A stretch of 64,000 bases of DNA, taken from positions 1 through 64,000 of the forward strand of contig JAHLWZ010000626.1 of NCBI GenBank assembly GCA_020536535.1. The letters are read 5' to 3'. Positions within the stretch are counted from its first letter, which is position 1; every line of letters starts with the position of its first letter. This document shows, piece after piece, positions 1 through 64,000 of this stretch. The notes under the pieces were generated by a model. That model worked only from the letters and a program-made list of their open reading frames with translations, had not been told where the DNA came from and ran no database searches. Source of the stretch: Pelomyxa schiedti (lineage: Eukaryota; Protista; Evosea). The position numbers were made by a program, and so were the translations under genes.

Positions 1-830
1 CAACTAGAGTAGACTTGCACAGTAAAAATGAAGCAGTCGAGGCAGCTAAGGCAGAACTTACGAGTACAAAAGAAGGTGGCTGTTTTTTTGTTGTCCTCGA
101 TTCCACTAATAAATTCCAAGGAAGGAATTTCCAATTCCAATAAATTCCAGAAAGTTGATACATAATGTCTTGGCATTGATTTAGAAGACGATAGAAAAAG
201 GCCTTGGCAAATCTTTCAATCGCCAACTAAACAGTGACGAAGTGTCCAGTGCGAAACAGTTCAGGAACTACCTTTTTTTTCTTTCCCCTGATAACGGCAC
301 GTATATTCGGGAATGAGTGGGTCAAAGGCCTTGAATTTATCGACCGATAAATACCTACGGCAATCAGAGCAATCGAGCAATTGAAAAGATATCCACTGAA
401 GAGGGGGATGAATGAATCACGCGTTCAGTCCTACCGCATATCATATCTTACTTGTAGACAACAATGATGAGGAAACACTACATACCTCATCAGTGTTTGG
501 CTCTAGGTGCCAACAGGTGAAATGAATGAGACCACAACGTTCAGTTTAACGCAAGCGAGGAAGCATAGTGTGACACAATCCAGGAATTAAATTTGAACAG
601 TACTCCAAGGTAGACCATTCCATTGGCCCACAGCATAACACCCAACAAGTTCAGTGCGACCGAGAGACAGGCCTACCCACACACCAGACACCCCAAACAA
701 TCCAGCAACAACAAGAGCAATTTTTTGAAACGAAACGCTTTGTTGTTTCGATAATTTTTTTTTCTGCTGAGCCCAGGAGTACTGTCCCATCTCTGTTAGT
801 GAAACTCAAGGTCGCCGCTTCGAGAACGAG

Positions 831-2625
831 ATGGCCAGCAAACCAGGGCAGCCTGTCCAAGTTGGGGGCAGTGTCAAGACTGAAAACGAGGCGCTCGAGG
901 CCGAGCGGCTCAAGTATAAAAAAAGTGTCAAGGTCACCATCAAGAATGACACCAACTACTCTTTCTTGAGGTGTGTGTAGTTCCACTCAAGGCATTGTGT
1001 CACTTATTGTACATAGTCATAACTATGTTGTCTAGATAGCTGTAACAGTATTACTGTTTTAATTCGCGAACACTGATATTAATGGTAGGACCAAGATAAA
1101 GATAATGCATTCGGTGTGGACGAAAGAACCTCCACCAAGGATTGGGGCAAACCAGATTGCAACGTTTGCTACACATTGTGGGGCAGTTGTATTCTTTGGT
1201 ACTGCTGATGTATGGTACGCTGTACAGAATCGGTCTTGCTGCCTGCATTTTGCATGGTGGGTTTGCTTGAAGTAATTATAATTTCTATTCCTCACTTGGG
1301 TTATTCAGGAATATAGAATCAAATCCACGCTTTGATGCCCCTCCCTTCTTTATTGTGACTGAACAGTAAGCTACCAAAATTATCTTCAAACTTTGTGATG
1401 GCTTCTATCTTAGGCACGATAAATCTGATCATTCCAACATTGTTTTCACTGTCACCGAGGCCCCTGGTAAAATGTTCCTGGATTCCCATTTCTACCCCCT
1501 TATGTCATTACAGCTCCACCCTCCTTGCCAGCTCAATCTACTACTCCACGTATTATTATTCCTCACTAAATTTTTGTTCTCATTTCACTTTCCTAGACTC
1601 CCAGTGTGCAGTTACGGTCACATCTGTGGAAGCCAACCCAGCCACCCAACAATATCCTATATCTCAAATCCCATCCAAATCCCCGTCGCCTATCATGCAA
1701 GGCCTTCAGCCACAGATCGGAGCTAGTGCCCCAACTTCATCAGCTCCAACAGTTTCGCTTCCAACCACTTCACTTCCGACTACTCAAACACTTTCTCCAA
1801 TGTCGCCCACTATGCCAACGTACTATCCTTCTATGCAGACCTCATTACCAACGCAGTTCCCTTCACCTGGTTATTCTCAACTGTCATACCCATCTTTACC
1901 AACGGGTTACCAAACGCCATACCCAATGATGCAATATCAGTATCCATGTATTTTCTTCCCTCGAACCTTATAAATCTTAGACTCATATCCAAACCAGCAA
2001 TGCAAGGAATGCAAATGCTTCCTTCCTCCCCTTATATGTGTGTGTACCCACAACAGTTCATTTTGCCTACACAATCTACCACCACTGCTGCCAACTACCC
2101 CACAACAATGACCCAAACACCCACAGCCCAGCCACAGCAACAGCAGTACTCTCCCACACCACAGCAACAACAGTACTCTCCCACAGTCCCACAACAGCAA
2201 CAATACTCGGCCACAACAGCAAATCCAACAATGCTTCCAAACACAACAACCACAACACCACCCTCTGTGATTAACACAGGGACACCACTGACTTCTCAGA
2301 CTCAGCCGAATGCAACCACATTAGGACAGTATGCCACTATGTGTAATTGGTTCTTGTTTTTGAGCCGCTTTTGTAGGGTTGGAAGCTCACTGGGTGGATT
2401 CATAAAGGGAAATTTCCCTGAGGATGAACTATGCAAAGTATGCATGGAAAAAACCATTAACTGTGTAATTCTAAGGTACCCCTTTATGCAATCCCTCTGA
2501 AGCTAAATAATCACCAACTAAGATGTGGACATTTTTGTGTGTGCATTGACTGCGGTCGTCAGCTAAAGGAATGTTGCATGTGCCGGCAGCCAGTCGTGGA
2601 ACTTATCCGTACATTCAAGTCATAA
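831..2625 (+). CDS. Multi-exon protein: N-terminal aegerolysin/ET79-like beta-sandwich domain, P/Q/T-rich linker, C-terminal C3HC4 RING finger (putative E3 ligase)
   Basis: Spliced by eye from ATG 831: MASKPG...KSVKVTIKNDTNYSFLR|TKIKIMHSVWTKEPPPRIGANQIATFATHCG...VWYAVQ...HFAW|...IVFTVTE. It ends in CKVCMEKTINCVILR|CGHFCVCIDCGRQLKECCMCRQPV with TAA at 2623-2625. The RING call is strong; the N-terminal domain call rests on motif resemblance. Confidence 0.7.
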
Positions 2626-2901
2626 AACACAAAACTAGATAGAGAGGTAGACAATTTTGACTTGTCTTTTTTTTTGCATTTGCCTTATTACCTTTATCAC
2701 ACTTCCTGAAGTAGAGACGTGACAGAGGATTATAATTCTATTCACTGAACGTAGGCCTAGGTCCTATACAAATCCAAACCAAACACAACTATATGTGTTT
2801 TTTTGTTGGTTAGTTTGGAAAAACAAAAGGGAGCAAAAAAAAAAAAAAAAGGGGGGTGAGAGTGAGTACACACCAACAAGAGAGGGGTTCCACCCAAAAA
2901 T

Positions 2902-3327
2902 TCAAGTTCCTCTTTCAATGAGCTCCATGGCCAGCATGTTTCTCAGCGTCTCGTCCTGCTGCATCGCCTCGACCGTCGGGAACTTCCTCGCGAGCTCCGA
3001 GTGCGTGTAGCACCTGTGCAGCATCGCGTGGCACGACCCGCACAGCGCCGTGAGCACCGTCGGCGAGCGGTCGCCGTTCTGCCGCCGCCGCTTGAGCTCC
3101 AGCTTGGGCACCAGGTGGTGCAGCCCGATCTTGTCGCCGCACTTGACGCGGTCGTGGCACAGGTCGCAGCGGCCGGTCTCGGCTCGCTCTCGCGCGGCCT
3201 CGGGGCTAGATGGGGCCGGTCCTGAGGGGCAAGGGGGCTGCGAGATCCGCTCTAGCTCCTTTTGTGCCTCTTCTCTCTGTTGAATGGCCGCCTGCTTCGC
3301 TCGCTTGTTGGAGTGTCGCGTGGACAT
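2902..3327 (-). CDS. HNH endonuclease-like protein (YisB-like), intronless
   Basis: CDLC...LHHLVPK...LCGSCHAMLH...THSELARKFPTVEAM matches the YisB-type HNH zinc-finger pattern. Confidence 0.75.
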   Translation of the reverse strand: MSTRHSNKRAKQAAIQQREEAQKELERISQPPCPSGPAPSSPEAARERAETGRCDLCHDRVKCGDKIGLHHLVPKLELKRRRQNGDRSPTVLTALCGSCHAMLHRCYTHSELARKFPTVEAMQQDETLRNMLAMELIERGT

Positions 3328-3453
3328 AAGTTAATGCTCCTTCTTGGTTTTTTTTATTTTGTGTGATTCGCAGGGCCTCATACTTGGCTTTTTTTTTCCT
3401 TCTCCCGGAAATTACACAGACATGTCAGTCTGATTTAGGATTCCGATACCGTA

Positions 3454-5531
3454 TTAGAATTTACGTTTCTGGTACTTTGGTTTGGATGAGGGCGACGTGT
3501 TCGTTGCAGCTGCAGAGGAAGCAGACGGTGATATCAACTCCGACATGACCTCGTCTAGAAGCTCAATCAGGTCCTCGTCGATGTCCTCCTGGGACTGCAA
3601 CAGCTTCTTCTTGGCTGTGACGCTATCCACGATCATGGGAACGAAAGACCGGCACTCTGGCCCGCAGCACCTGACCAGCGACAGCAGCGTCCCATAACAG
3701 TGGGCCGGCAGGCCGTACTGCTCCGCATCAGGCAGCTCGGCCGCCGCCATCACGCCGCCCAGGATCGTGCGGAACAGCGGCGGCGGCATCGCCAGCGGGC
3801 GCGTCCGCGTCAGCCGGTACGGCTCCAGGATCTGCTGCAGCGCGTAGCACAGCGCCGGGCCGATGTCCGACGACGCGCCCGACGTCAGCGTGCGCACCAC
3901 CTCGCCCGCGAGCCCCGGCAGGCCCTCCTGCACCGCGTCGTGGTGGTGCATCACGACCCGGCCCGCGGTCCACACGGCGCTCTGCCGCACCGTGAAGCTC
4001 TCGCCGTCCCCGAACAGCGCGACCAGCTGCGGCAGCGCCCCCTGGATCAGCGGGCCCAGCGAGGCCGACGAGGGGCCCTCCTGCACGCACCCGGCCGCGC
4101 GCGCCGCCGCCTCCCTCAGGTCCCACCTCGGGCTGCGCAGGTTGGCGCCCACGAACTGCGCGACCGCCGGCACCACGGCGTCCCCGGCGCACGCCGCCAC
4201 CGCGGCCAGGCACGTCGCGGAGCTCTGCCACTTGGAGCAGCCGTCGGCCTCGGCCTCGGCCTCGTCCTCCGCCTTGGGCAGCGCGTGCAGCAGCGCGCCG
4301 ACCAGGAGCGGGAGCGCGCCGGCGACGAAGTTCTGGCACTGCTTGAAGTCCTCCGACTCGCCGCCGAGGATCGACGTCTCGACTTCGGCGATCGTCGTCC
4401 ACAGGTCGATTGCCTGGCACGCCGCCCCCTCCTCGGTTCCGCGAATCAGCAGGACCGTAGCTTCGAGGATGGTGTTCATGTAGGGCATGAGCTTGTCGTA
4501 GTAATGCACGATGACTGCAGTGAGACAGCGGAAGGCCGAGTTGAAGACTTGGGTGGGGTCTGGTGACCTCAGTTGCTGGAGAATTGTGTGCATGATGTAT
4601 TGCTGCTCAGTGGGTACTCCGAATGCTTGCTTCGCCAAAACAATGCAGTGCTCTAATGCTTCCATCCCAACTGCCCTAAGGGAAGCATCCGTATTTGCTG
4701 CAGCATTCACGACAACTGTTAGAATCGCATTTGCACTCGAAGAAACTAGTCCTGGTCTGTCCTCACAGATATTTCCCAGTAGTCTAACAGCATTCTACTT
4801 GAAATGAGACAACATAACAAGGGAAACTCGTGGGAAATACCACTTGAAAGGGTCCAGCTTCATTATTATAATAGCTACATAGTGTTGACATCAAGTCTGG
4901 CCACTGCCGAATAAGAAAATGGCTAATATAAGAGGACCCAGATTGAGTTCGGGCCTACCTCATTGAAGGGAAGTTCCACCTGGGCTATTCTATTTACAGC
5001 TTGTGCCACAGTTGAATGGTAATGCCTCTCTGCATCTGTATGAAGCACCCTCATAAGAGTATCCTTTATCTGTAATAATAGCATTAGTATAGGTGAATAA
5101 CACAATCCACAGTTAACAAGCGAAATATTACATCGCGATGAAAGAAAGCTACTTCTAATTATTATAAAAAAATCCACGAAGAGGAGTCTGCATACTGTTG
5201 ATCTTGCGGCGGGGCTTAGCTGCAGCCAAATTTCCCTCGGCTTCTTCCACATCTCCTCGTCGTTTTCGTCATCCTCCTGATCCATCGCGTCGGCGCCGCC
5301 GTCGCCGCCCTTGCTGCGCGGGACTGTGAGCGCGTTCCTGATGAGCAAGGCGGCGAGGTGCTTGGCCTGAAGCGGCGTGTCGGCGGCCTCGAGGGACGCC
5401 GCGAGGTTGAGGAGGTACGACTCGCGGTCGGCACGCGACAGCGCCGTCAGGCGGGACTCGGCCACTTGGCGTGTGTGGCAGTCGGCTGCTATGAGAGCAG
5501 TTAAGAGGCTGGTGTAGTCCTGGGCCGCCAT
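3454..5531 (-). CDS. Importin-beta-like HEAT-repeat protein (shorter than canonical importin beta)
   Basis: N-terminal IBN_N-like RQVAESRL...LAALLIRNAL; QAIDLWTTIAEVE; WQSSATCLAAVA; NLRSPRWDLREAA; VRQSAVWTAGRV. Several introns lie between 4710 and 5200. Confidence 0.8.
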
Positions 5532-5855
5532 TATGGGTCAGAGGGATACAGTGTTGTGTGTGCTTTACGGGTGGGTGTGGAATTTCTGGGGATTAATCAA
5601 TTAAAAAATCAAAACGGTTCGTGTTTTGATCTCGAAGATGGTGTTTTGATGTGGATGAAAATTCCTTCCTCAGGCATTGAGGCCGTCTTTGTAGTGGGTT
5701 TCAAAGGTGGGGTTCTGTGCCAGGGCACGGAAGTAACTGTCAAATGGAACGAGGTGGAAATCAGGGCCCAGGGCATTGACAATCTTTTTTTTTTTTGTTA
5801 GAAATGAGAGGCTAATACTTCTAACAGTTTAATTTATTTGAAGTGCTTGCTCCTC

Positions 5856-8668
5856 TTATTTGTTTGTTGCAACCTGTTCGATTCGGTTTATGGAATTGGT
5901 CTCTCGGACATGCATTACCATGAAATATGGTCTCTTAGAGTTAACAGCTGCCAACTTATAGGAGTTCAGGTTTTTAAAATGATTTAATGCATTAGTTACA
6001 TACAAGCTGAAGGTCTGAGACCACATCTTCCTCTGTTCTGTCAGGATCAACATAGTAGTCATAGGACACAAAAGGAGCGCCGGTGGTGCTGCTCTGAGCA
6101 AATGTGAAAGTGGCAGTGTATCTACACATCTCTATGTTAGGCAACTTTTATTGGGAAGAAGCGAAAAAGGGGAAGCCCACCCATTGGCATAACCAAAAGC
6201 ATTGGGCATGTATGTGAAGTAGTCATTCACAATTTCCGGAGTCAAATCCTGATTGCCGGTCACAGTGGAACCCTCGCTATCATCCATTACGGACATGCTA
6301 TGTAGATCAAGTTCTTCCATGTAGCTGACTGCGAGTTCGAGCAATATGGGAAAGTCTTCGGAAGGTGAGGCCTTGGGATACAACTGTGTTCTCCTTATAA
6401 GATAACAAAATTGCAGGGAAGCTGAATTACATAGCCAGGCCCGGATAGAGAGTTGACCATGTAATCGTTACTTGTGGCTTGGCTGAAGAAAAATTCTAGC
6501 AGTGTTGGCTGTATCCATGAATCGTCACTATTGACCTCCCATGCACATGGTATATCTCCTCTCCCTTCTTTGTTCCTACCCAAAATTCAGTACCCAGAAG
6601 TAAGTAGAGTGCTCTTACCAAGCTCCAATACCCATGCCATCTGTTTGCATCTGAGTTATGTAAACATCGGTAGCCAAAAGATCGATATCGGGGTTGGGAT
6701 TGTTCTTGAACACCATCCCGTCTTTTAAAGGAATCTGAATCAAACAAGTGAGATCACTACTCTCATTTGATATTTGAATGGTCTACCATGTTCATGAAGC
6801 TTACGTCTGGCATCCTATAAGATGGATAGATTAGGGTTATTAATGGAAACGAAGTTTACTCTGCTAATCCATGCACCCAGCCTCCCGTAGAAGAAATAAG
6901 GGTAGTGTATTCCCTTTCAAGATCTTTGCCTTTGTTTTCAATTAAACATCCAATCAAAACCAGACTTTTTAAACACACAATAGTTGTGCCAGCCAAATAT
7001 CTTAAATTAATTAAGTGAGATAGTGGCGATTGGCAATAGACATACCACTGGTGTTGCATCCAGTTCGAACAGCATTTGTTGTGAAAGGGCATACTCAGGG
7101 CTAGTCACTCTTGTCGACAGATCACTGAAAAACATTCGGCTCTTCACTCCCCAATCAGCAATGCCTAGGAATGTGAGCAGAAAATCTTTCTACTTTCACC
7201 ATACCAGGAACCATTTCATTCCCACAGGGGCCACCCATCCAAACCATCATTTCTTTGTTAGTATAGCTCCAATATTGATTATATGCCCACGTGTATATCT
7301 ATTAGTGCGTCTGGGAAGTAAGAAAGGGTTTGGGATTAATGTACATCCAAATCACTCATTCCAGTAAACAGTCCACGGAAGTCAAAGAGTAATTTCAGTC
7401 CAGCATTTTGCACAAGATCAAGCATATCTTCAGTGACAATTACTGCATCATAGAGCCCCGCAAAAGTGAAGGCAACAACTAGAGATTCTCTTATATTTTT
7501 ATCCCAAATCTTTCTTTTGTAAGACCCAAGAATTCTAGGAAAGGTACATACAACATATCCAGCCACAGAATCAATGAAGAGTTTAAGAGCCTCTTCATTT
7601 GAACCAATGAAGGTGAAGTTGAAGCCTCTTTCATCCACATAGTAGTTAAACACATCTTGACTGTAAATGTATTTGTAGTTTGGCCCATATACAAGATATA
7701 ACTGTGGAATATCTCTATTTGCCAGGCCTTGAAGCCCAATTGTAAATGCTTGTTCTGGCAGGCTCCCGTCAATAGTCCATTCATCAACCATTTGCATCCA
7801 GTAGTAATTGTTTGACTGCTGGAATTTCTCAGGTTGTCTTGGGGCCCTACTTTTCAAGATATTCCTATCCTAGATCGAATAGAGGCAAGCTGAGAAAAAT
7901 CAAGTACTCATGAAATAACAACATACAACAGGTTTCCCTTGCCATTCAATTGTGGGAATTGGTTGGGTGGTTTCCCTTTGAATGGGTGTTGTTGGTCTCA
8001 TGAGGTACCAAAGGCTGTAAACATATGAATTCACTGTCATTACAGTTGAATAGCGGACAGTGTTTGTTTCTCCACTATATGTGAAATTGTGGAACATATT
8101 GTATTGGACCGTTCCTTGTGAACCTCGCAAGAAGGATTTTTCCTAATTGTCATTGGTAAGTAATTTGATTTGTCTAAAAATAATAAACCAACCTCTATCA
8201 GAAGGGAGTTAAGCTTGTCATCACCCCAAGAAGCATAGAAAGTTGAGGTAGTGTTTGCTTTCATCTCCACTCCAATCCATATATTTTCAGGGAAAAGTCT
8301 ACTTGTCACAGGTTTATCTGCCATTTCCACAAATAAGTAAATATCCCAAAATCATATATTCCCATTTAAAACCCCACCATACAAGAGGGGATTCCAAATG
8401 CCAAAGTAGTATTCCACAAGTACCACGAGGTGGAGTCGGATCCCCACAGCATCGACCACTCACACTGGTACGTGGAATCGCACGACAGGGTGGCCTGCAC
8501 CTGTTCCCAGTACGGAATCGCCGACGAGTTGGCAGCCGAGGCGTCGCTCAGCCACGTTCCCATAAGTGGGCTGTTGATGTCCGCCCCGCGGGTGCCTAAG
8601 AACGCCCCCGCAAGGAGGAGGCACACGAAAAGCGGGATCGACGACCAACAAGGAGACGTTTGTCCCAT
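5856..8668 (-). CDS. Secreted GxGYxYP-family putative glycoside hydrolase, multi-exon
   Basis: Signal-peptide-like N-terminus; LQGLANRDIPQLY, VAGYV|IWD, LLFDFRG, GGWVHG, SGPGY|LYP, RPYFMVMHVRE. Confidence 0.75.
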
Positions 8669-9036
8669 CAGTTGTTACAAGAAAGGAAAAACTGCAGATC
8701 TAAGTTAGTACCTTTTCAGATGTTGAATTTTTGGAGAAAGAACAAATTCGTGTAAAACATTGGACATTCTTTCAAAAAGTTGCAAAGACAGTTGGTTGTA
8801 GCCTCAGAAGAGAGCAAAGCGAAGTCCTGAGCTCTTTGATACCCATGGTGTCTGTTCGTCATGAGATTCCGTCTGCATTCTCAAAAACTGGGCATGTGTG
8901 AGATGCAAGAAATCAGTGTGAGGGTTGGAAATGGAGGGGAAGCTACCTTCGAGGAAGCAACCAGTGAAGAATCCATAGTTCTGCCTGTTTGGGAGAGTGC
9001 AAACATCCAGTGTTATCCTCCCTGTGGGTTGGTTGG

Positions 9037-10960
9037 TTACAGATGCAAAGAAGTTGATTCAGGAAAAACCCCAAAGGAGGGGAAAAAACCTGGGCTCGTC
9101 GGATAGATCAAAATGCACCCGGCGCGAAAGTCTTCTTTCGTCATTTGGAGTTCCCCGGTCGGCTCGCACCCACGTGACTGCCAATTTGAAAAGATAAGTG
9201 GTGCTGAATATGAATGAAAGAACTTGCTTATCGTCACCTTGAAGGCATGCTTCTCATTGGATTGGCGGCAAGCATCAAGAATGCCGATTGTCAGGTCAGA
9301 GTATCTCTTAAGACCATCAATCACAGCGCCGAGCATCGGTGCATTGTTCTCCATGATTTCATAACTTTGCTCCTCGAAAGCTGCCTCGTCGTCAGTCATA
9401 AGCAGGAAGTTGTGCCCGTTCAGCTGCCTTCCGTGTCCTGCAAAATAAAAGATGCTCGCAACCTGTTGCCGTTGTCATCCCCAAGAAAAAGGAACATTGT
9501 TAAACCTTGTTTCCTGCCCTTTTTTGCCTGATCAGTGTGTCTTTGAATTTTCGCAAGTCGATATCAAACACTCCGAGGGTTGGGATGTTCTTGTGGTAGA
9601 CAACCTCAAATTGGCATTTGTTCTTCAAAAACTGCGTTGTCTTCAATGTTAAAAACAAATTTTCTTTGAAAATGGACTGAAAAGAGGTACTGCTCCCACT
9701 GAAAAAAAATTGTTAGACAAAAGATGCCGGGCTCTCACTATAGCTTTGCCATACCAGGTTGCTTTTGTCTCGGGAGAGCTGGGGTTGAGGTGGAACGATT
9801 GTTCTCGATATCTTTCCAAATGCGATGTTACCTCCTCGGCAATGATTTCTGCATCACCAACAACGAGACCGAGGCCACATAATTGCTGCACAGAGTAATT
9901 GGCAAGCGTTTTTCCTCTGAGTTTGTTGGCTCTGATGATCTTCAGGCAGTCATCATCCACACCAACAGATTGAAGCCAGGAGCACACTTGATCAGTGTTT
10001 GATGTTTGAATTTGAAATGGTGTCGTCCTTGAATTTGAAGTTGTTACTGTTGTAGGGCTGATCGGTGTTGTTGCAACAAAGTCAGGTTTTGGTGCCACTG
10101 AGGTTGGTTTTAATAGTGTTGGAATAAACAAAGGAGGTGTGGGGGCTATTTGCGTATTCGTTATCGGCTCTGAGGTCATCGAGGAGTTTGGCAACAGTTG
10201 CTGGTTATATTGAGGAATTTCTTCGATTGATTTTGATGTTGCTGGCATCACCGATGTTTGTGCAGATTTTATGGGTGAGCTTCTGAAGTTAGTCTCACAG
10301 TATTCCTTGCCTGTGGCAAGGGCCATTGCATTCGGGAGAGACCCTTTTGAGTGGAGGGGAAGATTCAGTAGATAGTGGAATATGGATAGAATAACTGAGA
10401 GGGCGATTCTGAGAATCAAGAATCTCAATGGAAATTTCAAAAAGGGCATCAGAGAGGGTATTCAAGTGCTCTTGCAATGCTTGTTGCTCCATGATCCCCA
10501 ATGTGGTGGGCTGTTTGATTTTGTTTTGGAGAGTGAACCCACCATTTAGGAAATGAGGACAATGGAACGAGGGCACCCACCACCGATATCCAGAGCTACG
10601 AGAGACTTGTTTGATTCGAGTGCTCTCGCGATGCTTGCTGCTCCCTCACTCCCACTTGAGGTCCCTGAGTGATTGTGATTTGGGGAGTCAACTATCGTTG
10701 AATAGAGAGGGCAACGATGGGAACACACCCGATATAGTCAGGGACACGAGTGACTTGTTAAATTCGAGTGCCCGCGCGATGCTTGAGACTCCCTCGTTTC
10801 CAAGTCAAGACACAAGGTCCTGCAAGTACAATCGGGACTCGCAAGCTCGGCGCACACCCTGTCAAGCTTAAAGCCGGAATCGAAGGTGAAAACTTGGTCT
10901 TTGCACAGGAGTCTCTTCTGTGAGAGTTTGGCAAGGATGTTTCGATGTGGTTGGTGCATT
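9037..10960 (-). pseudogene. Degenerate RI-like LRR + SAM-domain gene
   Basis: Three LRR units in different frames (LGNEGVSSIARALEFNKSLVSL; GSEGAASIARALESNKSLVAL; IGDHGATSIARALEYPL-stop). A SAM-like segment follows (DQVCSWLQSVGV...NKLRGKTLANYSVQQLCGLGLVVGD). Frameshifts and stops are not resolved by obvious introns. Confidence 0.45.
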
Positions 10961-11391
10961 ATTTAAGAGAACGTTCGAACTCTGTGTACCATGTACGCGT
11001 CAATCAAACTTTTCCGCGGATCCTTTTCTCTGTGTGATGTCTCATGCAGGCAACACGTTCCCAGTAAAACGCAAGGCCGAATGGAAGGATGACATCCCAG
11101 AGGGACCGGCAGAATCTTTGATTCTCCCAACCATCAAACTGGCGAAAACGAAAGCAGCGATTCGACCACCATTCCTTCGAGGCGTGTGAGGTGTTTAGTG
11201 CCTCAGACTTGAGTGGGGTCGAATTCACCTTTGGTCTGCTGTGCCAACATAACAGGAAACAAACAGAGGGAGGGTTGCTTGCGGAGGAGAGATGTAATGG
11301 GTCTACATGGGTGGTTGGTACCAACCAGTCCTTCCCGTCGAATGTTCCCACTTATGTGGTTGCCATTGTGGGGAAGAAAAAATGTTTTGTT

Positions 11392-13494
11392 TCAAACATC
11401 ACCTGATTTCTGGATTTCGTGGCTGCTGTGGGATAACCAGTGGTGTATTTCGGATTTTGGGCGAGGATCCTGCACCCAGAATTCTGCTAGTTCTTCACGT
11501 GTAATTTCGGGAAACTTGTTTATGGTGTAGATTGCACTGTATGGAGAAGTGGTCACAATTGACAACATGGATGACCTCACAGTATCACTGTCAATGGTAG
11601 GGAATTTCCGCAGAATAAACTTCCATGTTGAGAGTTCAATTTTCCCCCACCTCATTCCTGGCAGTACTTTAAGAAGCTGTTTAAATGTGTAATTCTGTTA
11701 GTGGTAGTATTGGAAATGGAAGAGAACAATACATCGTGGAGGGAAATTCCAAGCATGTCGATCAGCCACTCCGAACATTTTATCTTGTTCATAAGTAATG
11801 TTCTGGAAATCAGTATATTGTTGTTCCCCCGGAGTTGCATCGGTAGAAGATGGAACTGTGTCACAAACCACTTGATCACTTTGCTGGAAACGAAACAGAT
11901 AGGAGAAGTGCAGCACTTTATTGCAGTCTCTTGTGAGAATGGAACTATGGAGTAGAGTCTTTTCAGATCAGTAAGACCACTAGATACAATAAGCCCGAGT
12001 ATTTCATTAAGTAAAGCTGGCTTAATCCATGACATCGGAAAGGCCTGAAGAAGTGCCAAGACTGCCCCTATACTGTACATACGGAGAGCTGCTATGATTG
12101 CATCCTTGAGAAAAGAAACCTCCACCTGAGGAATTACGATATGCTTGAGAAACCAAGTCAAGCCAGGGGGTTCGTGGTGGGAAATACATTTATGACATAT
12201 CTCAACAAGGGTCGAACCCATGATAGTAGGAGTTGAGTTCACAAGATTCATCACTCTATAGGTACTTTCTATCCAGTCTGCTACAACTATGTTGTCAGAT
12301 CCAAGCGACTGAACCAGTGCGTTTCGTATAATCTCAGGTGAGAGTGTGACCTTCTGTGACAACCATGTGAGGAGTTCCACGTTTTGTTGGGGACTGGAAC
12401 ACGTTAAAAGAAAGATGTCAACTGTTGGAGCAATAGATTTCCCAGTGACTAGAGACTTGATAACTTCGAGATCCGTATGCACTCTGCAAGCAGCGTTCAG
12501 ATAGGCTTTATCTGGAGAAATAGAAAAGGCATCCAGTATCCATCTAAGAACCTGCGGGTTCGCTACAGCCTCCAAGTATTTATTACTGAACGTGATCTCT
12601 AATCGATCTTTTGCCCATTGGCAAAGCTCCAGCGAGCTGAGTTTATTTCCCACAATGGCGACGAACAGTGCCTCGTGCTGGTCAGCCTGGACGGAGAAAT
12701 TCTCAACCCACCACTTGGCCAGCGTAGGGTCCATTCCCCGAGCTCCCATAAGCGCGAAGTTGTTCCCAACGTCATCCCCGCCGAACTTCTCCCCCAGCCC
12801 CAACAAATGCGACACCAGCCACTGCGAAATCGCCGCGTTTCCGCTCACCATCGCGACAGGCAGGATCGAGCGGAGCTCCCACGGCTCCCTCCTCCCCATC
12901 CACTCCAGGCCCCACCGCAGCGCCTCCACGTTCCTCGCAGGCCCCAGGCACAGGTCGCGCGCGAACCCCGCGTCGGCCCGCACCCCCTCCCGGAGCTCCC
13001 GGTCCTCGGGCGTCCCGGGGGCCGCGGGCCACCGGAGGCCGCCCCAGCCGCTCGCCCCCACCAGCTCCTCGGCGGCCCCGATGTGCCCGCCGCACAGCAA
13101 CCCGCGGAGCGCCCACACGCACGACTTGGCCTCCCTCCTTGCTCCCGCGGCGCCGGCGCAGCTGTCCCGCCGTTTGGCGCTGCTGTAGGAGCCAGCGGGT
13201 GAGGGAGGGCGAGCCGGTGGCGGCGGCGAGGCGCAGGCGGTAGTAGGACCTGCACTGGGGCAGCGAGGCCTCCGCGAGGGCGCAGAGGCGGGGCACCAGC
13301 GGGAACAGGCCGGCGGCGAGGCTGTACAGCACCGCGGCGTGGGGCTCCCACGAGGTGGGGTCCTCCCCCGCCGGCGTCCCGAGCCACCCCGGCTCCACGA
13401 CCCACTCCCACACGAACCTAGACACCCCCACCACGTGCGCAGCTGCCTCCTTCCCCGACAGCAACGCCTGGTGAAGCATGGAAGGATTAGACAA
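11392..13494 (-). CDS. Large ankyrin-like alpha-helical repeat hypothetical protein, with apparent frameshifts near 13140 and 11655 (pseudogene or sequence error)
   Basis: Protein-like text passes from ORF 12772-13494 (N-terminus) to ORF 11652-13505 (middle, repeated 'N/S..L.QWL' units) to ORF 11392-11655 (C-terminus). Confidence 0.55.
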
Positions 13495-13751
13495 GCCTTC
13501 ATCAAAAAAAAAAATTCAATGAGAGTGTCCTCTCATCCTCGAGGGGTGTTGTTGTGTTCAGGTACAAGGAACCACAAAGCATGCCTCTTCACTTGCTACA
13601 ATCTTGAACAGATAAAGGTTACCAGAGAACAAAACTGAGAAAAGTTCCTAATCATAAAGTTACACAAGCAATGGTTACAATTATACCCTGAAACACTCTT
13701 TGTTTCCAAGCCCACCAAATTGTGTAACAGATGTTACACAATTTGGTGATT

Positions 13752-14005
13752 ACCATAAACATCAGCAGCAAGAGCATCCATCCAGCAAATTTAAATAAAA
13801 TGAGAGAGGAAGGAATGCAGCAGGATTAGAGGATGAAATCCCTTAACAACAGAAGAGAAATTTAGAGGATGAAATCCCTTAACAACAGAAGAAATGATGA
13901 CACCATAAACATCAGCAGCAAGAGCATCCATCCAGCAAATTTAAATAAAATGAGAGAGGAAGGAATGCAGCAGGATTAGAGGATGAAATCCCTTAACAAC
14001 AGAAG
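13752..14005. repeat. Local direct repeat: 104-bp unit twice (13752-13855, 13902-14005); its last 30 bp three times
   Basis: Exact copies are visible; TTAGAGGATGAAATCCCTTAACAACAGAAG occurs at 13826, 13862 and 13976. Confidence 0.9.
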
Positions 14006-14187
14006 CCAGCACTTTGACCATTACCGTGGTTATTGTTTGTGGCAATTCCCTTTGGTAAGTAATGATTACCTATGGGGTGTCCCCATCAAAAGTTGGGTTT
14101 GTGCCGGTGTGGGGCCGAAAATTTTTAGAGAGCAACTTGGCTCTGACCCCCCAAAAAAAACAAGCGGTAGTGCTGGGGTAGATACCA

Positions 14188-15250
14188 ATGAGTGCGCGAA
14201 AGAAATACGAAAACGACGGTCAACACATTTTCTTCAAGTCCAACAAGGCCAACGGGTTTGCGTTCTTGTCCAACTTTTGGCCGTTTGTGAGCGATCCAGC
14301 CAAGCGAGCCTGCCCTGAGGCGTTGGTCTTGGCACCTTCTTCGTTTGTTGTTGATGGGGAGAAGTTCCTCTCTGGTTTGTCCCCGCAAAGATGGTGTTGA
14401 ACTGACTTGACTTTGTTTGTGTTTGGATATGCATTCGACCTGAAAGTGGAGCATTACTTCCAAGCTGTCAAGTATGTTGACATGCCTGCTATCTTTAAGG
14501 ACATAAAGAATCAACCAACTGCAGTGGATGCAAAGAAATGTAACACAAAATGGAAGCATACACACCCTATCAACGTAGCGCATTGGGAAGCCACTAAAAA
14601 GGTAAATACATGCACCAAACTCACCTTTCTGACACGTTGACCTTCAGGGTGTTATGTTCCGTGGGCTGATGGGGAAATTTCAACAAAATCCTCTCCTGAT
14701 GGAAGCTCTTTTAAACACTGGCAATAAGGAACTTTGTGAAATACCTGGTAGAGGTTCTGATAGCTGGGCAGGGGAGAGAAATACATTGGGTGTGATAATG
14801 ATGAATGTCCGGGAGGAACTCCGAAAGAGTCCTTCCTCCGCAACCTCCGTCACCACCCATACAACCAGTTCTTCCACAAGTAAGACAGCAACGAGCCCAA
14901 GTAAAAATGTAAATACAACCAAGCCCACTCCCACGCCAACCGGTTCAAAAACACTAAGCACTGTTAATGCAAAACCCCCAAAGCCAGCCAGTTCTACAGC
15001 AACCACAACCGTAGCGACTACGACATCCACATCCACGTCCGTCACAGCCCCAGCCTCCTCAAAACCTGCCTCACAAAACAAGCCTTCAAACACTACTCCC
15101 ACCAAACTGTTACCACGCAAAACCCCACCACCACCGAACTCCGCAATAGCAAAACGCGCACCACCACCAAAGCAACCTACACTGAATCCACAATCGAACC
15201 CACAAACAGCAGTTATCCCACAACACCAAGATCCAAAGAGCTCCACGTGA
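14188..15250 (+). CDS. NADAR (YbiA-like) N-glycosidase domain protein with a T/P/K-rich tail, 2 introns
   Basis: IFF...FLSNFW...FLS|VEHYFQAVKY...W...|MFRGLMGKFQQNPLLMEALLNTGNKELCE...DSW.G.RNTLGVIMMNVREEL. Confidence 0.88.
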
Positions 15251-15460
15251 ATGCACCCTATTTGTTTAAGAAATGAATAAAAAAATCTCCTACTCACACT
15301 CTACTCCTTCGTTTATTTTTCCAACACACCAGTTCCCGGACAAGGTGCCAAACCGCCGAGTTTGATCTTGGCCATACCAACATGGTCATTTCTCTTTAAA
15401 ACAAAAAACTAGCACACAACACTCGACAAAACACAAGCGAAACAACCTCACTCACGTACG

Positions 15461-18400
15461 ATGCTGTTCTTTTGCACCGAAGAAGTGCGTCGGGCATGCG
15501 GCGAGGCGATCGGCGCTACGGCTACAACGACGAGCCTGTTCGCGCTCAAACCGTCACCGTCGTCGGGAACGATGCCGACGAACGTCGCCGCGTCTCTCTC
15601 GAGCATCCTCCCGTCGGCGCTTCTGTTCGGCGACCCCGTGGCTCTGTGCTCTTTCGGCGTCTCTCTGTACCAGCTCCCCGACACTGACGAACCATCATCG
15701 ACCGACGCGATCGCGACCGCGACGAGTACAGAGACTACTACTGGCGCCGCCGCGATCGCGATGGCGAACCCCGTTCCGAGTTCGACTGCCAATGGGAATG
15801 TAAGTGCACAGTGCCCTTACAATGTTGCGTGTTTCGGCGGCGGAGGAGGAGGCGAGACGGTGATGCGGTCTATGCCTGTGTTGCCTTCTGTGGCTTTGGC
15901 TTCGCCTGATTCGAGGCAAATTCCGATATTCCTGCCAATTCCTTCCTCTGCGGAAGGGTCTGATGGAACCCCGGCTTCCGAGCCTGTTGATTTCCACCAC
16001 TCTCCACCGTTCCCTCTTTATCCAACTCTTGCACCTAGCTCTGAACCAGTCATCAATGCACAACCACCGCACGCACTGCATGTTCCGCAGTTACAGCAAC
16101 TTCTTCATCAACAACTTCATCACCAGTGCACTACTGTAACAATAAAATCACTATACGAACTCAAGATAATGAAGAAGTATGCAGTAAAAGCAGGGCCAAC
16201 TGTACAGCGTACCTCTTGTACGGATATTTCTGTAACATTAGCCAATAAAACTGTAAGTGAACCTACTTTCCATAATGCGCAAACTTGTTAATAACAATTT
16301 CCCTGATGAAGTTCACTACAGTTCATCATTGGGATACAAAGCTTAGTTGGAGAAGTACTAATAAAGCGAACTTCTGCATGGCAACAATCAGTCTCACAAC
16401 AACCATCCTTTCAAACATCTCTCCCGAACTCTGAAGACGAAAACTTCACGTCTGAGCAGCAACTGTCATTGGCAGCACTTCCACCAACAATAAAAGATTA
16501 CGCTGTTACAGAACAGTTTGTCATAATATCACAACCATCTGGATCCCAAGGCACTCTATTCTTGACAAACTTCCGCTTGTTATTCGTTCCAAATGTGTGT
16601 AGGTCACACATTTCAGTTGGAGTAGAATCTCATTCTACTAACCACAGACGGGGACGGACATTATTGATATCCCCTTAACGATAATAAGTCGTATAACGAG
16701 TTTGGGTGGACAGCCTGTTGGAGCAATGGAAAGAATCTTTGGTGCTCGCGAGGGAAAACCTGACGACCACACCATAGAGATAACAACTGTAACTTTGGCC
16801 ACGCTACATCACCTAATATCTGTTTCTTCCAGAGTCCATACTATATGAATTTACAACACCCAACTGTACGATTCGCCTTTGACTCTGGCTGCAAGTATGA
16901 TTAAACGCTTTTCTTGCTTTTACTTTATGAAACGAAAATATGGTCAAGAGATTCACATTCCTTAAGGGAGATGTGCCAACTTATTACTCAGTACTCTTTC
17001 CCAGAACCCAATATGCGGCAGGCACTCTCTTTTTCTCCTCCGTGTACATGCAAATGCTGCTGTTGCTGCGCATGTACATGCGCGTCTTGTTGTGGACCTG
17101 TTCACAGTGTATCCCTAAATCACTCGCAGCACATGTCAACCATTCCAGTAATCATCCTACTCTTCCTTTCTTCCTAAGGAAGCTTTAGCGAAGAGCAAAT
17201 ACTACTGAACATTGTCCTTTCTGTTGTATTATGACACCGTCGCACTTCACCACCAGAACCGGTGCCAAGAACCTTTCTTATGATGAAGTTAGCGAGTTCA
17301 CACGCCAGGGAGTAAACCTTCGAGATGGGATATGGCGAATTTCAACTGTTAATAAGGTAGTCAAATTACATTCCCATCTTTGCACTTCGCCTTGTAACCC
17401 TTTTCCCCATCGTAGGACTACGGAATTTCTGCGACATATCCGCGCGTTCTTGTTGTTCCTCAAAACATTGATGACGATAAATTGAGGATTGTAGCCAACT
17501 TTCGTTCCAAAGGAAGAATACCAGTATTGAGCTGGATGCATAAGTCTGGAGCGGCAATAACGAGAGGTTACAAAAAAAACCAACAAAATCGAAGTTTTAC
17601 TGGTGACAGGCAGTCAACCGCAAAGCGGAATTCTCACTGCGAGATGTTTAGAAGACGAGCGACTGATCAATCAGATTTGTATCAATACTCCTACCCACAA
17701 GCTCTACATTCTGGATTCTAGACCGCTAAGTACATTCCAAATTTCCAAAATTATTATTCGGCCTGAGCACTTCCTTCAGCTAACAGCGTGTTAAACCGAG
17801 CACTTGGTGGTGGCTATGAATGCTCTACATATTATGGCTCTCCTATTGAATTTCTAAACATGCCCAATATACATGTCGTTCGGGACAGCTTTAATAGACT
17901 GCATTATTTATGCATGTGCCTGACATCTGACCCAACATGTCAAACTTGGTTGTATCAGCTATCAAGTACAGCATGGCTTGATTACATACGGTACTTCTAT
18001 AATTGTCTTGTACGCTCTGGTTTCACCTACTGCAGACTAGTGTTATCTGGCACAAGGAGAATTGTTTCCCTAGTTCATGAAGATAATGCATCGGTGTATG
18101 TTCACTGTAGTGATTCTTGGGATCGCACTTCACAGGTTCATTATTGGTACTAAAGACCGCTTAACACGGTATTAGTTATGTGCCCTTGCAGAGATTTGCA
18201 TGGATCCTTATTACAGAACTTTTGAGGGATTCGTTGTTTTGATTGAAAAGGCATTCCTTTGGAGGTATTATCTTTTGTTCTCACTCCTTCAGGAATGGCT
18301 GAAAATTGGGCACAAATTCAATGACCGACTGAGAGAACAATCAAATGCTGGCTCCGTATCAGAAACGTCACCCATTTTCTTACAGTTCCTCGATTGCATA

Positions 18401-19134
18401 TTCCAATTGATGCAGCAGTACCCATCTGCATTTCAATTTAATGACTCCTTCCTTGTTTCGATTATGGAGGCTAGTTTTTCGGTACAATAAAAAGTTTGAG
18501 AGTAACAGTTTCCTAGGAAGCTCTTATTGGGCGGTTTGGTACTTTCTTGGGTAACTGTGATCGACAACGCTCTCAGTTGGCCCCTTCTGTGGTGTCCCTT
18601 TGGGACAATCTGCACCACTTACAACATCCTCAACGATCACTTTCACAGCGGCTCAGATACCCCAAAAGTGGCAACTCCAGCAATGTTAATACAACATGTC
18701 CTATATTCCTTGACTTTATAATAGGCGAACTGCAAGTCGTCCATTTTCCCATTTGTTAACCCTTACTACGACCCATTGTACAAAGATACAATCACACCTA
18801 TGGTAATTCTAGACCTCTGATATTAAAATTCTAAGCAAACGAATAGATTGGGGCACACAACTTGCAACTATGGACGAATTACTACTTCCGGCTGATGCCA
18901 GAAGGAACAGACACAATGTCTATAGCAAATGACCAGAGACTGTATAAATTCATGGAGATGAAAACTCTTATCAGAGACCTCCAGCACGAAATAGCCACCC
19001 TCAAAGGTGACCCACAACAGAACAGCAACGCAACGGAAACAGAAGAACATCAACCGCGCACACCACAAGCAACCACAACAGTCCCACGACCTAACAACAC
19101 TACCGAAACCACAGAATTCTGGCAAGGAGTCTAA
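15461..19134 (+). CDS. Myotubularin-family phosphoinositide 3-phosphatase (GRAM + phosphatase + coiled coil); start uncertain
   Basis: [12 protein letters not shown]; WRISTVN; [12 protein letters not shown]; [11 protein letters not shown]; [17 protein letters not shown]|EWLKIGHKF; [10 protein letters not shown]; FGTFLGNC. Confidence 0.92.
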
Positions 19135-19205
19135 CAATAAAAATAGCAGCACAACAACCAAAAAAAACGGAAGAAAAAAAAGGATTTTTTTTCTCGGAAA
19201 GTGTG

Positions 19206-19227
19206 CGACCCATAATTGCGACGCACA
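19206..19227 (+). promoter_or_regulatory. DUSE-like ncRNA upstream element (CGACCCATAATTGCGACGCACAG)
   Basis: ACCCATAA at 19208 matches the Dictyostelium DUSE consensus WCCCAYAA. It lies 62 nt before the conserved TGAAC that begins the structured element. Confidence 0.6.
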
Positions 19228-19269
19228 GGGATTTTTTAGATGGAAAAGATTCCGGAGAGGGGTGAGGAG

Positions 19270-19560
19270 TGAACTGCCTCACCGTTGTGGGGTGTTCAGC
19301 CTGTAAAGCTTCGTTGGTGTCCGACCACGGATCACAGTCAGAGCATTATGCGGGTTTCCGCGGGCTTTGGCTGTTCCTTGGTCAAATGGCCCAAACGGAC
19401 ACAAGATTTGTCGCCGGAGTCAGCGTCGTCCCAGTCTGGTACTGGACAAGCCCTGCTGGTTATGGCGAATAGCCGCCACCTAGGGTGATGGATGAAGGGC
19501 CAGGCTGCTGGAGACCTGCTCCAAATGGCTGTGCTTGTGACGGATGCTGCAGGTTTTTTT
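19270..19560 (+). ncRNA. Unassigned ~290-nt structured ncRNA, copy 1
   Basis: Homologous to 21038-21332 with compensatory changes in several stems; terminal stem CCTGTA/TGCAGG; T7 run at 19554-19560; upstream DUSE-like element. Confidence 0.7.
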
Positions 19561-19680
19561 GGTTTTGATTGTGGTTTCCCCACCAGTGGCGATACCATTA
19601 AAAAATGATTGACAGAGATCCTCTGGTTTAGTGTTTGGGAGTTGTTTTAATGTTTAGGAAGCTGGCACTGAGGGTGTTAG

Positions 19681-20820
19681 ATGAAAACACCCACCTCAAG
19701 TTGGGTTCTTGCATCAGAGATGATAAGAGATCCATCGAAGGGGAGTGCGTCACCCCAAGTTGGGGGTTGTGCCTGTCCCACAAGTTGGACCCAAATCGAC
19801 GAGTGTGTTGCAGAGGCCGTCGTAAGGAACGTGGGCGATCTGCCAACGTTGGTTGCGCTCGACCTGGTCAACAAACAGTTCCACAGATTCGCGTCCAAGT
19901 TGGTGCTGTTGTTGCTTGTGTGTTTTGGGAGTCCGTCTGTGTGTAAATCATTCCGTGCATCCAATGTTCCTCATTATTCTTAATACACATCCAGAGATAC
20001 TTAAAAAAAAAAGGTAGGAAGCTGAACCTACTTCGCAGTACACACATTTTGTGGCTAACAGAGCGTGACAAATCAGTGGCGCGAAATGGAACTACTCCGG
20101 GGGAAGTCATTACAGTCAGGGTTGTTTGAGGGATGAACCGGGTGGCGACTTTGCAGGAAGGTTCTTTGTTGTAAGTGCACCAGTTAGGGGTGGAACTGTC
20201 ACGTTGGAGCTGTGGGGTATGTATTTATCCACCATCTTTTAATAATGGGCGTTTGCTCCTGGTAAATAGACACTGAGACAGAAAGATATCCCGCATGGAG
20301 ACATGTGTGTATTTTCCCAATGTAAACCTCAAGGCCAATTCCAAAATAGATAAGCGGCCAGTCAAGAAATTGCCGCGAACCGATTGTTATTGTTCTTGTA
20401 TACGATGTTACAAACTTCTTTCCCTTTGATGGTCTCTACCAAATTGTCAATGAGTGCCGAGGACAGTGGTTACCCAAGGTAAATGGTTTTTTTTATCTCT
20501 GTTTATATTATCTGAAGTTCAAAAATGATATGTCATACTATCTATAAGTGGAAATTTACACTACCACCAACCAGTTCCTTGTTTGTGGCAACAAGGCTGA
20601 CTTGAACCGCAGCCCCAGTTCTTGTGGTGGTGGAGGAGTCACATACTCACAAGGGCAGGACTTCGCAAGAGCCAACAGCTGTGATGGGTTTATTGAAGTC
20701 TCCGCTAAAGCCAATAAGAATATACCGGAACTGCTCAGGGCTATTGGAGTTCTAGCCCTGGAGGATGCGGATCAAAAACAGCACCAGACTGAGGACCGAT
20801 CCCATTGTAGCCTGATGTGA
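19681..20820 (+). CDS. Divergent Ras-superfamily small GTPase with an F-box-like N-terminal segment and C-terminal CaaX
   Basis: Degenerate G1 (CFGSPSV) and G3 (LELW|DTETERY); IVLVYDVT; LVCGNKADL; FIEVSAK; ends CSLM. Confidence 0.75.
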
Positions 20821-20972
20821 GTGTGATGTGTAACCAAGGAAACTGCAAACACAAAAAACCATGCTAAAGAAGCTTCTCATTCTCACTTCTAGAGGCAACT
20901 TCCTCATAAGCATGATTGATTGAAGGGTCAGTGTGTGCCCCTGAGTGCACCAGGGTCTTTTTCTTTAGGTCC

Positions 20973-20996
20973 CGACCCATACTTGAAACACACAGG
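20973..20996 (+). promoter_or_regulatory. DUSE-like ncRNA upstream element (CGACCCATACTTGAAACACACAGG)
   Basis: Aligns with 19206-19227; lies 63 nt before the TGAAC of copy 2. Confidence 0.55.
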
Positions 20997-21037
20997 ATTT
21001 CATAGCTGCCAAAAGCTCCCAAAGTTTGGGCTCTGTT

Positions 21038-21332
21038 TGAACCTCCTCAGAGTTATCTGACGAGGTCAGCCTGCAAAGCTTTGCTGGTGACCGACCTTGG
21101 GTCAACAATCAGAGAACAGGGCAGCGTTTGCAGCCTAACGCTCTGGTTGCCTTGGTCAAATGGCCCAGACGGACGCAAGATTTGTCGCCGGAGCAGCTTT
21201 TCCCCAGCCTGGTGCTGGACGACCTGGTTTCAGGCAAATTGTCGTTACTAGGGGTTAGGATGAAGGCATCAGGCTGCGGGAAACCCGGCTCCAAATGGCT
21301 GTGCTTGCGACGGATGCTGGCAGGTTTTTTTT
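21038..21332 (+). ncRNA. Unassigned ~290-nt structured ncRNA, copy 2
   Basis: See copy 1; T8 run at 21325-21332. Confidence 0.7.
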
Positions 21333-21441
21333 GGCTTGTATTGAGTCGATTTTCTTGTGATCACCCCCTGACACTCAGCTGTGACTCATGGGATGGTGTG
21401 TAAACGGTTGCGGAAAATAGGAGCGACGAGGAGACCTGCGC

Positions 21442-24275
21442 ATGGACACGGCGAAAGGCGATGATGGGACGGCGGTGGCGACGAAGACCAACGAGGGGGT
21501 GATTGTCTCGAGTGATGGAGAGACACTGAGGGTTGGGGAAGAGGGCCCTTTGTTGATTGAGGACTTTGTGTTCAGGGAGAAGTTAACTCACTTTGACCAC
21601 GAGGTGGGTCTTGGGGAATACCATGCCAACAAGCAATTTCGTTTTTGCCCTGGATTGGATTGGATCGATTCGAGTTGAATTGAAAATGCGGGGAAGATTC
21701 ACTCTCATGTGAGTGGGTCCAAGCTTTTTGATTCTCTCCCTTGTAGAGAATTCCAGAGAGAGTTGTGCATGCAAGGGGCTCGGGAGCACATGGATATTTT
21801 GAACCAGTGGAAGGAGCTTCTAAAGTTTGCAAGGCTGCTTTCTTGAAATCACAAAGCAAGACTCCTGTGTTTGTGCGTTTTTCTCAAGCTGTGGGAAGCA
21901 GAGGCTCACCAGATACTCTGAGAGATGTTCGTGGATTTGCTGGTAAGCTCTCCTTTGTATCTTCCCTCCTCCGAAGCTTATGCTTGATACAGTCAAGTTC
22001 TATACCAGTGAAGGAAACTATGACATAGTTGGAAATAATTTTCCCGTTTTTGTGATACAAGCAAGCATTGAAGTTAAATACTTTGGCTTCTTAATCATCT
22101 TCCTCAGGATCCTATGAAATTTCCCGATTTTGTTCATGCTAATCGTCCTGAACCAAACAGCGAGATTCCAAATAACTCTAGTGCACATGCAACTTTCTGG
22201 GATTTCGTGGTGAACACACCCGAGTCAGCACATCACGTACTGTGGTATGCCTCGATTTATTTATGAAACTTTCCTACATAAAACCCAGGCAAATGTCAGA
22301 CCGCGCACTTCCCAGAAGTTACAGGATGATGGAAGGGTAATTACTATTTGGGCAATTTATGGTTTATTTATACTCATATGCAGATTCGGAATCAATTCTT
22401 TTTACATACAAAATGATGAAGTTGTCCACCTCAACTTAAGTTTTACTATTTACATACAAATAGGGTAAAAGGTTTGTTGCCAAGTTCGTTTTTAAACCGC
22501 TTCTTGGTTCACACTCACTTGTTTGGTACACCCTCGTTCTCCGATATTGGCATAATCTTCACTCAGGGATGAAGCGCAAAAGCTTGCAGGACATGACCCA
22601 GATTTCTTGAGACGGGACTTGTGGGAAGCTATTGAACAAGAAAACTGGCCAGGCATTACTCAGTACTGGAATCGACTTCTTACTTTTGTTGTAGAGTACT
22701 CTTTTGGTGCCCAACTTATCTCTGAGGAAGAAGCACCAAATTTCCCTATTGACATTCTGGATCCTACAAAATTGTGGCCGGAAGAATTAGTGCCAGTCAC
22801 ACCTCTAGGGAAATTAGTATTGAACAGAAACCCAACAGACTTCTTTGCAGAAACTGAGCAAGTTGCTTTTTGTCCAGCTAACATTGTGCCTGGGATCGAC
22901 TTCACTGATGATCCAATTTTACAAGGTAATTTAACACAGGCTGCAGTTCCATTTAAGCCACAATTCAGGTCGACTATTCTCCTATTTGGATACACAACTT
23001 TCAAGATTTGGTGGCCCAAACTTTACCCAGATACCCATCAACAGACCTCTTGTTCCCGTTCATAATAACCAGCGTGGAGGATTCCATCAAATGGCAATTA
23101 AATCTGGCCGTGTAGCCTATTCCAACAACACAATCTGTGCGGATAAACCAACTCCCTCTAGCCAGCTGGGGTTTGTGACGCACCCCACACAAGTTTCCGG
23201 ACCAAAAGTACCACCTTTACTATACTTCCTCATCTGATCATCTTAGTTACGAATCAAGCCAAAGAAGTTTGGAGATTATTTCAGTCAAGCTGAGGTGTTT
23301 TGGAATAGTCAATCCCCTGTAGAGCAAGCACATATTATCACCGCATTTGGATTTGAATTGGGAATGATAGACCCTCCTCTTCGTCTCGCTGTAATCGAAC
23401 TTCTCGAAAAGGTACAACTTATCCTTATGTCATTTATCCTAATTCAAACTCAGGTGAGTCCTGACCTTGCCCACAAGGTTGCAAGAGCTGTGGGGGCCCC
23501 ATATAATGTCTTTGAACCGAAGCTTGCGTCTAGTCCTGTGTTCACGTCATTATCTTTGCTACCGTCCCTGCCTCAACCACTCAAGTTTGTTCTTTTCCAA
23601 TTTTTCATCCGCCTAGTGCCCTGACCTTTCGATTCTTATAGAACCATGAAAGTGTGCCTTCTTATTGGCAACGGGTTCGTGCAGCAGCAACACTCGCTAC
23701 TTCTTTCCGTTCTAACACGGCTGGGAACAACCCCCGTCACCATCACTGCTGCCCCGCAAACGGTTTCCACACAACAGATAACAGCCAGCGTTACACCAGT
23801 GTCATCAGCCAGTGTTCAGATGTACTACAGCAGCCTGGTCACAGCCAAGTCCACAATGTTTGATGCTGTGTGTATCCCTGGAGGATCCGGGATTGATGTA
23901 CTGATGGGAATGGCACTAGCGAGGTTTGTTCTGACACTATACAAACACCACAGCAACTATCAAACACTCGCACAATCAAAAACCAACATAAACCGCATAC
24001 ACAGGCAATTCGTTGAGGAAGCTTTCACACACTACAAGCCTATCATTGCTCTGGGAGATGGAATCAAGCTACTCACAGGCCTCCCAGACTATGTGGCAAG
24101 AGCCGGCCTTGCTCCCACTCCTTCAAAGCTTGCCCCATCAGTGATGCAGCCACGTGGAATAGTTGAGAGCCATGGAGTATTTACTTGTGCTGATGTGTCC
24201 GCTATCCCAGAGTCTGAGTTAAGTGCCGCTGTAATGACTACACTATCACAGTGGAGGCACTGGGACAGGATTTGA
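21442..24275 (+). CDS. katE: Large-subunit (clade 2, HPII/KatE-type) heme catalase with a C-terminal DJ-1/flavodoxin-like domain; about 13 introns
   Basis: FDHE|[18 protein letters not shown]; VFVRFS; RDVRGFA|[15 protein letters not shown]; LQG|RLFSYLDTQ; [12 protein letters not shown]; [12 protein letters not shown]; ends RHWDRI. Confidence 0.95.
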
Positions 24276-24339
24276 ATTTGCAAGGATACCAACTAAGAAC
24301 CCGGAAACCAGAATGAAGTGAACATAATAAATAGTCCTG

Positions 24340-25591
24340 TTACGATTTCCACATGAGGAGCTCTACTTGTGATTGTGTGAGAGGTGTTAGAGTGAAGTAC
24401 AGGGAACGCATGGTGCCGTTGAGCTCACGATCGCTGCCATCGGCCTTCCATCCGATATGCCATGATTTATGTGGGGGGTCGTTGTGCTGGAGGTTGAGAG
24501 CCGACTGGTCCTGAATATTGTGTAAAGTTTCTGAGGAGGACCTCACGCCGTTAATCCATGTGCTAAGGGTAGCAGTTTCACGATTCCAAACAAAGGCCTA
24601 ATGTGTTCACTTGGTTAGGATTCTAAAGTTAAAGAACGGTACCAAATGCACCCATTTGTGCAATGGGATGGTATTTGGGCAACAGGTGCCAATCAGGCCT
24701 TGTTCAGGGTCGCTGCCATATCCACAGCGTGACCGTGCCCCAAGTGGTGTATTCCAAAAATCTTTCCTAAGAGAGCAAAATGGTCTTCCTTGGGCAACTC
24801 CTGTGTTGAAAACCCAAGAAGCTGCCCAGTCGGCAAGAATGTAGTTGTACTCGGAAAAGTACCTGAATTTCAGCCTAGGGGATGTCATAATGCATGACAA
24901 GAACATGAGGACAAACCATGTGGCGATAGTGAAACTGCTCTTTTCAAATGGTTGAGCTGGAATTTCTGCATACGCATACCTATCTACGAGGAGAAGACCC
25001 TCGTTGGTAAAAGAAGCAGTTCCATGGAGTTTGACCTCATTGGCACCATGCTTATCCCCACACATTACCCAGTTTTTCCCTTCTGGGGCATTTGGAAGTG
25101 CTGCCGCCCATCTTCTCATGGCATCATGAAGTGCGTGAGAAACTCGGGATAATAAGACCATCTCTTTAGGAGATAGGAAAGATGACAGAGTATCCATTAT
25201 GACAGGGCAGGAAATTACAGCCTCTGCACCCATGCACTCTGAAGAGGGGCCCATTTCTAATTGACGTTTCAGTTCAGTGAATCCTTGCATCAGCTTCGAT
25301 GATGTCTCCAATTTCACATTGATCTCTCCAAATGCGAATGGTGTGAGATCACAGAGCTCCTATGGAGTTACTTAAGAGTTGCGATAAATTATTATCCATT
25401 TTTTGAGAACAAGAAAAGCATACATCGATGGATTTGTCTCTAAGTAGGTCGTACACTGAAACAGACATGAGAAGCTCTTTCATTTGTTTACGTTTCTTGA
25501 ATAAATAAAGGTTAGAGCCAGATGCGAATGCATGGAAAAAAACATGGTACTCCCGCAAAGCCTCAGTAGTGGTATCCATAGACGACTGCAT
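24340..25591 (-). CDS. F-box-like + LamG/concanavalin A-like domain protein
   Basis: ILxxFLSPKEMVLLSRVS-like F-box segment; SFTIATW; KWVHL|AFVWN...TWING; WHIG...LNGTMRSLYFTLTPLTQSQV. Confidence 0.65.
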
Positions 25592-25731
25592 AGATCTGGA
25601 GAAAAGTATCAAATACCGTAACACCGTAGTATTGTTTATTTTCTGTGTTGGCGTCCAGGCTCCCGCTGTGTTTTTTTGTTTAATTGCGTTTTCTACCGTA
25701 CTTCAGACGAAGAAGGTGCTGTGATGTTTGC

Positions 25732-25746
25732 ACCCATAATTGTGAC
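25732..25746 (+). promoter_or_regulatory. DUSE-like ncRNA upstream element (ACCCATAATTGTGAC)
   Basis: 14/15 identical to 19208-19222; about 70 nt upstream of a box C motif. Confidence 0.6.
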
Positions 25747-25799
25747 TCGAGGCACAGTTCCGAGTGTAACGGTTCAAAGGGTTGCCGGTTTCGTGTAAG

Positions 25800-25965
25800 G
25801 AAATGTGATGACAACAAAAGCGCATAATTCCATAATGTTTCACCCAGTTTGACGATGAATTCCACGCACAACAAAGTCTATTGGCTTTGGTTGCGTGGAA
25901 CCTCGTTGGCTGGGGCATGTTGGTGATTAAAAATGAGTTAGTTTTCAATCTGATATTGTTTTTTT
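25800..25965 (+). ncRNA. Box C/D snoRNA-like RNA (~155 nt) with a long internal hairpin
   Basis: Box C GTGATGA at 25805-25811; box D CTGA at 25950-25953; short terminal stem AATG/TATT; T7 run at 25959-25965; internal stem CCCAGTT..TTCCACGCA..AAAGTC/GGCTTT..TGCGTGGAA..GGCTGGG. Confidence 0.7.
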
Positions 25966-26004
25966 GTTAATAAGTCTATATCCACAAACAAAAGCTGGCT
26001 ACTC

Positions 26005-28622
26005 CTACATCCCCAGGAAGTTGGTGAGATCCGTCAATATTTGCTGAAATTTGGGTCTTGTAGTGAATTGAGTTAGTCCTGGCTTTCAGGGAAGAGGAAA
26101 AACTCAAAATACCTGTTGTTAGGATCATGGTGCCAACAGGCCGAAATGAGGTTTCTTATTTGACTTGGAACACTGGGGGGAATAGGCAAACGGGCCTTCC
26201 TGTCAACAACAAAAGTAATGATTTCGCCTTTTTCCATGCCCGCAAACAATTCCAGCTGTGTTGCGAGTTCCCAGAGTACAACTCTATGCACATGTGTTAT
26301 TCGAATTTTTTTTTTTTTTTTTTTTTTTTGGAAGCTTTCTTACCCATAGCTGTATACATCGCACTTGGGAGTATAGTGAATTTTGTTGGCACCTGGAAGC
26401 GCAAGAAGCTCAGGCGCCATATATTCCAGTGTGCCACCAAACTCAGAAACATCTTCAATACTGAGGGATGTCATGAAATTCTGGGAGCCTGAGAAAGAGA
26501 AAGCATCTCTGCGAAGTGAAGAAAACCCAAAGTCACCTGAAAACAAGATAAGGTCCATGATGGAGGAAAAGGGGAGTCAAACCAATTTTAGCATGGAGAT
26601 CGGAGGTGATAAATATATTGGAGGCCTTAAAATCCCTATTATCAACATGGTGAGGGGCAAAACGCTAAGGTAAACGCAATTACCTATGCAACACAGTTGG
26701 ATTATTACAGTGCAAGTAGTTCATCCCTAGAGCAATCTCTCTGGCAATTCGCATCCGTTTGTCAAATGAAAGATCCTACAAAGGTAAATTACTTCTTTAG
26801 AAAATAAAATGAAGTGTGCCATTACCCGCTGTTTTTTCAGCACGTCGCTCAGTGAACCAAGTTCCACGAACTCCATTATCAGAGCTATATTGAAGGGTAC
26901 ACTCTCATCACCTAAATTCCTGGTCAGTGATACACCCTGTGTCAGCAGTTAAGACAATGGAATTTTGTTCTTTCCACATTACGATAAATTGGCAGATGTT
27001 AGGGTGTCTTAGTTTAGCCATGATAGAAATTTCTTGACAGAAACTTCTTAACTCTTGGTGGTCACCTAAAGGATGTGACACCAGTTTAAGAATAGCCACG
27101 TACCCATACTTGCTCTCAGGTCTACTTCTATCTGCTTTACTGCAACTCTAAGTCCTCGGAATTTAGCTTGGTAAACTATGCCAGCCGCTCCAGTGCTTCA
27201 TATCGATCAGAAGAAATAAGAGGATAATGGAAGGCTCACCCAATCTTTGGACCTAGGATGATTTCCTCCCATGGAATAGAAGTTATGCTACTATGAACTT
27301 CACCTTGTAACAACTTCCTCACAACATTCTCGGCCGCTGAGAACTGAAATAAGACAATGTTTAATATTCTTGTCATCATACCATGAGTGTTCTGTGAAAC
27401 TGTCTAAAGTTATATTTCTAACATAAAGGTTACTTCAAAATACCTATTTCCTTTTCAGCCAGAGGAATACCCTTATTTTCAAATCTACTACTACTGGAAG
27501 GAAGCCAATGATATGTGATTACTTGAACAAAGCAAGGGACAACTTCACCACTGAGGTAGTATACTAGTAACCACGCAAACGACTTTGTGAAGTCGTCTGG
27601 GTCATGATAGTAGTCATCTGTGCAGTGTTTATTTCGTGAGAGAGAGGCAGATGTAAACCAATTAGTGTAAATCTATGGCCACCACCCTCATCAGCATCCG
27701 ATTCAATGCAAGTTGTGGGTAAAAGTAACAAGATGGAACGAAAAATACAGCACACAACAACAATAATCCCGCATACGAACAGCATCCAGTAAGCCTATTG
27801 CACTGTGAGAGATTATCGTACTGCAAAAAAGAAACTGTTCTATTAGACAAGGGAAAACCAATAGTATTGTATTCCCTGCGTTTCTTTAGTAAGACAAGGG
27901 AAATAGCTGTATTTTCGTCTGTTAGAAAAAAAGGTGTACAAAGGATAACTCTCACCTACACCAATGCAAAAAAATATGATCCCAAGAAATAGAGTAGCAG
28001 TAACTTGCACCATGCTTCTGCAGAAGATAAACAACTAAAATAGAGATCGACACAAAACCTTGACAAGAAAGTTTCTAACAAACTGTCAATCCAAAAGAGG
28101 ATCATGAATGTGATATAGGAGAAGCTGTTACATGCAATCAAGATTTTCCCAAGTTTGTTTAATCTCGGAATTAAATGTGCGTGGGGTAATGCCTGGTAGA
28201 AAGCTACACTGGCTTAGGTGCAAGATAAGATTTTTGTTTGAAAAATCATACTATTGTCTTCATAGACTCTATAAAACTGCAGATTAAGGATTTAAGCAAG
28301 GTAATAAACAAAATCCGCATACATAAATAGTAAGAATACTGAAGTACAGCATTGAAGGTGTAGTGTCTAAAATATGTACGCAAATGAAGGGTCACACAAT
28401 ATTTTTAAGAGAAAGAGCAACAATGAAAGGTGTAAGGATATCAGATGGCATTGGTTTGCGCCCAGTATCACTAAAAGCAAGGGAAAAGCATGCAACTCTC
28501 ACTATTAACAGTATTGAGCACTCACTGGAAGTAGAAATTGGCATCACTACCCATGCACAATACAATACAAAATCCCAGCAACAAATTTCTGTGCTTCTTG
28601 CCACAACGCAAGGCATGCACAA
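26005..28622 (-). CDS. Multi-pass (7TM-like) membrane domain fused to a TKL-family protein kinase
   Basis: Successive hydrophobic exons at 27500-28620, then IG|TGAAGIVYQAKFRGLRVAVK, FCQEISIMAKLRHPNICQFI, DFG, GTLEYMAPE, KCDVYSYG, CWHHDPNNRP. Confidence 0.8.
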
Positions 28623-28943
28623 TTGCTGCCACTATTCCAACAAACGAATACGAAACCTAAATAACAGGAAAACAGGATAAAAGAAACAACTACAGTGTTA
28701 ATGAAAGTAAGTCAAACAAAGAGGGAAAAAAAAAGGGGGTGCACAATCAAAGTCGTAACGACGGTACTAAACTTCATGCGTTTTTTTCTTATTGTTTTGA
28801 GTTTTTCCTCCTTTTTTCCGTTTTGTCCACTAGTAGACAACTTGGGTGTGTGGAATGTGATGGCTGATTTCAGATTGTAGATGGTGATTTTGGTGGGTTC
28901 TGTACGGAACGGACACGGGAGTGTGTGAGTGTATGAGAGTATT

Positions 28944-30802
<1,859 letters not shown>

Positions 30803-31049
30803 CTCACGGGCCCGATTTTTTTTCCTCTGTTTTTTTGTTTGTCGAACTGCTTTTTTGGGGAAACGGAAAAACGAGGTACGGGAAATTCAAAGGGCCGTGT
30901 GTCGATTGCCGCGTGAGGTCTTTCTTTCGAAAGAATAGAAATCACATGTGGCATGTGTTTGCAAAAAAATAAGAATGTGCAGTTTTTACACCATAGATGT
31001 TCAGTCATTTCTCTCCTCCCCCCGCAGTTGTGTGTACCTGTTAACTGGT

Positions 31050-31480
31050 TCACCAGAGCGGCACCCTCTCACCCCCTGTGCGCCTGGGCCGGGTTATGCA
31101 CTTGAGTAGGGCAATCCCGCCTGCAGCACCAACAAGCAGAACACCGAGTGCAACCAGAATGTACCACTTGGCATTCATCCCATCACTGCTGCTATCATCA
31201 TCACCATGACTACTGCTTTGATGCTCAGTGATCCCAACAGTAATGGTTGCATAACCCAAAACATCACCAGTCTGGGGCAAGGGTAAAAATGACTCATGAC
31301 TCGTACGAATGTTCAGCCTCTGCCCTCCATATCGACGTACCTTTTCACGTGTATTGTCTGGGAAGGAAAACTCAAAAAAAGTAAAACTCACTTGCTTAGT
31401 AACAAAACTTTTTTGTAAATAAAATGGAGAAAGTGGAGGTACAACCAAAATACGCGGAGCTAGCTGTCACTGCAGAGAGC
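31050..31480 (-). CDS. Small single-pass membrane protein (hypothetical; 5' end unclear)
   Basis: WYILVALGVLLVGAAGGIALLKC transmembrane segment followed by a basic tail. Confidence 0.4.
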
Positions 31481-32023
31481 AGAGACAAAACGTAAGAGTT
31501 TGTCGTGTGTGCTTAATTGTGTTCAGAAGCACATGGTCTTAAATGACTGAAACAGGCTTGTTGAGTTACTTGCAAATATGTGTGGGGTAACTCTTGTATT
31601 TGTGAAGAGGCAGGCCCAGGTGGAACTCCAGAGGACGCTGATGGAAGCAGGAATCTCCGGCGTCGTGCGCTTGCACGACTCGATACAGGTTTGCATGTTC
31701 TTACTGTGAAATCACACTTCAGCGGCACTCATTGTTTTTCCAGAGCATTCCAACAGACGGCCGGCCCACTATTCTACTATCATGGGAAGAAGATACGGTC
31801 TCCAATCTTGCTATTTCCCCCATAAGTCAGATTATACACTATGACTTGCCGTCATCGCATTTGGAGCGGAACAGAAGGGAAGCTTGTGGAAGCCACGAGA
31901 CAACCATAATCAATTTCCGTCTTCAGATGAAGGCAATCCCTTATCCCTTTTCTTCTTTGTCATACTCTATTACTCCCCGCTATTAATCCTACTCATTCCC
32001 ATCATTTCATTTTTCCCCGCTCA

Positions 32024-33050
32024 GGTTCCTCCCACAATCGGAAGCAGCGCCTCTTCTTCGCCCTCATCGAATTCCGACGTCGCTGGAGCCACAACAAAAA
32101 GTTTCACAGGCAACGCTGCTTCAGAGAGGCCACAACTGTCCCACAATTGCGCGGCGCCAACGCCCACCCCCCCGAGTGCCGNNNNNNNNNNNNNNNNNNN
32201 NNNNNNNNNNNNNNNNNNNNNNNNNNNNNNNNNNNNNNNNNNNNNNNNNNNNNNNNNNNNNNNNNNNNNNNNNNNNNNNNNCCCTCATCGAATTCCGACG
32301 TCGCTGGAGCCACAACAAAAAGTTTCACAGGCAACGCTGCTTCAGAGAGGCCACAACTGTCCCACAATTGCGCGGCGCCAACGCCCACCCCCCCGAGTGC
32401 CGAGTCACCCGAATGGTTTGAAAGCATTAGGAAGACAACGCAGGAACTCGACTTGGTCGAGCGCATCTTCTCCGAGAAAAAGGCAAAAATCAAGGAACTC
32501 GGTGCGTGTATCTCCATCATTATTGTTTTGTTTGGTTTAACCGCTAACAACACAGGTGAGGCACTGGACAAAGAAAGGAGCCAAAACACTGCCACGAAGT
32601 CAGAAGTGCGCGAGTTAGAATCCTATGTCACGGCACTTGGTGTGTTGCTTGTGTTCACATCTACCTTCGGTGAATTCATCAGCCTTCTAGGCAATCAGCT
32701 CTCAAAGGAAAGGCTCGCTCACCAGACCATGAAGGAGGAGTTAGAATTCCAAATCAAGGGACTCAGTGAGTGTGACTTTTCCCTTCTCACCTGTGGAGGA
32801 ATTCCGTTAACAATCTTCAAGCGGCTGCTCTGACCAAGGAAAAGAGTAATCATGTTAAGACCTATGATGAGCTATGGCACACAAGGTCAGAGCTTCGCCA
32901 AGTCAGTAAGGCCAATCAGGATCTCAAAGATTGTATGAACATAAGTTTCTTGGTCCTCAGCTCATTGAAAACAGACTGCATGGGAAGGATTCACCACATG
33001 GAGGATGACCTAGAGGACATGAAGAGCCATGTCAAGAAGTCGGATCATTG
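32024..33050 (+). CDS. Hypothetical coiled-coil protein (boundaries uncertain; interrupted by a gap artefact)
   Basis: Short exons with heptad-like content (QELDLVERIFSEKKAKIKEL|EALDKERSQNTATKSEVRELE) separated by GT-AG introns. Confidence 0.45.
32061..32402. other. Assembly gap (100 N) flanked by an exact 121-bp duplication
   Basis: 32061-32181 is identical to 32282-32402. Confidence 0.9.
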
Positions 33051-33198
33051 AATGAACTCCACAAGGAAAAAAATATTTTTGGTTCTGGACCTGTAAGCCA
33101 ACTTAGTATCGAATTCCGGGTGGGAAAAGTAAACTTACCAACTTGCATTGGTTGTTCCTTTATAATGCTCGTTGTCGAAAGAAAAAACCACAACCGTA

Positions 33199-34917
33199 AT
33201 GCCACGGCACAACCAAACAAAAAAAAGTAAAAGACAAAGCACAACTCAGGAACATACACAAACAACAAGCAACATTCCAGGCAAACAAAGCACACCCACC
33301 AAAACAGACAACAAACAACAAGCCAAGGAAAGAAGAAGGAGCAAGCGCAAGCAACGCACCAGCTGGAAGACTGTCAACACAGATGACCTCCCCAACAACA
33401 CTGGAGCAACCAAAGCAAGTGCCTTGCCGTCAACACTACCAGAACCCCTGCCCATAGAGCCAAAGTACACTCTAAATATGATGGTTTCTGCACAACAGCA
33501 GTTTGTGAGTGGGTTTGGGTGCTGTGAGGTGGCCAGGTGCGGTGCCACCAGCCCTGCGAGGGTGCTGGCACACGCAGTGGTGGCCAAGATTGGCAGGAAG
33601 TGGATTCTGTCACTCAAGCACAAATTCAAAGTGGCAGTGCTTGCATCAAGGCAAAAGACTGGCAAACTCATCAATGACTACAACAAAAGTGCCTACGACG
33701 AGGCTCTCTTACGTGACCAAGACAGAAAGGTGGCTTTCGATGTGAGTTTCGGGGTGTCACTCACAGAGGGGGTCCTGCCAATCACGCCGCATGCTTCACA
33801 TGCTGATGTTCCCCTTGGTGAGAATGACAGATTGGTGGGGTCGATATCTCCCACCAAAGCTGTCATAAGNNNNNNNNNNNNNNNNNNNNNNNNNNNNNNN
33901 NNNNNNNNNNNNNNNNNNNNNNNNNNNNNNNNNNNNNNNNNNNNNNNNNNNNNNNNNNNNNNNNNNNNNTCGGGGTGTCACTCACAGAGGGGGTCCTGCC
34001 AATCACGCCGCATGCTTCACATGCTGATGTTCCCCTTGGTGAGAATGACAGATTGGTGGGGTCGATATCTCCCACCAAAGCTGTCATAAGAGCTGCTGCG
34101 TGTAGGGTTGAAAGGGTTGACAATGGATATCACTTGTTCGATATGGTAGGAGGTACACTTCAGGTGTTGGATTACAGTGACCGTGACCACCCATCGCGTG
34201 AGGTTATTGGAGCAGGCGAGGATTATCTGTGTGCGTTCTTCACACTGATACTGTGCAGTGACAAGTGGGTGGTGGAAATATGTGCTAGGGCCACCATGTC
34301 AATATGGCTTGTTTCAGAGGGTGTCATACAACCAAGGGTGACTTTCAAGGTTCCCTTTGTTTTTGATGACTATGTGTCCGACTTTGATTTTATGGTCACG
34401 GACACCAATCAATGTATTGCCAAAGGCTATGAGCTGTCGATTGTGAGCCTAGACAGTGACAACGAGCGGTGGATGAATGCCAAGCGGGATGCAGAGGGCT
34501 ATAAAAAACTCCAGTGGAAGTTCCGCCAAGTCGACATTTACAAGTCCTACGTGGAGGGGTGCTGATGACACCTGCAGGGGCAGAAGTCGGCTCGTGATCC
34601 TTTCAAACGGGGTCAAGCTGAAGCACCACATATTTAGCTCCCCGAAAGCAGGACCGATCATAAGTGACAGGTACGTTGGTGTGGCGGGCACCCATTATAA
34701 AGACAGGCAAGCGTGCAGTGTGTATGACGTGGCTGGGGCTGATGTCACTTCGCCAACTCCCCTGTATGAACTAAATGGAATCATAGAATCTGGAAAGTCG
34801 TTGATAGAGCTTGTGCAATGTGACACAGCAACCAAGCTGATGCAGATAGAGTTGAACAGCAACATTGAGTTGAAGCTGCACAGATTTGGATTACCAGCAA
34901 CAATATGGGACCCTTGA
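33199..34917 (+). CDS. Intronless hypothetical protein with a stop/frameshift near 34563
   Basis: A long open frame once the gap duplication is collapsed; continues in ORF 34477-34917; no recognisable domain. Confidence 0.4.
33749..34090. other. Assembly gap (100 N) flanked by an exact 121-bp duplication
   Basis: 33749-33869 is identical to 33970-34090. Confidence 0.9.
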
Positions 34918-35141
34918 AAGTGCTTTATGAAAAGAACATCAGCTGGATGAGATCTGTGTGAGGCCGACAGAGATTCCCGGGGCTCCAAATTCAAAGGCGA
35001 AATGAAGAACACTGTTAGCGGGACAAACCACAGATAGTGGTCTCCCACAATTTGGGGCACTCACATCGCCGTTGCCGTGCGCTTCGCGGCGCCAAGTTTT
35101 CCTCGCGTTACCCGAAAGAAAAAAGATTTCATTTTTTTTTT

Positions 35142-36000
35142 GATGACGGAGGGGGATGAAGAGTGCTCGTTCCTTACGGAAAACCCTACACTGCAAGATC
35201 TCAATACTAAGTTGGTCAAGGCCAAGGTGATCTTATTGTTGATGGTCTTACTCTGTTGTTTTGTTTTGTGGGTGCAGAGCATTTTTTTAATGGCGGTCCT
35301 CACCTTTTGAAGAGTGCACAACAAAGGCTGGAAATAGAGTATTATGGGGCAGAACAAACCCTCTCGCTGTGGCGCCAAAAGACTGACCAACAACGAGCCA
35401 GGCTTCAGACCAACATTCAATATTCACGGCAGAATCTGTTTTCTTTGTCCTCGAGAGTGTCTTCTTTACGAGCCAAGTTGGATCGCGGCGAATACTGTGT
35501 GTAAAGTTTCGAACGAAAAGAAAAATTGGATAATGATAGATGTGGCACTTCTCCTCTCATACTGAATTGAAACACCTCACCTCCAATAAGTGATAGTCTC
35601 TCCAAAGGTGGTTCCCAGCTAGACGAAGCAGAGAGAAAAGAAGAAGAGGCGCAGATGAGGATCAGTAAACTGGAGGAGGAATTTGAGGAACTCGACCGCA
35701 ATCCACATACTACAGAATTGGTAAGAGAAAAAGAGTCCGCTTTTCACAGGCTGGAAGGAGCTAAGTCCGAGGTGGCAGCATTAAACACAGAGTTCTTACG
35801 ACTTAGAACGAAATTACTTGATGACGCAAAGAGATGTACTTTGCAACTCCAGTCCTTGTTTGAATTGCTTATCCATATCAAGTTGTGTCTAGCCCCCATG
35901 GGCAGCACTTGTTTTCCCAACTTGGAAGTATTTCAAACACTCCCATGACAATGCGAGAGAAGCTGAAACTTGCTGCCAGTCTTTCGGTCTTGCAGTCTAA
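35142..36000 (+). CDS. Coiled-coil coding exons; possibly the N-terminal part of the sirtuin gene
   Basis: Heptad-rich exons (RISKLEEEFEELDR...LEGAKSEVAALNTEFLRLR); I could not resolve the splice into the sirtuin exons. Confidence 0.4.
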
Positions 36001-36082
36001 TGTACAACATCCCTTTAGACACTTTACAAGTTAATCCCACTAGCCTTCTTAGGGTATCTCTGAGACTGATATTGCCGGTATT

Positions 36083-37315
36083 GTGGAAATGCTTCTGCCT
36101 GTTTATAGTCAACCTCACCCAAAACTTTCTTCTCTGGATATTCACGGTGTTGCCGATTTCATAAAAAGTGGTCATTGCAAAAAGATTGTGATATTGTGTG
36201 GAGCAGGGATCAGTGTGAACGCTGGAATTCCTGGTTTGAGAAGCCAAAACTATTCTTCTTATTATTAGTTTCAATTATAGATTTTCGGTAATTCCTCTCT
36301 TCCCTTTTATTATTACTGAGGCTGTCAAGTTCACCTGGTACTGGTTTATATTCCCAACTGAAAGAAGTAAACTTCAGTATTGGTTTTTTTCGACTTACCC
36401 CCCCAAGTTAAACCTGCCGTTCCCTGAAGCCATATTTGACATAGAATACTATAAGAAAAATCCCAAGGTAGATTACACTCTCAGAACGATCTATTTTAAA
36501 CCCATCATTCCAGCCCTTCTGTACCCAGGCGAAGCTACTATTTCCTGCCAATAGGTGCTTCCAACCAACAAAGACACACCATTTCCTTCGTCTTCTTGCG
36601 GACAAAGGCGTTGTTCAGCGAATCTATACACAAAACATTGACACACTTGAATCTGTGGCAAGAGTACCAGCTGAGAAGCTGGTATTCGCTCATGGCTCTC
36701 TTGCTTCCGCACATTGTCTAGGCTGTGGACAAGAGTACAGCTCCGATTTTGTTCTAGGACGGTATTACGCTGATGAGATTCCTGTATGTGATAAATGTGG
36801 AGGGCTAGTGAAGCCAGACATTGTATTTTTTGGAGAGCCTCTACCACAGCGATTCGTGCAATTAGTTAAGTTACTCTTCAATGTCACTTCCCCTAACACA
36901 ACCATAACAGCATGAGGAGGACTTAAAGGAATGTGACCTTCTCCTTATTCTGGGTACCTCATTAAATGTATGCCTACTGCACCTCTTTAGAGTATTCCAC
37001 CAACACACAATAAAGGTGCAACCAGTAAGCTGGCTAGTCTCCATGGTGAGATACTGGGTACCCAGGATTCTCATAAACCGAACGCCGGTCACAGAAATAC
37101 AACAGAATGCAGAAGGCAACACCCGAGATGTAGAGCTTATTGGTGATTGTGACTCTATCACATCACAGCTGGTTTCCGAACTTGGTTGGGATTCTGACTT
37201 GCAAAACCTCATCCTCAGCAATACCACAACATCCACATCAACAGCAACATCTGCAGAAACAACACCAACACCGGTCCCACAAGTCCCTGTATCCCTCCCC
37301 TCGCATGACCCATAA
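36083..37315 (+). CDS. Class I sirtuin (SIRT2/Hst2-like NAD-dependent deacetylase); 5' end uncertain
   Basis: GAGISVNAGIP|DFR|SPGTGLY; PEAIFD; YTQNIDTLE; AHGS; CxxC..CxxC; KPDIVFFGE; GTSLN|VQP; LINR. Confidence 0.93.
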
Positions 37316-37382
37316 ATTCCACGAAGGAGGAGAATGAGAGCTTGAAAAGTCTGTTTTTTTTCCCCTTTCATTTAAGAAACGG

Positions 37383-40300
37383 TCATTCCTGCATCGAATT
37401 TAATGCAGGCTCCAATAGTGATACAACGTCTGAAAATGCTGCGGTTTTGTTATTGGCACCCATGTGGCAAGTATGGGATTGCATACCGGGCCTTGATGTA
37501 TATTCTGTTGCCCAACACTGTGAAACTACCCTGGCGATATCGGCGGGAACACCATCAAGAGGAAGCCTCTGCATTATGGGTGTCAAAGTAATGTAGACGG
37601 GAATATAGTGCTGTACGCAACTGAGCCGGCAACAACGAATTCACATATTTCTGTGATTGTAAGTTAAAGTAACTCCCGGTATAAAAGGGAGGAGGACGAA
37701 CTCCAAATAGACCCTAAGCCCATATAGGGAGTCTGTTCTGTAAATACATGATAGACAAGTACTGCAAAACTGTGTTTGAATGTTCAGTATGGTGGGGAAA
37801 AAAAAGGGCCAACCTATACACATCTGCTTTTTCATTGTACTTGGAGGGAAAGTAAATTAATAGTAAATAAGGGTACTTTTTACCTTTCCTTCTGAGAGTA
37901 CTTCCTGCAAAAAGGAGTCAGTACCGAGCCAAAAAAAAAAAACTTAAACAGATACATACTGGTGCCATATAAACTGGAGTTCCCACCTGAATTCACAAGT
38001 TAGAAACAACAAGCTACTTTTCAGGTACCCCGCATGTGTAATATTGAGCCTGTTCACTTTTATCTGTAAAAGTAAGAAGATGCTAGCACAGGGATGAAGG
38101 AGAATCTAGTACTTATATTTCTACTAGTCCCAAAATCTAATGCAAGAAAGCATTAGAAAAATGTGCTAAATACACGAGTACCATTTATTTTGCAGTTGAC
38201 TTCCACATCTACATTCAGGGATGATACCTACTACTATGAAACAAAGAAAGGAACAGAGAGTTCGTACCAGCAAGTTGTCGGGTTTTAGATCTCTATGCAG
38301 TATACTCAACTGGAAAACATAAGGCTTTACATTAAAAAAGCCACATATATGACCTGGTGTAAAAAAGTCATCCCTGTTCAGATGTAAAAACGGCAGGTAT
38401 GAATGTAGGTTTTGATTTGGAGGTACCTTTAGCACAGTCTATCACACATTTCAGCTTAAGCAGGTTAGAGAGCTTTGTTTTCTTCATGCAAGATGTAAGA
38501 TTTCCCAGGGGGAAGTACTCCTGTCGGGCTTTAGGTGCAATTCCTTCTCAAAAATTAATTACTCACAGTGATTATAGATAAATGTCCTGGAATTTTTACA
38601 GCCCCAAAGAAGTGAACTATCTGTGGAATTCAATAAAAAAATGACCACTTGATTTATGAGGACCAGCTACCTGGGGATACCTAACGGACTCCAATATGGC
38701 CACTTCTTGTGCAAATGATGATAGTATGCCTTCTCCTTTTTGAGTCTAAGTATTTGCATAAGGAATAGTGAAGAAGACTAAGCGAGAGTGAAGTAACCTT
38801 AAGGGCTTTGACAGCTACTTCTTGTCCTCTCCTATTTACCATGTTTGCTTCCGAGATAAATTAATCTGCGTACCATTTTCCAAGGTGAACAGTGCTATAA
38901 GCTCCTTCACCGATTTCCCTTACAATCTAAATTGGTTCAGCATAAAGTACAATTATCAGATTTACCTCTATTTCATTTGGATCAAGTGATGTTGATATGG
39001 CGGTTTCAAATTTAATTTTTATATATGTATATCTCATTGGTTTCTTCGAGAAACAGTTAACTGAAGTGGGGGATACAAATTACCTTCGATTTTTTTTCAT
39101 CTTTTTCATTGTGAAAGGAAAATTAAGCAGCGAGGATTTACCTGGGTCAAGCATTATGAGGATATCTGTATCTACAACAGTAGTGCATATAACGGTAATC
39201 TGAATAGCTATCGTGACTTCTGTTCCCTAAGGTTATGGTTAAATGATTAACATTTTAGATGGCCTACAGGCTTTAACGTGCAGCATCGTGGTTTCACTTT
39301 CAGAGAGTATTTTTCACTTTTTGGAGACATTAGATGAAATGTGTGCTTCTTCTTTGTTTCATTTGACAGGGTGAATTCATCTTCAAGGGGCACTCCAACT
39401 GAAGCCAGATGTGTACCGAGTTTAAAGGTCAATACACTGCTGGGTTCTATCTAATTTTTGTTTGTAATAACAAAAAGAAATGACACGTACAAGAAGATCG
39501 AACTCTTCTGGTTTCACTAACCTACAGGGGATGAGTTGACAGCAAAAACAGGGCGCGTCTCACTTGCAGTTTCCAAGTTGCAGTGAATCATCAATACGAG
39601 ACTCTTGAGATAAGAGTTCCATTGCATCAAGAGTGACTTCTGCCGATTGCATGGCATTTCCCCTGCGCCTGGAGATATGTTAAAACCTCGTTTATTCAAA
39701 AAATGATTGTACTTTACAATAACTGTGAAAACGATGAGAAATCCAGCAATAGTGCATAAAGTGATTCCCCCTCCCACTCCAACACCCACTCCCACTTTAA
39801 AGGCAAGTGTCTTTCCCACCTCACTGGTTGACTCAACCACAGGAGTGCAGTTACCTAAGTCCCTATAGTAGAATGATTCGTACTCTATCGGAATGTCATT
39901 CTGCCACTGAAAAGCAGTTGTGTGAAAGGTCAGACTATCAATTTCATAGGATTCTCCCTCAGCCTTCTTACACAGTATAAAGAGTTCCGCACTATCTCCA
40001 TCGTCTGAGCATGCACTTGCAAGTCCCACGACCTCCCCTTGGCACGGTGACAAATCATTTTCAGTTGAATAGGCATTGGCTACAATATCACTTGCGGAGA
40101 ATAGACCAGTGAATGCAGCCACCCATGAACCGTCAATAGTTTCCATCAGGAGGTTCAAGGTACAATCACAGCTGAATGAAGCCGCCACAACGGGCGGAGA
40201 ATCCAATGAAAACAATCCGTCCATTAACAATCCAAGCAGACTCAGCTGCTTGGTATCCAGCCCCTCAATCTCAAATTCCAACATAATAACAACAGACCAC

Positions 40301-40794
40301 ATAGATGAAGCGTTTTGGTTGGCTGCAATTACCAGGAGCGCCCCACCAAAGCATTCATGGGAAGATACCATAGCAATTCCAGTATATGACTTGTGCCAAT
40401 CTGCCCAGTTTATAAGCCCATATATTTTAGAAGTTGATCCAGAGCACTGATCCACATCAGATGTTTCTTCTGCAGCCTCAAACAATCCCGAAGTGTCAGT
40501 CAACATATACAGCTGAGTGGCATCATCCAAATGCAGGGAAAAGTCCCTGCACTTATAAAAGCAAGTTGAACCCATGGAATGTCCACTATGGCACTCAAAA
40601 TGAGGGCTTTTGTCACCAATGTGGGCATTCAGTGTGTACATGTATAGGGTCTCTGGGTCAGTCATTCCAAAAGTGTTTGTTGGAAAAGCTTTGAGCCCTG
40701 AACTCATTACTTTTGGAGAAGTAAAGCACAGCACCACAAGGACTGGAATGCACCTTGAGGTAAAAAATAAACTGTGCCATTGGGAAATCGTCAT
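37383..40794 (-). CDS. Transmembrane receptor kinase (Entamoeba TMK-like: ectodomain, TM, MSP-like domain, TKL kinase)
   Basis: Intronless ectodomain; TM VGVGVGVGGGITLC; TFKLGTHLASVGVPLEDEFTLSN; STSLDPNEI; HRDLKPDNLL; GTPVYMAP; CWATEYTSRP. Confidence 0.88.
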
Positions 40795-40991
40795 TAAAAA
40801 TAAAATGTACTTAAGTTCGTAAGGGTGCTTGTATAGAGTGGTTGTTTTTCGCTGGGATTTGTTTCTTGGCCGAAAATTATTTCTGCGCCAAAATTTCTGA
40901 TCGATGGAAATTCCCTTAACTGAACCGGGTGGGTCACGGTGCCGCCCCTGGAAAATTGTTTCCACTGGAAACGAAGCTTCTGTAAAAAGCT

Positions 40992-43900
40992 ATGCTGATA
41001 CCACCTGTGACAACAAGTTGCAAGGCCCCGACTCCACATTATGGGGTTGGTTTCCTCATTGTGTCGATTTTGTGTATCTGCGGGTCTGCATCAAACATCA
41101 TCAGTCTCGGGATCAATTCGGGCACCGACGCAGTCACCCAAACGTCACTTCCACCAAATGTCCTCGTTTCGCTCAACCAAGTTGATAACACAATAACAAC
41201 CCTGGCGCCAAACGGCGCCGAGATCACGGACTGCAAATTCAATCGGAGTTATCTGAGCTCGAACGTTGCATACGCGGCCACGTCGTTTGGGGGCTGTGAT
41301 CTGTTGGTGATCTACGTGAATTACCAGTGGCAGATTGTCCAGACCTGCAAGGTCCAGACTCACCTGGCGGATCTGCCGTACTGCATAGAGACAATTATCG
41401 ACGTGGTAGGAATGGGCACTTTTTGGTACTTCGAGGCCCTCACGAGCTCGCCGTCGTGTTTTGATGGCTCTTTGATGGGAATTGTTCAGAATCAGTTAGA
41501 CAACTCCGTTTTCACTGTTTTGCTCGAGCTGATTGCATTGAGCGACGGCGCTTTGGTTTTCAACGCCACGAGGCTTGCACCTCTACTGAGCAGCGATTAT
41601 GGGTCCACGGGCCTCGGTGCTGCATTGACAAAGACTCTTGATTTGCTCTATTTGAGAGAGGACCTTAATTCTAAATACTCTGTCCTTGTCTGGACCTCTT
41701 TTTGTGAAAACTGGGCATCAGGGACTCAAGACAATTATGGGGAGTACCCCTTTGATACTCAATGTCCGTGGGGCGTTCACGGAATTGCCTTTGTGTGCGA
41801 TGAAAACAGTGGATTGAATGTTTCAGGCACATTCTTACTGTGCCAAGATAGGTGGTTATACACAATGCTGGAAATGTACACTGGTCAGGTGGCATTTTCT
41901 TTCACCACTGCAGTGTTTTGGATATCAGAGCTTCGTTTTTTATACTACAGATCAACATGTTTTGTGCCACACAATGAGAAAAACGTTGGACTGCCAATAG
42001 GAATTGGGGTTGGTGTTGGTTGTTTCGTTCTTGGCGCTTTCGTCATTGCCCTGTTGGCGTCAGTTTGGGTTTGGAAAAGGTACACACTCTTGTGAATACG
42101 GAAATATGGCTCACAAGTGCAGGAGCCAAAATCAAATGAATTCTGAGATTGCCCTTGACCCAATGTCAATTATTTCTCAGCAATCGCGTAGAGACCCATC
42201 AATACAGCTTACTGGCTACATGTATGGTACTCACTCTATTACGTTGAGATTTCTGACGGGTATCAAGCCTTGTGAGTCCCGCAGATTTCGAGCTTGAGGT
42301 GCAAATTTTTCTTATTTCACAGTGGAATCAACAACTCAAAACCAAACAACAAACGGCAGGTCTCACCTACTGACAAGCTTACATTCAACCTTGGGACTCA
42401 CCAAGCCGCTGTAGGAGTACTATTAGAAGACGAGTTCAAAGTGTCAAACCACACCAGGAAAAAGATAAAATTTCAAGTGTTAACTCCAAAAAGTGAAAAG
42501 TACACACTTAAATTTGAACCTCAGGAATGTGAACTCAAATCCGTATGTTAGGCTTCTCTGGGGTTCCCAAATAACAAGAAAAAAGGAAACAGAAGTAACG
42601 GTGGTCGCTCAAATGACTATACTGTGTACAACTGTAATTGAGACTGATATCTTTATCAAGAATGACACTGGGGGTATCTTATTTTCTACTACAATTATTA
42701 TTGTTAACTACTTCAAAAGAAAATACCCCTTCGCAGGTATGACTATGGCCATTATTTACACCTCTCAATTTGAAACACTCAAGAAAAACAATCACTATAC
42801 TTACCTTAAAGTGAAACTGGAGTCCTCAGTATCAACTACACTCGATCCCGATGAAATTGAGGTTTGTCAACCTCAGACACTGTTCATGGACACCTACTAG
42901 ATCCTTGGAGATATTGGAGAAGGTGCATATAGTGTAGTACAGCGAGGGAAATGGTCTAGAAGACAAACAAATTGTATATATTCTAAAACTCTTTATCAGG
43001 AGAGGTCAAGAAGTGGCTGTTAAAATTCTCAAGGTAACAAAGAGACACTATCAAATCCTTAATTATGAAAAGAATCAAAAAGGAGCAGGTGCTATGACCG
43101 ATTTCTTGCAGGAGGTAAGAACTCTCGAGTCGGTTCGGTGCCCTCAGGTAATATATATAACAAGTTCTTTTACAATATCCAAGTTACAATGAGTGTCTCA
43201 TTCCTTATTGAAGATAGTTCGATTCATAGGGGCAGTAAAAATTCCAGGGAAAAATGCCATTATAACAGTTTGTTTGTCATCCCGAATCTCCCTTGTAACA
43301 TTACTAAAAGGAATTTTTCCCACTTGGAAATCTTACCTCCTGCATGAAGCACCATGGTCCCTTCTCCCTGAAATTAAAGCTCAAGTGCATCCTCGATTGT
43401 GCCAAAGGTAAATCCAGAATCTTTTCCAATCGACTTAACTTCCTACCATTGGGTTTAGGGATGGCATTTCTTCACCAGGTTACTTTGTTCCTTGTGTCTT
43501 TATCTCTCACATTATGAAAGATTAATGTACTCCACCGAGACCTCAAGCCAGATAACTTATTGGTATTTCTTTTTCCGGCTGTAACATGCACTTCTTATTC
43601 CTCTTATTTTCGAAGGTCTCCAATTTAAACGTGGATTCAGACGTTAATTGTAAAATAAATGGTACATATCACTATACACTGCCCTCGTTTCACCCTTCAA
43701 TAGATTTTGGGACAAGCCGTGACATCAGTATGTAATAAAAATTTAATTGTGCTAAACTCGGAACAGGCAAGTTAGAAGAAACACAGTTTTTCACTGTTGG
43801 GGTACATCTTTTTCTTTATTCTTCCTACATATTGAAACTGCTGTGAAATCAGGTGGGAACTCCTGTCTACATGGCACCAGTACGTTGCATCTTTTCAAAC

Positions 43901-44456
43901 TAACAATATAAATTCATTTGAAGTAGGAACTTCTATCATCAGGAAAGGTAAGCAGGAATGGATAAGTAATGCAACAAGGGGAGTTTACTAACTTATCTCC
44001 AAATAGTACAATGACAAGGCCGATGTTTACAGGTTGCTCACATTCCAAAAGACTCTACTTTTTTTCACAATCACCTCAGTTTTGCTGTTCTGTGCTGGGA
44101 AATTTTCTCCGAGAAGACACCATTTACGAATTTGGGATCCGTCTGGAGTATGTCTCATGTCATCCTATATCCCACTAACGAACAACCTTACAACAAGAAA
44201 TCACTGAATTTGTTGTGGGAGGTCAGGTATTTTGTTTTTTCTGTTTCCACTGATTCAGTCAATCTAAATCACTACAGCGCCTGCCTCTTGACGGGTTTCC
44301 CCCATTTTTGGAAAGCATTATTTCACAGTGTTGGTCACATGATTACCACACCAGGCCAAGTATGTACCTTCTCCACCACATCTTCAGTACCTACCATCGT
44401 AAGTAGAATTCTCCCAAATCGTTTCAGTGCTGGCAGCGCAACACGGCAACTCATAG
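40992..44456 (+). CDS. Transmembrane receptor kinase (TMK-like), divergently transcribed paralog
   Basis: Signal peptide; TM IGIGVGVGCFVLG; LTFNLGTHQAAVG; STTLDPDEIE; IGEGAYSVV; HRDLKPDNLL; N|DFG; GTPVYMAP|E; stop at 44454-44456; roughly 20 short introns. Confidence 0.9.
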
Positions 44457-44746
44457 CGATAAAGTAAAAACAAAACAGTTTATTTTGCGGTGTTACTACA
44501 GCCACGATACAACGGATACGGTGATGGAATGCGTTGGCGGGTAGCCGTAGCAATCCCTGTGGTGGTTTTTGCCCGCCCAATCACCACAAACAACCCGCTC
44601 ATCATCCCAGTGCAAAGTGCAATCCCTGTGGTGGTGTGCCTCGCTCATCGTACCACAACCTCTTCTTTTTTTTTTTCTTTCCTTTTTTATCTTTTTTGCG
44701 GTTTTTTTTAATGACTTTCCCAGAGGTTTTTTATTTTTGTGCAATT

Positions 44747-47310
44747 TTAGGTGTTTTGGTCTGGCTCGCCCTCTTCCTCAGGTTCACCCTCCTCTTCTTC
44801 AATGGGCACATCTTCTTCTTCAATGGGCCCGTCTTCTTCCTCTTCCTCAACAACTTCTTCAACTTCGTCAGGCTCATTAGTATCTGAATCCTCACATAAA
44901 GCCTCCAAAATCTCCACGGCATGCTGCATCGTCGGCCTCTGTGACTTATATTAGATTGGAGGTAATTTCCCATACTAGGAACATGGTTTGGATCTGCATC
45001 TAAACAAGCTGTTATAAGATCCTTCTATAACAGAGTAAAACAACAGAAACAGATAGTCGAACAAACCAGAGCTTGGGGAGTTTGATCTCCCTTGTTTGGA
45101 CCATTTGGTATTTGATTTGGAGGAACGGGCTTTTGTCCCCTGATTACAGCATCAAACAGGGCTTTATCATTCTTATATTCAGTAAATGCTTGCTGCTCAA
45201 CCAGAATTTCTTGTAAAACGAGCCCGAAGGCATAGCTAAAACAACACGATAAGAATGGCAAAAAGAGGGGGAAGCTTACACATCAGATTTCAGTGTAGTG
45301 CCACTAACTCCAGAGTTCATTAATTCAGGTGATAAGTAGGTGTCTGGGATAGAGAGGGCATTTTTTTTTTCAGGCAGGGATTATTATTAGTACTTACGCG
45401 TTCCAACTGTTTCGCTTGGTGCAAAAGACAACCCTTGTAATCGCTTTCCAAATCCTAAGTCGCATACCTTGTTTTGGTTTTTTAAGGTAATCACCAGTAA
45501 CAATAAATACCTTAACACAGAAATTCCTATCTACAAGGACATTGGCTGGCTTCAAGTCTCTACATAAAGTTGGAAGGAACCAATGAGAATATGGAGAATA
45601 GTACCTATGGATAACGCCGGCATGATAATGTAGCCACGCCAGACCTCTAGCCTATGTATACATATGTGTTGGAAACAACAGAGAACAATAGAATGGCACG
45701 TACGAGTCCAAGGGAGAGCTGGAGCTTAATAGCCATGCTCCAGCCACTATTCCAATGTTGTAGCATAGTTTCGGGGAGTATCTGGGGCGTATACAGCAAC
45801 TTGAAGAGGTCAGTTTCTGACCAGTTGAAAATCATCACTTTCTGCAGGTAGTCCAGGCAAACACCTTGAAGGGGAAAAAAAAGTAAGATAACATAAGTGG
45901 CCAGCATTATATACCAACGATTGAGACGATATTTTCTCCTATTGCTCTCCTGTTCTCGGACGTTACGTTACCTGTGAAACGAAGGAAGAAAAGAAAGAAA
46001 CCTTAGCACATTGACTTCGTTGCAAAACATTTCCAATGTTGTTTTCTGGTCCACAACTTTGATTGCTACTAGGTTCCCCAGATTTTTGCTGCAGGAAAAA
46101 CATTAGAACTTGAATAAATACTTTCAACTACCTTGGTATACTGTGCCATACGTACCAGAACCTAATACTTTTAGCACCGTGATATTCTCCCACGATTCCA
46201 CCACCAAGCCAAGGGATTCGAAGTAAAGTGAAAGAGGGTCTTGAAGAGGGGGGTGAGGAGGTGCAGAGGGAAGACGAGGGTCTTGGGGAAGTTGTGTTTC
46301 TGCTGGTAGATTGACTTGGAGTGGCCCAGATACAGTAGGAGATCGATTCTCGGCAGCAACAACTGCAAAGGCTGCCGAGGATGTGGGCGTGAGCTTGGGC
46401 GTGGGTATGGGTGTGTCTGTGGTGGCCGGGACTGTGGCTCCGGGAGACGGCGGCGAAGTGGAGGCCGATGGGGTTGGCGCGGGTGCTGTGCTCTTCGATG
46501 GCTGCTCCACCACAACAACGCGTAGATCAATGTCAGAGTTCAGAATGGCATTACGGGCTCCTTCGAAAGAGGAAAAAGATATGAAAGTGTGGACTTGCGT
46601 GCCGTGCCATGACTGAAAGCGCACATCAAACCTAAGTGTGATTGAGCCGAGATTTCATACCCGGAACTTGCTTACACAGAATGAGCTCCAAAAAGATCCT
46701 TGACGCCACCTTGGCCCAACCCTTCCAGCGACTTCTCACTGGACACCAGTGTGGGGTACTTCCCAGAACGACTAACGTCGCAATAGGCTTCAAGAAACGC
46801 AGCCTCCTTGCGAGTTGGCTTGTCCATTGGTATCACGAGCGGGCATCGTGGCTGTTGCTGCTGCTGCTGCCATGTGCGACGAAACTGCTGCTGCTGTTGC
46901 CTGCGGGAGCCAAACTGTCGCTGCCAACGTTGATTAGGGGCAAGCGGACGTCCTTGTTGGAGCGCGGCGGCGCGCGGCGGCGCGTAGGCGCATCTCCGAG
47001 GAGCCGTGCTGCAATACAGATAACGGGGACTTGGAGCGTAGTTGTGAGGCAGTGGCCACGTCTGTGGCACGAATGGTACCACGGGTGGGCAAAAGCGGGC
47101 GTAGGGGTGTTGTTCATATCTCGGTTGGTAGGGAGGTGGAGGTGGAGGTGGAGGAGGAGGAGGATAATTATGTTGGTATGGTGGGGCATAGTTGTTGTAC
47201 TGGTAAAGAGGGCCATGTGGAGGGGCCTGATTGTACTGGTAAGGAGGGCGGTGAATAAATGTTGCATAGGGCTGACGAGCCGGACCACGACGCCAACCAC
47301 GCCTCATCAT
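44747..47310 (-). CDS. TKL-family kinase with a P/Y/Q/R-rich N-terminus, an RRM-like segment and an acidic C-terminal tail
   Basis: LGSGTYGTVY; VAIKVV; IIH|RDLKPANVLV; CDLGFG; DV|YAFG; Glu-rich tail ending at 44747. Confidence 0.82.
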
Positions 47311-47419
47311 TTTGTACAGTCAATATCCTTTTCATTGGTTATACAAAGCTTTTTTTGACATCCGGGGATTTTGGTCTCATCATTTCTATGTTAAATTAAG
47401 ACAAAATTTTTTTCCTCGT

Positions 47420-50400
47420 TTAAACAACAAAGCTCCTGGGTTTACCACAGTTCTGGCAGAATTGTGCCCTTATGGGTGTCATGGAACCACAGTTTTTGCA
47501 TACAGTTTCTCCACTGTCAATTTCTTCCTCATAGGGTGATGCGGACAGCCGCAATCGAGTTCTCGCATTGGGAAGAGACTGTATGTTTGTGTTGAGGGTT
47601 GTTAGAACTGGAAATGAGAAAGATATGACTTGTGGCACACTGGTGATTTTTCCAGGGCTGCAGAATTGGGACCAGAGTTTTCGAAGTTGTGTGCCACAAG
47701 GAGAACTGTGAATTCGGATTCAGGTGACAAAGAGTTGGGTTGGTTGGGTGATGTAATAATACCGGAAGACTTCCTCTCAAGTTGGCCTGTGCTTTTTTGT
47801 ACAGCCGCACACAGATTCGTGCGTTCCGAAAAAGAGCTGGATTTTCGGTGCTGAAGCTTCCTGTTGGGAGGAACTTCCCCGGAAGTGGTCTGGCTCTGTC
47901 TCGGGGAAGGAGGGCTGAGAGGTTCTTGTGGTGATGTTTGGGGTGAAATTTGTGGTGATGTTTGTGGCTTTGTTGTTGGGGAATATACAGCGGCTGGTAC
48001 AGGGGGTGTTTGTGATGTTGTGATGATGGTTGGTTTGGTTGGAATTCCGGATACCTTTTTGGGGGGTGCTGATGCTGCTGGCTTAATTACAGTTGATTTC
48101 TCTGGGGTGAGTAAGAATGGTGATGGTGAAGGTGATGGTGAAGAGGATGTGGAATTTGAGCGTATGTGCCCTTTTGGTGTGGGTGTTGGTATTGGTATTG
48201 GTTCAGTTTTATCTGTACTGGTTCTGTTTCTACTGGTAGGTGGAGAATCTTGTGGTGGTGCAATGTCAGGTGGTCCTATTTCTTTAGGAGGTGCAATGTC
48301 CGGAAGTTCAGTACCGTCTGAAGGAGCTGTGCATAGGAATGGTGGCGGTATTTCCTTCGGGATTGGTGGAGGACAAGTTGGAGCGGACGGCAGAGGTGGT
48401 GGCCCAATTGGAACAGATGGTGGAGGCGGAGTATTAGGAGGTGTTGAGAGCAAAGGTGGGGGTGTAGAGGGTGGTGCTGAGAGGAGAGTGCTAGGCGGTG
48501 GTGTGTTAGGCGGTGCAGAAAGTGGAGGTAGGGTGATGGGAGCAGCCTGTTGTTTTGTTTGTCTCTTGGATTTTGGGCGGCTCTCAGCTATCACGTCGGG
48601 TGATATATTGTGGGAAACCATAATTTGGCAGAAGTATGACAACGATATTGAATCTGTGATTTGTTGGAGAAAATAATCAAAAGAGGGGGATACCAATCCT
48701 TCCGTGTGGCACTTGGTGCATCATGTGCAATATCTCAAGCAAAGTCTTGTGTATGAACAAAGGGACTTAGTTTAAATCCAGAAATAAGTGGAAGAAAAAC
48801 CTTGGGAGTGTCAAGTCTCTTAAAAATTGCTTGAAGTTCCCTCAAGCCACAAAATCCAATCCCTTTGCACATTATGGAATGAAACAGTACAAAAGACGTA
48901 TTTACCTTCACTGTCAGCTTCTTGAAATAAAGAGATATATCCATTGAGAACTGGTGGTGGGAGATCTCGTATGTTTGTTGGTAGGAGTAACAGATTTTCT
49001 TCCCAAGTTATTTTTGGAGGAACTGGATTAGTTTTTTGGGCCTGGTTACCAACTGAGTAATGGAAATAAGTCATGCTTCATACCTCATAAGTTGTATTGA
49101 TTGCGTCATAATTTTTAATAGCATTTTGAATCTATGACATGGTGGGTATCAATTTAAATGTTGGAGCTTCGAAACCAGTGAAGATGTAATGTAAACAGGT
49201 GCTCTCCATTCATCAACCACTGGTCGCATATCTCCTAGGATTGTAACCACTTTTTTGTTGCGTGGTTTGCTAACAAAAGTCTCAAGGAGTTTTTCCTGTG
49301 TGACAAGTAGTTTTGCTGCAGGAACTTCAGCAAGCTTGACTTTGAAAATAGGATGATACTCAGAAAACCATTTCTGTGAGGAACGTGAGGGGATTATAAC
49401 TAAAGTTGGAGGAAGTACTTTGTACTCTAGAAGGTTTGCAACTCCTGTGGACCAGTAAGTGCAATAGAACAAACAAATAAATTGTACCTTCTTTTCCGGC
49501 AGCTTTTATTGCTGTTGCCATGTTCAAGTGCGCAGTTTTCATGGCCGTTTCAGACTTACATTCTGTAACTACTTTTTCCAGTGCAGCTCGGTTGTTTGCC
49601 AATATATTGCACAGAGTGGAGAGCCTTTCTTCACCCTCCTCTAGGGTAACACCTGTAACATCGATGGATTCTAATGAAGGCCGATGAACTTTAGAATCTG
49701 ACTCCAGTGGTGAAGAAGATAATGGTGGAGTAACACAGGAAGGAACGTTTTTATGTTGGAGATCACTGTCTTGCTCCCTTTTTTCTTTTTTAACTTCTTT
49801 CAAGATCAATGTCTTAAAAGCTGTAAGTATAAATAGGAGCATTTGACATATACCTTGTTAGATGGTATGTTGGCAATCGCGTTATTGATTGAAGAGAGCC
49901 ACATTTGCCGTGTGTGGCTATCCGATGGCTTGAAAAGAAGTTTACAGCCATTTTTATTGCACACAGTGAAGTCGAGTTCTGATTCTTCTATGATGGGTTA
50001 GATCTGTAAATGGGAAGGTAGCGTTGCCATCAACGGAGCAATCTTGCAGCATGAAAGTGGCTATTTCTTGCCATTTCCCAATCCTTTGTCTGCAGAGAAG
50101 CAGAATCAGATCAAACAAATAGGCAGTGTTTCCCTATTTTTTGTTATGAGTGTGGGGTTCTTTGGAAAAGATCAGCTTCACACTTTGGTTTCTGATTCGG
50201 CCTTTATCAGTGAACATTTTATTTTTTCTCCAAGTATCAGGTTAAGTTTTGAGCTAATCAAGTCGTATGCCTGGGAAAAACAGTGATGATGGTGGGTTGG
50301 AGGTAGGATTTGATTGTATTCTTACAGTGTTTGTCCATGTCAAATTGGGCTGAAGAATGCGTAAAACGTTTATTGTCTGGTGAGCTTTTGTTGATTCATT

Positions 50401-53400
50401 GATGTCATCAAGAACTTTTCTTGTTTGCTCGGCAGCAGCAATCAGATTGGTGTAATCAGGGTGATCTAATGGACTAAGTGCAAATATTAACTCATCAAAA
50501 GCGAACCAGCATCTGTGTGCTTTATCAAGTCATTAAGAAGGAGAGGATATTTGACAATTCTTTGTGCTGGTTTGATTAAAAAATCGGGTAACTCAAGGAA
50601 CTTGGTTTGTGGCCTTAATCTCTGTTGAAGAGGTAACGATATTCAGTATATTTGTTTGAAATGACCTCAACAAGCCCAATGTATTTGTGGTTTTTCCTCA
50701 AGGAGTTCATTATTTCCCCTGCTTTGTCTCGGCTTTGGGCAAATTCAATATAAACTTTCAGAAAAGGTATCTTAACACAATCAGAACGGACAAAATGAAC
50801 GGAAATAAACCCTCAATTTGAAGATTTCTCCGATTTTTTGATCCAAGACAGGGGTTACTTGATACAGTGTTGGAAAAATCTTGGAAGGAATAAATACTTT
50901 TTTGAGCAGTGAAAAGATCTAGCAGTTCTTGGGACAATGCTTGGAATTGTGCAATATCTCTAAAAAGAATTCCAGCTGACTAAAAGATTCCCAAGACATA
51001 TTGGTTGAATAAAGTAATTTAGAATTTGAGAATACTTGAGTGGTCAGAAGGTTCGCTTTAAGTAGCTCAGGTTGCCAAATCTGAATGGAATTTGGTTTTT
51101 CTGTGACAAAAATATCTTCATTTATTCTTGACTTGAAGTTAAGTATTTATTTTGATTTACCTCAAGCATAATCTTCAAATCTCGAAGGTAGTCCTCCTCT
51201 TTGAGGTGTAAGAAAAGATTGTGAGTCTTTTTTGTCTACCTGTGGAGCATAGTTCTTCTAAAACGGCTTTGCGGTGATTTAATCGCTTGTTTTGTGCAGC
51301 TTTCTAACCAATAGCATGTAAATTCAAACAAAATGTTTTTGCTACATACAGCAGGGTCGACCGGTTCTACTGGAGGGGTGGGAGTAGAGTTTGGACTAGG
51401 GGAAGGCTGTTCAGGAGGGGGTACAGTGGAATCAGAGGTAGTCTGCGACTCTGAAGTAGTAGCTGGGGTCTTCTTCAGCAGTGGAGAGATGTGAATAAGA
51501 GGTGGCGGTGGTGGTGCTGGAGGGGGTACGGATACTGGTATATCCGAGTCCTAAAAGCCCATGTAAGTACCCTTCCGATTTTAATTTTAATGGCACCTTT
51601 TTTACTTCTTTACCATCAGAGCCCCAGTGAGGGATTAGCAAGCTAAGCCTATTTTTTTGTTTACGTGCTTGTTGATCATCGTCCAGGGATGTCCGTGATA
51701 TTGATCGGCTCATTTCAGGAGATTCGGGTGCATCTGTGGAACTCTTATCAAGATCTGGCACGCCTGGTTTCCTTTCCACAGAAAGGTCTTCGTTTTTGGA
51801 TATTTCGCGAACAAGAAGAACCTGGAGAGGCGAAATGAGGTTGAAAGTCATGTTTTTTCCTGCACACTTTATCTGTTGGGATTTTGGACAGTGCAGCTGA
51901 CATGATTGTGACCCAGTGTTGGCGGGAGTGGCCATCCTCGAATTTGAATACCACTTTAATGCCACTTTTAGAAGTAATAGAAAAGGAGTTCTCAAGGTTT
52001 TCTGCTCCTGATTCCTGATGAGGTAAAAAATAAAAATCAAGAAACAAACCACTCTCATCCAAGGAACAATCTTGTAGCATTAAAGTTGCAATTTCTTGCC
52101 ATTTGCCCGAACGGTGATGAGTGAGAAGCATGCATATATCAAATAAGTAAACCATATTTCCCTACAACAATCAATCAAATTGGTTTTTTTGTTGATATAC
52201 TTACTCTCTGGTCGTCTTCCTCAGGTGCACTGAGGTTAAATTTGATCTTATCTGACAAGAGCAGAGTTAGCTTGGAGTTCAACAAGTCATAACCCTGAAA
52301 GCGATATCAACAAAAGTGATGCTGTGAAGGGTAGTTTAACCACTGTATTGATCCAGGATATATTTGGTTGCAAAGCTAAAATAGTGGTTCGTGTTTGATG
52401 TGCTTTTGTCGCCTCATTGATATCATCAAGAACTTTTTTCATCTTTTCTGAAGCTTCAACCAAATTGGTGTAGTCAGGATGGTCTTGAATGCAAAGTGGT
52501 GAATTATATCCGAATTTACAGCAAATAATGCAAGAGAAACCTGGAGTTGTATCTTTGATGAGGTCGTTGAGCAGTAAAGGATACTTAAATATCCTTTGTG
52601 CTGGCTTGATAAGAAAGTCAGGTAGGTCGAGATTCCTTGTGAGTGGTCGTGTTTTCTGTGATTGTTGTAAAAATTCTATGCTGTAAGTGGGAGAAGAGAC
52701 CTCAACAAGAGTAACATATTTGTGGTTCTTTCGAGCAGTTCCAATTATTTCAGTGGCCTTATCCCTGCTTTGTGCATACTCACCATAAAGTCGGATATAA
52801 GGGATCTGTTTTAGTTTTGTGTCACTGCTAACAGAAAAGGCCGAGCAAAAGTACCATTTTTGAGAAACTTTGACCAAGTCTTTGATCCAAAACAGGAGTT
52901 TCTGTGGTGCTATATTACGCTTTCACTACTGTCAAGAAACATTCAACCTTTTGCTTTTTTAAATGCTTCAAGAAGCTCAGCTGACAGAAAGCTCAGCTGA
53001 GGCAAATTACCAAAAAGAAGTTTCACCTCCTAGATACAGGTTAATTATGAAACATAAGTAAGACCTGCACACACAGAAGAGGAGAAAATTCCTGCTTGCA
53101 CAAGCTTGGGCTGCCAAATCTGAGGGAAAAATGGTACGCGTTTGTATTTTATATTATTTTGTAAACAGGGTTACCTCAGACATTATCTTTAAGTCCTTGA
53201 GGTAGTCTTCTTCTGCATAAAAAGTGAGAAACAATGGGTATGGAGAACAGGAGAACCAGTGGAACACAGTTCATCCAGCACAGCTTTTCTATGGTTCGCA
53301 CGTTCATAGGCCTGCTTTTCAGCTTTTAGAAGTAAAGTGATTGCTTTATTTGCTTGCTGAATAAGGGCATTGCTTTCAGTGTTGAAGTTAACTTTAAACG

Positions 53401-54195
53401 GGTCAAAGTCCTACAAGTTGAATTACACCATTGTGCCACAATAATAGCGGGAATCACCAATAGGAATGAGAAAAGTAACTGTGTGAGTTCACTCCAAGGT
53501 CCTTCAATAAAAGCCCCCATTCTTTCCATGACCACCTTCAACCTCTCATCCTAGAGGGGGGGTTACTGGTTTTGTATGCCCACCAATACCCAGTGCCAAC
53601 ACACCTTTACATCAACTGCCATTTTGCAGTTTCTACACTGCAAACTAGAACGCAGCGAAATTGCCGGGGAAAAAAAGTTGGTGTCGCCATCCCCACCCAA
53701 AGAAGAAGGTGGCAAAGATGCGGATGACGTTGATGATGCAGTTGCAGTTGACAGCGAACCTGGGTTAAACGAGGGCGCGGGCGAAGAGCTCCTTCTCCCA
53801 GAGGAAGAAGACGAGGACGGCGAACCGACGCCATCGGCGTTCGCGGAAGCCGCCGCCGCGGCGGCGGTTATTGCCTGGAGAAGCGCGGGTACCGACGGCG
53901 AGAGCGAGGGCGACGTCGTCGGCGACACCGACGGGGAGACCGGCACGTTGGACGGGGACACCCTGCCACCACTGCCGCCACCGCCACCGACACCCACACC
54001 GCCTGTAGAACCCGATTGTGGGATTGCATTGGTTGCATTGGTAGTTGTGGCGGCCGATGGGGGAGGAACCGTCGTCGAGGGGGCAGGGGGCGGTGGGGGG
54101 TGTACTTTGCACGTGCAAAAGGTTGGTTTGGGGCCTCCTATCCCGGTGGTGATTTTGGTTTTGGAACGCCACGGTTTTTCGGTGACGGTGGTCAT
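47420..54195 (-). CDS. RhoGEF with tandem DH-PH modules, a Pro-rich region and a C-terminal double zinc ribbon
   Basis: Two copies of ELxST|EEDYLxDL, LPDFLIKPAQRIxKYPLLLxDLIKxT, DHPDYTNL; PH-like segments; C-terminus CKNCGSMTPIRAQFCQNCG. Confidence 0.88.
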
Positions 54196-54444
54196 GGTGG
54201 GGTTTTTTTTTTTACTGTTGTTCTGTTTGTTGGGGCGCCGTCGTCGACGTTGATGTTGTTTTTCGTTTCTTCTGGTTTTACTTTGTCGGGCTCTTTCACG
54301 GGGTTTGGTTACTGGAAAGAGATTTCCGGTTTGGTGAGATGAAAAACGCGTGTTGTTTTTTCAATGGGTAAAGGTTGTTTTTAAAACAAAAAGGAAAAAA
54401 AAAAGGTAGCGCCGGCCTCACTTAGTTCTTATTGTTGTGGGAGT

Positions 54445-55480
54445 TCAATCCTCGTCTTTGACTGGGTTGAGTGCTTCAAAGAAAAGGTAGTCAATAAGGA
54501 GTGTGGCAGCAATCAGCAACCCACGCTGCCTGCCGGTAGAATGGGGCGGAAACTTCACCTCAAAGTGTGCTGTGAAGGTTGGTTGTTTTTGGGTTTTGTT
54601 AGTAAAAGTTGCTGGCTTTCTTTCTTCTACTTCTTTTGTTCATGAAATGTTTCTTGTATATCTTCCCAACATTGTGGCCTTCATGGTAAATAAAGAAAGT
54701 GTAACCATAACAACAATCACAACAGTATTTTCCGTGAAGTCTGAACACCTCATTATCACTTTCGTCAAATATTACAATGACCGGTACTGTTTTGTGTAAA
54801 AATCGGGTGCAAAAAAGCAAGATTACATACCACAGCAACTCCAAACATACTCTGCATGACCAATAAATACTTTGGGAGTTGCTGCATTTGCTCCGGTAAA
54901 ACAGTTGATCGTGTATCGACACGACTTGCAGCATCTACAGCCACATTTGAAAGGCCTGTCAAAACAGAATGCCTGCAATGTTTAAATACGAGACTAAGGA
55001 CATCAGAGTAGGCCATTTAAAATAAGAAACTGGAAGGGAAATACTTCTCTTCCATCTGGTGTTTTCAAAGAGATTACGAAGGGCCTTGAGTTACAACAAC
55101 ACTGTCTAAAGCAAAATGAAGAGTGTTCCTTAGCAATAAGCAAGGCTTTGAGTGTGTTTAGGGAACAAAATTATGAAGCATATTTTTACCGTTATCATGG
55201 TCATCATCAATATGGTACTCGTTTTCCATCTCACATCCCAAACAACACTCACAACAACATCCTGATTTGCTTAAGATTGTGCTCTAACAGCAGACACAAC
55301 CAAGTGAGGTCAGTGAATCTACGTACCCTTCATTTGCTGTCTAACAACGACGTGTGTAAGATTAGCAAGGGCATCCACCAGTGGGCCATCAACTACGTGT
55401 GGATCTTGCACATTCATCACCATTGGCGCAGGGCCATCTTCGTGTTGGTACAGCAGGGGTCGGTTATCAGCCTGGTCCAT
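54445..55480 (-). CDS. Phospholipid scramblase (PLSCR family), multi-exon; not captured as one ORF
   Basis: LANLTHVVVRQQ; CCLGCEMENEY; EHSSFCFRQCC.NSRPF; DRPFKCGCRCC; VGKIYKK; FEVKFP...RGLLIAATLLIDYLFFE. Confidence 0.88.
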
Positions 55481-55853
55481 TCTCGTTGCTTGATTGACGG
55501 TTCACCCGTTAGGAACCAGATTTCCTGGGTGTTACTGAGCGAGGGGATCTGTGACAGTCGGTTAATTCTAATCTGTTTCTGGCAGAGGAGGTTCCCTTCC
55601 GAAGGTACTATCGAGGTGACATGGAGGCCGGGAACAGATGCCAAGATCTTCACATCAAATGTTTTCCTATCCGGTAGGTACCTTCCAATCCTTCTTCGTT
55701 TTTTCGGAGTCGGGATTTGCGCGAACAACGCCAGAAAGAAAAATAAATTTCCAGCAACACGCTTCTGGTCTTCCGCTCGGGTTTCCTTCATCTTTTTAAA
55801 GACCCTTTTGGCGTCGGCACATCCACAATAAAATAAAAAAGCAAAAGAGCAAG

Positions 55854-58800
55854 ATGGAGCAAACCAACCACACCACAGCCCTGCATCTGCGCCGCAAGTC
55901 GTCAAGATCTCACGTGTTGTCGCTGTTTGCACCATCTGTGGTGTTTCTCGTGATCTGCGTGTTTTCAGGCCTTTTCTGTGGTGCAGGCGCGTTCCCGTGG
56001 TTCCGGCGCTACTACCCCAATGGATACATTGTTCCCACTGCCGACGGCAAAACTGTTTGTCACTCATGGGGACACACGTCGTGCACCAGTCCTGGTGTAT
56101 GTAGCTACGCCCCTTCAAATACACAAGCGCGCTATGTAACATCGCTTACACTGCCTTAGGACGATTTCAACTGTATGGGTGAAAGTCTTGACGGGGGTCG
56201 CAAGAGGTCTTTTTCGAAAAGGAGTCAACTTAGGGACAGCCCGGCCGCAGGGGGGGATGACGGGTCGAGCGTTTGGGGTTCTACTTGCCAAACGGACTGC
56301 GATGGTGACTATAAAACAGCTGGTGATGAACTGGGCGACCCTGTGTGTGATGCCTTCCTCTATTACTTATTACTTACTCATAGGTGCATGCTAAATTTTC
56401 TGCAGTGTTGTGAGTGGAGACCATATACTGGCATAGAGCCCAGAAGGAAATTTAACCTATCCAGCCCTTGGTCTAGTTCAAGTACAACACCAGAGCCATC
56501 TTGTTCCCTTGATGGTGTGGCTAAGTCATCCACCTTATAAAAGTCTAAAACAATCAGGTGTGCCCGATCCCGCACAATCCCTGGCAACAGTCATAGCATC
56601 AACAAACCTTGTGGAGATTACCTTAACAAGCCCTTCTTCGTCATGTGTCTGTTACTGGGATGTTGATATAGTAAATACTGCCACTGGAACCACCATCTCC
56701 AAAACGTATGGCTGGTCCGATGTTTCTCACAAGGGCTCAGAGGTGGGACTCGTTCTATGTGGTCTTTCAGGCGGAACACAGTAATGCCACCCTTGGAATC
56801 CGTTATTATTTTTTCTCAGTTTCTATTAGGTACAACATTAGTATTCTTCAATCCAATTTGGCCGGATCCTCTCTACCGACAAGTAACCGTTTCCCTTTGG
56901 CTGTCACTTATGACTGTAGGTGTTCTTGCAAACACACCATCGTCAAATCCATCGTCGGAGCCAAGATGCACTCCAGAGTACGCTACTCCTAAAACAGCTT
57001 CTGGTAGCTTTGTTATAATCCCAGCTTGCACCTCATTACTTTCCAGGTCCAACCTGGGGAGACAGTGTGGCATTCGTTTTCCTATTTCCGGCCCTCGGCA
57101 CAGGGTTATTTCTCGTTGTTTTTATTCTCTGGCAGTTGATCTCGTTTATTCCGGCGTGCCGTGGGCCGAACTACAGAAAGTGAATCACTTACCTTCTATC
57201 GGCATCCTAATCATATTTTCCCAGAATTTGCCCTCTTCCAGCCTCCTCAATACTTCATACCTTGCGCATTACCAACATTCTAGATATGTCAGTGAGTGAG
57301 CTGCTGATGGTCATTTTTTATGTTGTCATTCAAGTCGGCGTTCTCCTTGGGACCTATTACTCAACGTATCTTTACGATGTGGGAGGAATATTTCGAGCTT
57401 TTTCGGTGCGCTCTTTCTTGTTTTGGAAATGTATTTACTTTACAGTAGGGTGTAGCTTGGATGAACTTTGCCATCGTTCTGCTTCCTATTGCGCGGAATT
57501 CGTTGATCACTCTCTTTTTTGGAATTTCTTTTGAGCGGGCACTGAAATTTCACCGTTGGCTTGGCAGATGGTCTGTTGTCGTTATGGCTGTGCACGGTGT
57601 AGGTTTGATTGTATCCTACAGTGAATCTTGGGTTGGAGCAAAATGTAACACAGCCCTAGTCTCCCTGAACTTACAATTTTACAGATGTTGTAAGGTGGAG
57701 TTCGGAAGACTGGATGTGGACTTTACCTGCTGTAATATCACTGGGCCTTTTTGTCATCGTTATACTGTTCAGTTTTGGCCCTATACGTAGGGCATTTTGG
57801 GAAGTTTTTCAGATTTCGCACTTCGCTACAATTCTTGCACTGGTTTGGATACAATCTCTTAGAGTTATACCGTAATAGTCAACAAATCAAGGTATTCGCT
57901 TACATGCATGACTGGAGAGTGTTGGCTTTTAGTGCTCCATCATTTGCACTATATCTCCTTGATCTCATTGTTCGTGTCTATAGATGGTTCCATACATGTA
58001 AAGTATGTAAACTGGAGCCCGTGTAGGAACACTAACCCCACTTAAGATTGTTTCGGCGACAGCTGTGAACTCTACTACTACACGTCTGGAAGTTAAGAGA
58101 CACTCTGGGGTACACTGCATCTTCGTTCTTCCATTTTCTAACTCGATGAAGTTTAACTTTTCTCCTGGAGACTACATGTTCATATGCATTCCAGCGATTT
58201 CAGGGATGCAATGGCATCCTTTCAGCATTGCAACATACCCAGAACCTGGATGCAAGGAAATTGTCTTCTACATCAAGGCTATCGGCGGTTACACGAAGGA
58301 ATTGTTTCAGAAGGCATCTGATGGAAGTCTCAAAGATTGCACGGTTTTACTCGAGGGGCCATATGGTCATCCAAGTGTATCATATCAAAAATACCAAAAC
58401 GTTCTGCTGATAGCAGGTGGTATTGGCATTACACCCATGGTTTCCATTTTTGGCTTCCTTGTATCCAATCAAGCCACCCTCAAGCAAAACGTAAAGCTTG
58501 TATGGAGTGTGAGAACGCAAAACGGTAATTATCCTTCGTTCAATTTTCTGAGTCACATTTTCTTTTCAGAGATGGACTTTTTGCTCCCACCATTGCGGGA
58601 ATTGACTGGAAAATGCAATCACTGCCGCGTCTCCATTTTTGTATCACAAGGAGACCCTGAGGCAGGGAAAGAACCAGCCGATGCACCCCCAGGAGTTAAA
58701 ATTCAGAGAGGGAAACGGGCCAACTTCACGGCGATGATTCAGAAGCTCGCCCAGAAGGAATCCGCATGCGTACTGGTCTGTGGCCCCGAGCCTCTTGTGG

Positions 58801-58925
58801 AGTCTGTGCAAAACGTATCTTCCCATTCTCCCTTCATGTATCTCACAAATATTCTCCAGTTGTGTTTCAGAGTAAACGCCTGTTGCTCCGCTGTACACAT
58901 GCACAAGGAGTCCTTTTTGATGTAA
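55854..58925 (+). CDS. Ferric reductase/NOX-family flavocytochrome with N-terminal temptin-like and FN3-like domains
   Basis: CQTDCDGDYKTAGDELGDP|CCEW (temptin-like); GLSGGTQ|YNISILQSNLAGSS (FN3-like); LPIARNS...FERALKFHRWLG...HG; QWHPFSI; EGPYG; IAGGIGITP; VCGPEPL; HKESF. Confidence 0.88.
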
Positions 58926-59052
58926 CAAATATATACCTACCTCTTCTTGAACACACCACCGTCTTCAACCAAAGAGAGACTACCCAAAACGGGCAATAAC
59001 TCTTTGAATTTCGTCGATTTTTTCGTGGCATTGGTGCAGGTGGGTAGTGGGG

Positions 59053-62000
59053 ATGAGCACGTGGTTCAGGCGCAACAGCGGGGTGCGACCCAAGATACCC
59101 TCTTTCGAGGAGCCCCCGCCGTACACGTCGACGACGACCTCGGCTCCTACTACGTCGTCCGCCGACGGTTCTTCACCAGAAGCCAGCTCGGGGTCAGCAG
59201 CGGCGCCACCAACGCCGCCGCCGTTGCCGTCGCCGTCCGCAGCAGCAGCAACAACAACAGCCAGCAACAAAGGGGCTACGACTGCGTCTGCGTCGCCCTC
59301 GCCGGTGCTGGCGCCGCGGCACTGCGGCAGTAACAACGCCGTCGACTCCCCCCGTATGCTACTGCGCTCCTCGGGAACCGCGATTGTGGGACACAGGCAC
59401 GCACTCTCGTCGTCGACCACGAGCCTGCCTATTCAAAGGGGGGCAGCGGATTCTCAGTCGCAATCGCCATCATCACCATCACCAGCACTATCAGGGACTG
59501 GAAATGGAGGAAATGGGAATGGGAATGGGAGGAGACGTGTTTCTGTGAATTTGGCACAGGAGTCACCAGTGGCACCATCATTTGAGGTGGCTGTGGCTTA
59601 CCCTGACTTGTTTGTTCAGTGTTTCACACAAGGAGTCATGCTGTTTAGTGATAAAGAGCAATCTTCAGTGTGTGCTTGCGTTTTACCCCCACTTAATTTT
59701 AATTTAATGAATAAATTGTTTTATTATTATTCTTATTATGATTGGAATTGCATTAACCAACGGGGCTTTCTTGTTAGGGAAGAGTGGTATTTGATTTGAA
59801 GGATATACCATTGAATAAATGTTTTTATACTGACATTGGGACAAGTGTAACACGCATCAGCCCCAGTGAAGTTGTTGTAAAAGGTTTGTGTTGTTGCAAA
59901 TTTTTTGAGAGTACTGAAACTGGCCAGTATGTGATGGCACCCACTCAAAAACACTCACTATCCCTGGTTGTGTGGATACCCCACAATCAGACCTCTCCAA
60001 ATCACTCTCTTCATCCACAACAGCACCCCCACTTCCACCACCCCCAGCTGACACGGAGTGCACTTCACCCCAACCACTGTTTTGGCACCCAGATGTACCC
60101 ATAACCCACCTGAGGGAAGGTATGTGCATTACTCTATGCCTTTACATAAGTCAAATAAATCACCAGACTGGTGTATTTTAAGAAGTTTGGATAAGCAAGG
60201 TACATACAGCACTTGATGAAAACTTTCTCATGCGCAACAGGGCGAGCACAACTATCTGAACACCATTTTGTTTTCTGGTCATGTGACAAGAATCTGAATA
60301 TTACCACTGTATAGAGTTACTTTTTGTTTTTTCCTGATTAATTTAGTAGTTTGTTGTGCCTTTGTGGTACTACAAAGAAATGCATGTTGCCTTTGAGGGC
60401 CAAAGGGCCCATTTGTCTCTGGTTACCCAATCGAACCAGGTATGATTCCTCCAGTCGAGTTGATCTCCTGACAACGTCCAGTTGGACATAAGTGTTGAAA
60501 AAGGATTTTTGGAAGTTTTGAGAGAATATAAAAGGGAGGCTGATAAATACAACTCTGACCAATATTAGTTTGTACCACCCAAACTCTCATTTCAACTGTT
60601 ATGTCTAACAATGGGCAGTGACCTTAATGGCCCATTATTCACAGAGAGACTGGACTGGTTCAATAAATACCTCCAACCTGTACGTGAAGGTGGAGAAGTC
60701 ATGTGGTACACCTACTTTAAAAAGTATGGATCTGGGGCTGACATGGTAAAGACAACATTCTTGAGTGAACTGGTACACCAGGGTATACCCAACATGTTGC
60801 GGTATGCACATATTTAACCTGCTAGTTTTGATAAATTATAGTGGAACAATATGGCAAATCGTTTGCGGTGCTATTCACATGAGAGAATATTGGCCTGGAG
60901 ATCTAGTCCAAAGCACACCTGAAGCGGTTGCTGAAATTGATCGAGTAAGTAGTACAAACTGGAAACCAATTTTACTTTCTATCATATAGGATATAAATCG
61001 ATCTATGCCAGACCACCCATATTACCAAACAGATGAGGGACAAGCTGAACTTAAAAGTGTTCTTGTTAAGTACGCTCGAGCCAATCCAAGCATTGGTTAT
61101 TGTCAAGCCATGGTAACATTGCAATTCTTTTTCAACACATTTTTATTTACTTCAGAACATTATTACGGCATTGCTCCTCCTTTATATGCAATCTGAGCAA
61201 GCTCTTCATGTACTGCATGCATTATGCGAAAATATTTTGCACGACTACTTTACGCCCTCAATGATTGGCATGATGACCGACCAAAATGGTAGGTTTTATT
61301 CTTCTTGATCTGAGCCTTATACTTTTTATCAGTTTTAGCGAAATTAATTTCATTGCACTTTAAAAAAGTGGATGAGCACTTGATAGAACAAGGAGTTCCG
61401 ATACCCTTGTTTGGGATTAAGTGGTTCATGTGTCTCTACATAAATTCACTTCCATATAAAGTTGCCTTCCTCAACCTTAAGTAGTTTTATGTAACATCAA
61501 AAAAGTTTGTTCTGCGCATTGTAGACAGAGTTCTTTCTGACGGAGTTCTCACACTCTTCCGTGTGGCCTTATGTGTTATTAAGTTCCTGGAAGAATTCAT
61601 TCTGTCATCGACTGATGCAGATCTATTGATAAGACAACTTACTATGGCTGAACAAAGCCCCCTTCAATCAGTAGACGTGGATGAGTTTTTCAGCGAAGTG
61701 GACAGAATGACATTTGTCACTTACCATCTCGTCGAAAAATATCGAGTTCAGGATAGAGAGGCCATTACAACTGTATGCCAATATTTGTGCAATGTTAAAT
61801 AAGTAAACACCTATTTCTAGGAACTACGAGAATCTACTGGGAGCTCTGATGGGAAGGTTTGCATTTGTAGCACTCTCACATTACTTTTAGTTCACTAACT
61901 TGTCCTAATTTCTTTCCAACTATCCTTGTTGCACCCCAAGGTTCGGCAACAAAAAAGGTACGCACTCTTTCTTCCCACAATTCATTTAACACAACCTAAC

Positions 62001-62546
62001 TCGCACAACAACAGTTTCGTTCTGGACCGGCGCCGGCGCCGAGCCCCGCATCCTCCCACAGAGGGCAGCCCCTTACAAGAAGGAGGCCCTCCCACCACCC
62101 ACAGCGACAGCGACTACTCCCCAACAAATTCGGCAACGCCCGACCCCGGGCCGCCGTCGCCGTCGCCGTCGTCGCCCGTCGTCCCACAATTCGGCGGCGT
62201 AAACAGCAACTACTACCTGGTCAACCCGCCGCTGCCGCCGTACAAGGCCACGGCCACGTTCTCGTCCATACGGCAGAAGGTCAACCAGATACGCAAGACG
62301 TGCATGGCCCCTGGCTTCTTCTCGTCGCGCAAGCAGGCCAGCGTCGTGCAAATAGTGCAGAACCTAGTGGTGCCGTTCGACCAGGACCAGGAGCTGGCGC
62401 CGCACCTCCAGCTGCACCTTCAGAGCATAAACGACGGCACGCCATCAACCCCCCCGCACACTCCGGGGCACTTGAATCGGAAGCGCCACTCCCACTCGCC
62501 CTCACCATCCCCCGGCCCGCTGAGGAAGCCGAGGGATGATACATAA
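59053..62546 (+). CDS. TBC-domain RabGAP (TBC1D8/9-like, with probable GRAM-like N-terminal regions)
   Basis: ELVHQGIPNMLR|GTIW; EIDR|DINRSMPDHPYY; NPSIGYCQAM|N; DYFTPSMIG; KWFMCLY; LFRVAL. Confidence 0.9.
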
Positions 62547-62696
62547 ACCATGGAAGGAAGGGTGGAATGAGCGAGCGAGTGGGTGTGTGTGGTGAGTGTG
62601 TTGACTCGAGTCCTGTGGCTGGAAGCTGAAATTATGCCGCTACTAACAGAGGGCAACAGCAAAAAAAAAAAAAACAAAAGAAATGTGTCGATAACA

Positions 62697-63458
62697 TTAA
62701 GTTGTCTTGTAATAATAGTTCAGAATACAACTATCACACATGTCCCACCTGTTTGCATCGAAAAAAAAAAAAGAAAGAGAGGTTGTGTTAGGTGAAGTGA
62801 AAGCCCAATGTCAGCGAGGAACCTGCAAACGGAACAATGTGCAACTTTAGTTTCAGGTCTTTCCCTCTTTGATACATTGCAGACTAAACACCGGAAACTG
62901 CGCAAAACATGGGTCAGGGTGTATGAAAAAAAAAGAAAACAAAAACGCACCCTTGTTGGTACTGTCCAGACTCCCTTGTCAGGGACTGAAGCGTCATGGC
63001 CTTTAGAGGGTGACCTTGTGAGCAACTGGGAGGTACGGCGATTGTGAGGGGAACGTCCCGTATCTGTCTAATTACGCACAGCTCACACAAATCATAGCTT
63101 TTTTTTTTGAATCGAATGTTAGTACCACCCCCTCAGAAAAGTTTATGTAAAAGCTGAACGTATGGGAGTCAATATACCAGCAAAGAGGGCAATTGTGTGA
63201 AAACAGTGGTTGTGCTCCAAAGTGATAGGTGCCCATACAAAGGTTGCACATAAACCTATTTCGAGGGGAAAAAAAAAATCAGTTCAAGCCGTCAATGGCA
63301 CAAGTGTGAAATGTTGCGGGTCCAAAGGAAATTAAAAAAAAAAAAGCAAATGCAAAAGCAAACCCTTTGTCGTAGTCTTTGTGGATTACTTCCAGTTCAG
63401 GCTTTCCCATCTTCAAAAGTTTATGGCCCTTGTCGCACAACAAACCAAACCGCGGCAT
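62697..63458 (-). CDS. Small protein with two ZZ-like Cys/His zinc-finger repeats, multi-exon
   Basis: Two units of C.xGH.L...F.CxxC...H.CxxC|.DLC/DMCxxC. Confidence 0.6.
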
Positions 63459-63678
63459 CTTCCCACTGGCCCTTTTTTTCTTTTTTTCGCTGCGAGATCT
63501 CACGCTTCTTCGAAATGGCGAAAAAGCAAGAAGCATGGCGGTGCGATTTTAATTTGGAGAGACGAGGGCCAAAGGGCTATTTCCCCTGAGAGGCGGGGTG
63601 AATATTATATCCTTATGCTATTATGTGATCTGACAGATTCGCTTTGCAGAGGTGGGTGCGGTGATTTGACTCCCACAC

Positions 63679-64000
63679 TCACAGGGCAGTTACTTGAGAC
63701 AAGGTGGATATTGGGGTGGAGCACAAGGGGCACAGCCTCTGGCTCGCGGTGCTGTTGATGAGGCCCACGGCGCAGCGCTCGCAGGTGGCCTGGTGCCCGC
63801 ACGGCAGCAGCATAGCCGACACCAGCCGCTCCGAGCACACCACGCACGACCCGGGCAGCCTCAGCCCCGCCGCCATCTCCTTCTTCTGCTGCCGTTTCCT
63901 AAGCGGCCTCGGCTGCTGTTGCTGCTGCTGCTGCTGCCTCGACGCGGTTGATGAGGCCGAGGCCGATGCGGATGAGGATGAGGAGGTGATTGTTGATGCT
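63679..64000 (-). CDS. C-terminal C3HC4 RING finger of a protein running off the window edge
   Basis: CVVCSERLVSAMLLPCGHQATCERCA...CPLCSTPI. Confidence 0.85.
   Translation of the reverse strand, partial: ASTITSSSSSASASASSTASRQQQQQQQQPRPLRKRQQKKEMAAGLRLPGSCVVCSERLVSAMLLPCGHQATCERCAVGLINSTASQRLCPLCSTPISTLSQVTAL

Follow-up and report, generated by a model that had tools for sequence, protein, structure and literature searches.

A DUSE-like upstream element at known small-RNA genes and before three candidate RNA genes of the archamoeba Pelomyxa schiedti

Is the short box that precedes three unannotated RNA candidates in a 64 kb stretch of Pelomyxa schiedti DNA (the window) a promoter element of small-RNA genes, and is it related to the DUSE of Dictyostelium? 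The DUSE (Dictyostelium upstream sequence element), [AT]CCCA[AT]AA, lies about 63 bp upstream (PMC3188802). In Dictyostelium it has been tied to both Pol II and Pol III genes, and the authors of that study did not expect either the sequence or the distance to hold outside Dictyostelia (PMC7919456). We examined the three loci (units A, B and C) together with the small-RNA genes defined by Rfam; genome-wide word counts were made over the P. schiedti assembly (52,367,397 bases in 5337 contigs).

Boxes and RNA units in the window

The features of the three loci, with a fourth copy of the box, are as follows:

19208-19218, + strand: DUSE-like element of unit A, ACCCATAATTG, core CCCATAA at 19209-19215, 61 nt from CCCA to TGAAC
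19231-19238, + strand: T-rich proximal box, unit A, ATTTTTTA, with six T at +23 to +28 counted from CCCA
19270-19560, + strand: unit A, candidate structured RNA gene of ~285 nt, T7 end at 19554-19560, 5' end placed from the spacing
20975-20985, + strand: off-consensus DUSE-like element of unit B, ACCCATACTTG, core CCCATAC, seventh base C rather than A
20997-21003, + strand: weaker proximal box of unit B, ATTTCAT, at +21 to +27
21038-21332, + strand: unit B, diverged paralogue of unit A, T8 end at 21325-21332
25732-25742, + strand: DUSE-like element of unit C, ACCCATAATTG, core at 25733-25739
25794-25965, + strand: unit C, C/D-like RNA of ~165 nt, box C GUGAUGA at 25805-25811, box D CUGA at 25950-25953, T7 at 25959-25965
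27102-27112, + strand: fourth exact match, ACCCATACTTG, not listed in the initial annotation

Exact copies of ACCCATAMTTG begin on the + strand at 19208, 20975, 25732 and 27102. The first three had been described in the initial annotation as upstream elements at a fixed spacing before units ending in a T-run, and all of this was recovered: ACCCATAATTG at 19208 and 25732, ACCCATACTTG at 20975, and a terminal run of seven, eight and seven T in units A, B and C, respectively. From the first base of the motif to TGAAC there are 62 nt in unit A (19208 to 19270) and 63 nt in unit B (20975 to 21038). In unit C, for which about 70 nt had been given, the distance is 73 nt to GUGAUGA at 25805, or 74 nt to UGAUGA. 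Counted from CCCA, the conservation between units A and B begins after 61-62 nt, their 5' ends being set by this spacing. In unit C, the distance from CCCA to box C is 72 nt; with the 5' end at 25794, likewise placed by spacing rather than mapped, the leader would be ~10 nt long.

With respect to the core [AT]CCCA[CT]AA, units A and C match (ACCCATAA), but unit B (ACCCATAC) departs from it at the last base. When units A and B are aligned, upstream conservation peaks on the element and on CACAGG-ATTT, and the flanks diverge. By chance, the exact 11-mer would be expected ~0.02 times in 6.5 kb, and two independent promoters were seen (units A and B counted once, plus unit C). The fourth copy, at 27102, is without a T box, and no run of five or more T follows it from about +100 to +450. 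Its variant, ACCCATACTTG, makes up ~23 of the first 100 sites listed, which by our arithmetic gives ~38 copies versus ~26 expected from base composition; with its variant so near background frequency, this copy is most likely a chance occurrence.

Identity between units A and B is 80% when the flanks are included in the alignment and 77% over the RNA, and the two are the only copies of this RNA in the genome. Of the 77 pairs in their consensus fold, 6 are compensatory. Both also have a hairpin arm immediately before TGAAC (GGTGAGG...CCTCACC in A, CTCTG...CAGAG in B), so the RNA may begin some nucleotides earlier than the spacing suggests. Rfam scans of the window, and of positions 19000-28000 with E values up to 10, assigned none of the three units to a family. 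Units A and B were also considered as SRP, MRP or RNase P RNA, which was ruled out, since those genes are located elsewhere. A catalase gene lies downstream of unit B.

Unit C is present in a single copy in the genome. It has a box C (RUGAUGA) near its 5' end and a box D (CUGA) near its 3' end, and its fold contains a stable central hairpin (z = -2.87). A terminal stem of the C/D type can be drawn by eye (4+4 bp with one mismatch, using the U tail) and is absent from the MFE fold. Some 130 nt separate the unit C box from the end of a minus-strand gene upstream of it. The sequencing data that cover positions 20900-26000 are DNA contigs throughout, with introns retained.

The element at known small-RNA genes and the marks of polymerase class

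CCCAYAA was found upstream of 56 of the 58 Rfam-defined genes (U6 10/10, U2 10/10, U1 7/8, U4 7/8, U5 8/8, SRP 6/6, MRP, RNase P and U3 6/6), as against 4/47 and 1/47 in control windows of equal size. At the genes other than SRP, 50 of 52 carry it 53-68 nt before the Rfam-predicted 5' end, 49 of these 50 at -58 to -68. Each of the six SRP genes has it 14-42 nt before the Rfam start, that start being ill-defined. Unit A, with its intact core and its 61-nt distance, thus falls within the range of nearly all known genes (58-68 nt).

The initial annotation had proposed that this lineage uses an extended DUSE-like promoter and had named absence of the motif from known snRNA genes as evidence to the contrary. 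A DUSE-like element, [AT]CCCA[CT]AA(T), is indeed present at these genes, and this part of the proposal stands. The TTG extension does not: only 4 of 55 known promoters have TTG after CCCAYAA, TG follows ACCCATAAT in only 14 of 100 sampled sites, and the 11-mer is enriched no more strongly than its 9-mer core (4.7 versus 5.2 times).

Two further marks separate the known genes by polymerase class. Those of the Pol III type have the element in 24/24, a T box at +19 to +30 in 19/24 and a run of five or more T at the 3' end in 24/24, whereas the Pol II-type genes have the element in 32/34, the T box in 4/34 and the 3' T-run in 2/34. At the Pol II-type genes, a G-rich and then an A-rich stretch is found instead, shifted downstream by a few bp relative to the T box of the Pol III class.

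When the three units are placed on this scale, A and B show both the proximal box and the oligo-T end, while C shows the terminator alone, as is the case for 5 of the 24 known genes of the Pol III type. The T-rich box of unit A occupies the position of the T-run in the U6, SRP, MRP and U3 promoters, and the proximal box of unit B is similar to the ATTTCGAAAA box of the U3 promoters. In unit C no T box was found at the Pol III position; the element is followed by GGCACAGTTCCGAG, which is similar to GGGCACACATTTCGAA of one U3 promoter. A precedent for unit C is provided by U3, which is itself of the C/D kind: its element lies at -60 to -62, and its box D is followed by T-runs. Judged by these marks, units A and B fit the Pol III-type class in full, and unit C by its terminator. 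The initial annotation had argued that the element before an unrelated RNA backs the unknown units as genes, and our results point the same way: the presence of the element together with Pol III-type features at A, B and C supports their being real genes.

It might still be that a frequent octamer merely happens to precede three structured or T-run-ended stretches and has no promoter role, as CCCAYAAT occurs 22 times in the 64 kb (5.3 expected, about one per 3-4 kb) and CCCAYAATG 3154 times in the genome, and generic sites, which the 27102 copy resembles, mostly lack RNA-gene features. Because the octamer is this common, a single copy alone is weak evidence. Against such a coincidence, the spacing to the conserved RNA start equals that of nearly all known genes, a proximal T box accompanies only 4 of 84 generic 11-mer sites as compared with 19 of the 24 genes of Pol III type, each of the three units ends in a T-run, and the upstream conservation between A and B is highest on the box. 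We consider coincidence highly improbable.

For unit B, a narrower doubt concerns paralogy. Its core, CCCATAC, differs from that of every known gene (0 of the 56 promoters that carry the core), its T box is weakened to ATTTCAT and its 11-mer is near background frequency in the genome. The element being degenerate, unit B may be a weaker or decaying copy, and in the extreme its box would be a non-functional relic of the A/B duplication in a decaying or silent gene. This extreme seems unlikely to us: unit B differs from unit A by six compensatory pair changes and keeps an intact T8 terminator, which suggests selection on the RNA, and its box has diverged less than the flanking sequence.

The architecture of the loci and its agreement with the known genes are directly observed. 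Most probably, the three boxes are this amoeba's snRNA-type external promoter element, [AT]CCCA[CT]AA(T), and A, B and C are independent Pol III-type genes. A SNAPc-like complex would bind the element ~60 bp upstream and position the polymerase; a SNAPC3 homologue was found at C985 (122 bits summed) and a SNAPC1 homologue at C57. Genes of RNA polymerase III would use an additional T-rich box ~23 bp after the element and stop at the T-run, and those of polymerase II would have neither the T-rich box nor the T-run stop. Transcription of units A, B and C would start ~60-65 nt after the element. Factor binding, polymerase, start sites and expression at the units are what we infer from the likeness to the known genes.

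The genome-wide excess of the word

The exact 11-mer occurs 164 times in the genome, versus 35 for the reversed word (4.7 times). The shorter CCCAYAAT is over-represented 4-5 times genome-wide, with ~10,000 excess copies; its total, extrapolated from the 3154 copies of CCCAYAATG, is put at roughly 12-14 thousand. The proposal that ACCCATAMTTG could serve as a handle for finding ncRNAs across the genome did not hold, as only 8 of the 96 other exact sites precede recognisable RNA genes (2 U1 plus two small families), and an Rfam scan of 60 of these 96 sites found only one of the U1 genes. The box alone is too common and hence unusable for ncRNA discovery in the P. schiedti genome; the box, a T box at +19 to +30 and an oligo-T end are specific jointly. 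A composite pattern, ACCCATAA-N14-20-TTTTT, gave 76 matches versus 52 in the control, a count that is uninformative because T-runs inflate both numbers. The same search brought out an ACCCATAAGTA class as well as a family with 8 or more copies.

Several sources of the excess were tried and rejected. Repeats or paralogues do not account for it (100 sites fall into 86 clusters), and nor does composition, Markov models of orders 1-4 expecting ~5 and 10 copies where 21 and 27 were seen. A coded peptide, e.g. Leu-Trp on the reverse strand, was dismissed as well, the frames being flat. The generic sites share no common downstream architecture, and a literature search on the word itself returned nothing relevant.

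The ~10,000 excess copies exceed what ~150 recognised small-RNA genes could account for, and several copies in the window lie at the 5' end of ORFs on the same strand, or close to it, as would be expected of a general regulatory site that serves neighbouring protein-coding genes, here the catalase gene and the minus-strand gene, and is not specific to small RNAs. The idea that the box adjoins start codons arose from 4 cases in the window and 6 of 13 non-snRNA sites. In an unbiased sample, however, CCCAYAATG opened an ORF of at least 60 codons in only 4 of 40 cases versus a baseline of 16.5%, so that neither start codons nor downstream ORFs are linked to the word. Nor was there any signal of mRNAs that begin at +60 and whose first ATG leads into a long ORF. 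The generic sites also show no intergenic preference, being slightly more ORF-covered than random positions, and the three boxes point at RNA units from the canonical distance. We therefore regard a general site of this kind as very unlikely.

Alongside the promoter role at small-RNA genes, CCCAYAAT could also be a functional word genome-wide, marking thousands of orphan SNAPc-type units or 'extra-SNAPc' chromatin or regulatory sites. We offer this as a tentative and somewhat doubtful suggestion; if true, an snRNA-specific factor would have been recruited for a general genome function in this lineage.

Relation to known promoters

Judged from sequence, the Pelomyxa element corresponds to the DUSE of Dictyostelium and to the PSE and USE of animals and plants. 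It shares with the DUSE the core ([AT]CCCA[CT]AA versus [AT]CCCA[AT]AA), the distance of ~60 nt and its use ahead of small-RNA genes of both the Pol II and the Pol III type, among them lineage-specific orphan RNAs that end in a T-run (PMC7919456). It differs in that its host is an archamoeba and not a dictyostelid, in the T that usually follows (CCCAYAAT), in the T-rich box at +23 that marks the Pol III class and in the huge genome-wide over-representation of the word. No TGTG box was seen in the Pelomyxa promoter alignments.

The promoters of plants (USE plus TATA) and animals (PSE, SNAPc) likewise have an external element at -55 to -70 that serves Pol II and Pol III snRNA genes, and in them, too, polymerase class tracks a second, proximal box rich in T/A, along with the spacing of that box. 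U3 is of the Pol III type in plants, as it apparently is in Pelomyxa. The plant USE is RTCCCACATCG, which differs from the Pelomyxa element beyond CCCACA; the animal PSE also differs in sequence. Homologues of SNAPc subunits are present in Pelomyxa as in animals and plants, and by analogy with the SNAPc mechanism (PMC11696126) the complex would bind the element. In Entamoeba, the nearest studied member of the Archamoebae, no DUSE-like box has been reported upstream of the same class of genes, where the sequence is characterised simply as A-rich (bioRxiv 10.1101/2022.06.08.495308).

For P. schiedti, these results back three unannotated RNAs as probable real genes, two of which represent one structured RNA of ~285 nt, and they provide a rule by which small-RNA genes of the Pol II and Pol III types can be told apart in an anaerobic amoeba that has hardly been studied. 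A DUSE in Archamoebae runs against the expectation in the literature and extends this promoter type from Dictyostelium to a distant amoeba. With both the sequence and the distance of the Dictyostelium type common to Archamoebae, the element would be much older than the dictyostelids.

Box upstream of known small-RNA genes

Canonical small-RNA genes were located with Rfam models across the whole genome (52,367,397 bases in 5337 contigs, the window being contig C626; in locus names such as G000:C4:133929 the contig of the P. schiedti assembly is followed by the coordinate), and their upstream regions were then read. Where the initial annotation had proposed a DUSE-like promoter in this lineage, and a check against known snRNA genes, the core CCCA[CT]AA proved to be present upstream in 56/58 of the small-RNA genes examined, as compared with 4/47 far-upstream and 1/47 far-downstream control windows of equal size.

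Small-RNA genes and the upstream core: RNA; genome matches; CCCA[CT]AA upstream among genes examined
U6; 21; 10/10
U2; 33; 10/10
U1; 25; 7/8
U4; 10; 7/8
U5; 18; 8/8
SRP; 6; 6/6
RNase MRP; 1 (over cut-off); 1/1
RNase P; 1; 1/1
U3; 8; 6/6

With SRP excluded, the element lies 53-68 nt from the Rfam-predicted 5' end (58-68 nt for 49/50 copies). In SRP genes the box is 14-42 nt 5' of the Rfam start, which is itself ill-defined; anchored on the box, these genes line up with the others. Some U1 genes (e.g. locus L028, G000:C455:34088-34542) form head-to-head pairs with common inverted boxes, ATTATGGG...CCCATAAT, ~10-20 nt apart. This inverted pair recurs at C4:133929/133948 (L161/L162, G000:C4:133929-133956) with no known gene adjoining.

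Upstream regions were aligned on the box and features then counted, positions being numbered from CCCA. The 24 Pol III-type genes (U6, SRP, MRP, RNase P, U3) combine the box (24/24) with ATTT/TTTT at +19 to +30 (19/24; the proximal T-rich stretch, or T box) and a 3' T5+ run (24/24), compared with 32/34, 4/34 and 2/34, respectively, in the 34 Pol II-type genes (U1, U2, U4, U5). Pol III-type genes mostly have YTTCGG at the start, T as the Y of the box and A preceding CCCA (13/18 in the aligned set), while Pol II-type genes have instead GGGG at +23 to +26, A-rich sequence from +30 to +32 and an A-rich 3' flank. The eight U3 snoRNA gene copies, with T-run ends and a ATTTCGAAAA box, suggest transcription of U3 by Pol III, as in plants. 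Given that SNAPC3 and SNAPC1 homologues are present in the genome, it is plausible that the box is read by a putative SNAPc-like complex.

Motif copies and RNA candidates in the window

19208, 20975, 25732 and 27102, + strand: exact matches to ACCCATAMTTG
19270-19560, + strand: unit A, structured RNA candidate; T6 at +23 to +28; T7 end (19554-19560)
21038-21332, + strand: unit B, paralogue of unit A; ATTTCAT at +21 to +27; T8 end (21325-21332)
21440-24280, + strand: large-subunit, intron-bearing catalase gene, between units B and C
25794-25965, + strand: unit C, C/D-like RNA candidate; T box absent; T7 end (25959-25965)

The window scan recovered the three motif copies described initially together with a fourth, at 27102, missing from that list. 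The fixed spacing reported for units A and B is 62 nt (to 19270) and 63 nt (to 21038) from the first motif base to TGAAC, the ~70 nt reported for unit C is 73 nt to the GUGAUGA at 25805, and all three units end in T-runs as described.

Aligned with their flanks, units A and B show 80% identity, and 77% across the RNA; 5' of the RNA, identity in the pairwise alignment is centred on the box and CACAGG-ATTT. Of the 77 pairs in their consensus fold, 6 are compensatory. A possible hairpin arm immediately 5' of TGAAC in both means that the true 5' end could be some nucleotides earlier. Genome searches found only these two copies of the A/B RNA and a single copy of unit C, and no Rfam match was found for units A and B. 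The proximal region of unit A, GCACAGGGATTTTTTAGA, is similar to its counterparts in U6 and SRP genes; GGCACAGTTCCGAG of unit C resembles GGGCACACATTTCGAA in one U3 promoter. U3, a C/D RNA with box and T-run, thus provides a precedent in this genome for the unit C gene type. We infer the transcription of units A, B and C, their start sites and the polymerase from sequence features. Sequencing runs covering the stretch numbered four, all of them DNA contigs that keep the introns and probably gave rise to the assembly; no RNA run was among them.

The exons of the catalase gene match Pfam Catalase, Catalase-rel and Catalase_C, and the presence of introns speaks against a bacterial contaminant. 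According to the paper on the P. schiedti genome, catalase is absent (PMC8887013).

Specificity of the motif and excess of its core word

The extension of the motif proposed initially did not hold. TTG follows CCCAYAA in just 4/55 known promoters, TG follows ACCCATAAT at 14 of 100 sampled sites, with CG equally frequent, and the 11-mer is enriched 4.7x (164 vs 35) compared with 5.2x for the 9-mer core (745 vs 143). The unit B core, CCCATAC, was found in none of the 56 known promoters having the core; ACCCATACTTG accounted for ~23 of the 100 sites listed first, or ~38 copies versus ~26 expected by base composition. The 27102 copy, which is the same variant, has neither a T box nor a T5+ run from ~+100 to +450 and is most likely a chance match.

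The box had also been offered as a handle for finding ncRNAs. A further 96 exact 11-mer sites were fetched from the genome; two lie before U1 genes, two families account for three each, and at the remaining sites no common downstream architecture was found. The sole Rfam match among 60 of these loci was one of the U1 genes. One family shares a ACCCATAATTGCAAC start, a T box, an RNA of ~110 nt and a T14 end, and has at least eight genome copies; RNAs of the other are ~125 nt. A T box was correctly placed at 4/84 non-redundant 11-mer sites (units A and C included), and box, T box and oligo-T combined select, among those 84, only unit A and the ~110 nt family. This combination is specific; the box by itself is not.

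Copies of the ~110 nt family (L070-L072 at G000:C76:4789, 6944 and 9045; also on C1369, C1384, C1880 and C2050) end in T-runs, are preceded by ACCCATAATTGCAACGGAGGCCGA plus a T box and have GTTCAGCC-GT-A-G in common with units A and B. The ~125 nt family (L085, L087 and L091 at G000:C165:24958, C165:80583 and C224:262) starts with TTTTCGGGTTGG ~60-70 nt 3' of the box and ends in T9-T11. Neither family has an Rfam match. Beyond the six Rfam-found SRP genes, some ten other places have the SRP-type variant ACCCATAAGTA with a T-run after it (e.g. C165:26800, C204:448, C294:14932, C409:1068, C803:105280, C3089:739); these are possible additional SRP-like genes or Pol III genes of another kind.

The window contains 22 copies of the word CCCAYAAT, compared with 5.3 +/- 2.3 in dinucleotide shuffles. 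Genome-wide there are 3154 copies of CCCAYAATG and 671 of the reversed word. Over 165 kb away from snRNA genes, CCCATAAT was seen 21 times versus ~5 expected and CCCACAAT 27 times versus ~10 (Markov order 1-4), the hexamers making them up being near expectation. Genome-wide, CCCAYAAT is 4-5x over-represented, which extrapolates to ~10,000 excess copies versus some 120 small-RNA gene copies found by Rfam. As causes of the excess, we rejected repeats, start-codon overlap (no link found), mRNA starts at about +60, a coded peptide (no link to coding frames), intergenic preference and composition (Markov order 1-4 falls short); no link of the word to ORFs was found. In the 32212-32300 region of the window, a duplicated stretch flanks an N gap, and the sequence around the CCCACAAT site at 32140 is identical to that around the one at 32361; this looks like an assembly artefact.

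Comparison with the Dictyostelium DUSE

Pelomyxa is an archamoeba, distant from Dictyostelium inside Amoebozoa. The DUSE, [AT]CCCA[AT]AA, lies about 63 bp upstream (PMC3188802), or ~60 nt, and is associated with Pol II and Pol III genes alike (PMC7919456). The P. schiedti element resembles it and, judged by both sequence and distance, is the Dictyostelium DUSE. Conservation beyond Dictyostelia was not expected (PMC7919456), the only feature described upstream of Entamoeba snRNA genes is A-richness (bioRxiv 10.1101/2022.06.08.495308), and the literature searched yielded no earlier report of an archamoeba element with the same core and distance. The motif noted initially is real and its interpretation right in outline, apart from the TTG extension and its use as a specific handle. 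The kind of element is already known; its occurrence in an archamoeba, backed here by a genome-wide test, is of modest novelty.

Follow-up and report, generated by a model that had tools for sequence, protein, structure and literature searches.

A five-locus family of structured RNA genes with a U6-type promoter pattern in the genome of Pelomyxa schiedti

Large structured eukaryotic Pol III RNAs are few, and the known ones run core machines (SRP, RNase P/MRP, telomerase, 7SK). Among them 7SK is known from animals, and the smaller Y RNAs combine a Pol III external promoter with paired ends and a U tail. Dictyostelium ncRNA genes carry an upstream element termed DUSE about 63 nt upstream (PMC3188802; PMC7919456), and the Class I/II RNAs of Dictyostelium are about 50-60 nt long and combine a single short stem with an 11-12 nt motif that stays unpaired (PMC7919456, PMC3188802). 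Type-3 telomerase RNAs of a size comparable to the RNA described here also exist (PMC12133305). The present analysis started from a window of 64,000 nucleotides of the archamoeba Pelomyxa schiedti, in which a sequence-only reading had proposed two diverged copies of a structured RNA, and was extended to the whole assembly of this species.

Five loci in a short and a long form

Pairwise alignment of the two segments in the window, c1 (19271-19560) and c2 (21039-21332), gave 77% identity over 274 columns, bearing out the claim that they are diverged homologues; the likely first G lies one base after each of the proposed 5' ends (19270 and 21038). No third copy was found by sequence search of the 64-kb window. 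Both copies are intergenic between same-strand genes with the next start codon 110-160 nt downstream. A myotubularin gene (stop at 19134) precedes c1, a small Ras-domain gene (stop at 20820) separates c1 from c2, and a catalase gene (start at 21442) follows c2. The gene that separates c1 from c2 (19681-20820) has its Ras-family domain at its end, and its first exon looks F-box-like by eye, without a Pfam match. The assembly at c1 and c2 is backed by four single-cell DNA runs, and the allele seen in c2 (Table 1) converts an A-U pair with position 21275 to G-U, the helix being kept. No conserved ORF was found in the RNA copies.

The P. schiedti assembly that was searched comprised 52,367,397 bases in 5337 contigs; the published genome of this species is 52.4 Mb in 5337 scaffolds (PMC8887013). 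A covariance-model search of the organism's own genome, which the sequence-only reading had suggested as a check, identified together with DNA searches five loci (c1 to c5), three of them new and all three on contigs other than that of the window. A rebuilt covariance model recovered the same five loci at 151-179 bits and nothing further above 18 bits. Complete genes were 290-440 nt long, and in the long form (c3-c5) the 5' hairpin and the arms were extended and arm 1 carried an additional hairpin at its base. The genes were 74-77% alike, their flanks were unrelated (21-41% by forced alignment) and the neighbouring genes were not the same from locus to locus. A 23-nt 5' motif with one mismatch was also observed at G000:C1114:9827-9849, possibly a sixth member that is diverged or partial. 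No further family member was present among forty other loci carrying the promoter plus a T-box. A metagenome scan with two invariant words returned 38 matches, all attributable to chance (best covariance-model score 7.5 bits, and inspection by eye), and a viral scan returned one chance match. The family is known from one species, and since these scans revealed no homologue outside the P. schiedti genome, deep conservation lacks support. A literature search found no published description of this RNA.

Table 1. Positions of the five loci and of features in the two gene copies of the window
Feature	Position	Strand	Remark
c1 RNA gene, short form, about 290 nt	19271-19560	+	alignment, folding
c1 DUSE-like element CCCATAA	19209-19215	+	first G of the RNA at +63; element and spacing as at U6, U2, U3, SRP, MRP and U6atac genes
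c1 T-rich box	19232-19237	+	+24 from the DUSE-like element
c1 5' hairpin, G first, closing directly before AGCCUG	19271-19297	+	folding
c1 5' strand of closing stem P1 and of P2 (conserved bulged U)	19298-19319	+	
c1 arm 1: variable hairpin, AAAU bulge, P2 3' strand	19320-19394	+	extra hairpin at base in the long form
c1 invariant core 5' strand: P3, 4x4 internal loop, P4, loop, P5	19400-19419	+	
c1 distal arm 2, variable in sequence and length among paralogs	19420-19518	+	
c1 invariant core 3' strand	19519-19539	+	
c1 3' strand of P1 and T7 Pol III-type terminator	19541-19560	+	
c2 RNA gene, about 294 nt	21039-21332	+	alignment, folding
c2 DUSE-like element CCCATAC	20976-20982	+	first G at +64
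c2 TTT box	20998-21000	+	
c2 5' hairpin	21039-21067	+	
c2 core strands	21174-21193 and 21289-21309	+	
c2 A/G allele	21206	+	one single-cell DNA run
c2 T8 terminator	21325-21332	+	
c3, long form, about 437 nt	G000:C1378		complete
c4	G000:C2127		near twin of c3, cut by contig end
c5, long form, about 417 nt	G000:C1602		complete

Promoter pattern and other RNA genes of the genome

In all four complete copies CCCATA lies 63-65 bases upstream of the first G of the 5' hairpin, a T-rich box follows about 24 bases past the start of this element, and the closing stem runs directly into seven or eight T. The CCCATA element was found at equal distance upstream of the U6, U6atac, SRP, MRP, U2 and U3 genes of this genome, the T-box being present at the U6, SRP and MRP genes and absent at the one U2 gene seen. 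A promoter pattern based on CCCATA had 44 matches in the genome in comparison to none for the reversed control. Because the element, its spacing and the T-box match those of the U6, SRP and MRP genes, and the T7-8 end that of the U6 and SRP genes, the sequence reads as a U6-type (type-3, gene-external) Pol III gene, with an element at fixed distance, a T-rich box and an oligo-T end all in place. CCCATA corresponds to the DUSE of Dictyostelium ncRNA genes (PMC3188802; PMC7919456), the Dictyostelium promoter thus reaching an archamoeba and offering a direct route to listing all such genes. Judged from sequence features, it is very probable that the family encodes a functional RNA that is transcribed as a discrete Pol III product and is under selection for its fold. 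Support at the sequence level for the earlier proposal, a Pol III-type ncRNA family that is transcribed independently and whose structure is under selection, comes from the shared promoter, the three additional paralogs, the absence of an Rfam match and the absence of SINE/MITE signs.

Canonical RNA genes were identified elsewhere in the genome for SRP (6), U3 (8), MRP, RNase P, U2, U4, U6, U6atac and 5S RNA, where the snRNA gene search covered U2, U4, U6 and U6atac. Unlike the MRP, SRP and U6 genes, the RNase P RNA gene (L015, G000:C676) does not have the CCCATA element. The six SRP RNA genes (L007-L012; G000:C455, C794, C817, C834, C850 and C714) start about 65 nt past the upstream element, and as they appear to open directly with helix 5, the Alu domain looks absent from them. 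An 18S rRNA match (L149, G000:C59:18787-23349) was spread over 4563 nt, and no 5.8S or large-subunit rRNA match at gathering score was obtained in the 19 kb downstream of it on the same contig.

Several further promoter-bearing segments were observed. The window itself has a third DUSE-like element at 25733, followed by a segment of about 170 nt with a box C (25805) and a box D (25950); this region (25733-25965) is probably an independently transcribed C/D snoRNA gene, and it had no Rfam match and no complement to 18S rRNA longer than 10 nt. A multi-copy gene of about 110 nt (L025:1560-1670; L026, G000:C76) combines a CCCATA promoter, paired ends and a T run and has no Rfam match; similar promoters occur on contigs C1369, C1384, C1650, C1880 and C2050. 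Four promoter-bearing loci of 180-470 nt (L074, L076, L080 and L085; G000:C233, C455, C721 and C803) form a family with a shared short 5' motif, which had no Rfam match and was unrelated to c1-c5 by covariance model. Lastly, a T-terminated, promoter-bearing segment of about 160 nt (L075, G000:C409:1069) had no Rfam match, and a similar promoter was seen at C3089.

Fold, invariant core and selection

Each copy in the window folded better than all 200 of its dinucleotide shuffles (z of -3.59 for c1 and -4.26 for c2), and every helix named in the sequence-only reading was recovered where it had been placed. The plus strand folded 20-33 kcal/mol better than the minus strand. When one shared core was enforced, each of the four complete copies lost 0.6-9.7 kcal/mol relative to its unconstrained fold. 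This core consists of the 5' hairpin, a three-part closing stem, a helix P2 with a conserved bulged U that leads into arm 1, and the base of arm 2. The latter is built from the helices P3, P4 and P5, with an invariant 4x4 internal loop between P3 and P4 and a second loop between P4 and P5. An alternative register of the core, with a 7x4 loop plus a bulge in place of the 4x4 loop, differs by about 1.6 kcal/mol. The short form has a junction with two long arms and the long form one with three, so that the fold envisaged earlier, a 5' hairpin plus a Y-shaped body with two long arms, holds as described for one of two forms in the family, the other having the extra hairpin.

The invariant stretches were the two core strands and the stem ends, and the arm tips varied freely in sequence and length among copies. 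The word AUUUG was invariant, but it lies inside the 4x4 internal loop. A bulge module was repeated at the base of both arms. The arms contain near-perfect helices whose longest uninterrupted runs span 11-26 bp, and 69-76% of bases were paired.

The strength of covariation was examined in several ways. RNAalifold on c1 and c2 gave 77 consensus pairs, six of them changed on both sides, and about four of these six fall within reliably aligned helices. When pairs predicted in one copy were projected on the other, their retention gave P values of 0.05-0.47 against random substitution, and restricting the projection to well-aligned parts yielded no significance; indels, which displace the arms from their register, account for part of this. 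For the core of all five copies, 18 of 500 shuffles reached the observed covariation score, which is not decisive because related sequences can reach such a score without structure. Core changes that keep pairing included A-U to U-A in P1, an exchange among U-A, C-G and U-G in P2, one among A-U, G-C and G-U in P3, and A-U to G-U in P5; in the long form one pair of P1 is lost.

A different outcome was obtained for the fold as a whole, using a null model in which the real indels and changed columns were kept and the new letters dealt at random. Real paralogs folded 18-40 kcal/mol better than the mean of this null (z of -3.3 to -6.3), and null sequences as good as the real paralog numbered 0/400, 1/400, 0/200 and 0/200 in the four comparisons (1/1200 in all). 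Selection for the fold as a whole is therefore well supported, with individual pairs not proven. The earlier description of extensive covariation was overstated, given the non-significant pair-by-pair tests, and the retention of the whole fold is the stronger evidence.

Known RNA classes and candidate functions

Analysis of all copies by cmscan against Rfam 15, at gathering and at E-value thresholds, gave no match (best E 2.3 and 1.4), in agreement with the claim that the RNA matches no known class. SRP RNA, the obvious 300-nt candidate that had been missing from the earlier list, was excluded; the copies lack the helix 8 that carries a GRAA tetraloop and an AGCA symmetric loop, and the UGUNR motif of the SRP Alu domain follows the 5' hairpin in c1 only and is not kept in c2, c3 and c5. 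RNase P and MRP RNA were rejected on the absence of the CR-I and CR-V motifs that form P4 and on the presence of canonical genes elsewhere, and U3 and C/D snoRNAs on the absence of box C (RUGAUGA) and a terminal box D (CUGA). H/ACA snoRNAs were set aside since there is no terminal ACA and the H-like word is missing from c5 and, in c2, from the hinge. Spliceosomal snRNAs were rejected for want of U1, U2, U5 or U6 signature motifs and of a single-stranded Sm site, and 5S rRNA for want of a loop E-type 120-nt three-way junction and of an Rfam match. For 7SK, GAUC repeats (a single GAUC, in c1 only) and the 3' terminal hairpin are absent, and for Y RNA no copy has the Ro60-binding GGUCCGA helix with its bulged C. 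Likenesses to the U4 5' end, the U6 3' half, a U7-type Sm word, the 5S 3' end and 16S/18S helix 34 were either not kept across copies or concern RNAs with canonical genes, and no BLAST match to the rDNA contig had an E value below 0.098. By every test run, the sequences constitute a new RNA family on a known promoter type, and as the canonical RNAs are present beside it in the genome, the family appears as an addition rather than a diverged stand-in.

The combination of fixed loops and a fixed junction, arms that are paired without fixed sequence and no antisense target among the RNAs compared is a pattern of protein binding. By analogy with 7SK, Y or SRP RNA, we give an even chance to a scaffold or decoy mode within an RNP. 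The stand-alone RNA of the five-locus family would be made by Pol III from its gene-external U6-type promoter and would offer the junction, the bulged U of P2 and the invariant loops as docking sites. Two molecules of a single protein could sit on the bulge modules found at the bases of the two arms, and the arm tips would act as spacers for which double-strandedness is needed and sequence and length are free. From what is known of Pol III RNAs in general, the U tail of this RNA would bind La and its 5' hairpin could be capped by Bin3/MePCE, a gene for which is present in the genome. A further and more tentative reading, which we regard as possible and somewhat doubtful, is that the family represents an undescribed class of abundant eukaryotic Pol III RNP. 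Such an RNP would have a conserved protein-binding core of its own, isoform genes of short and long type, and unrecognised relatives in other Archamoebae or Amoebozoa, and would serve a core function, for instance as a transcription or translation decoy or in replacing a lost SRP function.

The near-perfect helices of the arms, together with two RNase III-domain genes in the genome, could instead point to a small-RNA precursor or a double-stranded decoy for a Dicer/Drosha-like RNase III, in which the core positions the enzyme and the arms give variable products. This is unlikely, as the short-form arms are much interrupted, no sense-strand mir family was matched, and the c1 and c5 arms had no other match in the genome by DNA search, so that no targets are evident. 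The presence of a TROVE gene suggests a more specific version of the scaffold reading, in which the RNA, bound by a Ro60- or TEP1-like protein, would be a large counterpart in function of Y or vault RNA. We consider it quite unlikely given that no copy has the Ro-binding helix or a B box, that the RNA exceeds Y or vault RNA three- to fourfold in size, and that the promoter-bearing family of about 110 nt at L025 fits this size better. The dispersal of several copies, and the position of c1 and c2 between same-strand genes 110-160 nt before a start codon, could be interpreted as a SINE/MITE-like or decayed repeat, or as a cis-element (UTR structure) of the neighbouring mRNAs, with no functional free RNA. 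This alternative is similarly improbable. There are five copies only, each complete copy keeps a correctly spaced external promoter, which is lost in retroposition, and an internal B box is lacking; target-site duplications were looked for and not seen, the longest words shared by the flanks being 4-7 nt and of low complexity. The neighbouring genes vary by locus, each copy is set apart from the following gene by its T7-8 run, and the fold has been kept where random change would have weakened it.

Two invariant stretches of 13-14 nt could speak for an antisense guide for rRNA, snRNA or mRNA processing, yet these stretches pair with one another, their antisense matches in 18S, 5S, U2, U3, U4, U6, U6atac, SRP, P and MRP RNA were none above shuffled controls, and there are no C/D or H/ACA boxes, making this reading very unlikely. 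A reading as diverged paralogs of telomerase RNA, which has a type-3 promoter in plants, ciliates and Hymenoptera, was considered because the genome encodes a TERT RNA-binding domain and type-3 telomerase RNAs of comparable size are known (PMC12133305). No copy has an 8-mer template for TTAGGG, taken here as the candidate telomere repeat, TTAGGG 6-mers lie at non-homologous places and are missing in c1, and a conserved single-stranded template is lacking, every invariant stretch being either base-paired or part of a short internal loop; we regard this alternative as highly improbable. The forty other promoter-plus-T-box loci likewise had no TTAGGG template, and internal TTAGGG arrays of about four units, none at contig ends, were observed at L059 and L061 (G000:C1298 and C1866). 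An equally remote alternative, with the tRNA-like partner in the SRP of trypanosomes as a model, is a separate RNA that replaces the missing SRP Alu domain, which would accord with SRP RNA genes that appear to begin directly with helix 5, with the Alu-like CCUGUA located 3' of the 5' hairpin in c1, and with SRP9 and SRP14 not being found (in protein searches that both lacked a positive control). Against it, UGUNR is lost in c2, c3 and c5, CCUG is consumed by the closing stem, pairing with SRP RNA was not above chance, and a joint loss of Alu domain and SRP9/14 requires no replacement.

In comparison to described systems, the five-locus RNA resembles RNase P/MRP RNA in size, and its promoter is common with that of the MRP gene, but it is without the P4 motifs CR-I and CR-V. 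Y and vault RNAs share with it a gene that reads as Pol III-type, paired ends and a U tail, and a TROVE protein is encoded in the genome; the five-locus RNA is much longer and has neither Ro-binding helix nor B box. Type-3 telomerase RNAs are similar in promoter type, size range and closing stem (PMC12133305), whereas here no conserved single-stranded template or adjoining pseudoknot was seen and there are five diverged paralogs with free arms. The Class I/II RNAs of Dictyostelium are likewise multi-copy, with a DUSE about 60 nt upstream, paired ends, a T-run terminator and a lineage-restricted distribution (PMC7919456, PMC3188802); the P. schiedti RNA differs in lacking the 11-12 nt motif and in being 290-440 nt long and 70-75% paired. 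Likenesses to 7SK include size, an external Pol III promoter, a U tail, bulged long stems, a possible scaffold or decoy role and the Bin3/MePCE gene, without the conserved GAUC repeats, the separate 3' terminal hairpin or an Rfam match. A family of five loci would join the short list of large structured Pol III RNAs, among which SRP RNA (7SL) is similar in its length of about 300 nt, in the upstream element and T-box that it has in P. schiedti, in a closing helix leading into the U run and in a branched body. The five-locus RNA differs from it in having neither helix 8 with GRAA/AGCA nor a conserved Alu motif, and in being conserved at the junction rather than at the arm tips.
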